From NCBI RefSeq assembly GCF_009834535.1, contig NC_045696.1, positions 47,742,001-47,806,000 of the forward strand: 64,000 bases of DNA, read 5' to 3'. This DNA comes from Camelus ferus (lineage: Eukaryota). The notes beneath the pieces were generated by a model, which saw only the letters and a list, made by a program, of their open reading frames with translations, was not told the DNA's origin and did no database searches. Each line of letters begins with the position of its first letter. Positions within the stretch are counted from its first letter, which is position 1. Position numbers and translations under genes: made by a program. Of the stretch, positions 1 to 64,000 are shown piece by piece.

Positions 1-242
1 TCAGGAGAGATGAAGAGGGAGGGTTGTGGGAGAGCATTTCTTATCTTTCTCAAACCTTTCTTCTTTTCAAGGAGGAAAAGCAGTCTCACCAAAGAAAATT
101 TTTATCATCAGCTGAGAGAACCTCATGGGGACTCTTCCTCCCCCCTACTATTCTCCATTCACCTTCCAAATATTCCTGTTCCTTTTGGATAAACAAGAGT
201 TGAGAGAAGCAAAACTACACATATTTGAAGAGTTTTCTCTTT

Positions 243-642
243 GCTACCTGTGAACTGTATCCCCCCAAAATTTTTATGTTGAATCCCTAATGCCTAGTAC
301 TTAAGAACGTGACTGTATTCAGAGAGAAAGCCTTCAAAGAGGTGATTAAGTTAACATGAGGTTGTGAGGGTGTGCTCTGATTCAATCTGATTGGTGTCCT
401 TGTAAGCAAAGGAGAATAGGACAGAGACATCAGGGATGCATGTGTTCACAGAGGGAAAACCATGTGAAGAGGCAGCAAGAGGGGGGCCAAAGAAGAGCCA
501 AAAGGAGTGGCCCAAAGGAAACCAAATCCATCAACACTTTGATCCTGGATTTCTAGCCTCCATAACCATGAGAAACAAATTTCTATTGCCTATGCCACCC
601 ATTCTCTGGTGTTTGCTATGGCAGCCCTAGCAAACTAACGTA
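243..642 (+). mobile_element. MaLR solo LTR (MLT1B/C-like)
   Basis: Typical MLT1 text: 'tgtatccccccaaaa...atgttgaatccctaa', 'gaggtgattaagttaa', 'ttctagcctcc...gagaaacaaatttct', ending 'gcagccctagcaaactaa'. Confidence 0.8.
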
Positions 643-2597
643 TCTCCACCCAGTAACAATTCATGGAAAGCAATTCCTGCCATTCTTATCCAACCACTGT
701 GCCAGCTGTTGCTCTCCTTTTAACCTCTTGCCCCTCAAGATTCTCTGCTTATACTCCTCAATCCCCTTACCCACCCACAGTATTTCATTTTCAAGTGCCC
801 TCATCCATAACTCTCTCCAATATCTTAACTCCCATATCTTCTTCTCAAGGAACAAGGCATTTTAAGCAACAATTTAAATCCTTTAAAACCAAGCCTTTTC
901 CTGGAGAATCCAACTGTTGTTTTTGCACACTAGACTGAAACATATGTACTTATATTTTGATCCTGAGTAAGTCACACGGTAAGGGCTCAATTACAGGTTG
1001 CAGCAGGAAAAAAAAAAAGCATCATGAAATGATAGAACAGCCTTTACTTCAGATCTACACTAGATTATCAAGTTTATCTTCTGAGATTACCAGAATCATG
1101 AGAACAGACTGCTTCCCTATGGGACTAATACTAACACCCACAGAGCTACCTGCAGAGGAAATCTGGCCCCATTCACGTCCACAGTGATTCTCCAGAAATG
1201 CGTTCTTTGCTTTCAGTTTAGTGAAGCATGGAAGACTTAGCAAATGACAGACTGTGTTTTGATAGTGAGCCAACTGGGCAGGGCTCCTTGATAGTTCTCT
1301 GTTCTGTAAACTAGCTAGTACATTGCTGATGCTCAATAAATGCCACATATTATCAACTATCAATTATTCAGTGTATAATGACGAAGATGCCTTGGCATGC
1401 ATTACCCCTCAAAGCCTCATCAAGAACTTGTGTGATCCAGACACCACATCATAAAACAGATTGATATTTTTACTTAAACTGCTAGACTGTATACATTTGT
1501 ATTAATGACACATCTTTAAATTACTCCAATTTGTTTATAGAGACAGCCAACAGAACTCACTGAAATTATTGAACATCAATAACATAGAGAAATTTTTTTA
1601 AGTTAGGCCAGTACAATATTTGCAAACATTACTATGATAGCCTCAGATGATAACTGACTAATGTATTGTGTCCATTCAAGCACCTTGCTCTATACCCATA
1701 CTCTTTTCTTTCCTGGAATTTTCTTCCTCCCCCAACTGGATTTGTCCTCATGAAAAAATCCAACTGACCTCATTTGGAAACTTCCTCTGAAATGACCTTC
1801 TCCCACACAAGAAACAATGTTTGATAGATCTTTGTAACAACTTTAGTACTAGGAACAATGTACATGGAATGTGTTCAAAATAGATAGATTCTAAGAAGTG
1901 CCTAGATCATTGGGGGTGTCCAGTAAAACAGCTGAATGAAGGAACACCTGAAGCATAAATCTGTAAATTCCCCATTGTCTGTCTTTACATTACTGTGTGG
2001 TAGATATACACATTATCAAATAAATGGGGAAAAGGAAGGAGAAGGAACCCCTGAACAGTAGGGGTAGCCTGGATCTCAAGATGACAGTGACCTCCAGATA
2101 ATAGGCAGCTCCCCTCCTCTCCAAACCGAGAAGGATCTGTTCAATCTTTCAAAGACCCTGAACCACCTACATCTAGTAAAAGAGAAATCTATTAGGCAAG
2201 TCCTTAAACTTTACCAAACCACATTAAACCTAAGGCATCTCAAGCTGTAGCAAGTTTTAAAATCTGCAGCAGTCACACTGAAAATGAATACAAAACCGAA
2301 TACATTTCTCCAACACTTTAGCTAATTTCTCCAAATGAATCCAGCCCCTACTATTAACATACTGGGGGTACATGCCCCCACGTCCTGATAACAGCATTGA
2401 AGAGTTAGTAGTTATGACAGCAAGAGGGAATATAGTGTACTTAAGTGGAGGAGAAAGGTGAAAGAAAGACTATACCTCCTGTTTGCCTTCAGCAGGGCTT
2501 CATTTTATTCACAAATTGAGAAAAATAAATAAAAACAAAATTCTAGCTTCCAAGACAAAACAATATTCTATGTAGTAATTCAAAAATAGTTCCTGGA

Positions 2598-2886
2598 GAT
2601 TCTTAGACATAGAAAACAAACTTATGGTTCACTAAGGGGAGTGGTGAGGGAGGGGTAAATTGGGAGTTTGGGATTGGCTAATGCAAACTACTATGTAAAG
2701 AACAGATAAACAACGGGGCCCTACTATAATAGCACAAGCAACCATATTCAGTGGCTGATAGTAACCTGTAATGAAAAAGAACGTGAAAAAAAAATGTACG
2801 TATAACTGAATCACTATGCTGTACACCAGAAACTAATACAACATTGTAAATCAACTATACTTCAATTTTAAAAATGGGAAAAAAAT
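2598..2886 (+). mobile_element. L1 3' end fragment (laurasiatherian/artiodactyl type)
   Basis: 'gacatagaaaacaaacttatggtt...gggagtttgggatt...gctgtacaccagaaactaatacaacattgtaaatcaactatacttcaat' followed by an A-rich tail. Confidence 0.8.
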
Positions 2887-4539
2887 AGTTTCTGTATTAT
2901 ACCGAGTCTGAATCTGACATCTTGTGCCTCACTAAAGAGCTACTTTCTGCCTGTAGCACAGACTTTTCAGAAACGCTTACTCATTCCTGGGATGTAGTTG
3001 CTGTCATCCTCTGCCTAAATGTAAACCAAAACCATGGGGGTAATGGAATATTCCCTCAGTCCTAGGAGAGAAACGATACCTCTGAGGCTTGACCTGATCA
3101 TAATGACATGTTATACTCTATCTTAGTGTATAAAAACTGTATCAAACCCATCTGCGGCCAAATCAATTTAAAACTGACTCTTTCACCAGGTGCCGTGGAA
3201 AAATTTTGTCCTCAGTTAGCAACTCTTTGAGAATCTCAAATAACTTCACAAAACGAAATGCTGTCACTAGCTTATATTTTCAATAGGTTGAATGCTGTTG
3301 AAAGTTCAGTACAATGTTTATAAGGGATAGTATCCTCTTCTCCTTCAACACGTTATCTGATCCTCCACCTTCTCCTGATGTTGATAATCACTGGATCATG
3401 CAAGGCAGCACCATGCCCTCCACCCCTTCTTATCAGAATTTGATAAATGAGCATTGCACTCTCAAAAGCTTTGCAGTTTACAGAGTCTGATTGCATTGGT
3501 GGCATGACTCAGAGCACAAACTAAATTCAGCCTGCTCCTTGGTAGAATAAAGTTTTCTTTCTTTTCTTTTTTCTTGTTTAAAAAAATTTATAGTATTATA
3601 TCTGATTTCACACTATTTTCTTCCAACATTTATATTTCATTTATATGGAAGAGACCATGGGAGCTTACCAAGGTCTCTCATATCATATTAAAGTAATCAT
3701 TTCTAAGTATAAAGCATCAAATTGTAAACAGACTCCATTGATGAGTTTCATGAATTCATGCCGCTTGATCTTTCTAGTTTTCAAAGATAGACATTCCAAT
3801 TTCATTTTAAAGAGCATTTATGTCTTTGTAATTAAGATTGCCGATTTTTATGCATCCAACTTTTTTCTTTGATAGATCATAAGAAAAGACAAGCTATAGG
3901 GAACACTATTTAAAACTCAAGTTTTGTTAACATAAAAACAAAACTGCTATACTTTAGTTGTGTTTTTTGTTTGTTTGCTTGCTTGCTTTTTGCTGTCAGT
4001 AGGATAAGACTGCGTACTGGTAGACTGGTGCAGGAAAATACGGACTCAGTTTAATGTAGTTCAGTTTAATTTGAATCAGTTGATTCAATTAGGTTCATCT
4101 TTAAAGAGGGCTATTAGGTAACAGGCACTGTGCTAGGTGCTGAAGGCATACAAACAGGAGGAAGCTGCAGTGTCAGCCTTCAGGAAGCATGCAATCTACT
4201 CAAGAATACTGAAATGTACACACATAACCGTAATACAGGGAAGCATGGCCTAAGTACTGAAGATATGCTGATGTAAGAAAGGGCAGACAAATCTCATTTG
4301 GGGGGTGGGGAGGTCAGAGATGGCTCCGTTCACCAGGAAGGATAAGATTTTCTGGCCCATGAAGGATCAAATACAAACTCCACTGTGAAACTGAGTGGCC
4401 GAGGCCACATTCACCTATGAGTCAAAGTAGGGTCACCCATTCACCTAATTTGTTTCATTTCATTGGCTTGTGCCTCTAAGCATAAGCAGCCACTTTACTT
4501 CTTCTTCAGTCTCACCCTGTAATGGCTGAACACTCCTTC

Positions 4540-4640
4540 AACAAATCACTAAACCTCCCTGAGCCTCAGTTTACCATCTGTAAAATGGTAATAATATCTT
4601 CACATAAAATTGTCATGAGGATTAAGAGACTGCATATATA
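4540..4640 (+). mobile_element. MIR SINE core fragment
   Basis: 'aaatcactaaacctccctgagcctcagtttaccatctgtaaaatgg...tgtcatgaggattaa'. Confidence 0.7.
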
Positions 4641-5444
4641 ATTTATGAGAGAACTATTATTGTTTTATACTTGCAATACACACCCTAGCCAAAATGACGG
4701 ACTACTGATCCATTCTGTGAAAGAAGTAAAAGAAAAGAGATAGGATGCAACCTGTTCCCATTCCCCTCTCCAGACAAGGCTCATTTTAGGTCCAAAAGCT
4801 GAAGAATTATGGGGATTAACGAGGGAGATGAATTTCTCCTTTGATTCTGTAAACTTTAAATAACAAGAAAGCATTTTTTTCTTTGGGTTTTCTTGAGCTT
4901 CTTCCTGTCTATTACACAGCTGCATATTTATATGGCTCCATCAAGTAAAAAACAAGGAAACTTACAGAAATGTGGCAGTAGTTGTTGCACCAACAAAATC
5001 TTTTCTAGATGGAGACATGGGGCAGGCTGCCAAGATTTTGCTGTGCTTATTTCCAGATATCTATCTTCCCAAGCCTTGCATCAGTAATTGGAGGCACAAT
5101 ACCCATCTAGTCAGATCCAGGTTTCTAACCACTCTACAATTCAAAGGTAAACATCAAGAAAGCTTTCTCCTACCACATTTATATCCCTACACCTACTTGA
5201 TACAGACTGCATAATCCTGATGAGACTGGCCAACAAATGCATAGTTTGCTGTTAAGAATAAATTTATGATGATGAATTTATTCATTTAACTGTTAGTCAT
5301 GCCACTGAAAAAGGTAATTGTTTGAAAAATCAGAATAAAAAATTTTCTGGTTATAGTCATCATACACTTTTGTTTTTTGGAAACAAAACAAATTTTGGAA
5401 ACAAACAGAATTCACCATGCTGTTAAACATTCCTTTGTTCTTAA

Positions 5445-6290
5445 TTAAACTTTTTATTATTGGATGTGTAGAATCACTCAGTATCGCAAGAAATAATACA
5501 GAGAGATCCTGTGTGCTCTTCACCCAGCTTCTCCCAATGGTAACATTTTGCAAAACTATAATGCAGTGCAATATCACAACCAGAATACTGACACTGATAT
5601 ATCTACCAATCCTATTCAGATTTCCCCAGCCTTATATGTACTCATTTGTGTGTGTGTATGTGTGTGTGTGTGTGAGAGAGAGAGATGTTTAGTTCTATGC
5701 AATTTTATCACATGTTTATGTTCATGTATCCACCAGCATAGTCACAATACAGAATCATCATAAGGGTCTCTCATATTGCCCCTGTATAACCACTCCCACC
5801 TACCCTGCTCCATCCTTAATCCCTAACAACTACTAAAACATTTATAATTTTGTCATATCAAAAAGATTATATAAATGGAATCATACAGGTAAGTAGCTAT
5901 TTGAGATTGGCTTTTTTTAACACATCATAATTCCCTTGAGATTCGTCCAAGTTGTTGTGTCTATCAATAACTTGTATTATTACTGCTGAGTCATAATCCA
6001 CGGTATAAACGTACCTCAGTGCATTTAACATTCAGCTGTTAAAGGACTTCTGGGTTGTTTCCAGCTTTTGCCTATTACTAATAAAGCTGCTATGAACATT
6101 CTTATACAGGTTTTCATATGAACATGAATCTTCATTTCACTGAGATAAATGCCCAGTAGTGCAGTTGCTAGGTTGTATGATAACTGCATGCTCAGATTTA
6201 TAAGAAACTGGCAAACTCTTTCCCAAAGTGACCGCACCATTTTATAACCTCACAGCAGTGTATGAGTGATCCAGTTTTTCCACCTTTTTT
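5445..6290 (-). mobile_element. Old L1 (L1MB/MC-like) 3' end, antisense, with internal (TG)n(AG)n at ~5647-5686
   Basis: Minus-strand translation 6025-6240 resembles the L1 ORF2 C-terminus (MFIAALLVIGKSWKQP); 3'UTR text 'aaataatacagagagatcc...cccagcttctcccaatggtaacatttt'. Confidence 0.8.
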
Positions 6291-6314
6291 GTTTTGTTTG
6301 GGTATGATTTTTTA

Positions 6315-6435
6315 CATTATCTTAGTCTGTGTTGATGGTAAAATTAGTAAATAAATACACGACCCATGTAAGAACAGCCTGTAAAAAGTCAGTCTCAAAA
6401 GTCCAAAGGGTAAAAGGCAGGAGTTATATAAAAAA
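6315..6435 (+). promoter_or_regulatory. Putative core promoter of the C3orf85-like gene: GATA, forkhead, HNF4/DR1-like sites and TATA box
   Basis: TTATCT at 6317-6322; GTAAATA at 6347-6353; AGTCCAAAGGGTA at 6400-6412; TATATAAAAA from 6425, ~30 bp upstream of a short exon that ends in a splice donor. Confidence 0.65.
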
Positions 6436-6454
6436 GTCTCTCAAGCAACAGCTT

Positions 6455-6488
6455 CTTTCTGACTTGTCTCAGCTCATAGGGCCTCCAG
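6455..6488 (+). other. C3orf85: Putative non-coding exon 1 (5'UTR)
   Basis: Begins ~30 nt after the TATA box (start approximate) and ends at CAG|GTATGC (6488/6489). A 96-nt intron follows, ending at 'ttttctttccaaaacag' (6584), 4 nt before the ATG. Confidence 0.65.
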
Positions 6489-6588
6489 GTATGCAGGAAA
6501 TGCTTCATATTCCTGGAAAGTACCCAATATGCCCTAAGCCTTTGCTCGGTTTAAATTAAAATAAATATTTTCTTTCCAAAACAGGATC

Positions 6589-6637
6589 ATGGCCTACAAA
6601 ATGCTTCAAGTGGCCCTGTGTTCAACATTGCTAATAG
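6589..6637 (+). CDS. C3orf85: C3orf85 orthologue, first coding exon (signal peptide MAYKMLQVALCSTLLI-G)
   Basis: Acceptor AG at 6583-6584; ATC ATG G context; 49 nt ending at G|GTAAGA (phase 1). Matches the N-terminus of human C3orf85 as I recall it. Confidence 0.9.
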
Positions 6638-9159
6638 GTAAGAATCTATTTATTTTTTCTTTGTCGTGTCTTTTATAACAGTTAGGTTGACAGATAACCC
6701 CTTTTGAGTTTTTAAAGAAATGAACAAACCTATTTTAATCATGGACCAATTCTAAAGCATTAGGGAAACCAAACATTGTGTTATGCTGTGGTTTTGAACA
6801 TGTTAGTGTTAACTGTATGTGTGATCATTTTATTCCTAATTATATATTAACATATTAACATGTTACTGTTGCTAAGAAGTCTATTTAACTGCTGCCTCCA
6901 AAGAAGTGCTCTGGTGTCCTTGAACAAAGAAAAATTTTAAATGCCTTTTAGAAACTATAATACTTAAATGATACAATTATGTGGAAACCTCAAGGTACTT
7001 TCAGTGTGTGAATTCATTAACCTTTTAGGCAAGCTGTAGCTCAGAGAAGTGCTGAAGGCACCAAAGGCCAGATGATTTGCTGCCAAATTGACCCAGTAAC
7101 TATGTGGCTTATATCTGAATGGAACTGAGAGGTCATTTGTTTTTCTTGTAACCAAAACTGAAAATACTTACAAAGGTATAAATTATTTTCACAGTTAAAT
7201 CTCTATAATTTAGAAATACTTCTAATAAAGATGCTTAAATCAGAATAAATTTCTACTTTTATGATAAGCTTGAGACCCAAGCAAAAAAATATATGTATTT
7301 TGCCTGAGACACACACACACACAGATAGAGATACAAATATATATCTGAAGTATGAATCTAGATATGTGTGTATACATAGATATGTGTGTGTATATAATCA
7401 GCCTTTTATTGCTAAGTATATGAATAATTTTAATAAAGTGTTTTAATCACCTATATTGCACTTTGCATTTAGGACATGTTTAAATAAATGATTAGCAAAT
7501 TTTAGCCAAGTTATTATTAAGCAATTATTATCAAGGCATATGCAGTCATACTCAGTTACAGCCCACATCTCCAGTTCAAGAAAGTGAGGCTGGCTCAGTT
7601 TAAGAGAGTGTCTGAGGAGCAACTGTAAACTGAAGTCATGGGTTGGTTATAATCCATCGTATAAAGCCTTTGCCTTGACTGCTGATCCCTGTAGCTGACT
7701 TTAGAGTGGACGATGGTGGATGACCGCAATGGCTAAAAGCACTACAGTTGGTCCACATTCACCTATGAACACGACAGGGTCAAAAAGACCAGGCAAAAGG
7801 AAAATGGTTCTGTAAATTGCCTTTCATAGACTTTCTTTAAAAGCAAGCTGGAATTAGCTTTAATTCCAGCTGAAATACAAATTTTTCTACCTATAAAGTC
7901 AACTGGTTTGACTAACTTCACTTGAAAAATAAATAAATAAATACATACAAACATACATAAAATCATGTAGTTGAAGTTCACGAAATAATCTGAGGATCAG
8001 AATCCAAGGACAGAGGGATGTTGACACTGCTGGGTTAACCCTTCAGTCTCAGGATAGACTTGCAGGCCTAGGAGACTAGCCTTTAGAATCAGATTCAGTT
8101 GTTACACTAAAAACTAGTTCAACTGACATTTTCTAAATCACATAGCTCTAAAGTAGGAAATAATAGCTTCAGTCAGCTCTCTTTGTTTCCTCCCCACCCC
8201 ACCCCTCTTTTCATTTGAGAATGTAGCCTATTCATCTGCACTTCCCAGAGCCCTTCTGCTTGCCACAAGAAAACAATTTTTAAGTCTATTTTTATTATTT
8301 AAAAAAAAAAACTTTTCTTGTTACAAATTAGTTGTCTAATAAATTACTTTCGTCTAGAACTTAATTTGAAGTAAGTTGGGAAAAGATCTCATTATCCATT
8401 TCCCTAGTGGGAATGCTGAAGCCAAAAATGATGAAGCACCTACTCAAGTAATTAAATTTATGAGCAGAGTCTCCAAATTATTTTATTGATTTTCTCAAAA
8501 TAGTAATGAATCCAGATGGGGACTGATTCCCTGGTCAGAGAATTAGAAGTCCAAGTGTCCTGATTTGATTGAAAGACAAAAATAAAACAAAACAAAAACC
8601 CTCTCTTTAGCATTTAGGTCAAGAATTGCCTACTCTGATAATCAGACAGCAAATATTAATACTACTATTTTAAATTTTTTTATGTGTGAGGGGCTTTCCA
8701 TATATTATCTTAGTTCAACTCTCATAATCACTCTGAAAACAGGTGTTATGAGTGTTACTGTACAAAGAGAAAACTGAGGCTGAGAGAAATTAAATGACCA
8801 AGCTACACAGTCAATGATGGATGCCAGATTCACAACCAAATTCTACATCCAGGTCTTCTGAGAACAAAAGTCTTCCTCCTGCTATGCAAACTGTCCCCTC
8901 TGTCACTGTAATGCCAGGTATGGGATATGCAGGTGTAAGATAGGCAGCAGAGCACAGAACATTTCTTTCCAAAAAAGTAATAGAGCCAATATCGGAGCCA
9001 TTGGTTCCAAAAGAAAAGGTCAGTGGTTAGGGAGCTGGATCACTTTATCTGAGAAAATAGAGCCAAACCAGGACATAGCCAAGGACAGCTCCTAGTTGAA
9101 CTGACTTAAATAAAAGTCCCAAACCCAACATGTTCCACCTCAACAGTGCAATTTAAAAA

Positions 9160-10643
9160 AAAAAAAAATTGAAATATAGTTGATTTACAACATTGTGTTA
9201 GTTTCAGGTGTACAGCAAAGTGATTCAGTTATATATACAATATTTTCAGATTTTTTTTCCATTATAGTCTATTATAAGATATCTCATATAGTTCCATGTG
9301 ATTTACAGTCAGTCCTTTTTGTTTATCTAATTTGTATATATTAGTGTGTATCTGCTAATCCCAAACTCCTAATTTATCCCTCCCTCCTTTCCCCTTTCAT
9401 AACCATAAGATTATCTGTTTCTGCTATGTAAATAAGTTCATTTGTGTTACTTTTTTAGATTTCACAAATAAGTAGTATGATGTCTGTCTTTCTGACTTAC
9501 TTCACTTATGATAATCTTTAAGTCCATCAATGTTATTGCAGATGGCATTATTTCATTTTTATGGCTGACTAATATTCCATTGTATATGTATACCACATCA
9601 TCTTTATCCAGTCATCTGTCGATGGATATTGACAGGTTGCTTCCAGGTCTTGGCTATTGTAAATAGTGCTGCTATGAACATCGGGGTGCATGTATCTTTT
9701 TGAATGAGTTTTTGTCTTTTCTGGATATATGACCAGGAGTGACATTACTGGATCATATGGTAACATTTTTAGTTTTTTAAGGAACCTCCATACTGTTCTT
9801 CATAGTGGCTGTACCAATTTACTTTCCCACCAACAGTACAGGAAGGTTCCCTTTTCTCCACACCCTCTCCAGCATTTATTGTTTGTAGACTTTTTGATAA
9901 TGACCATTCTGACTGGTATGAGGTGGTACCTCACTGTAGTTTTGATTTGCATTTCTCTAATAATTAGTGATGTTGAGCATCTTGTCATGTGCCTGTTGGC
10001 CATCTGTATGTCTTCTATGGAGAAAGAGAAATGTCTATTTAGGTCTTATGCTCATGTTTTGATTGGGTTGTTTGTTTGCTTTTTTTTTTTTTTTTGATAT
10101 TGAATTGTATGAGCTGTTTGTGTATTTTGGAAATCCCTTATGGATCACATATTTTATGAATATTTTCTCCAAATCCTTAGGTTGTCTTCACTTTGTTTAT
10201 GCTTTCCTTTGCTATGCAAAAGCTTATAGGTTTGATTAGGTCCCATTTGTTTTTGCTTTTATTTCTTTTGCCTTGGGAGACTGACCTAACAAAACATTGC
10301 TACGATTTATGTCAGAGAATGTTTTACTTATATTCTCTTCTAGGAGTTTTATGGTGTCATGTCTTAAACTTAAGTCTTTAAGCCATTTTGAGTTGATTTT
10401 TGTGTGTGGTGTGAGGGAGTGTTCTAACTTCACTGATTTACATGGGGCTGTCCAGCTTTTCCAAAACTTCTTGTTGATGAGACTGTCTTTTCTCCGGTAT
10501 ATATTCTTACCTCCTTGTTGAGGATTAATTGACCATAGGTGGGTGGATGTATTTCTGGGCTCTCTATTCTGTTTCATTGATCCATAGGACTATTTTTGTA
10601 CCAATACCAAGCTGTTTTGATTACTGTAGCTTTGTAGTATTAT
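9160..10643 (-). mobile_element. 5'-truncated L1 (ORF2 C-terminus plus 3'UTR), antisense in intron 2
   Basis: Minus-strand ORFs 9800-10003 ([15 protein letters not shown]...[11 protein letters not shown]) and 10236-10577 are L1 ORF2 remnants. Degenerate TSD: AACAGTGCAATTTAAAAA (9142) / AACAGGGCACTTTTAAAAA (10644). Confidence 0.92.
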
Positions 10644-13379
10644 AACAGGGCACTTTTAAAAATCAAACATCCCTATTCATAAAAAGAGCAAATACAGAAA
10701 ATGCACATATTTGGAAAATATTTCACTGAGTTAGTAAACCAGTCCTTGGGGTTGACCCATTGATGAAACAATTTAGGGATTCATGACCATATTGTTGGCC
10801 TGTGGTCAGATCTAGCCATAAAGAACAAGCATGACTTCTGGTTTTACATAGGGGAAAAAAAAACTGCCTTTGGCCTGTTTCTCTAGTACAGTTCCAGCTC
10901 TTATTGTTCAATCCAGAATTAATAATTAAGGCCAATTTTTCTTGAAGGGGTTTTTTTGTTTGCCTTTGTTTGTTTTTGCAAGAGCTTTTAATGTCACATT
11001 TTCTTCCCCACAACCCTGTCAGCACCTCCAGTCCTTCCCTTTGCCTTCTTCTCTGCTATAGAAGGAATAAGGAATAGACGTTCTCAGTCACCCCTGCAGC
11101 CTTCTAGTTCCTAGAGAGTCTGTATTCCCTGACTTTTTTTAATTTAATTTATTATATAAAATTTTGTTCTTAGTTTCACTTGCTCACTTTGACTTAAGAT
11201 TGATTGATGCTCTAAAACAGTGGGTAGTGAGAATAACCTAGGAAATAACTTGGTTGGAGGAAAAATGTCACTGCCTATGACTAGATTCAGTGAGTACTCT
11301 GGATGTTGTAAAAAAAACTGTTTTCCTACCCACATGCCCAAAATGGTCCTGGCTCTAGAGTTGGGAATCCCATCAACACACGTAGGCAGTGATCCAGAAG
11401 GAATCACAATTGATTGAATCATATAAAATGCTGCCTTTCATGGGATACAAATTTCTCTGTCCACAAGATTAAAAACTAATAAAAGACCTGCAAGCTTCAG
11501 AAATATGCCCGACAGAATTAATGGCCGTGTGTGTGAGCACATATGTGGGTGTATGCTACTGTGCCAAGAGCGGGTTAAAACAGAGTTAAGTTAAACTCAA
11601 GTAATACAAGTTTCTGTTTGCTTTTCAAAGTACTGAACACATCAGCAATTGTAACATCAGTAAAGCCAAAGTTCCTGAGTTAAAAGTTCAATTTCAAAAG
11701 TGTTTTATTAACAGATGGTTTAACAGGATCATGGGGATTTGTGAGCTGGTCCTGCAGTTCACTTCCTTCCATGCTCTTTGTTCTCTGCCTTTACCTCCCC
11801 CATTTGCCCTGCCCCTTTCCCCATGGCTTTTCACCTTTAGTACCCTCCCTTCTGTCTCTCCTTCCTTTGATTTCTTTTCTCCTTCTTCTTCACAGTTTTT
11901 CTCTCACAATCCAAATTTCTTGTCTCTCTCTCTCTCTCAATTTTATGTGAATTACAGCAAAGTGAGAGAATCCATTATACTAAAATACAACCCTTAAATC
12001 TTCTACTATAAAGTTTGGGGTCAGTTACCAAAGCTTACAGTAGAAAGGAAGTAGTATAAGTACGTAAAGGGCCTGGTGACTGGATCCTAGAATTTGCAAA
12101 TTTCATATAAAATTTCAGGTTACAGAATCAGAACAGAAAGTGTGCCTTCTGAGGGCAGCTCACTCTCAAGAGGAAGGAAGAATGAGCTGGACATGCCAAG
12201 TTATGCCTCTTGGATTTACCCAGCAGGAGCTCTACACCAGTTCCCCTGCATGGAAGAAAACAGGGATCTGCCATCAGACTCTGCCCTTCATTCTGTGTCT
12301 AAGTTTCACATCAGGCTTTTTGATCTTTTTAGTGTGTATGTTCCTACAACAAATACCGTTTTCATAGTATATAGACCGTTCAGTCATTTCTCTACTATCA
12401 GATTTAAGGACTCTTCTTCAGCCTCCCCTGAGTGATCACAATATAGGGACTGTTTGCACTTCTAATTATACAAATGATACAGCTTCCCTCACTTTCACAC
12501 TGCCCACCAGCCTGTGGGGGGCACTCATATCTTTGTGCCTAATATGAATACACTTTTATTTGGTTTTGCTTACTTATTGGCTAGGTGTTTTGACTTCTCT
12601 TTCACTTATGTCTGTCTGTCTCCATGCAGATAGAAATTCCTTGACGGTAGTAGGAGTTGCTCCCACTTAGCATATTCTACATGCTTCCAATGACATAATA
12701 TCATTCAGAGAAAGTAACTGTCAGTCATAACCTATTTGTTATGAATACATTCCAATTCAAACTATCAGAGCTGAAAGAGACCTTAGAGATCACATGATCC
12801 AGCCCTGTTTTACAGAACAGAAAGTAGAAGTGTAGGAATAAGAAGTGGCTTGGGGACCAAACTCATCACTGCAGGGCCAGGATAAGACTTTGGATCTCTG
12901 ATCCTTCTTGGCTTGTGTGGAAGAGCTATGATCTCAAGTATCTCCACGCTCTGACGTGTCTGCCTTATTTCTACTGTACAGACTTTACTGCAGAGGATAT
13001 TTCAGAAACGTTTAGACAGCAGAACTTAGCGTGGCAGGTCCTATTAAAACTGACTATGATACAAGATGAACGGAAGGAGGGCATATAAGGAGTTGGAAAG
13101 AAACAGAGAAGATTTTTTATAGCTTATGATTATAAAGTTTAAAGTAGTCCTGGTTGATATTGCCTACATTAAAAAAAAAAAAACACCCATTTAAAAACCA
13201 ACAGAGTAATAAAATGCAGTTTTAGTTTTCAACCCCTGGCAGTATTATACAGGCTTACAAATACAAAACTCTGATATTGCTCTCACTAACTTTCAAGGTT
13301 GATCAGGCAGAATGAAAAAGGGAGGGGAAACTTCTCAAGCAGAGAGGATAATAGCATGCCCTTCTGCATTACTTGCATT

Positions 13380-13540
13380 TTATTTCCAGCCCTGCCACTG
13401 ACTTACTATGTGACCTTGAGAGAGTCATTTCATCTCTGTGTGTCAATTTTCTCATTTGTAAAATAGGATAATAAATACTAGTTTCTGTCCCTCTCGTGGG
13501 TGATGTTATTATCACCATCAATTAATATTTATTGGATGCC
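13380..13540 (+). mobile_element. MIR fragment
   Basis: 'ctgccactgacttactatgtgaccttgag...tttctcatttgtaaaataggataata'. Confidence 0.65.
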
Positions 13541-14284
13541 TGTTGGACGTAAAATGCTGAGGTAGGAGCTTTGGTCTGGGAGGTGGGGGAAAGAGGAGAT
13601 GAAATATTTTCCATGAGCAAAAAGGAGGAAGATTTACAAAAGATAGAATTATTAGAGCCTAAAATAGCTATGCCTTATATTTTAAAGCCTACTTCTCTGC
13701 TGAGATTTATGTAATAGCATTTTTTCTTAGTTATTATACAATGCAGCAGGATAATTATGGTACAGAATACTGTTTTACTTTTAGATGATTCCAAGTAACA
13801 CTATCTTAAGCAATTACTGTACTTTCTTTTGTAACTGTAAATATTCTAAGCATAATTTATTTTAAAATATTTGTTAGTTATTGATAGTATTGGATCTACT
13901 TACCTAGCCACTACTTTTATTTTTAAAAACTTCCTCTTTTTTAACAGAATAAATCTACATTAAATATCTAACACTGTAACTAATACCTTTTCTTCAAAGA
14001 GAATGAAGAGAAATCTGTAGTCACCTATTAGCATATCCCAGCTAAACCCAAAATTTTAATGCTGGTCATTCCACAGTAATCAGCCCAAATGAATGGGAGT
14101 TTCTTAGTCTGTCCAAATCAATCCTGTCTTCCTACTTCTGCTGTCATTACCCGATTCAGGTCCAACTAATCTCGCATCTGGAACTATTCGAAGAGCTTCC
14201 AACTTTGTGTCTTTCACTCTGTCCTCCTCCTTTTTACCAACTGTCCTCCACACAAGTGACAAAGGAGTTTTCAAAAGTTAATCT

Positions 14285-14680
14285 GTGAACGGATAAACAA
14301 AATGTCGGCATAAACATACAAAATATTATTCAGCCTTAAAAAGAAATGAAATGCTACAACATAGATAAGCTTTGAAGATACTATACTAAGTGAAGTAAGT
14401 CAGACACTGTGTTGTATGGTTCCTCCTATTTGAGGTGCCTGGACTAAGCAAATTCATAGGGACAGAAAGTAAATAATGGTTACCAGGGGCTGGGTGAGAG
14501 GGCAATGGGAGTTACTTTTTAAAGGGTACAAAGTTTCTATTGGGGATGATAAAAAAAAGTCTGGAGATAGAGGTGATGGTTGCCCCACATGGTGAATGTA
14601 CTTGATATCACTGAATTGTACAATAAAAAATGGTTAAAGTGGTAAGTTTTACATTATGTATGTTTTATCACAATAAAACA
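14285..14680 (+). mobile_element. L1MB-like 3' end
   Basis: 'gataaacaaaatg...tattattcagccttaaaaagaaatgaa...ggttaccaggggctgg...aaaatggttaaagtggtaagttttac'. Confidence 0.8.
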
Positions 14681-15354
14681 ATGATTTTAAATGTACATCT
14701 GGTCCTATCATTTTCTTGTCCAGAAATGATAATAAATTATTTACAGAATAAAGTCCAAACTCCTTGATATGACAGTAATAATCCTTCAGAATGGAGCTCC
14801 AGTTTATCTTTACAACATTATCTCTGATAATCTACACCACAAACAACCCTACCTTTCAATCACATTGGCAGAGTGAGCGTCACTGAGACTTACTCTGGTC
14901 CTCTGCTCCTTGGCTCTCCAATCTCCTTCAGCCTGGAATATATGTCCATTGCTTCCACTCCCTTCCTCCTGGCTGTGGAAAGTTTATACCCTTTGAAGCT
15001 TAACTCGAAAGCAACTTCTCTGTGAGGCCTTCCCACCAATATCAAAATTAATCACTCCCCTTCCAATAGTCTAGTCACAATGTATCATCTTATAATTCTT
15101 TTTAAACTCTGAATATAATGGGAGTTCCTTAGCGGCAAGAGGTTTTTATTGTTTATCTTTCCATGCAATGATGATTACAAGAGCAGAAACTAGGGTCGGG
15201 CAAGTAAGTGAAGGTCTTATGACACAAAATTTGTAAAAGCCTAAGAGTTAATCTTTTCTTATATTTATGCTGTCTGATCTTATTTGCCTCATCCTAGTCT
15301 CAACTCCAGTGATCACCAGTTTACTTTGACATTAGTTAGTGCTTACAATGCATT

Positions 15355-15872
15355 GTATTAGTTTTCTATTACAGCATAGCTTATTTCCCCAAACCTAGCA
15401 GCTTACAACAATAAACAGCTATTATGTCATGTTTCTGAGAGTCAGGAATTTGGGGGTATCTTAGGTCAATTGTTCTGACTTAGGATCTCTCATGAGGTTG
15501 CAGTAAAGATATTAATGGGGGCTGTGGTCTTCTGAAGGTCTGACTGGAGCAAAAGCATCAGGTTCCCAGGTGGGTCACTTACATGGCTGTTGGTGGGATG
15601 CTTCAGCTCCTTCACATGTGGTCCAGCCCCTTGGGGATGCTTGAGTGTCCTCAGAACATGGCAGCTGACTTCCCTCAGAGCAAGTGACCCAAGAGTGGGG
15701 CACAGCAGAAGCTGTCATGTCTTTTATGTCTCAGCCACAGAAATCACACACTGTCCTTTCCTCAGTATCCTGTGGTTACAGCCCTACTAAGTGAAAAAGG
15801 GGACCACACAGAATAGGAATCCTAGGAGGCAGTGATCTTTGAGAATCGTCTTAAAGGATGGCTTCCACAGAC
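15355..15872 (-). mobile_element. MaLR LTR (MLT1F/G-like)
   Basis: 'tgtattagttttctatt...cccaaacctagcagcttacaac...gtcaggaattt...ctcatgaggttgcag...ggctgttgg'. Confidence 0.7.
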
Positions 15873-17808
15873 ATACTGGTTTGATTGTATCGATTAGATT
15901 ACCTAGTAGCAGGTTAGTATTACTTCTGATATCTGTTACTCTTATCTTCTAAAGTTTACATTTGTCTTTTATTTTTAAATCATTGAATAAATAAAACTGC
16001 TAACTTGTTATAAATGGAGAATATATCTGAGTCACTTTTCAACCCTCCATTAGTAGTACAGTGTTTTGCACCTAGAGGCAGCTTGAAGGATGTATAATAT
16101 ACAGAGAGGCTGTCATTTTCAATAGGTACCTATTTAGAACTCGAGCTTACTGGATTGACAAATAAACTAGAAACAATAGAGCTAATAACTAGAACCCTTC
16201 TCAGAGCACAAGGTCAAGATTGGGAAAATATGAGATCATACGGAATGTATAAGTAATGATCACTTTTTCTACAGAAGTTAAAGACTTCTGTTATTATTGT
16301 GACTGTTATCTGGCCCCAAGCATTCCTCTCTCAAGTCATAATACAGTGCAATGGCTCTGAAAGGGGACTCCCACCTCTCCCTCCTGCTACTCTGGCCTTA
16401 AACATATTATTTAACTTTTCTGTGCCTTAATTTCCTTGTTTCCAAAATAAAATGATTGATAAACTACTTCTTAGGTTTGTTGTGTGTATTAAGGTAAAAA
16501 TATTTAGCATGATGCTCAATAAATGTTAATGAATATTATCATTATTGTATTTATTTATATGAAACTCTAATACAGCTACCTCTAACCATTGTTTCCAGAA
16601 ATCGGTCTTGTAGATTCCTAATGCCACACTTTTGCACACATAGTTCTTTCAGCAAATTAAAAGACTTGTCCCTTCTCCCATTATGCTAAATATAATCACT
16701 TCCTCAAGGAATAGGATAAGCGATTTCCCTGACCTGCTTGTGCCCCGGTGCTCCTGTGCTTCGTATCAACACCTTCTCCTAAGCAGCTTTAAAAAAATCA
16801 AATCTTGCATTGCCTTGTTTTATTTTGTATCTTGGATCCTTCACCCCCTCTCCTATAGAGAGGAGGTCTCATATCTGACAGTTCACTATAACCTTGATCT
16901 ATACGGAGTATTGGTCAATGGAGACTTGCTAATGATAAAGATGTAGAATGCCTAATGTAACATTACCTACATTTAGATTCGTAATAAATGCTTCTTTATC
17001 ACAAGCAATGAACAGATTGTATTGTTACCACAAATCAGTCAGGAATGTGTTCATTCTTTATACTGATTCCAGTTACAACTCTGAACATGATTGTGTTTTA
17101 TTTAGGAATGAAAGCACAATATAGACTATTAAAATGTCAAGATCTTAAAGAAGTCTGGATTTTTTTTTAATATTTTTTTCCTTAATTCTAGAGTGGGAAG
17201 GAGATTGAAAATGCAAGCCTGTTCAATTTAAAGATGGCTCTATCAATGTTAACAATTTTAACCACAGTGCAAGATTTGGGAGCAGTCTAGTTCAAAATGA
17301 AAGATATGTTCTATTTTGGAAGGCTAAGGAAGCAAGAATAAGATTGTAGACTGCCAGGTTTGAACCAAGGGGTTTCTATCTATTAATTTATCCAATCCTT
17401 ACAGTAATCCTGTAATTATCTTACTGTGTTATTACTATTATATCTCTTTACAAGCAAGAAAACTAGAGCTCAGAAAAATTAATCAACTTGCCTAAAAAAG
17501 TGATAGAGTTGGAATTTGAATTTAAGTCTGCAGGCTCCCATACATGTACAGAAACTCTGAAAATCTCCATCCACCACACAGCATTGGCTTTCATGCTGTA
17601 CGATATGAAGGTCATACAGGATGGTGACAGTACAATGATGCCAAAGGACTGAGAAGCAGCCATCTCCTCCTCCAGGTCATAGACTTCCCAGGGTTTCCTT
17701 CTCAGGTGCCCATTCTCCCAAAGACCACAGCTGTGTTTCTTTAAGAGGAAACATTGAGAATGTAAACTATTGCCCTAAAAGATACTGTGCTCTTGGACTC
17801 AATTACAG

Positions 17809-17942
17809 GAGCACTGGGAGCACCATTTTTATTGGAGGACCCAGCAAACCAGTTCCTACGTCTCAAAAGACACATATATTTGCAGGATTACTGGGACCCA
17901 GATCACAGTCCGAATATGTGGGGAAAAACACTGGCTGATCAG
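17809..17942 (+). CDS. C3orf85: C3orf85 orthologue, second coding exon (ALGAPFLLEDPANQFLRLKRHIYLQDYWDPDHSPNMWGKTLADQ)
   Basis: Acceptor 'aattacag|GA' completes the phase-1 Gly codon; 134 nt open frame; donor CAG|GTATTT (phase 0). Contained in ORF 17787-18014. Confidence 0.92.
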
Positions 17943-19331
17943 GTATTTGTATTAGAAACAAATGGCCCTTCACCATCTCTCTTTCTAAGTAGGCATGGCA
18001 TCAGCTGGCATTAACCCACCACTAGGCCAATCCCTGATTTTTTCCTCTCTAGCTGTCTTGTACTATACCTGCTGTCTCCACCCCATGAATTAGTTTTTGT
18101 CGGTAAACTTCATCTCCTCCTTTAAGACTAAGATCAACTGTCCCTTCCTTTCTGAAGCCTTTCCCTTCTATCCAGGAAGGCATTTGTCCTTCCTTCTTCT
18201 CTCCCCTTTGCAGGCTATTGGCATGTGAATAGCTCTCAAATGTCACCCTGGAATTATTTGTCTCATGCACCCAGCCTCCTACCTAGACTACAAAGGTAAA
18301 GTGCTTGTCTTATCCATCAAGGTCATTATTCTCAAGTTTCAGTAAATTGATTATTGCCTATTTGGGTAGATGGATGGATGGGTCATGGTCACATTTTAGT
18401 TCCCTTTTAGTTGTTCAGTAGCTAATTTTCCTCTGTGGTAATTATCCAAGCCTTTAATGTCATTCCTTTGTTTGTTTGCTTTTTATACCTTTTCCCATTT
18501 ATTTGTATTCTCACTCCAAGAGAAATAAATAAGAAACTCATTAGCCAGTTTCATTTCATGCTTACATTTTGATGGAAGATGACACTGAAACTCTGGGCCA
18601 AATGAAATTGCTAAATTATCTGAGGATTTAAATTATTCAAGATTCCCCTCTTACAATTTAGCAATTTAGACAACAAAGAAGAACAATTAATTAATTCACT
18701 TATTTATTCTCTCCTTTCACATATATCAGGTTCTCACTATCACGAGGCATAAGGGTTATATAAAGTCATAAAGAAATTGAGTGTCCTTGTTTTTCTGGGG
18801 TCTGCGTCTTATCCTTACTCTGCTTCACTGGGTTTTAACTGGTATACTAGGATCAGCTTGTTTCTGCTTAGCACTTATTGATGAAAACCACCAGCTTGAA
18901 TAATGAACTTAGTTTTATGCCTATTTTTCTCCAACAGGCATCATTTAGAGGTATTAAAACAAGACATTTGTTTATTCTGAAAATTAAATAATTACTTAAA
19001 CTGGTAGGCTGTGTCTTCTTTACAGAATACTGAAATTTTCAAGTACTCTCCTGCCTGTAATTGTAGACCATTGCTGTAATTAGCTGACAGATACCATAAT
19101 GTAACAAGACTTTACTACATTGGTTCATACTGTGGCCGCACACATACTGCAAAGCATCTGAACACTGAAGTAAACAGATCACAAAAGTGTGAAACCAAAC
19201 CTCATTTGGTCTTATTCTTCCGATGTATGTCTCTCAGTCTTTTGGGAATAGCTGCATAATAGTCAGAATAATTGATGCAATGTATGTTCTACATACTCAG
19301 AGATCATGACTTGAGTCTCCTTTTGTTGCAG

Positions 19332-19421
19332 GCTCGTGAAACATGGACTGCTTTGAAAACAACAGCACAGCATTATCTGAATGTGAATATTTTCACCTTT
19401 GATACATCTACTGCCCAGTAA
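19332..19421 (+). CDS. C3orf85: C3orf85 orthologue, last coding exon (ARETWTALKTTAQHYLNVNIFTFDTSTAQ*)
   Basis: Acceptor 'ctccttttgttgcag|GCT'; 30 codons ending in TAA at 19419-19421. The spliced total is 90 aa. Confidence 0.9.
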   Translation, partial: ARETWTALKTTAQHYLNVNIFTFDTSTAQ

Positions 19422-19616
19422 ATGTGCTTTGCTGGTTAAACCAGGATAGCAAGAATAGTGGGAGTCAAAAAGTGATGCTATGCCCAAACCACCAGCTTTG
19501 GAGACCTGGGAGCAAATCCATGCCATTTACCAGATTATTTATTATGTCTGCTTCATGGACCTGTTGAAAGGAGTAAATATGAAAATCCATGTAGAGGCCT
19601 AGAATTAGAAGTTCTC

Positions 19617-19653
19617 AATAAATGGTAGCTTTTAAAATGAGAACTAGAATAAA
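19617..19653 (+). terminator. Candidate polyadenylation signals (AATAAA at 19617 and 19648)
   Basis: Two AATAAA hexamers ~200 nt after the stop codon. The first lies in a MIR-tail-like 'ctcaataaatggtagct'. Confidence 0.5.
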
Positions 19654-20193
19654 GACTGAAGAATAACATTTACAAAAAAGGGGGCTTTTGGGGAAAAGGA
19701 AATAAGAAACAAAAAAGTAGTGTTATTAAAATTCTCTATCCAAAAAGAAAAAAAAAACTGTTGTAGTTCTTGCTTTCTATTGCCTCTTCTTTGAGAAAAC
19801 GAGTAGACTTTTTAATTCAAGGAAGGAAAAGTGTTCTCTCAAATGGAGCTAGTCCTCTCCTCTTTTCTTCAGTACTTATCACTTCCTAAAGCCCGTCTAT
19901 TCTAAGAACATATTTTTGAAACTTTTTTTGTCAGAGCGTACTGATGTAGGCAATAGAGAATAAAACCTTAACTCATAATGGGGAGCAGATGACGATTAGG
20001 AAGCCCCTTATCTATAAGTCTTCCTTATAAAGTTTGAAATTTTGTGCAAGTCTTGCATTCTGATCCATAATATGTTTATGTTTGTTTCAATGTGAAATAA
20101 CAGTTTTAAAGAAATCTCACACTCATTATCAGTCACTCCCCATTCCCCCATGCCCCAGCCCCTAGTAATCAGTAATAAACTTTTCATAGCTAT

Positions 20194-20248
<55 letters not shown>

Positions 20249-20303
20249 AGAAGAAAGGAAGGAAGGAAGAAGGAAGAAGGAAGTAAGAAGAAAGGAAGAA
20301 GAC

Positions 20304-20381
<78 letters not shown>

Positions 20382-20448
20382 GAAGGAAGGAAGAAAGAAA
20401 GGAAGAAAGAAAGGAAGAAAGAAAGGAAGAAAGAAAGGAAGGAAGAAA

Positions 20449-20498
<50 letters not shown>

Positions 20499-20560
20499 GA
20501 AAGGAAGGAAGGAAGGAAGAAAGAAAGAAGAAAGAAAGAAGAAAGAAAGGGAGAAAGGAA
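20194..20560 (+). repeat. Compound (GAAA)n/(GGAA)n polypurine microsatellite, ~365 bp
   Basis: Directly visible; almost pure purine on the + strand. Confidence 0.97.
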
Positions 20561-20984
20561 CATTTTTAACCTACTGGTCAGGTTCTTTTATTAATCTTTC
20601 CAATAAAACTGAAAAATTAACTCTAAAGAAAAGTGGACTAAATTTATCCTATAGTTTTCCACATATCTATGAAATACCACTTCAGTAATCTAGTTTGAGG
20701 AGTACTGAGGAGATGATACAACCAATCACCAAGATTGCCCTCCAAAATCACAGATAAGTGGACTTTTTACCTTCAAAAGTCTATTTCTTTGTATATTTAG
20801 GTCAATTGTTCTCTGCAGGGATTTCTTTTGGTAAATAGAAGCATCCCACCAAGACCATAGTTGGTCTTATGTGGTCTTACACAGTCTCAAGCACTTTTCA
20901 GCAGGAAAAATCAGATGCCAAGAAGCTGCACAGTAAAGACTTTGGCCCAGCACTTCCTTCCCCAAAAGGGCACCGGAAGCTACT

Positions 20985-21360
20985 CAGTATTCTCCACGTT
21001 CTGTTCCATCCCTCTGTTTTATTTAGGCCTTCAACTGATTAAATGAGTTCAATCATATTACGGAGGGCAATCTGCTTTAGTCAAAGTCCACCAATTTAGG
21101 GGGAAGGGTATAGCTCAGTGGTAGAGTGCATGCTTAGCATACAAGAGGCCCTGGGTTCAATCCCCAGTACCTCCATTAAACAAACAAACATAAATTATCT
21201 CCCCAACAACAAAAAGATCTTTAAAAAAAAAAAGAAGTCCATCAATTTAAGTGTTAATCTCATCCAAAAACACCCTTACAGAAACACCCAAGAATAATGT
21301 TTGACCACAAATCTAGACAGAGTGGTTCAGCCAAGCTGACACATAAAACTGACCATTACA
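20985..21360 (+). mobile_element. MLT2 (ERVL) LTR 3' part, interrupted by a SINE
   Basis: 'ggccttcaactgatt...ggagggcaatctgcttt...gttaatctcatccaaaaacacc...gaataatgtttgacc...agccaagctgacacataaaa...ccattaca'. Confidence 0.75.
21099..21234 (+). mobile_element. tRNA-Ala-derived SINE (camelid Vic-1-like) with 15-bp TSD
   Basis: Head GGGGGAAGGGTATAGCTCAGTGGTAGAG...GGTTCAATCCCCAGTACCTCCA carries A and B boxes; A-rich tail; TSD AAGTCCACCAATTTA (21084-21098) / AAGTCCATCAATTTA (21235-21249). Confidence 0.9.
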
Positions 21361-22127
21361 ACTTACTGTAAGTTATTTAGACTGTCTACACATACTTTAT
21401 ACACACATGCACACACACACACACTCACATAGCTGTGACTGGAGCAACGTGTGGTGGAGAAAAAGAAAAGGACTTTCATTTGTTTCATTCAGTCTAACAC
21501 AAGAAAGAAGCTTCATGGATTGTGAGGCACTAATAATGTGAAATCATAAGGTAGCTGCTAAGTTGATTTTGATTTAGGTAACATTAAGGAGCAATTCTGC
21601 AATTAGGTTGTCATCTGATATAACAAGCATAGAAAGGGGGCTTCTTGTCTAAACATAATTTTGTGAGAAATTATTAGAAATGTACGTGGTATCAGAAAAC
21701 AAACAAAGCAAAAACAACGTGGTCTTCCTGAAATAATTTGTCTAGAAATCTAGTGGTTAACTTCCACATAGTGATCAGGAAGCAGTGACTATTCAGTTGT
21801 GTAGATAAGATTTAAGAAAACCCAGATACTACATATTTAGTGTCTACATACAAAATTAGCTTAGACTATAACAACTCTGAATTCAGTGTTTAAATAAACT
21901 GATTATATTGAGGTACCAATATTATGGCTAACTCAATTTAACTGATTATTTTCCAAAGACTCATGATTTTTACTTTGGTGGGGGACAGGGGGAGTGTCCT
22001 TTAAGTCCTTATCTAATATATAAAGCACCTTGTATGAGGTGCTTTAACTCTGTATCTAATTTATAAACCCTATGTAAAAGTCTGCCTCTTTGAAGACTGA
22101 AGGCTCTTTCAACATTTTTAAGAACCT

Positions 22128-22198
22128 AGAACAAACTATATCAGTCTGGACAAGGAAAGACAGAACAAACTATATCAGTCTGGACAAGGAAAGACAGA
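22128..22198. repeat. Perfect 34-bp tandem duplication
   Basis: AGAACAAACTATATCAGTCTGGACAAGGAAAGAC occurs twice (22128-22161, 22162-22195), followed by AGA. Confidence 0.95.
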
Positions 22199-22989
22199 GA
22201 GGATCAGAGACTACTCTTTTCCTTACTTACTTCCTGAGACTCTGTGGCTGGGATATTTACATGTTCTACTGCAGCATTAAGAACATAAGTGCTGTGGTGA
22301 CTGAATTCTTCTGAAGTACAAGGTTTTCAATCTGAGGTCTAAAAGGAATCATGGTGATTTGCCCTCTTAGTCTGATTGATTAAATAGGCTCACAATTTAT
22401 GCTCAAGTGACTAGTAAAAAAAAAAATATTCCCGCTAAATTAAGACTCCCCTGAGATTCTAGTGCATTTTGAGGCTCACTAGCCTCACTCTTGTAACATA
22501 AACGGTATTCTGCTAAGTTTTCCTGCCTTTTTTAATAGAACTAGTCAACATATATGTCAAAGATCAGACTGACTCTTTTAATGGTCTCTTGGACACTCCA
22601 TCCACTAGAATCCCTATAATGCTGTTTCATGTAGTTTCCCAGTGAACGTTTCAATGCTAAATTAGTCCAAGGAAACAATTCCAAGTCTTCTTCAATGCAA
22701 TTCATGAGAAGTACAGTTCTAATATTGTTATATATCCTGCTCAAAAACCTTGTCTTGTTTTAAAACTTTTGACTGATGAAGAGGGCAGAAAATAACATGT
22801 TTCTTACTAAGACACAGACTTTGCTGTATACTATACTAGACAGTTTTATACTTTATCATACTGCATCATGATAACATTCTGATAAGGTAGGTCCTGCAGA
22901 TCCCATCTTAAAGAAAAAAATTAAGGCTTAGATATACTACCCAGATAGAGCTAACTGGTATATATACCTCTAAAACAGCAATTACAATG

Positions 22990-23185
22990 TCTAGTCTTAA
23001 ATCCTGGCATCACTAGCTGTGCCATCTTGTGCAAGTCACTTACCTCTCCAGGCCTCAATTTCCTCTTCTTTAATATGGGAATAATTGGACCTACTTAATG
23101 TGGGGAATACATAAAATGATACACATGAAGCATTCAGAACAGTGCCTGGCATGTAAATAAACACTCTAATAAAAGTTAGCTACAA
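22990..23185 (+). mobile_element. MIR
   Basis: 'cactagctgtgccatcttgtgcaagtcacttacctctccaggcctcaatttcctc...agaacagtgcctggcatg'. Confidence 0.75.
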
Positions 23186-23893
23186 TTATAATCTTGTCAA
23201 CAGTTACATAAAAGTCCATGCTCTTTTCTGTATACCACAATTTTGCTCCAGAATTATGTTATCCAGAACTCAAAGCTCCCCATGATCTGGTCCCTCTCCT
23301 ATTATTTTATCTACTCCCCTCAAACAGTCTTGCTACTTTGCATCATTTATTGATTCACTTATTCACTTATTTAACAAGTACTGCTGCCAACTTTCTTTGG
23401 CCTGGTCAAGGCAGAGGTACAAAGAGGACTGAGACACAGTCCCTTCTCCATAGAGCTTTAAATTCAGAAGAGAGATAAGCATCTGCTGTATTTATACAGA
23501 TGAATTACAGAGACTCAAATAATAAATCATGTATGCACAGAGGATAGATAACTTACTCAGGGAAGGCTTCACTGAGGAGGAGGCTTTAGATTTAGGCTTC
23601 AAAGGATGCATAAGAGTAATATGTATATGCTGTCTTCATAATTAGAGTTTTTGTATTTTACTGTATTTTATATTTACAGTATTATACTTATACTATTATT
23701 ACTATAGCATATATTTATAATATCATAGTATAAGCTTTTTAAGATCAGAATTTATTTGAAATTTATATTTGCAACTTCAATACCCAGGACAGTGGCTGGT
23801 ATGCAACAAGAATTTGATAAATAAATGAGTACTGTTAAGAAGGATGCCTATCAGGGAGGTAAGGAGTATTCACACAATTTTCCTGTTACCATT

Positions 23894-24266
23894 TGCTATA
23901 GACTGAATATTTGTGACCCTTCAAAATTCATATGTTGCATTCTAATCCCCAATGTAATGGGTTTGGAGGTGGGACCTTTGAGGGTGATTAGGTCAGAGAG
24001 CAGAACTTTCATGAATGCAATTAGTGCCCTTATAAAAAAAGAAATCAGAGAGCCCCCTTGCCCTTTCTGCCATGAGAAGACACAGCAAGAAGATGGTCAT
24101 CTGTGAACCAGGAAGCCAGCCCTCATCAAACACCAAATCTACTGGCACTTTGATTTTCAACTTCTCAGCCTCTAGAACTATGAGAAATAAATTTCTTTCA
24201 TTTCTTGTCGTTTATCAGCCACCCAGTCTATGGTGCTCTTTTATAGTCACCCAAACAGATTGACAC
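23894..24266 (+). mobile_element. MaLR solo LTR (MLT1A-like)
   Basis: 'tgctatagactgaatatttgtgacccttcaaaattcatatgttg...ctgtgaaccaggaagc...cagcctctagaactatgagaaataaattt...cagattgaca'. Confidence 0.85.
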
Positions 24267-26189
24267 CTTCTTATATCAGTGGCTGGGACAAACAAGTAAT
24301 ATGCAATATAATGTATCCACACACTGTCCAGCAAATCAATAGAGGACTGATTAAGAACTCAATATTTTTTCATTTCTGGCCTTTAGTTTCATCCACACAG
24401 CAGACCTAATCTCAAAAGACATCCATCCTCCTGTGCCAATTCATTATAATTTAAATAGAATAACTAATGGATGGGGAATACTGTACATATAGAACACATT
24501 AAAAATGAAGGTGTTTATTTTCATATGTTGATTTTACTTATTCCATTTACTTTCTTCAAATTGATCTAAAACATCTTAGGCAACTGAACCAGTAGAGAAT
24601 ATATATATATCTCACACTATTATCTTCAATGATAGTGACAGCCTGAATGAATTTTATTGAAAGTAATTTAGCATTGACTGGTTAAATATATAAACTACCC
24701 AATAGAAGCAGAGATATTGCCAGGCTCCTTCAAATTAGAGACAAAAAATAAATGTTTGGAGATTACATCACAAATTGGAACTGTCTTGGAAGGCAGTTCA
24801 AATGTAAAAATGAAATAAATTATCTAAATTCAAAACATTTTATGCCATCCATCACAGTGACAAATGCAGCTGCATTTTCTCCTTCTGATCATAATGTTAG
24901 AAAACAAGCTAATTATTTTTAACAGACAATTTCAGAAAAGGTATGCCTTCTTAGCACTACCTTCTTTTGCTCCATCAGAAGTGTATTTTAAAAGGGGTTC
25001 TTTGATGATCTTTAATCCAGGCAGTAATAAGAGAGGGAAAAAATAACTTGTAGTATAGATGAAATTTTAAAAACCTTTAAATTTATCATACATAGACTCT
25101 CCTACATTTTTCTTGAGAAGCTTAAAGTTTAACTCCTGGTTCTGCCCCTTCCTTGGTGGATGGGAAGGATGTAGTCTGTGATTTAAGAATGTCATCTCTG
25201 GAGCCAAAGGCCTGGAGTCATACTTCCCTGGCTAGCATTGTCTCCTTGGTCATGTCCCTTAGCCCCACTGTGGCTGAGTTTCCCACCTATGGAATGATAA
25301 ATGCACCAACCTCGTTGGGGTGGAGTGGTGCTTGCATGACATGAGTTTCTGGCATATAATAGTCTCTCTACAAATACTTGTTTGCAGTAATAGAATGCAC
25401 ATATCTTGGCTTCCAAAATAGACGTAACTGTTAGGAAGATTTGTCACCTTATAAATACAAAAGGTTTTTAAAAAGCTAGAGATATACCTGCTTATGATAA
25501 CAGTGTTGAAGAAATTTCCACTAGGGACTCCAGTCAACAATTTTATCATCTGAACTTCTGTTTTTTGATCCACATACCAACATAGGTCATTTTCCCTCAA
25601 TATACCATAAAATGGTTACCCAAATGATGACAAGCATGAAGAAAATAAAAATCAAGGAGCTCCCAAGTGTTGGTATTTCCAAAGCAACAAGAGATTAATT
25701 ATTACTATTGTGCTGTCTTTCTAAAGCATCTCAAACACTGACCTCACAGCTATACATTTGTGAGCTTGGTATGTTTGAGGCATTACAACTACTTTATGCT
25801 AAGGGATTCAAAGATGAATGGGAGCAATCCTTGCTCTTAAGGGTCTCAAGGGACTCAAGTGTAACGAGGGGTCTCCATATGTGTACCCTATGATGCAAAA
25901 GTACCACAATGGAAGTTATGGCAGCAAAAGGTTCTTAATGCCTGGTGCCTGCCTGAAGCTCTGATCTCATTCTGGGCTTCCTCTCATAACATGTTCTGGT
26001 CACACTGGCCTTCACCATTACTTTAAAGCATGCCAAATCTGCTCCAGCCTCATAGACTTACACTTCCACTGTCTGGATTCTTCTTCCTGGGAAGGTCACA
26101 ACATTGGCTTCTTCTTATCATTTGGATCTCAGCTCAAGTGTTCCTCCACAGAGAAAGCATCCCTTTCTAACTAGACTTAAGTAGCTTGC

Positions 26190-26731
26190 TGTATTAGTTT
26201 AGTCCTGCTACTGTACCAAACTACCACAAATGTAGTGGCTTTAACAATATGAATGTACAATCTTACAATTCTGCAGGTCAGAAGACAGACACCATTCTCA
26301 CAGGTGTCAAATGTCAGCAGGGCTGTGTTCCTCCCAGGATAATGTTAGGAAGAATCTGTTTTCTCGCCTTTCCCAGATTCCAGGATACTTCACTCCTTGG
26401 CTCATGGTCCCTTTTTTCCATCTTCAAAACCTGCAGTGTTATATCTTCTGCTCCTTCATCCATCCATCATTCATCCATTCTCTCTCACTTCTTCTTTGGC
26501 CAGAGCTAGAAAGAAGTCTCCTTATTTATGGACTCACGATTAGATTGGACTCATCTGAATAATCTAATAAAATCTCCCCATGTTATTTCTTTTTAAAAAC
26601 TTTTTCTCCATCTCATTTCTTAACCTTAATCACACCTGCAACATCCCTTTTGCCATGTAAGATAACATACTCACAGATTCCCAGGATTGGGATGTGGACA
26701 TCTTTGGGGCTTGTAGTTCTGCCTACCACAC
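26190..26731 (-). mobile_element. MaLR LTR (MLT1D/E-like)
   Basis: 'tgtattagttt...aaactaccacaaatgtagtggcttt...ttaaccttaatcacacctgcaa...gatgtggacatctttgggg...ctgcctaccaca'. Confidence 0.8.
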
Positions 26732-28611
26732 TACCACACTTAATCCTCCCTTAGTCTCTATTATGTTGCCTTTTTCTTTCTTATTATTTTTGTAGCACTA
26801 TACGAAATTCTATTTATTTAATTATAATTTACTTATTATTATATATTTCCTTGCTATGTGAAAAATCCCTCCTTCTACCCATTTCCCCTATACTATTCAG
26901 TAATCTTGAGAATAAGAATTTGATCTACTTTGATTATAGCAGCAACCCCAGCCCCTAGAGCAGCATCTGGCATGATGTAGGCACTCAATGAGCTCTTGTT
27001 AAATGAATAAATAAACCCAGCTTTGGTAATTGATGTAAGCTTTAGAGAGGAGGTGCTGCCTAAATTAAGTCTTGAAGATGGATAAGGAAATTATGGAATG
27101 AAAATTAGAGATTGGAAATTCCAGCTTGTACAGGAGAGAGCAAAGTCACTGTGGAATGACAATAGTGCTCTTGGAGGAGTGGCCAAGGATGAGACAGCCT
27201 GAAAAAAAATGAGTCAGAGGCAAATCACCAAAAAACTTTTCAGACTTTATCTTTCAAGTAATTAGAGCCATTGAAGGGTTTTTATATGGAGGAGTAACTT
27301 GATTAGCTCTGCATTTAGGAAGACACTATGCCACTGATGTCACTGTCAAACATTATTTGGAGGAAGGCCAAATGGGAGACTGAGAAGTGTGTTGTGTTCT
27401 ATCTTCCAAGATTTTAGCTGATTAATCTGATAAATGAAAGAATGCCAAAGTGTTAGTAGAAAATTGTTGGTAGAAAATCTATCTCTTCCACTAGGCAATA
27501 AGTATTACAATAGTTGACCATTGGAGATAATTTTCTTCTTTCCCCTAGCAACTGTGAATGATTTTGGAAGCATACTGGGCTGCTTTCTTAAGATTTTCTT
27601 GAAATCTTAAAAAAGACAGGTAGTATAAAAGCTCATTGCTATAACAATTTTTTAAAATCCTTAAAGATTCAATTTTACATGTTCCAGTCTAGCAGTGTCT
27701 TACAGAGTCACATTTGGCAAGATATTCCAGCTGTCTTTTTCTCATTTGTTCCAACTGTACAATGGTATAAACAAAAACAAATAAAAACAAAACAAAACAA
27801 AAAAAAAACACTGCTATATGATGACAGCTTATAATTACATTGTGAGAAAGTAAAGAGTCAAAGATGACACCAAAGCTTCAAATGCAGATGACATGGGTAG
27901 TGAAGGCTTCAAAAGCAGAAAAGATTGATGACAGCAGGAAAATCTGACAGGTTCATGAGGTCAGGGGAAACTGTGTTTGATTTTAAAAGCATTTAATTTC
28001 ATGATCCATCCTCATTTTATTCTACTTTATATTCATATCATATTATGCAAAAACACAGGTGTTAGATTTGGGAAGTTACGGACTCACTTCCTAGTTAAGA
28101 TTTTTACATGAAAAAGATAATCAGCCAGTGCTACTCTGGCAAAAGCAAAACAGACAGGACATTAAATAAGTAAATAAACAAAAACTCATGGTATTTAATA
28201 AATTGCAAAACGGTTCCCTCACCTCTCTCCTTTTGTCTCTCATTTCTCTAGTGATCAATTTTGAAAAACTTAGTAAAATATATGACAATTTAAATGTTAA
28301 TAGTTATAGATTCTATTACTTTCCAGTTTAAAAGAAATATATTTCAAAATAATAGTTTTATAGAAAACATATTTAATGCAATTCTTTATCTAACCCAAAA
28401 TAATCATGACCTTCTTCCTTATTGTTGCTAGTTAAGACTGTCTTTTTAGATTAATCACGTTTGATGTGTTCTAGGGGACCCAAATTGGGGAAAATTATTC
28501 AACTACTTTAACATATGCACAAAATGACTTAAATAATTAAGAAAATTCTGGTTGTATATGTAGACCTACATGAATTAGTGATGATCTAAGAGAAGCAAAA
28601 ATAATTTTTAA

Positions 28612-29445
28612 ATTGCCCATATCTAGTGCTGGGAAGGATGCAGAGCAACAGGAAGTCATTCATTGCTAACAGTTATACGAAATGGTACAACCACTTTGGA
28701 AGATGGTTGGACAGCTTCCTACAAAGCTTAAACATAGTCTTATCATATGATCCAGCAATCACACTTCTAGGTATATACCCAATTAGGTTGAAAACTTACA
28801 TCCTGACAAAAGCCTGCATATAAATGTTTATAGCAGCACTATTCATAATTGCCACAAACTGGAAACAACCAAGATGCGCCTCAGTGAGTGAATAAATAAA
28901 CAAACTGTGGTACATCCATACAGTGGAATATTATTCACCAGTAAAAAGATATGACCTATCAAGCCATAAAAAGACATAGAGAAATCTTAAATGGATACTG
29001 CTAAGTTAAAGAAGCCAGTGTGAAAAGACCACATACTGTATGATTCCAACTATACAACATTCTGGAAGATGCAAAACTACAGAAAGAATAAACAGATTCA
29101 CGGTTGCCAAAAGCTTGGGGTGATAAATAAGAAGGGTATATAGCACAGGGGATTTTTAGAGGGCGATACAATTCTGTGTGATATCGTAATGACAGATACA
29201 TGACACTGTATATTTGTCAAAACTCATAGAACCAGAAAACACAGAATAAACTTGAGTGCTAACTATATACTTTAATTAATAATGAATCAATATGGGTTCA
29301 TTACTTGTAACAAATGTACCACACAAGTGCAAGATGTTAATAAGAAAAATTGTGTGGTAGGGGTGTGGTATATGGGAACCCTGTGTACTACCTCCTCAAT
29401 TTTCTATAAATCTAAAACTGTCCTAAAAAATAAAGTCTATTTTGT
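28612..29445 (+). mobile_element. L1MC-like 3' end with ORF2 tail
   Basis: Translation includes 'YDPAITLLGIYP'; 3'UTR text 'aaaactcatagaa...tgtaacaaatgtaccaca...aaatctaaaactgtcctaaaaaataaagt'. Confidence 0.85.
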
Positions 29446-30937
29446 TTTAATGAATGAGGAAAAAAGCACTGCTCTGACATTTTAAAACTATGTAAGTGCC
29501 AACATTCACTCCTGGCCTTCCAAAATATTTTACTTGGAGAAAGGGTGATCACACACCTGGTTTGCCTGGGATATTCCCAGTTTATGTCAGTTATTCAGGT
29601 ATAATTATTAACTGAGCCTCTCTGTTCTCAAAAGTGTTCCATTTGGGATGATAAATTACATGATCACTGTTCTTAGAAGGGAAAGGGAAGTAACATCTTT
29701 CTAACATCTGTCTTTGAATGCAAGGAACTGGACTATGCCCTTTCCTTAATGTCTCATTTAAGCCTCACAATGTTCCCATGAGACCGATTTTGTCCTCCCC
29801 AATTTGTAGAGGGAAAAACTTGAAGCTCAGAAGCTCATTTACTTAAGATCATACAATTCATCATTGGCAGATCCTGCAGTTACACCTTCACCTCTGACTC
29901 CAAAGCTCATGCTCTTTCTATTGTAGTATTTGAATGGTGAAGAAAAGCTGGATGATAGATACTTGGACATTCTTTCCAGACTTTGTAATTCTTGAAAGAA
30001 TTCTATGGTAGTTATACCTGAGAAGCTCATGTGCATGGTATGGAGGTAGTAAAAAGTAGAGATTATATGTAAAGAGAGCTGTATTTATAAAGCTCCTGAG
30101 AATCTTTTCCAGTAAATTACAATGATGTTATAGTTACCAACTGTTTCATCCCTGGTCATGTGACAATAATGACATTTGTAATTCATTATTTCCCATAAGT
30201 ACAGTGGTTGGTAGCACCTAGATCTATTGTATAACCACAGAAGAGAAAAGCTATTAATTTGTGCCACCACACTGTGCAGCCAGGAAGAAATCATTAGGGA
30301 TGCAGAGAGTCCTCTGGGCCATAGCAGCTCACTCTTCTGGCTAACTAGAGACAAATGAAACTTCTACTTTTTTACTATCAATATAGCTGGGCTCGGTTTG
30401 AAGACCACAGTTTCCTGGCCATACACACTCTCCCACACACATTCTTCTCCTCCACTTTCAAATCCTCAGAGTAGAACAGCCACCCCAGCCACTTGCCATC
30501 ATTCCCAAAAAGAAAGGCTTGCCTTGAAATAATACTTTCACTGTGACAGAATAGTAGTAGCATCTACTGGATTAGATGTTGTTTTGTAAAGGATCTCTTC
30601 AAAAGATAATTAAACCTTCTTACCCATATGGAAGTTTTGAAAAATGGGTAAGAATTTTGCTCTTTGTGTCATGCTTTAGGAAGCAGGTTGTGTAGTGGAT
30701 ACGAGCATCATCTCTAGATTGAGTCCCAGCTCTGACACTGAATTCTGTCAATAGCACCTCAATATTGTATTTTCTCTGTTCCTCAGTTTCCTCATGTGGG
30801 AAATGGAAGCAATACAAGCATCCACTTCATAGGGTTGTTGTGAGCTTAAATAGGCATATAAGAGACTTAGCCTTACAATGTAAGTTCCATGAGTGTGGGA
30901 GAGGTTTGACTCCACTCTTAAAATATACAGTCTAGTA

Positions 30938-31447
30938 CAGAAGTTTTTAAACTGTGGTCTGGGGACTTTTAGGGAATCCCCAAGACTCTGGCAGGGGGGT
31001 CATGAGGTCAAAACTATTTTAGTAAAAATACTAGGACATTATTTGCCTTCTTCCCTCTCATTCTCACGTGGGTGCAGAATGGAGTTTCCCAGAATCTACG
31101 TGATAAGAGATACTGCAACAGATAGAATGTGGAAGCAAATATGAGAAAATCCAGCCACCTTCTATTAAAGAGATTATAAGTTATAAAACAAAATCACTCT
31201 TCTAACTTGCTTGCTTTGGAAAACATAGTTCTTCACATAAAAATGCATTTTATGTTAACATGTAATGGGTTTATATTATTATTGTTAAAAGAGTTAATGA
31301 ACACATATTTTTAAATATCTCAGTTTTACTTTCTAATGTAGTAACTATCATTGGCTATAGCTCGCATAATCAAAGCTTTTTAGAGCCTAAAAAAAAATTT
31401 CCAAGAGTGTAAAGGGGTCCTGAGATGAAGAAAACTGAGAACCACTA
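30938..31447. mobile_element. hAT-Charlie-type non-autonomous DNA transposon
   Basis: Termini CAGAAGTTTTTAAACT...AAACTGAGAACCACTA; flanking 8-mers GTCTAGTA / ATTTAGTA fit the Charlie-type target site; internal 'catgaggtcaaaactatttt'. Confidence 0.75.
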
Positions 31448-32034
31448 ATTTAGTACAAGCCTAGCACATAGTAACCACTTAGTAACTACTGAATTGCTAG
31501 AACAGGGCTTGACTTAGGGGAACTCAATAAATGAGAGTGTTGCTGCTGCTGCTGGTGATGGGTTGATGGTGACAAAAAATCATGATGTGAAGTTTGCTGG
31601 GAGCCTTCTATATGACAGGAGTAAGTATAGCAGTAATCTTTTGTGGAAATCTTATCTTGCCTAAGGCATGGCAGATGTTAGAGTTTAATGTAACACAAAA
31701 TTATTTTCAGTGTTCAGACTCTCTTTTTCTTAGCTTATTCTTTTCCTAATGGGGTTGCTCATTCTCATCCTACCAGAAGAACTTTGGAATTGAGCCAAGG
31801 CCTGAAAAATTCAGAGTGTTCTGAATGGTATCAGATTGAATGACATGAAGGTCAGGATCTCTGGGACCCACAAAATAAGGAACCATGGACATGTGCTTAA
31901 TATATACTGTGAAAATTGGATGGAGAACATGCCTCTAAACCTTCTCAACAAACAGGATGCCCCCAGTCCTCCTCTCAATTTCTCCTTCTTTCTGCATTGT
32001 CTCCAGCTATATAACACAGACTTTCATTTTTTCT

Positions 32035-32215
32035 AGATATGCTGCTACACTGGCTCTCCAGGAAGAAAAACATTTCCGGGTAGTAGTGTTCGCTGATTTC
32101 CATAGTGTAAATAGTCCCATTGTGGCCAGTTTCAAGTTTGCTGATACGATGTTGCTAGAGTCCAATTTGGCAGAAGAAACATATAATTGGCTCTCATGGT
32201 CCCAGCACACCACTG
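32035..32215. mobile_element. hAT DNA transposon fragment (MER63-like)
   Basis: Ends in 'aattggctctc...ccagcacaccactg'; internal 'gctgatttccatagtgtaaata...gccagtttcaag'. Confidence 0.6.
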
Positions 32216-33329
32216 GTGCTGGCCCTGCACTATGACGTTAAATTCACTTAAGTCCTGGCACTAAGTTCAGCTGCTCACCTGGCTTTCTTAGATCTTTGAT
32301 CATTAGCCCCACCCTCTCACCCAGTACTTCCAGCTAGTCAGTTTCCTCAGGTCCCAGAATTATCTCCTGCTACTTCTGCTTTTGTGTTTTGTACTTCGCT
32401 ACCTACATTGTCTGTCACCTTTGTGTCCTAATATCCCTCCTTCATCCTTCTGCTTATTCATTTGCTATGCAACTTTTTATTGACAAACTAAAGGACTTCC
32501 TCCTCAGTAAAATCTTCTCCAAATATACAGAGGTATTACTTACCTCACTCCCCTAAAATGATAGGGCATACTGAGGGATAATATTTATCTAAGTAATAGT
32601 GATAATATTGGTTATCCAGAATATATCAATATGGTGTTGTGGAAACAGTTCAGAATGGCATCCCTCCCTCTGCTGTTAATATACTGAGTGATCGTGGGCA
32701 AATCACTTAAATGTTCTGAGCCTTGATTTTCTCATTTGTAAAATGCAATGGAATACATGATTTCAAAGAATATTTTTCTTTCCTTAAATTCCTCTATTCT
32801 ACAGTCAAGTTACTTTATATAAACAAAAATCATATGACCTACTACTCCCATTGATAAAATTCAGTATTTCTTTGATTTTGAAACAAGTCAACTTCACTAT
32901 GTTCTATCTGATAATCACCCATTCCTAATATTTTATATTAAGAATAATTCTGTTCATCATCATCTTTCATCTCAGTTCCTCTGTAAGATCAACTTCACCC
33001 CTTTTCAACAGATAAAACAACCAAAAGTGCTTTTGGTAAGTAATTAAAATAACAATTCTAACCAACTTCATAAAAGTGATAGTAAAAGAATTACAAGTAA
33101 AAAAGCATTTAGGCATAAAACTCCTTAAAATGAAAGGTTTCGATTCTTAAATATTTTTAACATGCTGCTGAAGAAGTATTTCCTATATGACCTCAGAGTC
33201 TAAAAAGAACCATTGGGAAAAAATGATTTGAGAAAATATTTTGTTCACATGCAGCTTCAGGAGAATTATCTGATGATGTGGTGGGATTAAGTTTTATACT
33301 GACTGATAAAGCCAAATGATATTCTTTTT

Positions 33330-33716
33330 TCTTATTTCAACTTTACTGAGGCATAACTGACATACAAAATTGTAGGATGTTTAAAATGCAGGTTGTGGTG
33401 ATTTGATATATGTATACTCTGTGAAAGACTTCCCCTAATCTAGTAATAAACATATTCACCACTTCATGTATTCATCTCTTTTTTTTTTGGTGTGAATATT
33501 TAAGTTCTGCTGTCTTAGCAAATTTCAATTGTGCAACACAGTATTGTCAACTAGAGTCATCACATTACACATTTGATCCTCAGAACTTATTCATCTTATA
33601 GGTAAAAGTTTGCACTCATTTACCAACCTCTCCCTATTCCCCACACCCTCCAGCCCCTGACAACCACCTTTCTACTCTGTTTTTATAAGTCTAACTTTTG
33701 TTTTAGATTCCACATA
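33330..33716 (-). mobile_element. L1MA-like 3' end, antisense
   Basis: 'tttactgaggcataactgacatacaaaattgta...agaacttattcatctt...cccctgacaaccacc...tttagattccacata'. Confidence 0.8.
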
Positions 33717-34094
33717 GCTAAACCATATCCTTAAACAAAACAAAACTAATCTACGATTAAGTCCCACATTTTTCTTTCATATCTTTCTTTCTGGAGATTG
33801 CAAAGTTTCTTTCATCATTAAACTCAAGTCTAGTTCCAATCTTTCTGGAATCTTGTGCTTATTTTCTCCTTGCTCCTGTAAACTCACAGTGTGTGGTGAG
33901 GTAACTGCAAGGCAAGGAGCTGTGTTTAATCCTTTTTTGCATGGTTTGACTTGGCGTTCTGGAATGCACAATTTCATGAATAGGGACAAGCAGAACGACT
34001 CAAGTTGATATTGAATGCAAATTTTCAGCCTGTTTCTCAGCATGATAGGTAGTAAAATCAAGGAACTACAGTTTGTAAGTGAGTTTAGAGGTCA

Positions 34095-34250
34095 TCCATT
34101 TCCTCACAACTTACAGTGTGTTAGGAACCAGCAGCATCAGCATCATCAGTGTGTTCAGAACGTAGAAGCGCAGACCTCATCTCACATCTGCTGAATCAGA
34201 CCCTATTTTAACAAGATCCCCAGGTGATTTGCTTACCTACAATATACCAC
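34095..34250. mobile_element. MER5A-like DNA transposon fragment
   Basis: 'accagcagcatcagcatc...ctgctgaatcaga...ttttaacaagatccccaggtgatt'. Confidence 0.65.
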
Positions 34251-35014
34251 CTCTGATTAAGTGACAAACCAGCCTGTACTCGAATGTGTGCAGTCAGAGG
34301 AACTCACTCCAATTCCTTCTTCCTCTAAAGCATACTAACCAGTACTTAAGGTTCACTGGAAATATGGTTTTAATGATAGCTTTCTCTTGCTCAAATGAAT
34401 CACCTAATGTCCACATGTATTGTTCCAGAATTTGTAGCCAAACACAATCTAAGCTTTTCCATTCTTATTTTCCAGTCTTCTTTATATGGTGCCTCTATTC
34501 CAAAATTGACTACCTTAAAAGAACCCAGAAAAAAATCTACCTGTGTCACATAACAATGCTAGCAGTCAGTTCTGCTATCATTCTTCCTCTCTGGAACCCT
34601 CTTTCCTTATTGCTCTGCTTGTTTAGATTCTATTCACCCATGAAACCCCATCTCAGTGCTGTCCAGAGTACAATCCAACTCACCTGTGTTTCCAAAGACG
34701 TTCACTAGAGCAGGGCCAAAGGACCAGTGCCTTATTGATGTGTTCCGTTTAACCTGTATGGGGGCTTTAGAGAACTAGAATTTCAGTGCCTTAAAACAGG
34801 ACATGCACTGTCTGATTTGATCACAGCCCTCACTATTTCCTTTTGTATCATCCTTGAACAGATTCATACATTTCCAATACCAACTTTCCATTTGGCATCC
34901 TTGACCTAGTAATTCCCCCGTAAATAAAGGACTCCTCCAGTGTTCTTAGTCCAATTCCTAAATGATACACAATTTTTCTTTTCACATTTAATGTTTTGAC
35001 CACACTCTTCCATC

Positions 35015-35394
35015 TATATTGGCCTGCGTGGGCTACAATAATGAAATACCACAGACTGAGTGCCTTCACATAATTTTCTCACATTTCTGGAAGCTAGAAG
35101 CCCAAGACTGAGGTGCTTCCAGGGTTGGTTTCTGGTGAGACTTATCTTCTTGACTTGCAGTCACCTTCTCACTTTGTCAGGTCTCTTCCCTGTGTGGGCA
35201 CAGAGAGAGAAAGATCTCTAGTGTCTCTTTCTCTTCCTATAAGGACACCAGTTCTATCAAATTAGAATCCCACCTTCATGACCTCATTTACTTTAGTTAC
35301 CTCCTTAACAGTGCTATCTCCTACTACAGTCACATTGGCAGGGGTTAGGGCTTCAACATATGAATGGGGGCAGTGCATAATTCAGTCCATAACA
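35015..35394 (-). mobile_element. MaLR LTR (MLT1B/C-like)
   Basis: 'aaataccacagactgagtg...ttctggaagctagaagcccaaga...ccttcatgacctcatt...gggcttcaacatatgaat...ttcagtccataaca'. Confidence 0.8.
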
Positions 35395-35614
35395 CTATCA
35401 AAACACATTTATATCCTGGAGAATCATACATTACTGTACACAATTCCTCTATCTTTACCATCTAAGGGCTTTATCATCTAAGATATTCATGCAGACTTTA
35501 TAGCTGAACTCAAGGCAAGATTAGGGTAACCTTCTACACCAGTAGCAATTCACAGAAAACAGAATCAAGCTGATTTCAGCCTGGTTGCCATTGACATAGA
35601 GGCAACAATACCTG

Positions 35615-35850
35615 CCCCCAGAGAGTTTGCTATGTGCTAGATAGTGTTGTAAGCATTTTTACATATACTTACATATTTTTGGCCTCATGACACTATATGA
35701 TAAAAGTACTGCCTATATTGTTCCCTTTTTACTGATGAGAAAACTGAGACATACTAAGTAAATGGACTGTCTAAGGCTACACAGGTAGAACATGCTCAGC
35801 TGGGATTCAAGACCAGGCTGTTTGGCTCCTGGGTCGGTGCTCCTGGCCAT
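35615..35850 (-). mobile_element. MIR, antisense
   Basis: 'cccttttttactgatgagaaaactgagac...gctgggattcaagaccaggctgtttggctcc'. Confidence 0.7.
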
Positions 35851-36134
35851 TGTACCAAACTCTGCTTCTCAACAATGGAGACAAACGGATGAGGTGGACT
35901 TTATTGGAAAGGATTATAGCAAAGCCCCAATATAATCATATATTAATTTATAAATATATATTCATCTCACATATATTTAAGTAATCATCAGCATAAAAAG
36001 TTAAAAAAAATACACTGATAGGACAATTTATTGTCCAAATGTGGAACTTTGGGTAAAAAATGGGTGCTATTAATAATTATGTTGCAACAACAGGAGTAAA
36101 CAGTGTCCCAGGCAAAGCAAGATGTACAATCACA

Positions 36135-36358
36135 CTATTTACTGAGCATCCTTCATATGCCAGTACCATGCTAACAACTTTAGGCATATAATCTTTATAA
36201 AATCTCACTCAGATAGGCATTGTTATCCCCAATTTACAGGTGAAGAAACTGAGGATCAAAAAGGTCAGGTAACTTGCCCAAAGACACAACAAACAAGTAG
36301 TAGAGCTAGGATTTAAACCAGGTCTGTCTGAATCCAAAACAGTGCTCTTAACTAGCAC
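36135..36358 (-). mobile_element. MIR, antisense
   Basis: 'tatccccaatttacaggtgaagaaactgagg...aacttgcccaaag...ggatttaaaccaggtctgtctga'. Confidence 0.8.
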
Positions 36359-36869
36359 CCAAGATTGCTTTCCTCTTCCTACAGACAGCAAACAAGTTAT
36401 GGATGCTTAAGACAATTATATGTGATTATAAGTTCAGGGAAATAATTTGGTATTTATTAGGCTTATGAATTTATTTGTTTGAAGTTTTGCAATTTGGGGT
36501 TCATAACAATCATAAAAAGTTATCCGCAAAGAGAAAGTTCAGAAATGAAAAGTAAGATCTTTGTCAGTTTTGGATCAAATTTAGTAAGTTACATCTGTTC
36601 ATTCATTCATTCACCAGTTCTTAGTGAAGATACTGAAAATTATACCCTGAGGAAATTTATATTTCAATTGGAAGAACACAATCATACACAAGAAATTTAA
36701 ACAACAGATATGTGGTATCATGAAGTAACATGTTTAAATGTCAAATGAGAGTCACAGGCAATAATGTTGGATGTTCACAGGAGGATAAGTTCATTGTAAG
36801 TTAATGAAGTGAGGGAAAGTCTCATGGAAGAATTACACCTCAAGGGATGGTCTCTTACGATTTGTCACT

Positions 36870-37440
36870 CAGTATAGTTTGCTCTCCCTGCTTAAATTGG
36901 TTTTGTTATTACTTATGTATGGTAAGACCAAAGGATCAGGAGATGATTGCCACTGAAATGACAATTTGTTACTCATAGTTCCCACGAAGAGGGGACATAC
37001 CATATCACGGAGGGCCACACAGAGAAGCACCAGAGTCAACAGGAGGCAAAGTGAGTAGGGGAAAACATGGGCCAGTGTCCTTATTCTGGTTTCCATGGGA
37101 AGAAAAGAGAGAGACAGGGTAAGAGGCTTAGGATTGGCTAGGTTAAGTAACTTCAGTGGGCTCTGGGGCAAAGAGGCCCATCCCTGGTTGTCTGAAACCT
37201 AGCCCTGGGGTGATTAGGCTGCAGGATAGTAGCTCAGGGTGTAAGAACGGGTTTACATTTGAACAGTATCCTCATGGGTGGAAAATAAAAGACGTGGTTA
37301 GCACACTTCCTGAGAAGCTTAGAAGTGTTTTTGTATTGGTCTACCGCAGGAACATTTGTCTTTGTACTTTTCATAGGAGGCTAAGAGAGGGAAATTTGAA
37401 CAAATCAATCATCCTGTAGGAGTACCTCCAGCTTACATTT
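36870..37440 (-). mobile_element. ERV-type solo LTR (family not determined)
   Basis: LTR-like text 'ggatcaggagatgattgcc...tttgttactca...ttaggattggctagg...ccctggttgtctg'; GC-richer than its flanks. Confidence 0.55.
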
Positions 37441-40400
37441 TAAACATAACAGTGTACAAGGGCATCATGGGCACAAGGGAAGATTAGTAGGAAAGCCAAA
37501 GCTACTGATAAGAGAGTCCTTCCTCAGGCGTTTCTCTCTCCCTCTCTATTTTCCTACATTAAAGCTAGAGATATTCTCTAGAGATTATATACAGATTTTA
37601 GTTCATCAGCCAAGATGTTCACTGATGACAAAACTGGTAGGCCTCTGTTGGATGGTCACATGGATGCCTCTGAGTTCAGCAGACAGGGCCTCTCCTCTGG
37701 GGTTCTGACTGCTTTGCCAAATTCCGGATTTCTCAGGAAGAAAAGCTCACGTGTACCAGCAGTCTGGTGCATTTCCTTTCAAAAAGCTTAACTAGCACTC
37801 TCTGGTTTGCAGTGGAGCATGAGTATGTGTGTATGCACAGGTACACAGGTACACAGATGCATACACATGCACACATGCATGCACACTCAAAACAGCAGAT
37901 GACAAAATAGTCCAGCCTAGATCCCAGTCAATATGTGTCTAAACCAAAAGCAATTTTCTCCCTTTTCAGACTTAAGTCAGGGAATGTGGTGAAGATTTAC
38001 ATAGGTCCTTGTTCAATTTAAGAATCCCAGGCAAAATCTTAAACAAGGGAAAGAGGACAAAGGCAAGGATAATTTAAAACAGCAGATAATCCAGAAAGCA
38101 CTTTTAAAATGCAAAATTACTATTCAAAACTGGTTTCTGGTTTCTGACGATCCTTGACTCCCCACGTGGTGGTCACAAGAGTAAAATGCTAAGAACCTTA
38201 TTGAAAGTTCCATGTTTATGAATCAAGTTGGCTTGCTCACTCATTGGTGGTAGAGAAGGACCTTGAACCATTTCATTGACAGATCTTCAGTTGTCACTGT
38301 TCAGCTTGTTGTACCAGGTCCTCCAATGTCCTAAATGCGGAGGTAGGTGAGGTTATATACTTAGTTGCTAGGTTCTGGGATGCAAGAGGGAAAGAGGAGC
38401 TGAAGAGAGGCACCATTCAATACAGACTAGTTTTTTCTTATTCACCAGTTTTCAGATGTGCTCCTTCCCACTCCAACTTAACTGTGATCATCCTCAACTC
38501 TAGAAAGTTAACTTCTTAACTTCCTTGGCAGGGGGAGGGGAAGCTGCCTGACTGCTTACAATGAAGGAGGGGACCCAAGATATTAACTGTTCCTTGAGCA
38601 GAATTTCAATCAATCCCATTTCCAATTGTACTTGCACTCCTGCCTCCAAACATACCTGCTGTCTTCTGCTGCTGAGACTGTTGAACTTCTATAGCAAGAA
38701 TCAGCTTGCCTCTGAGTTTCTCCCACAGCAAGCACTGATGTTTCCATTTCCTCTGGTCCGTGAAGACAATTACCACACTGATCCATTGCTGTCCCAACTG
38801 TAAGATTCTCTTGTCCTCCCTTGAGTGCTCTCATCTCCTCTCGTCTTCTAGGTTCATGATATTCGAGATAGCGAGGGGGAGGAACATCTCCTCAGTTCAT
38901 GACAAATCAACATTATTTTCCAATACAAGGGTCTTCTCTTGTATGCTTTTATATGTATATTCTCTTCCTTCCTTTTCCTACTCCCATCTCTTTCCTTCTT
39001 CAAAGGCAGTGATACCTTGTAAGTTTAATGTACATGTTTTTCTTCACTTGAATTCTTAGAAATATGTATTTTTGTTTCATGTATATGAATTTAAACTTAT
39101 ACATATGGTATTGTGTTATAGTTTTTATTTAATTCTTGCTTTTTCATTCGGCACTATGTTTTTAAGACCCAACAACATTATTATGTTTATATCTAATGAT
39201 TTATGTTTCATTCCTTTATTGGTAATTCCTTTAATCATGGTTCGATTAACTGGAGTTCCATATTATTTTTATTTCATAAAACATACCTATATTTCACTCT
39301 ACAATGTCCAGTTCTAGGTTTGTTTTTTTTAATGGAGCAAGAACTTGAATATGTTCTTCAAAAAATTTGAGTGCAAAATTATCCCAGATTTTCCCATCTG
39401 TCCACAACTAATCCAACAGTAATTATTTTTGAGATTCTTTTTTATATTCCTTTCCTGAATATTCTTAGTTTTTACTGAGAAAATAATTTTCATTCAAAAT
39501 TGTATTTTAATAAGTATTGGCAAAATGTGATCAAATTAGACCACTGCAATAACAAATACACTAGCCTAATCCAGCTTCCCTGTAAACACGACAAAATCTT
39601 GGTATATATACAACGCAAATGTAGGGAGATACCAGCATAGTAGAGAATGGTGAGTATGTAGCAGGCTGTGGGCATCAGTTGGGATATTTTACACAATAAA
39701 CACAAGCATCAGTTAATAGAGAATCCTCTAAGAAAACATCTACCATAGTTTCTTGTTTTTGAAAACACTCTCAACTTGATTCCTTTTTGTTTGATTTATT
39801 TAGTTTCTATCATGCTTAAATAAGAGTAGCTCCATAACAGGACAAAATGGAGAAGACTTGAAAGTAGGCTTCTGGAAAGCTGAAAGGAAGATCCAGATAC
39901 TGTTGTGAGATGTATTTATTCCAAATACGTGGCATCAAAGTTCTGTCAAATCAAATCTCCTTTCATCTAGCATTTAAAATGGGATCATGGTTGAAGAACA
40001 TCTAAAGAGATGTTTGAGCTGAAAAGCAAGTAATAGAAGGCTTTGAGTTGTTTCTGATCATCAGCTATCCAGGCAGGTTCATTTTCCCAGTCTGTGTTCT
40101 CAATGGCAGTTCCAGTCCTACCTCAGGTGAATCCTCATGTTCTTCAAGAAAAACTGTCCTTAAAATGCTACGAAGGACCTCTCTTCCAAGAAACATATAA
40201 CAGAATCTCATTCTATCTCCAAATGTCTTCCAAAAGGAATAGATAAATGATAAATTGATGCTGGGTTTTACAAGAAAAGAAACTGAGATTCAGAGAGGAA
40301 ATTGGCTAATTAGAGACCACACCACAAAGGTGACAGGAGTTGACTGACAACAGCCCGGTGCTACTTTTTATGGAAACTCCTCTTCTCACTCCACAAATAA

Positions 40401-41437
40401 AAAGCAAAGGGAAAATAAACACATGGATAAAGTTAATCACATTTGTAACACTGGTGTCACAATTCTTATTGTTTTAATCTAACAAGACTAAGAGGTGTTT
40501 ATTGAATTAATGTTGAAGCCTTTTTTTCTCCTAAGCCAAAAGAAGACTTTACTTTGTTGTTATTTTTAATAGACACTTGGAAAATGGAAATGAAATGATA
40601 AAGCTCAAGTGAATAAATAAATCAGTAGCACATGACAAGGTTTTTAATTTTCATGTGTTTTAGCCCCCTAGGATATTTCTTTGCATATGGAACCTTTATC
40701 TACCAATGATTAGCTAGCAAACAACCAGCCAGAAAGGGCACAGAAATTAAAATTTCAAAGGCAGAGAAAATATAAATGAAAAGTAATCATCCACCCATTT
40801 CCAAGAAGTTTTTACTAAATTTTACATTTAGGTCAAGCCTTGAAGGAAATTTGCAGCAAAGAGGAAGCAAATATTTATACTCGTAGTCTATTCAAAACCA
40901 AATTGAGATAAAATTAAACAGAAATCAAATCTATTTTCATGTGTAGCAGGAGCCTTAGTCTGAATCTAAGCTGTGTCTGTCCTCAGAGTCACCCCTCTCT
41001 TGGTAGAACTGAAGAACCTGTGGTCTAAGACTCCTGAGAGCCTGTCCACAAACAAGCCTGAGGACCCCTATTCTGGGAGGAGGGGCTTCCTCGCCCTAAG
41101 AGGAGACCCAGGCAACGTGCTCCCTTTGGGCTGAAGAATAGTGGGACAGGATGTGAGAGGATGGCATCTCTCTCCAATGCCAAGCCAGGCACAACCGCCA
41201 GAGGCAGCACAAGGTCACGATGGCTGAAAACAGAGCCATCATCTGCTGTGCCAGTGACAAATCACCAGATGAAACTCACTTCTCTATGCTTTTAGATCCT
41301 ATCACGAGGAAAAATGCAAGATTTTAATAAGATTGCAGAACAAATGGAACTGATTTATGGTTTACAATTACAGAGTTCATCTTGTATATCGCTGTATTTC
41401 CCACTTCTGATTGTTGCATTTTGTTTTCCCCCTAGGA

Positions 41438-41622
41438 CAAGAGTACACAAACTCTTTCTGTAAAGGGATAGGCAGTAAATATTTCAGGCTTTGTGTGTCA
41501 CATGAGTCTGCATAGCATATTCTCCTTTGTTTTTTGTGTTTATAACATTTTAAAAGTGTTAAAATCATTCTTAACTCACTGATCAAACACAAGGGTCAGG
41601 CCACAGGCTTACCCTTGCACTA
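41438..41622. mobile_element. MER58-like hAT DNA transposon
   Basis: 'aaactctttctgtaaagggataggcagtaaatatttcaggctttgtg...tttaaaagtgttaaaatcattcttaactca'. Confidence 0.7.
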
Positions 41623-43904
41623 GGACACTGGGCACTGGTGGAACATGATGTGATGGCCTGGGGCTTATGTGTGCCTCCCTGCCACCTTACCTCCTCCTTC
41701 TTCCATAATTACGATGCTTGGTCATATCATCCAGGTGCCTTTCACCAATCCTGGAGAATCATATCTGAGACATTGAGCTGTGATTAAGACTAAATAAATG
41801 GATAATTCTGCTTTACTGGAGACGTAGGCAGCAATGTCCCATCCTCCAAAGTCCAGAACAGGGTGCTAGAGTTGAGGAGGCACAGGAGATTCTCCCATAT
41901 CTCCATTTAAGATAAATATGGAAACATGGATACCACACAGTGGCTCTTAACAATGAGCTGACCAGCATACAAGAACCTCTCAGATGAAATAAAGAGATAC
42001 CTGAGGCTCTGCAGTTGTGCCAAGCCTGCAGATGTGCACCTGGGAAGCTATTGGTATGGACCTCACGCTAGAAATTAAAATAGAAAAGGAATACAATGCA
42101 GGTGCCACATGGGAATGGGATTTGGCAGAACTGTGTTTGCAATCACATGTGAGATATCACCTGGAGCCATTCAGAAAAAAAGGCAGCAGGAACTTTATAG
42201 GAGGGTGGAGTTTGAGTCAAAGAAACATTCTTCCTATTGTTAGTGTTAACCAATTTTGTATTTTGATTGGCCTGGAGAAATGCAAGTTTGTCACATTGGT
42301 CTGGTGGTGTTTCCTCTCACAGAAATGGAAGTAATTGTTCTCAAATAAGAGAACAGTGTTGTGTAGTCATAAAACCAATGTGCTGGCCTAGTCACGCTAC
42401 TCAATAGCTGCATAACTTTGGGAAAGTCCTTTTATTTCTCTTGGCCTTGGGTTTGCTCCTCTATATAGTAAAGGGTTAAAACAAAAATGTCTAAGGAATC
42501 TTCAAATGTATTATATAATAGCTTAAAGTTAAAAGGTCATTTATTAATCAGCAGTTGTTTATTAAATCATATACCATGTCTCAAACATGGTGCTATGTAA
42601 TAAGACTTCTGAGAGTTTCTTTCCTTAAGAATCTCTCTAAAAAGTAAGCTAATAATTACAACACAGGTTATTAACAGTTAGGATAAAGGTATGCTCTGGT
42701 TGCCATAGGATTTTGGAGGGCAGACCGTTCCATAGAAATCAGAACCTAGGCCAAAGCTCCTGTGTTAGCATTTTATTGAGGAGCAAGAAGGTGAGGAGAA
42801 AAAACAAAGGCTTTAATAAACACAGCTGAAATCTTGGTCACACTAGACTTCTCCAGAGAGTTGTATGGAAATCTCTGTCCTTTAGAACATTCTGAATGGG
42901 GTTAGGACACAGGGAGGAGAAGCTAAGGATATGCCTGTCTCTCACTGGTTAAAGTTCATATTGTAAAAGGAATCCCCTTCCTTACATTTCTGGATTATAT
43001 GACATGGCCCCTAAACCAGACCCAGACCCCACTGCAAGATGCTTCATCTGACTCAGAAATGGTCAGGGTAGGTGAAACTCAGGGAGCACAGTGTGTCAGG
43101 CTCAGGAACCAGGGTCTCTGCAGTGCCATCTCGGTGGGTATGATGGAGCCACACCAGAGCCAGTCTTTACCTGGGAAAGGCTGACAAAGATGGTGCCTTG
43201 GGAGTTGTGGGAATGGTACAGGAGGGGCTCTCCTCTAAGCAAGTGACCAAGGTTGACAAAGTAGATGAGTCCCAGTGTATCTGGAAAGGTGCAAAAATAG
43301 GGGCCAAAACAGATTAAGGCAAAGTTGTTTCAAGACTTTTGGCTTCCCAGTGGAGGTAGGTGATGCTTGAAATGTCTCTGGAAAGATAAAAGGAATTTCC
43401 AGGGTGGACAAGCTAGAGGTGAGAGTCATAGGGATGACAATACAGGGTTGGCGACAAGCAATTTTCAGACTGAGAGAATCGTATTTGTAAAGGCACAGGG
43501 CGTAAAAGAAGATCATCAATCTAACACACTGCAAGCATAGCCTGGTTGGGAAATACTGGTGCTTGAACAGCCAAAAGCCATTCTACCATCACCAATTACC
43601 AATCAGAAATTGAACCTATATGGAGTGGGTGAAATGAAAAAGATTTTGTTACATACACAGGTCTTGTTGGAGAAATGACTCATCATCACCATTTATTTAT
43701 TCAGTCAATTCATTGAACAAGTATTAGTTTTATACCTACCGAGTAGAAAACATTTTACTGTAATCAAGATTGAGACCACAGAAGGGAAGTCTTCCTCATT
43801 CTACGTAAGCTGCTTTCTTTACATATTCTGATGCAAGGATATTTCCACTGACTGCTCTTTAATCTTTTATATTTCCTCTGTCTACAATTTCATAATCACA
43901 TGAT

Positions 43905-43962
43905 TATATATATATATATTTTTATATATTATATATTATTTTATATTTTATATATGTTATAT

Positions 43963-43999
<37 letters not shown>

Positions 44000-44001
44000 A
44001 T
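43905..44001. repeat. (TA)-rich plus (TG)n microsatellite
   Basis: Directly visible. Confidence 0.9.
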
Positions 44002-44429
44002 CTCCCATGTTTTCCTGACAGTGATTCATTAATTCTTCATTCTGTAGCTAATTCTCTCATATTGTGCTATCTGTAAAATGAGCATGGCAATTTGTTAATT
44101 AAATATTGACTCAGAATATTTTTAAGTACTGACACATTTAGTCATGAACAGACTACTACTCTTTTCTTGCCTCTAAGCAACGATAACTCAATTCAATTGT
44201 CATTCCCTACAAGAAAAAAATGTGTTAAGAGATTTTTATTCACAACTTGGAATATCATCAGTTGAGTTCACATGAAGAATATTTCAGTGAGCCTTGAGGT
44301 TTTGTTTTTGTTTTTGTTTTTGTTTTTGTTTTGCCTTGAGTTTTTACTAGGTCATTTGTGCTGCTGGATTTAGATGTCCAGGGATGCAGCAGAGTTGTTA
44401 TGTCTACCATTATTCACTGCCCTTCCCTC

Positions 44430-46272
44430 CCCTCAGGTCCTTTCTTCTTTACTGGGCTTAGAGGTCATGGTTCATCACTATAACACTTTTTTGTGTACAC
44501 CCACAACTCTTTACATGTTTTCCCAGTCTATTCATCTCAAAAAAAAATCTCCAATTCTGAATAATCCAACTTAGCTTACTCCACACCTGTACCTGTGTTG
44601 TGGTTGGGAAAAACACACACACAAACTGTGCAGACACGTCTCACTTTAAATTCATGACCAGTAATCTCTCACATGGGCTCCTGACACTACCTAGAAGGTC
44701 AACTACATTTCCCTAATTCTTTCCTCCTCTCACTCTTCTAGATAGGCATTTAATAGCCTCCCTTTTGACAAATCTCCAGCATCTCTTCCATCCTCACTCT
44801 TGGCCAAGGGCTTTGGTTTCCATTTCTGGAAGACAACAGAATCAGTAAGAAAACTACACAAACAACCTCATCTACCAGCCTACTAGAACCTGTGCCTCTA
44901 TACACTCACATTCCTCCTGTTACACAACATATAAACTGTCTGGACTCCTATCTAAAGACAATCTTCCACTTGTCACTGGCCCCATCCTCTTCATTTGCAT
45001 TCAAGTTTATCATTATAACCATTCTCTTTTCTCTCTCCTTCATCATCAATTTTCACTGTCTCCATGGTTCTTCCCCATTAGCCTATAAACATGCCTTATT
45101 TATCCCATTTCAAAAGAAAAGAAAAAAACCTTTCTTGGTTCCATATTTTCCTTCCTCTCCCTCTCCAATTTCTCTGTTCCCATTAATGCCCATTCCCCTC
45201 CTCCCACTTACCTCTCACCCACTCACCAAAACCCTTGTGGGGTTTTGCTCCCCAATACCATCAAAAGAAATCTTGTCATAACCACTAATTTGTAAGTATG
45301 ATGATAAATTCTCAATTTTTATTTTATTTGGCCTATTAGCAGCATTTGGTGGAACTGATTACTTCTGCTTCAGAAGGCATGTTCCTTATCTGATATTTCA
45401 GACATCTAGTTCTCTCCCTACCTCACCAACTCCTCTTTTTCAGTCTTTTTGGCTGATTTTTCACATCTCTCTGATCTCTAAATGTTGGAGTGTCCCTGGA
45501 TAAGTATTTCTCTTCTGTATTTACAGTCTCCTTCTAGGGGACTTCATCCTGTCTTGTGGCTTTAAATACCTTCTACATTCTGACAATGCCTAATATCTAC
45601 CTCCAAACTGAAACTTTCCCCGGAATTTCAGATTCATATATCCAACAATATAGTAAACATTTACATGTGGATGTCTAATGGGCATCTCAAACTTATATAT
45701 CTAAACTTCTGTTTTCTTCCTCCGCTCCAAAAAAGCCCTGCTCCCTTGACCACATCTTTCTTACATTAGTATTTGCCAATAGATTCTTCTAGTTGTTCAA
45801 GACAAAAACAATTCAGTAACCATTATTTTTTATTTGAGATATAATTCACATGCCATAAAATTCACTCTTTTTAGGTATACGATTCAACGGTTGTTAGTAT
45901 GTTCATGAAGTTATGCAATCATCATCACTATCCAATTCCATTTCAATGATTCTTTTTTGTTTTTGTTAGGATTTTTTGAGAAATGCAAATTAAAATCATG
46001 AGATACTACTACACATTATTAGGATGGCTAATATAAAAAATAGTGACAACACCAAATGCTGACAAAGATGTGGAGAAACTGGATCACTCATAAATTGCTG
46101 ATGCACATGCAAAATGATATAGTCACTTTAGAAAACAGTTTGGTAGTTTGTTTTTTTTTTTCCCTGTTTCAGTCATTCTTGACTCCAGTTTTTTACAGAT
46201 TACACATCCAATCTCATCAGCAAATTCTGTTAAATCAAAATATACCCAGAATCTAAACATCTCTCATCACTT
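44430..46272 (+). mobile_element. Long degraded L2 (ORF2/RT region), interrupted by L1 at ~45822-46160
   Basis: CT-rich L2 text; 'tcttgtggctttaaataccttctacattctgacaatgcctaatatctac' corresponds to the HGFxYHLYADD RT motif; 'tggatgtctaatgggcatctcaaactt'. Confidence 0.7.
45822..46160 (-). mobile_element. Old L1: antisense 3' end (45822-45950) plus a sense ORF2-tail piece (45975-46150)
   Basis: 'ttttatttgagatataattcacatgccataaaattcac' followed by 'gagaaatgcaaattaaaat...gaaaacagtttggtagttt'. Confidence 0.7.
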
Positions 46273-46279
46273 ACATAAA

Positions 46280-48368
46280 AGTTTTTCACTGTTGAGTATG
46301 ATACCAGCTGTGATCTTTTCATAATGGCCTTTATTATGTTGATGTATTTTCCTTCTATTCCTAGTTTACTGAGAATTTTCCACATCTATTGAAACAACTG
46401 TGTGATTTTTATCCTTCATTCTGTTAATATGGTGTATTATATTAATTGATTTGCATATGTTGAACCATCCTTGCATCCCAGTGATAAATCCTAGTTGGTC
46501 ATGGTGTGTGATCCTTTTAATGTGACCTAGAATTTTTTAATGAAATGTTAGATTGGATTGATTTGATAGTATTTTGTTGAAGGTTTTTTCATCTATATTC
46601 ACCAGGGATATTGGCCTGTAGTTTTCTTTTCTTGTGTTATATTTATCTGGGTTTGGTATCAAGGTAATGCTGACCTCATAAAATAAGTTTGGGTGTTCCC
46701 TCCTCTTCAATTTTTGGAAGACTTTGAGAAGGCCTGGCACTAATTCTAATTTAAATATTTGGCAGAATTCACCAGTAAAGTCAACTGGACCTGGGCTTTC
46801 TTTGTTGGGAGATTTTTGATAACTGACTTAATCTCCTTACTCATTATTGATCTGTTCAGATTTTCTGTTTCATCATAATTCAGTCTTACTATGTTGTATG
46901 TTTCTAGGAACTTACTCACTACAAAAATCAATCTTGAGAAAGAATAAAGCTGGAGATAACATACTCTCTGATTTCAAAAATATTACAAAGTTATAGTAAT
47001 TAAAACTGTATGGTTCTGGCATAAAGAAAGACATGCAGACCAATGGAATAGGTTAGAAAACTCAAAATCAATCCATGCATATATGGTCAATTGATCTTCA
47101 ACAAGGCTTCCAAGAATACATTACGGAGAAAGGATAGTATCTTCAACAACTGGTGCTAGTAAAATTAGATATCTGCATGCAAAAGAATGGAATTGGACTC
47201 TTAACTTACATCATACAAAAAGTCAACACAAAATAAAGACTTAAATGCAGAACTTTAAGTTATAAAACTCAAAAAGAAAACACAGGGGAAAATCTTCATG
47301 ACATTCGGTCTTGGCAATGATTTTATGTATATAACACCAAACAACAAAAGTAAAAATAGACACATGGGACTTTATCAAACTACAAAGCTTTGCACAGCAT
47401 AGGTAATAAGCAATGAAGTGAAAGGCAATCTACAAAATGGGAGAAAGTATTTGCAAACCATATACCAGATACGCGTTAGTTCCTAAAATGTATAAGGAAT
47501 TCCTAAAACACAATAGCAAAAAAATTAATAACACAATTTTAAAATGGGCTAAAGACTTTAATAGACATTTCTCTGATATATGAAATGATGCTCAACATCA
47601 CTAGTTGTCAGGGAAATTCAAATCAAAACCATAATGAGATATCATCTCATACCTGTTAGATGGCTATTATAAAAACAAACAAACAAACAAACAAACATTG
47701 GTGAGAATGTGGAGAAACTGGAACCCTCACACACTGTTGGTGGGGATGTAAAATAGTGCAACCACTATGGGAAACAGTATGGAGATTCCTTAAGAAAAGT
47801 AAAAATAGAACTACTATATAATTCAGCAATCCCTCTGTGGGTATTTATCCAAAAGAATTGAAATCAGGATCTTGAAGAGATATTAGCATTCAAGTGTTCA
47901 CTGCAGCACTATTCAACATAGTCAAGATATGGTAACAACCTAAATGTCCATCAATGGAGGAACAGATAAGAAAATGTAGTATACATTAAAAAACATATTA
48001 TTCATACTTTAAAAAGAAGGAAATCCTGCATTATGTGACAACACAGATGAATCTGGAGGACATCCTAAATGAAATAAGTCAGTCATAGGAGGACAAATAC
48101 TGCATGATTTCACATATATGAGGTATCTAAAATAGTCAAACTCATAGAATCAGAAAGTAGAATGGTGTTTTCCAGGAGCTGGGGGGAAGGGCAAAATGGA
48201 GAGTTGCTGATCAGTGGGCATAAAATTTCAGTTATGGAAGATGAATAAATTCTAGAGATCTTCTGTATAACATTGTCCCTATCATAACAATACTGTATTG
48301 TATACTTAAAAACTACAGAGGATAGATCTCATGTTAGGTCTCCTTACCACAGTTTTTTTTTTTTTTTA
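46280..48368 (+). mobile_element. L1 (L1MA-like) with inverted 5' segment (46280-46920 antisense; 46921-48350 sense)
   Basis: Minus-strand ORFs 46537-46740 (ITLIPNPDK...ENYRPISLVNID) and 46746-46931 are ORF2. The sense part starts near 'aatcttgagaaagaataaagctgga' and runs through the 3'UTR. Confidence 0.85.
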
Positions 48369-48635
48369 AGTGAATGTAGGCTTGTAGTAGTGAGATCCCA
48401 TACACAGAGGATAAAGTGATTAAGATTTCTTCAGACTGAAAGCAGACCAACAAGTAGCAAAGCTCCAAAAATTTTTCTTGTGAAGTTTCAGCATAATATA
48501 AAACCTGATATTTTTTAGAAAAATCTAAAAAAAAAATGGGTCTCTTGAAGATATACTACATATAAAAAGACTATATTTTATAATTTACCTTTAATTTCAT
48601 CTCAGCACACTGTTAGCCCTGTTCAACAAATATAT

Positions 48636-51088
48636 CTTGATCCCTTGATCATTACGTAATGCCCTTCTTTGTTTCTTATAACAGTCTTTATTTTAAACTC
48701 TATTTTGTGTGATATAAGTATTGCTACTCCAGCTTTCTTTTGGTTTCCATTTGCATGGAATACCTTTTCCATCCCCTCACTTTCAGTCTGTATGTCTCTA
48801 GATCTGAAGTGAGTCTCTTGTAGGCAGCAAATATATGAGTCTTATTTTTGTATCCATTCAGCTACTCTATGTCTTTTGATTTGATCAAGGGATCAATCCA
48901 AGAAGAAGATGTAACAGTGGTAAATATATATGCACCCAGCATAGGAGGACCTAAATATATAAGGCAAATATTAATGAACATAAAAGGAGAAATTGGCAGT
49001 AACACAGTAATAGTAAGGGACTTTAGCACCCCACTTATACCAAATGAGCAGATCACCTAGATGGAAAATCCTAAGGAGTCTGTTTGTAGATGACCTGACA
49101 TTATAAACAGAAAATCCTAAAGAGATCACCAGAAATCTACTAGATCTCATCAATAAATTTGGTAAAGTTGCAGGATACAAAAGTAATATACAGAAATTGA
49201 TTGCATTTTTACACACTAACAACAAAATATCAGAAAGAGAAATTAAGGAAACAATCTCATTTACCATAGCATCAAAGAGAATAAAATACCTAGGAATAAA
49301 CCTATCTAAGGAGGTAAAAGACCTGTACTTGGAAAACTATTGAAAGAAATTGAAGACAACACAAACAAATGGAAAAATACACAATGTTTCTGGGTTAGAA
49401 GAATTAATATTGTGAAAATAACCATACTACCCAAGGCAATCTACAGATTCAATCCCTATCAAAATACCAATGGTATTTTTCACGGAACTAGAAGAAATCA
49501 TTTTAAAATTTACATGGAAACACAAAAGACCCTGAATCGCCAAAACAATCTTGAGAAAGAACAGAGCTAGATGAATCACACTCCCAGCCTTCACACTATA
49601 CTACAAAGTTATAGTAATCAAAACAGTATGGTTCTGGCACAAAAACAGACATGTGGATCAAGGGAACAGAACAGAGAGCTCAGAAATAAACTCACACACT
49701 TATGGTCAATTAATCTATGACACAGGAGGCAAGAATATAAAATGGAGAAAAGGCAGTCTCTTCAATAAGTGGTGCTAGGGAAACTGGGCAGCTGCATGTA
49801 AAATAATGAAATTAGAACATGCTCTAACATCATATATAAAAACAGACTCAAAACAGATTTAAAGACCTAAATGTAAGAATGGATACTCTATAACTCCTAG
49901 AGGAAAACATAGGCAGAACATTCTTTGACATAAATTGTAGCAAAACTTTTTTGGATCTGTCTTTTAAAGCAAAGGAAATATAAAAAAATAAACAAATAGG
50001 GCCTAATTAAATTTAAAAGCATTTGTACAGCAAAGGAAACCATTGACAAAACAAAAAGGCAACGTACTGAATGGGAGAAAATATTTGCAAATGATAGGAC
50101 TGATAAGGGGTTAATATCTAACATACATAAGCAGCTCATACAACTCAACATAAAAAAAAAACACACAATTAAAAAATGGGCAGAAGAACTGAGTAGACAT
50201 TTTTTCCAAAGGAAAAATGCAGATGGCCAACAGGCACATGAAAAGATACTCAACATCACTAATTATCAGAGAAATGCAAATCAAAACCACAATGAGATAT
50301 CACCTCACACCTGTCAGAATGGCTATCATCAAAAAGAACACAAATAACAAACGTTGGTGAGAATGCGGAGAAAAGGAAACTCTTGTACACTGTGGGTGGT
50401 AATATAAATTGGTGCAGCCACTATGGAAAACAGTATGGAGGTTTCTGAAAAAGCTGAAACTAGAACTATCATACCACTCAGGAATTCTACTCCTGGGTAT
50501 ATATCTAAAAGAAATAAAAACATTAATTTGAAAAGATACATAAACCCCCATGTTCACAGTAGCATTATCTACAATTGCTAAGATAAGGAAGCAACCTAAG
50601 TGCTCACCAACAGAAGAATGGATAAAAAAGATGGGGCATATATATACATATATACGGTGGAATACTACTCATCTACAAAACACAATGAAATTTTGTCATT
50701 TGCAGCAACACAGATGGACTTGGAGGGCATTAGGCTAAGTGAAATAAGTCAGACAGAGAAAGACAAATACTGTATATCACTTATATAAAAAAGAAAACAA
50801 ACTTTTGATCACAGCAAAAAAAGAAGCAGACTCACAGATATAGAGAACAAACTAGTGGTTGCCAATGGGGAAAGGAAAGAGAGAAGAGGCATTATTGGGG
50901 TAAAATTAAGAGATACAAACTATTAGCTATAAAATAAGATGCAAGGATATATTGGATACCACACAGAATATAACCAATATTTTATAATAACTACAACTGG
51001 AGTATAATCTTTAAAAATTGTGAATCACTATATTGTACATCTGTAACTTATATAATACTGTACATCAAGTATACATCAATTAAAAAAT
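48636..51088 (+). mobile_element. L1 with twin-priming 5' inversion and an internal ORF2 deletion
   Basis: 48636-48880 is antisense endonuclease sequence. The sense part starts IKGSIQEEDVTVVNIYAP, jumps at ~49072 to the RT FADD region, then continues through the ORF2 C-terminus and 3'UTR to 'tatacatcaattaaaaaa'. Confidence 0.9.
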
Positions 51089-51094
51089 AGAATG

Positions 51095-51950
51095 TGGGTT
51101 CCTGAAGGGGTTAAACATTAAGTTACCATATGCCTTAGCAATTCCATTACTAGGTATATACCCTCCAAAATGAAAATACATGTCCCCACAAAAACTTGTA
51201 CATAAATGTTTACAGCAGAGTTTTTCATAATAGCCAAAAAGTGAAAATAACCCAATTGTTCTCCAGCTGATACAGGAAGCAGCCATGCAGGTGTGAGGAC
51301 TCTATAAAGAGAAGAGAGAGCTTAAAGAGCAGAAGATGCTGGGGATGAGACACAGAGGGACCAGACCACGCAGAGCCTTATATGCCAGGTTAAGACATTT
51401 ATTTTTTAATACTAAATAAAAGAGGAAGCAAAAGAATTGAAAGCAAGGACTCAGACAGATAGTTGTATGTAAATGTTCACTGCAGCATTATTCACAATAG
51501 TCAATACGTGGAAACAAGTGTTCATCAACGGATGAATGAGTCAACAATTTGTGATATATCCCTACAATGGAATATCATTCAGTCATAAAAAGGAATGAAA
51601 TTCTGATACATACCACATCCTGGATAAACCTTGGAAATATTATGGAAAAAGCCAGACAAAAAAGTACAAATACTGTACAAGTCTATTCATATGAAACATG
51701 TAGAATAGGTAAATTCATAGAGAAAGAAAGTAAATTAGATGTTACCAGTCACTGAGGGTAGGGGAAATGAGAAGTTATTGCTTAATGATTATAGAGTTTC
51801 TGTTTGGGATGATGAAAAAGTTTTAGAAGTAGATAGTGGTGATGGCTGCACAGTGCATATGTACTTAATTTCACGGAATTATACATTTAAATTGGTCAAA
51901 ACAGCAAATTTTATGTTTTATATATATATTTAATTACCATAATAACAAAT
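51095..51950 (+). mobile_element. Older L1MB-like 3' fragments interleaved with an L2 piece
   Basis: 'gttaccatatg...gcaattcca...ctaggtatatacc'; 'aatggaatatcattcagtcataaaaaggaatgaaattctgatacat...gtttctgtttgggatgatgaaaaagttttag'. Confidence 0.75.
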
Positions 51951-54900
51951 TTCAGGGAAAAAAAGAGGAAGGGAAGCCATTAAAAGTTTTAAAACAGTCT
52001 GTGTTGGGGTGTGGAGCATGGTATGATCAAATTTAGGTTTTGCAAAGATCACTTTGGTTGTAATATAGAAAAAGGAAGGATTGGATGAGTTCCAGGATGT
52101 ATGTGAGGAGACCAGTTAGATTTGCAGTGAAGGTGGGCCAAAGTGGACTTATTTGAAATATAAAAATTTATTTTTCATTTGTATAAATTTTGGATTGGTG
52201 ATTGGGTGAAAGTAGGGAGGTAATAAACATGTCAGTCCAGGGAATGCTAGAATAAGTCCAACTTTGGGTATGATAGGTTGTGTAATGTTCATGGAGTGAT
52301 ATCAAGTAGACAGTCTGCCATATGAGGTCTAGCTCAATGGAAATGTATAGACTGAGTATATACTCAAATCTCTCTTCTAAAAACTGTGATATTGTTGAGA
52401 CCACAAGACTAGATAATACAGACAAATTAGGAGAAAATACAAAATTATAGTTGATCAAATACCAAAATGTTTGGTATCTAATAATAATTTTTCAAAACTA
52501 TGGAGATACAGAAAAGGGAGAGATAAGTGAGTCCAGAAATACCAGAATATATTACTTGAGGGATGGAATTAGTGGTGCCTGGGAAGATAGACAAGATTTG
52601 GTTTATCGGAGAGAAGAAGACAAGGCACAAATTTCAACAGGGCCAGTAGCGGAAAATCTGTACTAATTAGAGACTTAAAAGGCTCAGCAAAGATAGAACT
52701 AAAGAAACAACTGGGGCTGTGACAGATGGCGTAACAATAGGATACATCACCACCCACTGGGTTCTTCAGCTCATGGACATAAGTCCAGAGAAGGCCAGGT
52801 GTGCTGGCCTCTCACCGCAGGGCCTCTGAAGCAGCCTGGCCTCCTAGCAGGACTCCAGCTTTCCTGCTGAACCTCTCCTCTGAGAGCCAGCCATCATGCT
52901 TGACTTGGCACTAAGAGCCTCACCACTCTGCAGAGCACCCTTGCTGTTCCCTGTAGGAGGGGCCACCTGGCCTTGGGAAGGTGCCATTAAAGAAGGACCC
53001 AGGGCTATCAATGACTGCCACAGAGCCAGCTAATGGAGGTGAGCCAATAAGAAAGCAGTATTCAAAGAGGAGCATCACCCTGTGGCTCTGAGCACAGCAG
53101 ACCCCTTTCAGTCACAGTGATTCATAATACATCCCCACCTGAGTCAGAAGTTAAAATCCTAGATCCATTGAATGGAACTTGGCATAATGAAGGTCTGGTG
53201 CAGTGTAATAGGTTTAGCGTCTCTATCCAGACCTATCTATTATTAAGACTTATGGTTTTGAGATGGGAAAATGCATCAGATCAGCTGAAATTTCAAAAAG
53301 GAAGAAAATATCTATTGTTGAAGAAACTATGAAACCAACACTCTTGATATATATATATATTTTAAAGCAGTTTGGCAGTATAATAAATTTTCCTTAAAAT
53401 TGGCACAGTCATTCTATCTCAAGGAAATAATCCTTAAGAAATAATCTAAAGTACAAAAATAAGTTTCATGCACAAAGATGTTCATTATAGAATTGTTTAA
53501 AATAGTAAAAAATTGAAAAAATCTTAATGTCCAGAGATTAGGGAGTGGTTAAGTAAATTAAGATATTACCATGCATTATAATACTAGTCATAAAAAATAT
53601 TTTTATAAAGATTTATTATTTTTATTCGTTAAATTTAAAAATTTTTATATTTAACATTAAGCCACAAAACCAAAGCAAAAAAAATTGCATATAGAATGGG
53701 AGCTCAAATATGCTAAGAAAAAAACAATAGTTAAACAACAAAATAAATAGTAATCTCTGTGGTTCATGGGATTATAGGTGATTTTTTAAATCTCCAGCTC
53801 TACTTTATAGATTTTCTGCAATGAGTAGATGCTATTTTGTCATTGTAAATAAATAAACATCTAATCAGAAAGAACAGAAAACAAAAAAGGGAAGGTAAAT
53901 TGGTAATTATGATTGAATTATGTTACTAATACGGGATTCAAAATTATGTTACAATTTGTCCTGTCTATTGACCACAAACACTGGCTTTCTTCTACCCAAA
54001 GTCATCCCTGTTAGTCCCATATTAAGTCAGTGGAATACCACTGTCAGAGGAAGTTCCAGGACAGGCATCTTTGTATGTTTGCCATCAGGAAGCTGGCCGA
54101 CCTGAGTTTGGAAGGAAGTTTTCCCGCCTCATGAGTGTCAAATACTGATTTCAGCATGGCCCCTGCATTATCACACCTAGTGTGGCAGGGTGCAAGGCCA
54201 GCAGGGGCAGCCTAGACTGTCAGCTGGTGCACTGGGCTTTGCCAGCCTTGCTGAGTGGCTAGCCAGCTTGAAAAGGCAACAGGAAGCAGATGGCCAGCAG
54301 TCCCTTCTTTGGCTGGCCTGTGAGAGCCATCTGGAGAAGAGGAAATTGGTCCGCCGCCTGGAGAGGAAGTTGCCTGTAATAAATAACTCTGATCCTCACA
54401 TTTTACAATCTACAGTGTCCAGGGAGGAACCCAGGAATATCTGCTTCAGGAGCTGAGGGGAACAATCCAAAGCATCACAGTTCATAGGATATATATATAT
54501 ATGGCAACCTTACTGGAGGAGGGAGCTTTCTGGGGGCCAGGAGCCCACAAGTCTCCACAACCCCACTAATACAGTCAGTAGCTCACGGTGGCATTGGGAA
54601 TGCCAGTGAAGCAGACGCAGAGAACGCAGGCCTGCAGGCTGGACACTAGCACACTGTGCGGGATCCTCCATCCTCCTGTATTTGCCTCTCAGTCTCCAGG
54701 TTCTCCAGCTGCCCTCCATGCTGCTGAGTTAAAACGGGTTCAGCAAGGAACCATTTGCAGCCTCAGTCCAGTTACTCCATGTGTCTTCAGATGCTTTCCC
54801 TTTGATTTAAATTTCTGGCTCCCCAAATGGAGGTTATAATCCCCAGTTGTTTAGTGGTGGGAGTACCTGTTCCAGAAGCTGAAATTTAAATAAATGGGTG

Positions 54901-55769
54901 TTCAAGTGAGGGCCAGATGAAAAGAGAGAAAGAGGTGAAATGAGATACTCAGTCTCCTGCTCCTGAGGGTCAATGTGCCATCCCTTCCTTGTGCTCTCCT
55001 GCAGCTCTGTAACACACAAATGGCCAGATGGACATTACTCTCTGATTAAGGGCCTCCAGACCCTCTCAGATGCCACCATGGGCAGCCCGGTGTAAACTCA
55101 TATAGTGACTCTGAGCAAATAGAAAAAGTACCCCTTCCAGGCTGATGAAGCCCCTCTCCTGGGCACGTGATGGGGGTCGGGAGGAGCAAGGCCTGGATTT
55201 CAGACCTCAGTCATCCCTTTGGTTGTGCTAATGCAGTGACCAACCAGAGACCCCGCCTGTGGGGTTTAGCCAGCCTAACTTTATCACCAACACAAAAATA
55301 GGGCCCAAATTTTACCATTGGCATAAACTGCCATTCACTCAAGGACCTCAGTAACCATGGTTTAATTATGCATGCATGCACCAATTCAACAAACAACTAT
55401 CAAGGACTAACTCTGTGCTAGAGGCAAAGATAAAACATTGAGTGAGGCATGATCTCTACCTATAAAGGCTTCCTTATGGTAAGGGAAATAGAAGTTAAAT
55501 ATATATATATAAAATTTAATTAAAATATATATACACATATATGTGTATGTGTATATATCATATAAATACATCTCTCACGTATTTGAGATATATAACAAAT
55601 GTTTGAAAGCATGAGAGGAAAAATCTCTTCTGCAAGTGTAAGTTAGGGTAAAAATAAAGGCATTTTAGTTGGTTTTTAAAGCTGTGGGTTAGACTTTGCT
55701 TTTCAGAAATCTTACATTTATGGGGGTTGTAAACAAACTCAATTCAAAATGTAAATTTTGCAGCTTCTC

Positions 55770-56150
55770 AAGCTATATTGCACAGCCATGTGACAAAGTT
55801 CTATACAATGACATGTAAGTATATGATGTGAGACTTCCAAGAAGTTTCCTTAAAGGGAAAGAAATGAATATTTCTCTTCTTCTTCTTGTCAGCCTGGAAC
55901 TCAAATGCGATGGTTAGAGCTCTAGAAGCCACCGTGGGTTATGAGTGCATTTAAGAAGTATGGAAGTGTGTGCTGACAATGGTAAGACAGGAAGATAGGA
56001 GTCTGGGGCTGAGATAACCGTGGGGTTGCCACACCATCCTTGGACTGCCTATCTCTTGACTTATTTTATGTGAGAGAAATTTAAATAAGTGGTATGAACC
56101 ACTTATAACACTTGTTTCCCTGTCCCATAAATTCAAATTTAATCCTAATG
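55770..56150 (+). mobile_element. Old MaLR LTR fragment (MLT1J/K-like)
   Basis: 'agccatgtgacaaagttct...gcctggaactcaaatgcgatgg...ccatccttggactgcctatctc...tgtgagagaaat'. Confidence 0.6.
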
Positions 56151-58009
56151 ACTTAGAAACTTAAAGGGGTAGGTTGTGTTTTAAAAAAATGACATAATGG
56201 TTGGCGAGAGTGGATAAAGGGTATGGTGAAAAATAAAGATAGGTATTCTGGAAGCAGATTGATTAGGTTTTGCCATTAGAAGGGATTTGGGTGTCTTTCC
56301 ATACAAAAGGGACATGATCATCATTGTTTCTTTGTAAACTGTATAAAGTGGATTAGAGAGGGGAGAAATTTGTGGCAAGAAAGTCATTTAGAAAACTTGC
56401 TAAGACTATAGGTGAAAGATGAAAAAGGGTAGGGGAAGGTAGAAGCAATAAGGATGGAAAATATGTGACCAGTTCACAAGACATTTCTGAGGTAGAATTA
56501 AAAACTTGCCCTCCCAATGCATAAGGAGGATGGAATTCATGATTCCATCTTGGTGGATGGTCATAGCATTAGCTAGAGCAGGGATGCAGGAGGAGAAACA
56601 GATCAGGAGGCAGGTTCTAATCAAGTTCCCCTGGTAACTATGTCTCCTGATGTTATGAAAAATCACTTAACCTCCAGAAATTAAAGTCAAAGAGGTAACA
56701 AAATAGGCAGTGTGCTGAGGTAAAGATGGGAGGTGAAGCCTGAGGGGTTTCCCTTGGCCTGATAAAGCGACTAATAAAGTGTATTTTCTGATGGTTTACT
56801 AGGTTATAAAAGAAAAAGGATGAGGTATTATGGAAAGCTGCACAAACATCAGGGAGCTAAATTTTCTTATGTGTTAAAGAAACATCCATTTTCTACCAGA
56901 TCTTTTTATTTCCACTCTAATTGAGCTATGAGAATAGAACAAAAGAGAACTGACTTCAGGGACTACTAGGAATCCAGCCCTGTTGAGTGGTCTTCCTAAG
57001 AAAGATGTAATATTTTTTTATTTTTATTTAGAATAAACTCAATACCCTTGTACACAGATGAATTATGACCTCTAACAGTCACTCACAGTGTGTGGTCCTA
57101 CAAGAGATCTACCCCCTCTGATGTTTCCCCAATTGGCTTCTGCCTCCTTTTTTCTTTCTTTTTTTTTTTTTAATAAGCCCATTCCATCATCCCATTCAGC
57201 CTTATTCCTACTGCCAGCCAAATTCTGCAATCAATTCTCAACCTACAATGAAATTTTCATCAGATGAGCCATTGCAGTTGATGGAGATATTCGTGTCTCC
57301 AGGAAGTGGACAAGATGCCCTAATCGGACTTTTTCATTTCTACCTCCAGTGATACCATGAATACAACACAGCCAGCAGCATGCTCAGCATTGTGAAAGAG
57401 CTGAACTTTTATATCTTTAGAATAATCAGTGCTCATTAGAAGCAGAATAGTGTAAATTAGTGATCCTATCACTGGAAGTTAGAACATGGGTGTTTTATTC
57501 CGAGCTTTATTACTGATTTACCACGAGACCTTAATTGACATGCTGCATTTTCCTTAGCCTTATTTTCTGTAGCCAGAGAATCTGAGCCTGCTTTCATTCT
57601 GATTATTGGAGCTATTAGACATGAATAGGAGCATAGATAATAAAAGTCATTTTCATTTGGCTTGAGAATTATTAATTTACATTTGTGAAGCTAATTTTTC
57701 AGGAAGTCACAGTTTTTGAAACCAGAAAATAAAGCCACACTGTAAAAACTGATTTAGGAAAAATTGGAAAATTTATATATATGTGTGTATGTGTGTGTGT
57801 CTATATCTTTTGTATCTCATTACCCTTTCTTCCTTCCTTCCTCCCTTCCTCCCTCCCTTCCTTCCTTCATTCTTTCACTACCCAAAGTAAATTTGTCCTT
57901 CCTCTTTCTTTCCAAACAAGTGTTGTAGATCTCACCTTGCCTAGAGTCTAGAATATAAGTGAGTTAGTTTTTAAGAAGGGAAGTTGAAACTCCTGGACTT
58001 TAAACATTC

Positions 58010-58150
58010 ATATTGTATATTATAGGGAACTATATTTGATATCTTGTGAAAAAGAATATGAAAACAAATATATGTATATTCATGTATGACTGAAGCATTG
58101 TGCTGTACACAGAAACTGACAGAATATTCAATTAAAAAGGAAAAAAAAAT
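58010..58150 (+). mobile_element. Short young L1 3' terminus
   Basis: 'agggaactatatttgatatcttgt...gaaaaagaatatg...gtatgactgaagcattgtgctgtacacagaaactgac' plus an A-rich tail. Confidence 0.7.
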
Positions 58151-60043
58151 ACCCACTTATATTTATAATATCTGTTGCCAAGTAAGATAGCCAGGAAAAA
58201 AAAAACTGGATCAGATTACAAGTATCAAGGTCCAAGGTAAGAAAAATCCATGCACACTGATTTCAATGTCTTCCTTCTTTGAATCTCCTCCAGGTAAGTA
58301 GCCAGAATGGGTTTCCATGACTGCCTGGTCACAGGCTTTCAACCAGTAATCCCTGAAAAGTTAGAGAAGACACATGGCCATATTGCCACATGCTGTGTGC
58401 CCTGCGGCCTTCCTTGCCTTTAACCTCTCTTGATGAGGTAATCTGTCAAATTGTTAGTAGCTTAGCAATTAGGGAATACTCTTCACAGTGTCCTCTGGTC
58501 ATCACTAACCTCAAAGTATTTAATTTGACTATCGTTATTTTTCTGAGGAACAGTGCACTTTATGCTGTGTCTTTACTTGCCCATCATAATTCATAAAGGT
58601 TTGTCAGCATTAATACTTATCAGGGAACATCAAAAGCCTTGCCCTTCCTAACTTTAAGAAGTCTTTGCTCTGGCTTTTCCAGAATCCTGCCAAAAATGAT
58701 TTTGTCATTTAAATAGATAAATGCCTCTAGGTAATTTATGTTTCCCCAGTTACCTTCTCCATTAAACACTGAAAACTGGCAGAGGCCCTGGAAACATTTT
58801 TGGGCACCCTTTCAAATTGAAACTTCACCCTCATTTCACACACAGGGCAGATGAAGTAGATTTTTGTCTTGGTCCTATTTAGCCATGGGTATTTGATCAT
58901 TCTTACTCTTCAAGTCCAATGTCTCCCTGGTACACCGTAGAAAGTGGTTCAAACTCCAGGGACAGGATACGAGTTTATTTCAGTGCACTATTACTCAGAA
59001 TGCCATAGTCCATGGAATTATACTTCGTCAGGTTTCTTTCATACCACCATCCTGACTCATGCCTAAGGCTCTGGGATTTGGATATAATGGTACTGATAGA
59101 CAACTCTTTAGTATACTCATGTATGTTTAATTTCATACCTTACAATCTACCTAGAATGCTTCTGGAAAGTGTGTGGATCATTTTTATTCTATTCTTTGTT
59201 GTCTCTCTGAATGTAACATATTTCCTATTCACAGAAGAAGAAAAAATGCTGATGTCTTAAAAAGTTTTCCTCCTGGCTTGTCATTCCCTTCATTGGGTAC
59301 TGAGATATCCTCAAAATCCAAACATTTTAACTTTAATTTGGGAGATACTACAGATGCAAATCTAGTTAGAAAAGTAAGGTTTTTATGGCATATATCTGTT
59401 TGGCCAATATGCCCATTCTTTCTTTTTTTAGGCAGCAGCAAATAAACATGAATAGAAAAGCACATTTAAAATGAAGGTCTGCCTGTGCTGACACTGCTGG
59501 ACTCACCCTTACAGAAAATTGGAATTCATTTTTATAAGCAATGACACACTCCACAGGCCTCCCAGATAGGTGCATATAACGCTGGATTATCCACCTTCTA
59601 AAGGATCCCAGAGACATTGAGAGAAATTCTAGTCTAACATTAAAAACAAACAAACAAAAGAATAATTCCTTGAACTTAATACATGCAGGCTCAAAACCAT
59701 CTACCTCTCCATTGTGGGATGGTAATACTATCTCCCCTTAGGGTGAGAGCCAGGTTTTTAGGGACTTCAGCCTTATAAAATTTAAGATCTCTTTTTAAGA
59801 GAAAAAAACACAAAGTTACATATGCAAGATTTCAGACAAGAATGTTGGCCAAGGAACACAAAGATGAATATTTTAAGGTATTTTCTCCTTATTCTTAAGC
59901 ATCAAATAGGAAGTCTCTCATATTCTCTCAAGAATTTTGCTCCTTCAGTTATCCCTTCTCTCTTCTGCAATCAACCAACCTTTCCTCCCCGCTGGATCAT
60001 TCTTCTTATGCAAAGATGTGTTATGATTATTCATCCTTAAAAG

Positions 60044-60534
60044 TGTCACTGGAAAAACCCATTAACCATTCCCAGGAAATTAAAAATAGAATCTGGGTAA
60101 TAAAATAAAGTCTAACCTTTTTTTCCCCCCTTTTGTCTTAGTCTTATGAGTTTCACCTGCTCATGGGGCATCATTTCAGGCCAGAGTTCCTAGTGCTAAA
60201 TGGCTGCAACCAACACTTCTGTATATGGGCCGTGTGCAGAGATGCTGCATGTGGCACTTCAATCCGGAGCACAATGAGCAGCATGGCTGCACCCACCCAC
60301 CAGAACTCTGGCTCCTTCCTCTCCCTGCCAACAAGAACCCTATAAAGCAGCCCTACCCTTGGCCTTTCGGGAAGACCATGTAACTCTAGAGTGTGAACTC
60401 ACACCACTCCATTCTTTGATCAAAGGATGAAGCTTTCCTTTGCTTCTAAACTGAACTCCATTTTGTTTCATTGACTCAAATGAGACCAGGCAGAAGAACC
60501 CTTGTTGGGTACCTACTTGGGAGGGCCAGTAACA
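60044..60534 (+). mobile_element. 5' LTR of an ERV1 (gamma-like) provirus
   Basis: TG...CA termini with inverted ends TGTCACTGG / CCAGTAACA; TATAAA at 60341; a PBS follows 6 nt downstream. Confidence 0.85.
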
Positions 60535-60540
60535 AAATTT

Positions 60541-60558
60541 TGGCGACCATGAAGGTAC
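60541..60558 (+). promoter_or_regulatory. Retroviral primer-binding site, tRNA-Arg-like
   Basis: TGGCGACCATGAAGGTAC is close to the complement of a tRNA-Arg 3' end (TGGCGACCACGAAGGGA, recalled rather than searched). Confidence 0.75.
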
Positions 60559-61184
60559 AGACTATGGACTTTTTACCTACACCTATCCACCAGGCTCTAG
60601 GCTTGCAGACCTCCAGGGGTCAACAATAACCTGCTCTATAGTCACTTTTGGTTTGGTAAAGGAAAGTGGCCAGCCCTGTGTGCCAAGAGGCGAGACCAGG
60701 AAAAGGCCCATTTAATAAGGAGCACCTGGCAAAATGGAATGATGCTGCTCAATATGAGTTTAAAGAAAGGCAATGTGATGCCTAAGTGTAGAAGTGTCCC
60801 AAGGTAGGTACATGACCTCTTCTGGTCAGTGCTAGTGTCTCTGAGGTGGGATGGAGAGTTCTGTGAGCTGCTCAAAAGACCAGAAACCTCATTATTGGGA
60901 AGTCCTATGAGCTGCTGGCAAGAACAGGAAACACTCACTGTCTGACCTCTCCTCCCCTCTCTGCTTGTGAGGTGAATCTTGGGTGACTGTTTATCGACCG
61001 AGGTTCCATGAGCTCGCCTCCCTGTATCAGCACAGATACCAGCTGTCCCGGTGTTCTGGTGAGTACCCTGTGGGAATCCCATGTGTTTTCAGCTCTCAAC
61101 TGGCAGGAAGTCTAAAAACTCCTCCTTTTCTCCAGAAAGAGTGAAAGAGAAGACCACCGCCACAGACAGCTGTGCCACTCCCTA

Positions 61185-62445
61185 ATGGACCAAGTTAGCC
61201 AGGAAATAACATGGTTAAACTGCTCTGGATGGGAGGTAGTCCCATCTAAACTCCTGTGGGATATTCTTACTGAGGAAGGACTAACTACAGACTTAAGGGG
61301 GGCCCTGGTACATCCAAGTCCATACCATTTGGATGCCTTCCATTTTGGTCTTTGGTCTATCAGTTTGGTGCTGGTTCCAAATTTCCTGAGCCAGAAATCT
61401 TATTTGGGTCAAATCTTCTAGTATTTACATGACTAATTACCAGCCAGGGTGCAACAACCCACCAGGAAAAGTACTCCCTTTGAAGCAGGTCCCCAGTAGA
61501 GAAGGGTGCATCCAGATGCACATCCTATTTACCACTTTTGACCTGTATAACTTGAAGGCTCATAGTAAGGGATTGAGGGAAGATCCAGAGGGGTACCTGA
61601 ATCTGATTAGGGGAATCTTTTAGACTCAGGAACCCACCTGGGCTGACCTCCAGAGCCTCCTCAAAGTACTCCTAACAGGGGAAGAAAAGGCCACAATTTT
61701 CAAAATCCCAAGAAAAAGCAAACAAAGAGAACAGAAACAATGCAGGTTATGCTATTTTCAGACTGGGGAGTCAAGCAGTCCTAGATAATGAACCCACCTG
61801 GGACCAATGAGACAATGGAGAAGAGGGTGAAAGACAGAGGCTGACCCATTATAAAAGTATGATCCTAAAGAGAATCCAGACAGCAGGACAGAAACCTGTC
61901 AACTGGAATAAGATACAGGAAATCAATCAGAAGCCAACAGAAAATCCTTAGCATTAGAGCACCTCAGGGAATGCCTCCATATCTACCACCACTGACCCTG
62001 AGTCATTGGAAGGGAATGCAATCTGGAGGTAGCATTTCATTTCCCAAAGTGCCCCCCAATATTAGGTGTAAACATCAGAAAATGGAAATAGAACCAGATG
62101 CCCCTACCCCTCACCTGGTCAAGGTTGCCTACCGGGCATTTAATAAGTGAAATATATAAGAGGAAAAGTCAGAGTATAAAAAGGCCTAAAGGCAAACCCA
62201 CCTCCTGGCTGTTGCCCTCCAGTATTGACCATTCAGCACAGGAATCTGGCCTAATTGCCCACAGAGAGTCTCCACTCTGGTGAGTGATCCCTGAACCCCA
62301 ACAAGGGATAGCAAACCAAGGAAACTAGGACCCAATCATTGTGCCATATGTAAATAAGAGGGATACTGAAAGGGAGAATGCCTTGAAAATGGAAGATTCT
62401 GGTCACTACCCTCAAAGGCAGATGATCCAAATAGATGAAGAATGA
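61185..62445 (+). pseudogene. gag: Decayed ERV gag (capsid, major homology region, single CCHC knuckle)
   Basis: Motifs FTTFDLYNLK, EDPEGY, EPTWADLQSLL, INQKPTENP and CAICK*EGY*KGEC (~62340); many stops and frameshifts; start approximate. Confidence 0.8.
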
Positions 62446-64000
62446 TGGGGCCAGGGAGCTCCTAAGCTGGCACTCCAATTGACCCCTGAGGATCCCCAGC
62501 TGACATTGGACATAGGGGAAAAGACTGTCAAATTCTTAATTGACACCAGTGTCACTTACTTGGTTCTAAACACCAGACGAGTCACAAAAAGTGTAAAATT
62601 ATGGGGCTATCAGGGAAGGGCCAAGAACAGGCATTCATAGAGCAATCAGAATGTAAACTGAGTGAACATGCGCTCTCTCATTCCTTCCTTATGTCCCCAA
62701 ATGCCCTATATCTCTGCTAGAAAGAGATATCTTGCATAAATTGGGGGCTACTATCCACCTAATGGGAAACAAATTGAAGACTGGCATCCCCTTAGACAAA
62801 GGGGCCTAGATGATAATGTTAATGGCTGAGGAAAAACCTCCCTGGACAGAGCAGGTTGTTCTCCCTGGAATAAATCTTGAGTAAATCAGGGACAAGGGGG
62901 ACAAGTTGTAGGGGCCAGTCCTGGGATGGTCCATCTAAAACCTGGACATAATGGCCCAATAGAAAACAATATCCTCTCCCTCGGGAGGCCTTGTTGGGTA
63001 TTGCCCCTGTTATACAGGCCTAACTAGCCAGGGCCTTATTAGACCATATCAGCCAGCCGGTAATCACCTCTTTCTCCCTGTAAAGAAACCCAATAGGGAA
63101 TACTAAATAGAATAGGACCTTAGGGCAGTCAGTGAAGCCACCTGGGATATATATCGAGTAGTCCCTAATCCTTATATCCTGCTGGCCACTCTACCAGCAG
63201 GTAACTACCCTCACTTACCACATAAAATCCAGGAGCAAGTATTGGTATATGGCTCCCAAAATACCTCAACACATGCTCTGTTCTCCACCACTGCCACCGT
63301 CATCTACTCACCTGGACTAATGTGAGGAACCTCCTCCTGGTAATCTGTATTAGATTTAAAAGATGCCTTCTTCTATATTCCATTAGCCCCAGAGTCACAA
63401 GAATTTTTTCTTTTGAGTGGCAGGATACAAACATGAAACACAAAAAAGCAACACTGCTGGACAGTCCTGTCCCAAGGGTTCAAAAATTCCCCCACCATCT
63501 TTGGGGAAACTTAAGCTAAAGACCCAAAAGATATACCTCTGGAGGAGGGAACCCTCCTCCCATATATAAACAACATTCTATTTGCCAGCCCTACCAATGA
63601 GGCCTCTAACAAAAATACTGTAACCACCTTAAACTAGCCCATAAAGGATATAAGGTGTCCAAGAAAGAAGCTTGAATATCATAAACTAGGGTGACCTGCC
63701 TAGGCTTCATTCTCATAAAAAGTCAAAGAAGTCTACTCCAGGAAAGGAAAGAAGTCATTTGCGGCTTCACATCTCCTAAAACTAGAAGACAGCTTAGGAG
63801 TTTCCTGGGGGTGGCTGGGTTTAGTCCCATCTGGATCCCTAACTATGGTCTAATAGCTAGACCTCTACATGAAAAATTGAAAAGAAAGGATGATGATCCT
63901 TTTGAATGGGATTCAGAATGTGAAGGGGTCTTTCAAGAATTGAAAAAGCAATTACTTCAGGCCCTGGCCCTCCCAGATTTAGCTAAACACTTTGACTTCA
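62446..64000 (+). pseudogene. pol: Decayed ERV pro-pol (protease, reverse transcriptase), running off the window
   Basis: FLIDTSVTYLVL (protease DTG-like, ~62533), KQYPLPREA, LPVKKPN, DLRAV, VVPNPYILL, VLDLKDAFF, QGFKNSPTIF, YINN in place of YxDD (63563), LRSFLGVAGF, ALALPDL. Confidence 0.9.

Follow-up and report, generated by a model that had tools for sequence, protein, structure and literature searches.

Vitamin K-dependent proteins carry, directly behind the signal peptide, a propeptide that serves for recognition by the gamma-carboxylase. It follows the pattern F-x(5)-A-x-x-hydrophobic-L/I, with a basic cleavage site within a few residues, and the pro-Gla exon that encodes it has phase 1 at its 5' end. 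Osteocalcin (bone Gla protein) is a vitamin K-dependent peptide hormone of about 49 amino acids. In the available passages of a cryo-EM study, the propeptide residues named as contacts are (-17)V, (-16)F, (-10)A, (-7)I and (-6)L, and the linker to the first Glu in Gla-domain proteins is given as about 7-8 residues (PMC12647623). For periostin, putative recognition sequences reportedly did not result in carboxylation (PMC4537219).

C3orf85 is known already as a gene and is uncharacterized. As the initial annotation of this locus had stated, it has no established function: the literature passages available to us merely list it, without any stated function. Those passages place it within the top ten up-regulated genes of a cluster of proximal enterocytes in the single-cell data of the Human Protein Atlas (PMC11633960), list it for clusters of colonocytes in single-cell work on Crohn's disease (PMC9046244), describe its induction in pig caecum under lower dietary protein (PMC12754465), and list it as differing in HBV liver cancer relative to non-tumour liver, with no direction in the passage (PMC11521037). 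Additionally, one sentence citing another study names the C3orf85 locus as genome-wide significant for plasma apoA-IV (PMC13647689).

Here we analysed C3orf85 in a window of 64,000 nucleotides of the Camelus ferus genome (NC_045696.1, positions 47,742,001 to 47,806,000). We propose, at a probability of roughly one in three, that its product is a secreted pre-pro-protein that is cut at a Lys-Arg pair and whose pro-segment docks on the carboxylase.

Results

The locus is the camel single-copy C3orf85 orthologue (Table 1). The three GT-AG exons of the initial annotation, with phases 1 and 0 and a 90-aa product, were borne out by the splice sites and the exon translations: the ATG stands at 6589, the donors read ATAG/gtaaga after 6637 and TCAG/gtattt after 17942, and the acceptors read ttacag before 17809 and ttgcag before 19332. 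Intron 1 interrupts codon 17, four codons ahead of the predicted signal-peptidase site. That the orthologue is intact was likewise confirmed, as the product is identical over its full length to the NCBI 'uncharacterized protein C3orf85 homolog [Camelus dromedarius]' (P0003; exon 2, 100%), and orthologues from bird, bowfin, lizard, frog and echidna, used as tblastn queries on the window, matched exons 2 and 3 at the positions given here (E of 1e-18 to 3e-11 and 2.6e-6 to 3e-3, respectively), with exon 1 additionally matched by the lizard and echidna queries. A whole-assembly search gave these three exons alone, and thus the gene is single-copy, without a retrocopy. Both the gene and its pre-pro architecture are very probably as described here.

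Table 1. Features of the C3orf85 locus (positions in the window)
Feature	Position	Strand	Description
Coding exon 1	6589..6637	+	49 nt; M1 to base 1 of codon G17; most of signal peptide
Intron 1	6638..17808	+	11,171 nt; GT-AG; phase 1
Coding exon 2	17809..17942	+	134 nt; signal-peptide end, entire pro-segment and residues 38-61
Signal-peptide end G17-A-L-G20	17809..17819	+	Predicted cut between G20 and A21; A at -3, G at -1
Pro-segment A21-R37, APFLLEDPANQFLRLKR	17820..17870	+	Best-conserved segment
Pro-segment core P22-L33	17823-17858	+	Matches gamma-carboxylase recognition propeptide
Dibasic processing site K36-R37	17865-17870	+	Predicted
N-terminal 24 residues (H38-Q61) of predicted 53-aa mature peptide	17871..17942	+	Conserved YWDP, W54
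Intron 2	17943..19331	+	1,389 nt; GT-AG; phase 0
Coding exon 3	19332..19421	+	90 nt; A62-Q90 and TAA stop (19419-19421); predicted long helix
Invariant E64 / W66 of D/E-Q-x-x-E-x-W motif	19338-19340 / 19344-19346	+	In exon 3

Full-length products of 86-90 aa from other mammals (P0031, P0036, P0041) lie on Logan contigs of 966-1043 bp, which, given the length of the camel introns, can only be spliced cDNA or retrocopies. Past the intron 2 donor the frame stays open for 25 codons, like human isoform 2 (P0048), and similar read-through occurs in several genomic ORF calls (P0010, P0012, P0029, P0030). An acceptor-like ttctttccaaaacag lies 5 nt 5' of the ATG, and there may therefore be a non-coding 5' exon farther upstream. 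The family spans bony vertebrates: 36 representatives were found at E <= 1e-3 among 1.84 billion proteins and 53 relatives in placentals at E <= 0.01, and by source name the sequences come from birds, squamates, a turtle, a frog, a caecilian, monotremes, bowfin and teleosts.

The camel protein has the hydrophobic N-terminus noted initially, in which positions -3 and -1 ahead of A21 are taken by A and G, respectively, and G20, A21 and P22 are conserved at 94% or more across 31 placental rows (kept after three aberrant models were removed). K36 and R37 are conserved at 90% or more in 20 vertebrate rows and are near-invariant from teleosts to mammals (placental rows: R37 31/31, K36 97%). This pair had been read as part of an R-X-K-R furin site, a claim of which the K-R portion holds and the upstream Arg does not. 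The P4 residue is R in 19 of the 31 placentals and H in the other 12, and squamates, monotremes and a bird have G, Q or W there; thus a strict furin site is not conserved, whereas the K-R site is. Processing by a proprotein convertase at K36-R37 is likely. The residue directly after the pair is Gln in non-placental vertebrates, and a Gln exposed by cleavage could cyclise, which is a feature of secreted peptides. Neither an amidation signal nor a second dibasic site was found in C3orf85.

Mean pairwise identity among the 31 placental rows is 0.918 for pro-segment 21-37, 0.834 for the signal peptide and 0.683 for the mature part, with only 0.534 for the C-terminal 13 residues. These values do not favour the earlier designation of the 53-aa mature peptide as the product, as the pro-segment is the more conserved of the two. 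Residues P22, F23, E26, P28, A29, N30, Q31, F32, L33 and R37 are invariant in 34 aligned rows, and in the mature part W54, E64, W66, Y76 and L77 are invariant; across the 20 vertebrate rows W45, W54, E64 (19/20) and Y76 are near-invariant. Glu also occupies position 60 in 13 of 14 non-placental rows. The placental mature peptide has one invariant Glu, with D at position 60 in 84% of rows, and the camel peptide carries 2 K, 1 R, 5 D and 1 E.

Within the pro-segment, PFLLEDPANQFL matches the propeptide by which the gamma-carboxylase recognizes vitamin K-dependent proteins. We built a 12-column weight matrix from the propeptide cores of the camel genome's 11 Gla exons and the UCMA exon, which from their own sequences we take to be those of factors VII, IX and X, prothrombin, proteins C, S and Z, GAS6, PRRG proteins and UCMA/GRP. 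Scored with one left out, the true cores range from 11.1 to 22.2 bits. C3orf85 falls inside this range, at 13.5 bits in camel (p per window 6.8e-6) and 18.0-18.2 bits in bird, lizard and bowfin (about 4e-7), p-values that, for a likeness spotted after the fact, ignore other motifs that might have been recognized. In each of these proteins the top-scoring window lies just ahead of the dibasic site. As an empirical null, of 63,251 other stop-free 12-mers in the six frames of the window one reached 11 bits or more by chance, and of 28,477 in the GGCX set none did. Across the family, 87 of 107 sequences score 11.1 bits or more, and in 105 of the 107 the best window is followed by a dibasic pair, counts over related and hence not independent sequences.

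Profile comparison points the same way. The vertebrate C3orf85 alignment gave a single local hhalign match to the pro+Gla exon alignment (probability 32%, P 4.9e-4), in a register that pairs F23 with F(-16), A29 with A(-10) and L33 with L(-6); its score of 24.4 was equalled by none of 300 column shuffles (maximum 16.1). The exon that carries the segment has the phases (1, 0) of pro-Gla exons, the 3' phase 0 being seen in the camel loci. The residues that matter for this likeness are the ones that the available cryo-EM passages name as contacts (PMC12647623).

C3orf85 also departs from vitamin K-dependent proteins. Position -17 is an invariant Pro instead of Val, and L33 lies 4 residues from the cut, one fewer than the shortest of the 5-8 in known camel propeptides. 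Its few Glu stand far downstream, the first conserved one 23-27 residues past the cut, and W stands where the C of the classical E-x-x-x-E-x-C would be. The motif is weak in echidna and platypus (-0.4 bits), caecilian (2.9), wheatear (4.0) and Kogia (6.4). Camel C3orf85 matched no Pfam family and has no Gla domain, no Gla or apolipoprotein family was found in 34 members (Pfam, E <= 10), and HMMER profiles (A1, A2 vertebrate, A5) against all PDB chains retrieved no vitamin K-dependent protein at E <= 10. The same searches gave chance-type matches, for example to 'KEEFANEFLKLKRQ' of cytosolic PTPN22 (E 0.1), and thus motif-level resemblance does arise in unrelated proteins.

A complex prediction of goat GGCX with camel residues 21-90 returned 'weak support', with a score of 0.40 against 0.01 for the best of three controls; this mark was attained by 51 of 78 solved complexes, as against 2 of 108 mismatched pairs, yet at scores <= 0.60 by only 5 of the 78, and all four passing mismatches (of 180) fall there. 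Contact agreement across runs was at least 48% and partner pLDDT at least 52. Because GGCX-propeptide complexes have already been solved, the pass may reflect likeness only. The structure model of camel C3orf85 is of low confidence (pLDDT 62), with a long helix at 51-87 and, also at low confidence, a helix at 28-38 with K36-R37 at its end; Foldseek found no match for it. The hydrophobic moment of W54-T71 is 0.47 in camel, reached by 2.8% of shuffles, and is not significant in bird, bowfin and teleost (7.6-10.3%).

The gene had been presented as a lone orphan, which does not hold: C17orf67 (DUF4543, PF15076), a secreted vertebrate protein that is likewise uncharacterized, is a paralogue with the same layout, and the pro-segment resembles a known enzyme-docking signal. 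Both proteins have 90 aa, with a signal peptide, a 17-aa pro-like segment and a basic pair (R-R or K-R in C17orf67) followed by Gln; both genes have three coding exons, separated by introns of phases 1 and 0, and P22, A29, Q31, L33 and R37 stand at the same numbers. C17orf67 carries SPILTEKQAKQLLRSRRQ and EEQFLEHW, and an E-Q-x-x-E-x-W stretch is common to both families. Aligned by hhalign, vertebrate C3orf85 matched C17orf67 at 91.6% (P 8.1e-7) with signal peptides and at 77% (P 2e-5) without them, extending into the E-Q-x-x-E-x-W register. The mature parts alone gave no significant alignment (P 0.24), and pro-segment 21-37 is the only part clearly common to both. A language-model comparison scored 0.88, with 171 shared features, and hmmscan placed no C3orf85 sequence in PF15076 at E <= 10. 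The carboxylase motif in C17orf67 mostly scores 10.6 bits, just below the lowest true core, and 10 of 64 sequences reach 11.1. The two also differ, as C17orf67 has a C-K-P-H-C pair and five conserved Glu, whereas the mature part of C3orf85 is Cys-free with one or two; C17orf67 is present in chimaera (Callorhinchus), whereas C3orf85 was found in bony vertebrates only.

Discussion

The 90-aa secretory product, which the available passages place in enterocytes in human and pig papers (PMC11633960, PMC12754465) and list in liver data (PMC11521037), would lose its signal peptide after G20, as the -3/-1 rule and conservation suggest. Its pro-segment would then dock on the carboxylase through F23, A29, F32 and L33, equivalent to F(-16), A(-10), the hydrophobic residue at -7 and L(-6), a step to which the motif and the profile similarity point. 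More speculatively, Glu64, together with Glu60 in non-placental vertebrates, might be carboxylated within E-Q-x-x-E-x-W. A proprotein convertase would cut after K36-R37, consistent with the near-invariance of this pair across vertebrates, and set free a 53-aa, Cys-free, Trp-rich and largely helical peptide. We regard docking on, or carboxylation by, GGCX as tentative, and the chain of steps taken as a whole as a working proposal with the odds somewhat against it.

A strong rival, although in itself rather unlikely, is a plain prohormone, in which the cut at K36-R37 would free the 53-aa C-terminal peptide as the ligand of some receptor, with no vitamin K step and with a pro-segment kept just for folding, sorting or efficient cleavage. 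The pre-pro layout with its near-invariant dibasic site, the Gln behind it and the near-invariant residues of the mature part would suit such a precursor, as would enterocyte expression (PMC11633960) and the naming of the locus for plasma apoA-IV (PMC13647689) in the passages available. Language-model neighbours of C3orf85 and C17orf67 include the NPY/NPF, UTS2B, gastrin/CCK and GnRH precursors (0.75-0.82, a lead only), and for C17orf67 the neighbours from other families are small neuropeptide precursors rather than Gla proteins (about 0.8, again a lead only). However, a spacer better conserved than its ligand is unusual for a mere pro-piece, the last 13 residues of the ligand are poorly conserved, amidation signal, second dibasic site and conserved P4 Arg are missing, and the specific match to the carboxylase propeptide would be left unexplained. 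Alternatively, the KR cut and basic trimming would yield a bioactive 15-residue APFLLEDPANQFLRL, with the C-terminal part as an accompanying peptide, a reading favoured by segment 21-37 being best conserved and the sole part clearly shared with the paralogue. Both families start with X-Pro (A-P or S-P), the N-terminal dipeptide type cut by dipeptidyl peptidase 4 in gut hormones. We nevertheless consider an active N-terminal piece improbable: a docking signal would give the same pattern, the mature part has invariant residues too, and there is no amidation signal and no link to a known peptide family in the Pfam and PDB searches.

The predicted helix 51-87 and its hydrophobic moment in camel would also accord with a protein like the exchangeable apolipoproteins, lying on the lipid surface of the chylomicrons or HDL that enterocytes and liver make, and carrying a short pro-piece like those of apoA-I and apoA-II. 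Apolipoprotein genes too have a phase-1 intron within the signal peptide, and ETWTALKTTAQ of C3orf85 presumably resembles part of apoC-II. Enterocyte expression (PMC11633960), the liver listing (PMC11521037) and the apoA-IV locus (PMC13647689), as given in the available passages, lean in this direction. This reading has little probability in our view, as Pfam, PDB sequence and Foldseek searches gave no apolipoprotein match, the moment is not significant outside camel in the three lineages compared, the few charges are unlike class A helices, and 11- or 22-residue repeats are not visible in the sequence. It is also quite improbable that the pair stays uncut and that a secreted 70-aa A21-Q90 acts as one small helical protein, with the basic residues as a structural or binding site. 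A P4 other than Arg in 12 of 31 placentals and the modelled position of K36-R37 at a helix end instead of in an open loop (at low confidence) would allow for this, but both paralogous families have retained the pair over more than 400 million years, and the residue behind it is Gln or His, which is also the case in processed precursors.

Osteocalcin offers a tentative comparison. Both are small pre-pro-proteins in which a propeptide cut at a basic site frees, or in C3orf85 would free, a peptide of about 50 aa that is rich in aromatic residues and Pro at its N-terminus and helical in its C-terminal part, and both have Glu in E-x-x-x-E-x-(C/W) some 17-27 residues past the cut. Unlike osteocalcin, C3orf85 lacks a disulfide and conserves just one or two Glu; a PF00594 search for camel osteocalcin or MGP exons retrieved none. 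The released ligand peptide of the initial annotation is putative in its secretion, its cleavage and its ligand activity. A hormone-like role such as that of osteocalcin is conceivable for C3orf85.

Results

The C3orf85 gene model in the window, G000:C1:47742001-47806000, is correct, and it represents an annotated gene whose function is not known. Three coding exons of 49, 134 and 90 nt give intron phases of 1 and 0, and the exons, splice sites, phases and translated pieces on which the initial annotation had based an orphan hormone-like prepro-peptide gene were all reproduced in the window sequence. A search with exon 2 returned database protein P0003 (90 aa, NCBI 'uncharacterized protein C3orf85 homolog [Camelus dromedarius]') with 100% identity over that exon, and its full 90-aa string is identical to the protein predicted initially. 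Additionally, the only C3orf85 matches in the 2.09-Gb camel assembly are the three window exons, with no second copy, and distant orthologues match the same three-exon locus when compared with the window by tblastn; the orthologue call thus stands on an identical annotated protein and a single locus. The window protein is 70-90% identical to 33 other mammalian rows. Full-length products of other mammals lie on contigs of ~1 kb (P0031, P0036 and P0041), which are therefore spliced copies, because the window introns measure 11.2 and 1.4 kb. Among 24 listed camel sequencing runs, 19 contain the stretch or part of it, with no RNA run on record among them.

Features of the window and of the camel C17orf67 locus
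Feature	Position	Strand	Source or remark
C3orf85 start codon ATG	6589	+	window sequence
Exon 1 donor ATAG/gtaaga	after 6637	+	window sequence
Exon 2 acceptor ttacag/	before 17809	+	window sequence
Exon 2 donor TCAG/gtattt	after 17942	+	window sequence
Exon 3 acceptor ttgcag/	before 19332	+	window sequence
C3orf85 stop TAA	19419-19421	+	window sequence
tRNA-Ala (anticodon AGC) match	21104-21175	+	Rfam 40.9 bits, ARAGORN; 1.7 kb downstream of C3orf85
Camel C17orf67 exons	L020:1498-1650 and L019:1501-1617 (extracted camel loci; G000:C16:7100385-7117060)		

Read-through of the intron-2 donor (window 17943-18020) stays open for 25 codons in camel. The read-through form is also present in human 'isoform 2' (82 aa; P0048) and in genomic ORF calls P0010, P0012, P0029 and P0030, so that some of the family's database entries derive from retained-intron isoforms or are unspliced artefacts. 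A purine-rich low-complexity repeat of GAAA/GGAA type (20150-20569), which starts about 730 nt past the stop codon, yields spurious ORFs of 139 and 133 aa, K/E/R-rich on one strand and S/F/L-rich on the other. The tRNA-Ala match could represent a functional tRNA gene, a tRNA pseudogene or the leading part of a SINE.

C3orf85 is old and widely distributed among vertebrates. A word-based search found 53 placental relatives, and an exhaustive profile search gave 36 representatives at E <= 1e-3; by name these include birds, lizards, a snake, a turtle, a frog, a caecilian, monotremes, bowfin and teleosts, all unnamed or labelled 'uncharacterized C3orf85 homolog'. Scanning metagenomes with a family alignment matched 213 pattern stretches and no relatives. 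The ORF length is constant in all four placental superorders and the family is recognisable back to ray-finned fish, which argues for purifying selection on the predicted protein.

Constraint, measured as protein identity by segment, is strongest in the pro-segment. Across 31 placental rows (three aberrant models left out), mean pairwise identity is 0.834 in the signal peptide, 0.918 in the pro-segment (residues 21-37), 0.683 in residues 38-90, the predicted mature peptide, and 0.534 in the last 13 residues. Positions conserved in at least 90% of 20 diverse vertebrate rows are P22, F23, F32, L35, K36, R37, W45, W54, E64 and Y76. The N-terminus consists of K4, a hydrophobic run at 5-19 and then A18-L-G20/A21. 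The initially proposed signal peptide, judged by the (-3,-1) rule alone, is borne out by small residues at -3 (A18) and -1 (G20), with G20 and A21, which flank the cut, at least 94% conserved among placental rows.

The dibasic site is conserved in both residues, R37 being present in 31/31 placental rows. R-X-K-R had been taken for a furin consensus; its P4 residue is Arg in 19/31 placentals and His in 12/31, and G, Q or W in squamates, monotremes and one bird, leaving K-R alone as the conserved feature. The observation behind the initial annotation is confirmed, and its interpretation is supported in part, with the predicted signal peptide upheld and the strict furin site not conserved. The residue after K-R is Gln in non-placental proteins.

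Birds, squamates, frog, bowfin and one teleost model have an extra C-terminal segment, …SYMDMLxxSGxHLQQQ (non-placental carriers P0056, P0061, P0062, P0064, P0084 and P0085), which placentals lack; the camel TAA comes directly after CAG, where the non-placental proteins run on. No relic of this segment was found by tblastn in the whole window, the matches being at chance level (E above 2). Murid-type relatives (P0057 from Grammomys, P0058 from Arvicanthis, and the unnamed P0070 and P0072) are changed at otherwise invariant residues, as in P0057 with W54 to K and W66 to S, and the named C3orf85 matches include no Mus or Rattus entry. Judging from these sequences, constraint on C3orf85 may be relaxed in murids, or the gene lost; the divergence of murid copies and the lack of Mus and Rattus entries may explain the absence of mouse genetics on this gene.

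The pro-segment, PFLLEDPANQFL-RLKR, resembles the site by which the carboxylase recognises vitamin K-dependent proteins. This likeness was tested post hoc, after the resemblance had been noticed, with a weight matrix of 12 columns built from 12 camel propeptide cores. The reference propeptides (for example VFLDHENATKILNRPKR, VFTSKEEANSFIHR… and IFMRESDASNFLKKRDKR) came from Pfam Gla (PF00594) and UCMA (PF17085) searches of the camel assembly, which gave 11 Gla exons and the UCMA exon. True cores, each left out in turn, score 11.1-22.2 bits. Camel C3orf85 scores 13.5 bits (p per window 6.8e-6) and the bird, lizard and bowfin proteins score 18.0-18.2 bits (p about 4e-7); in all of these, no window of the protein scores higher than the one ending four residues before K-R. 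The C3orf85 range is 13.5-18.9 bits, excepting monotremes (-0.4 bits), the caecilian (2.9 bits) and a few single species, which lack the motif.

The null for the propeptide likeness comprised all six frames of the window, the GGCX set and column shuffles. Analytic p-values are consistent with the empirical null, in which one chance window reaches at least 11 bits among 63,251 other stop-free 12-mers of the six frames and 0/28,477 12-mers do so in the GGCX set. Of 107 family sequences, 87 reach 11.1 bits, a count that is not independent evidence because they are related. The sole chance match in the window, VRMRGKKANNVL at 31067 on the - strand (16.9 bits), is non-coding and has no dibasic site after it; thus, the propeptide motif by itself is not proof.

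hhalign of vertebrate C3orf85 against the pro+Gla exons returned one local match (probability 32%, P 4.9e-4) in the register F23=F(-16), A29=A(-10) and L33=L(-6), and 0/300 column shuffles reached the real score (24.4 versus a shuffle maximum of 16.1). F23, A29, F32 and L33, equivalent to Phe -16, Ala -10, a hydrophobic residue at -7 and Leu -6, are invariant in 34 C3orf85 rows. These positions are among the hydrophobic contacts that a cryo-EM study describes between the factor IX propeptide and the carboxylase, namely (-17)V, (-16)F, (-10)A, (-7)I and (-6)L; in that study, carboxylation is impaired by F(-16)A and by A(-10)T (PMC12647623). C3orf85 differs from known propeptides in having Pro at -17 and one residue fewer before the cut.

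A language-model search paired C3orf85 with C17orf67 (Pfam DUF4543; score 0.88, 171 shared features), and we compared the two using the camel exons and 21 family members. C17orf67 resembles C3orf85 in its 90-aa length, intron phases of 1 and 0 and predicted secreted pre-pro layout. Its pro-like segment, SPILTEKQAKQLLRSRRQ, carries P22, A29, Q31, L33 and R37 in C3orf85 numbering, and its EEQFLEHW is equivalent to the E-Q-x-x-E-x-W stretch of non-placental C3orf85. The families align in hhalign at 91.6% (P 8.1e-7) when signal peptides are included and at 77% (P 2e-5) when they are left out, through to E-Q-x-x-E-x-W; the mature parts alone gave no significant match (P 0.24), and none of 34 C3orf85 members matched PF15076 at E <= 10. 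These comparisons support C3orf85 as a distant paralogue of C17orf67, and not as a DUF4543 member. Five Glu are conserved in C17orf67, which also has a C-K-P-H-C pair and finishes with VHPV, an end that we take to resemble osteocalcin; the majority of its members reach 10.6 bits in the propeptide core, slightly below the lowest true core. It is by itself a candidate small Gla-type peptide, and titles and abstract openings in the literature treat it as uncharacterised.

Other observations bear against a vitamin K-dependent C3orf85. None of the 34 members matches the Gla domain PF00594 at E <= 10, and a Pfam search of C3orf85 gave no family assignment. A missing Gla domain leaves room for a small Gla protein, because osteocalcin, MGP and UCMA presumably also lack the full coagulation-type domain. 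The Glu pattern can be read either way: the E-Q-x-x-E-x-W stretch occurs in 12/14 non-placental rows and is D-Q-x-x-E-x-W in most placentals; position 60 is E in 13/14 non-placental rows, and E64, present in 19/20 vertebrate rows, is the sole Glu kept in placentals. Compared with the E-x-x-x-E-x-C of Gla proteins, C3orf85 has Trp in place of Cys, and its Glu lie 23-27 residues past the predicted cut. HMMER profiles of C3orf85 did not find vitamin K-dependent chains in the PDB, and these searches gave chance-type matches such as cytosolic PTPN22 'KEEFANEFLKLKRQ' (E 0.1). Putative recognition sites in periostin are reported to be inactive (PMC4537219).

The PF00594 search of the camel assembly recovered 11 coagulation-type exons and one PRRG-like copy, with osteocalcin and MGP exons not among them. 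This PRRG-like pro+Gla stretch (extracted locus L028:1372-1593; G000:C13:19847913-19847993), probably a pseudogene or a decayed copy, scores a weak 27.6 bits against the Gla model and is changed at the centre of its Gla motif.

For complex prediction, gamma-glutamyl carboxylase (GGCX) was retrieved via a camel exon, and the 758-aa goat protein P0140 stood in for the camel enzyme. Goat GGCX with camel C3orf85 residues 21-90 scored 0.40 ('weak support') against 0.01 for the best of three controls, with no interface returned, a score that may show likeness only because like complexes are already solved. The 'weak support' mark is reached by 51/78 solved complexes and 2/108 mismatched pairs, and passing scores at 0.60 or under comprise 5/78 solved pairs and all 4 passing mismatches of 180. 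Contact agreement in the complex runs was at least 48% and partner pLDDT at least 52. The annotated camel GGCX, P0111 (781 aa; gene G000:C28:7274485-7278611), was rejected for folding; its three insertions of 2, 17 and 4 residues relative to 758-aa orthologues are most likely gene-model errors rather than real features.

In the excerpts of the literature available, C3orf85 appears in gene lists and is nowhere given a function, in keeping with the initial statement that none was established. Such excerpts place it in a proximal-enterocyte cluster of Human Protein Atlas single-cell data, where it is one of the ten genes most up-regulated (PMC11633960), in colonocyte clusters of a Crohn's disease study (PMC9046244), and among genes that distinguish HBV liver cancer from liver (PMC11521037). 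They also report its 3.3-3.4-fold induction in pig caecum under lower dietary protein (PMC12754465) and name it as a candidate for a part in the development of catfish (PMC7859520).

Discussion

What this analysis adds is that the pro-segment carries the strongest constraint, that it resembles carboxylase propeptides and that C17orf67 is a paralogue. The likeliest mechanism, to which we give a probability of roughly 0.35, is that C3orf85 would be a secreted pre-pro-protein cut at K-R, with the pro-segment serving as a docking signal, most plausibly for the vitamin K-dependent enzyme GGCX. A wider proposal, which we consider doubtful, is that C3orf85 and C17orf67 could be two unrecognised vitamin K-dependent secreted peptides, distant kin of osteocalcin, MGP and UCMA, that would both dock on GGCX via the pro-segment. 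C3orf85 would then be an enterocyte/liver Gla peptide through which vitamin K status is linked to the intestine's handling of lipids and lipoproteins. Such a role would fit the reported association with plasma apoA-IV, for which a single sentence citing another study names C3orf85 as a genome-wide significant locus (PMC13647689).

The main rival to carboxylase docking is that C3orf85 is a plain prohormone, which we think somewhat less likely. Language-model neighbours of C3orf85 and C17orf67 are small neuropeptide precursors, which fits a prohormone-like architecture, with the scores serving as leads only. Such an architecture does not exclude carboxylation, because osteocalcin, as we assume, is both prohormone-like and carboxylated. 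An exchangeable apolipoprotein, built on an amphipathic-type helix, finds little support: C3orf85 does not match an apolipoprotein Pfam family, shows no repeated 11- or 22-mers, and its hydrophobic moment is nominally high in camel alone (2.8% of shuffles reach it) and not in the three other species tested. The structure model, of low confidence (pLDDT 62), has helices at 2-25, 28-38 and 51-87; Foldseek found no fold for it, returning one row at E 8.6, and PDB sequence searches with C3orf85 gave no family or fold.

New vitamin K-dependent proteins are rare, with only 14-17 counted in humans in review abstracts. If carboxylase docking is true, a conserved gut-expressed candidate and its paralogue would extend vitamin K biology past clotting and calcification, and expression in the gut is apt because vitamin K is absorbed there. 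C3orf85 and C17orf67, both 'dark' human genes, would gain a directly testable biochemical hypothesis. Even without the carboxylase link, C3orf85 is an ancient, constrained, predicted pre-pro-protein that belongs to a two-gene family and has its strongest constraint in the pro-segment rather than in the presumed mature peptide. This constraint, the antiquity of the gene and its membership of a two-gene family can guide peptide synthesis or receptor screens.
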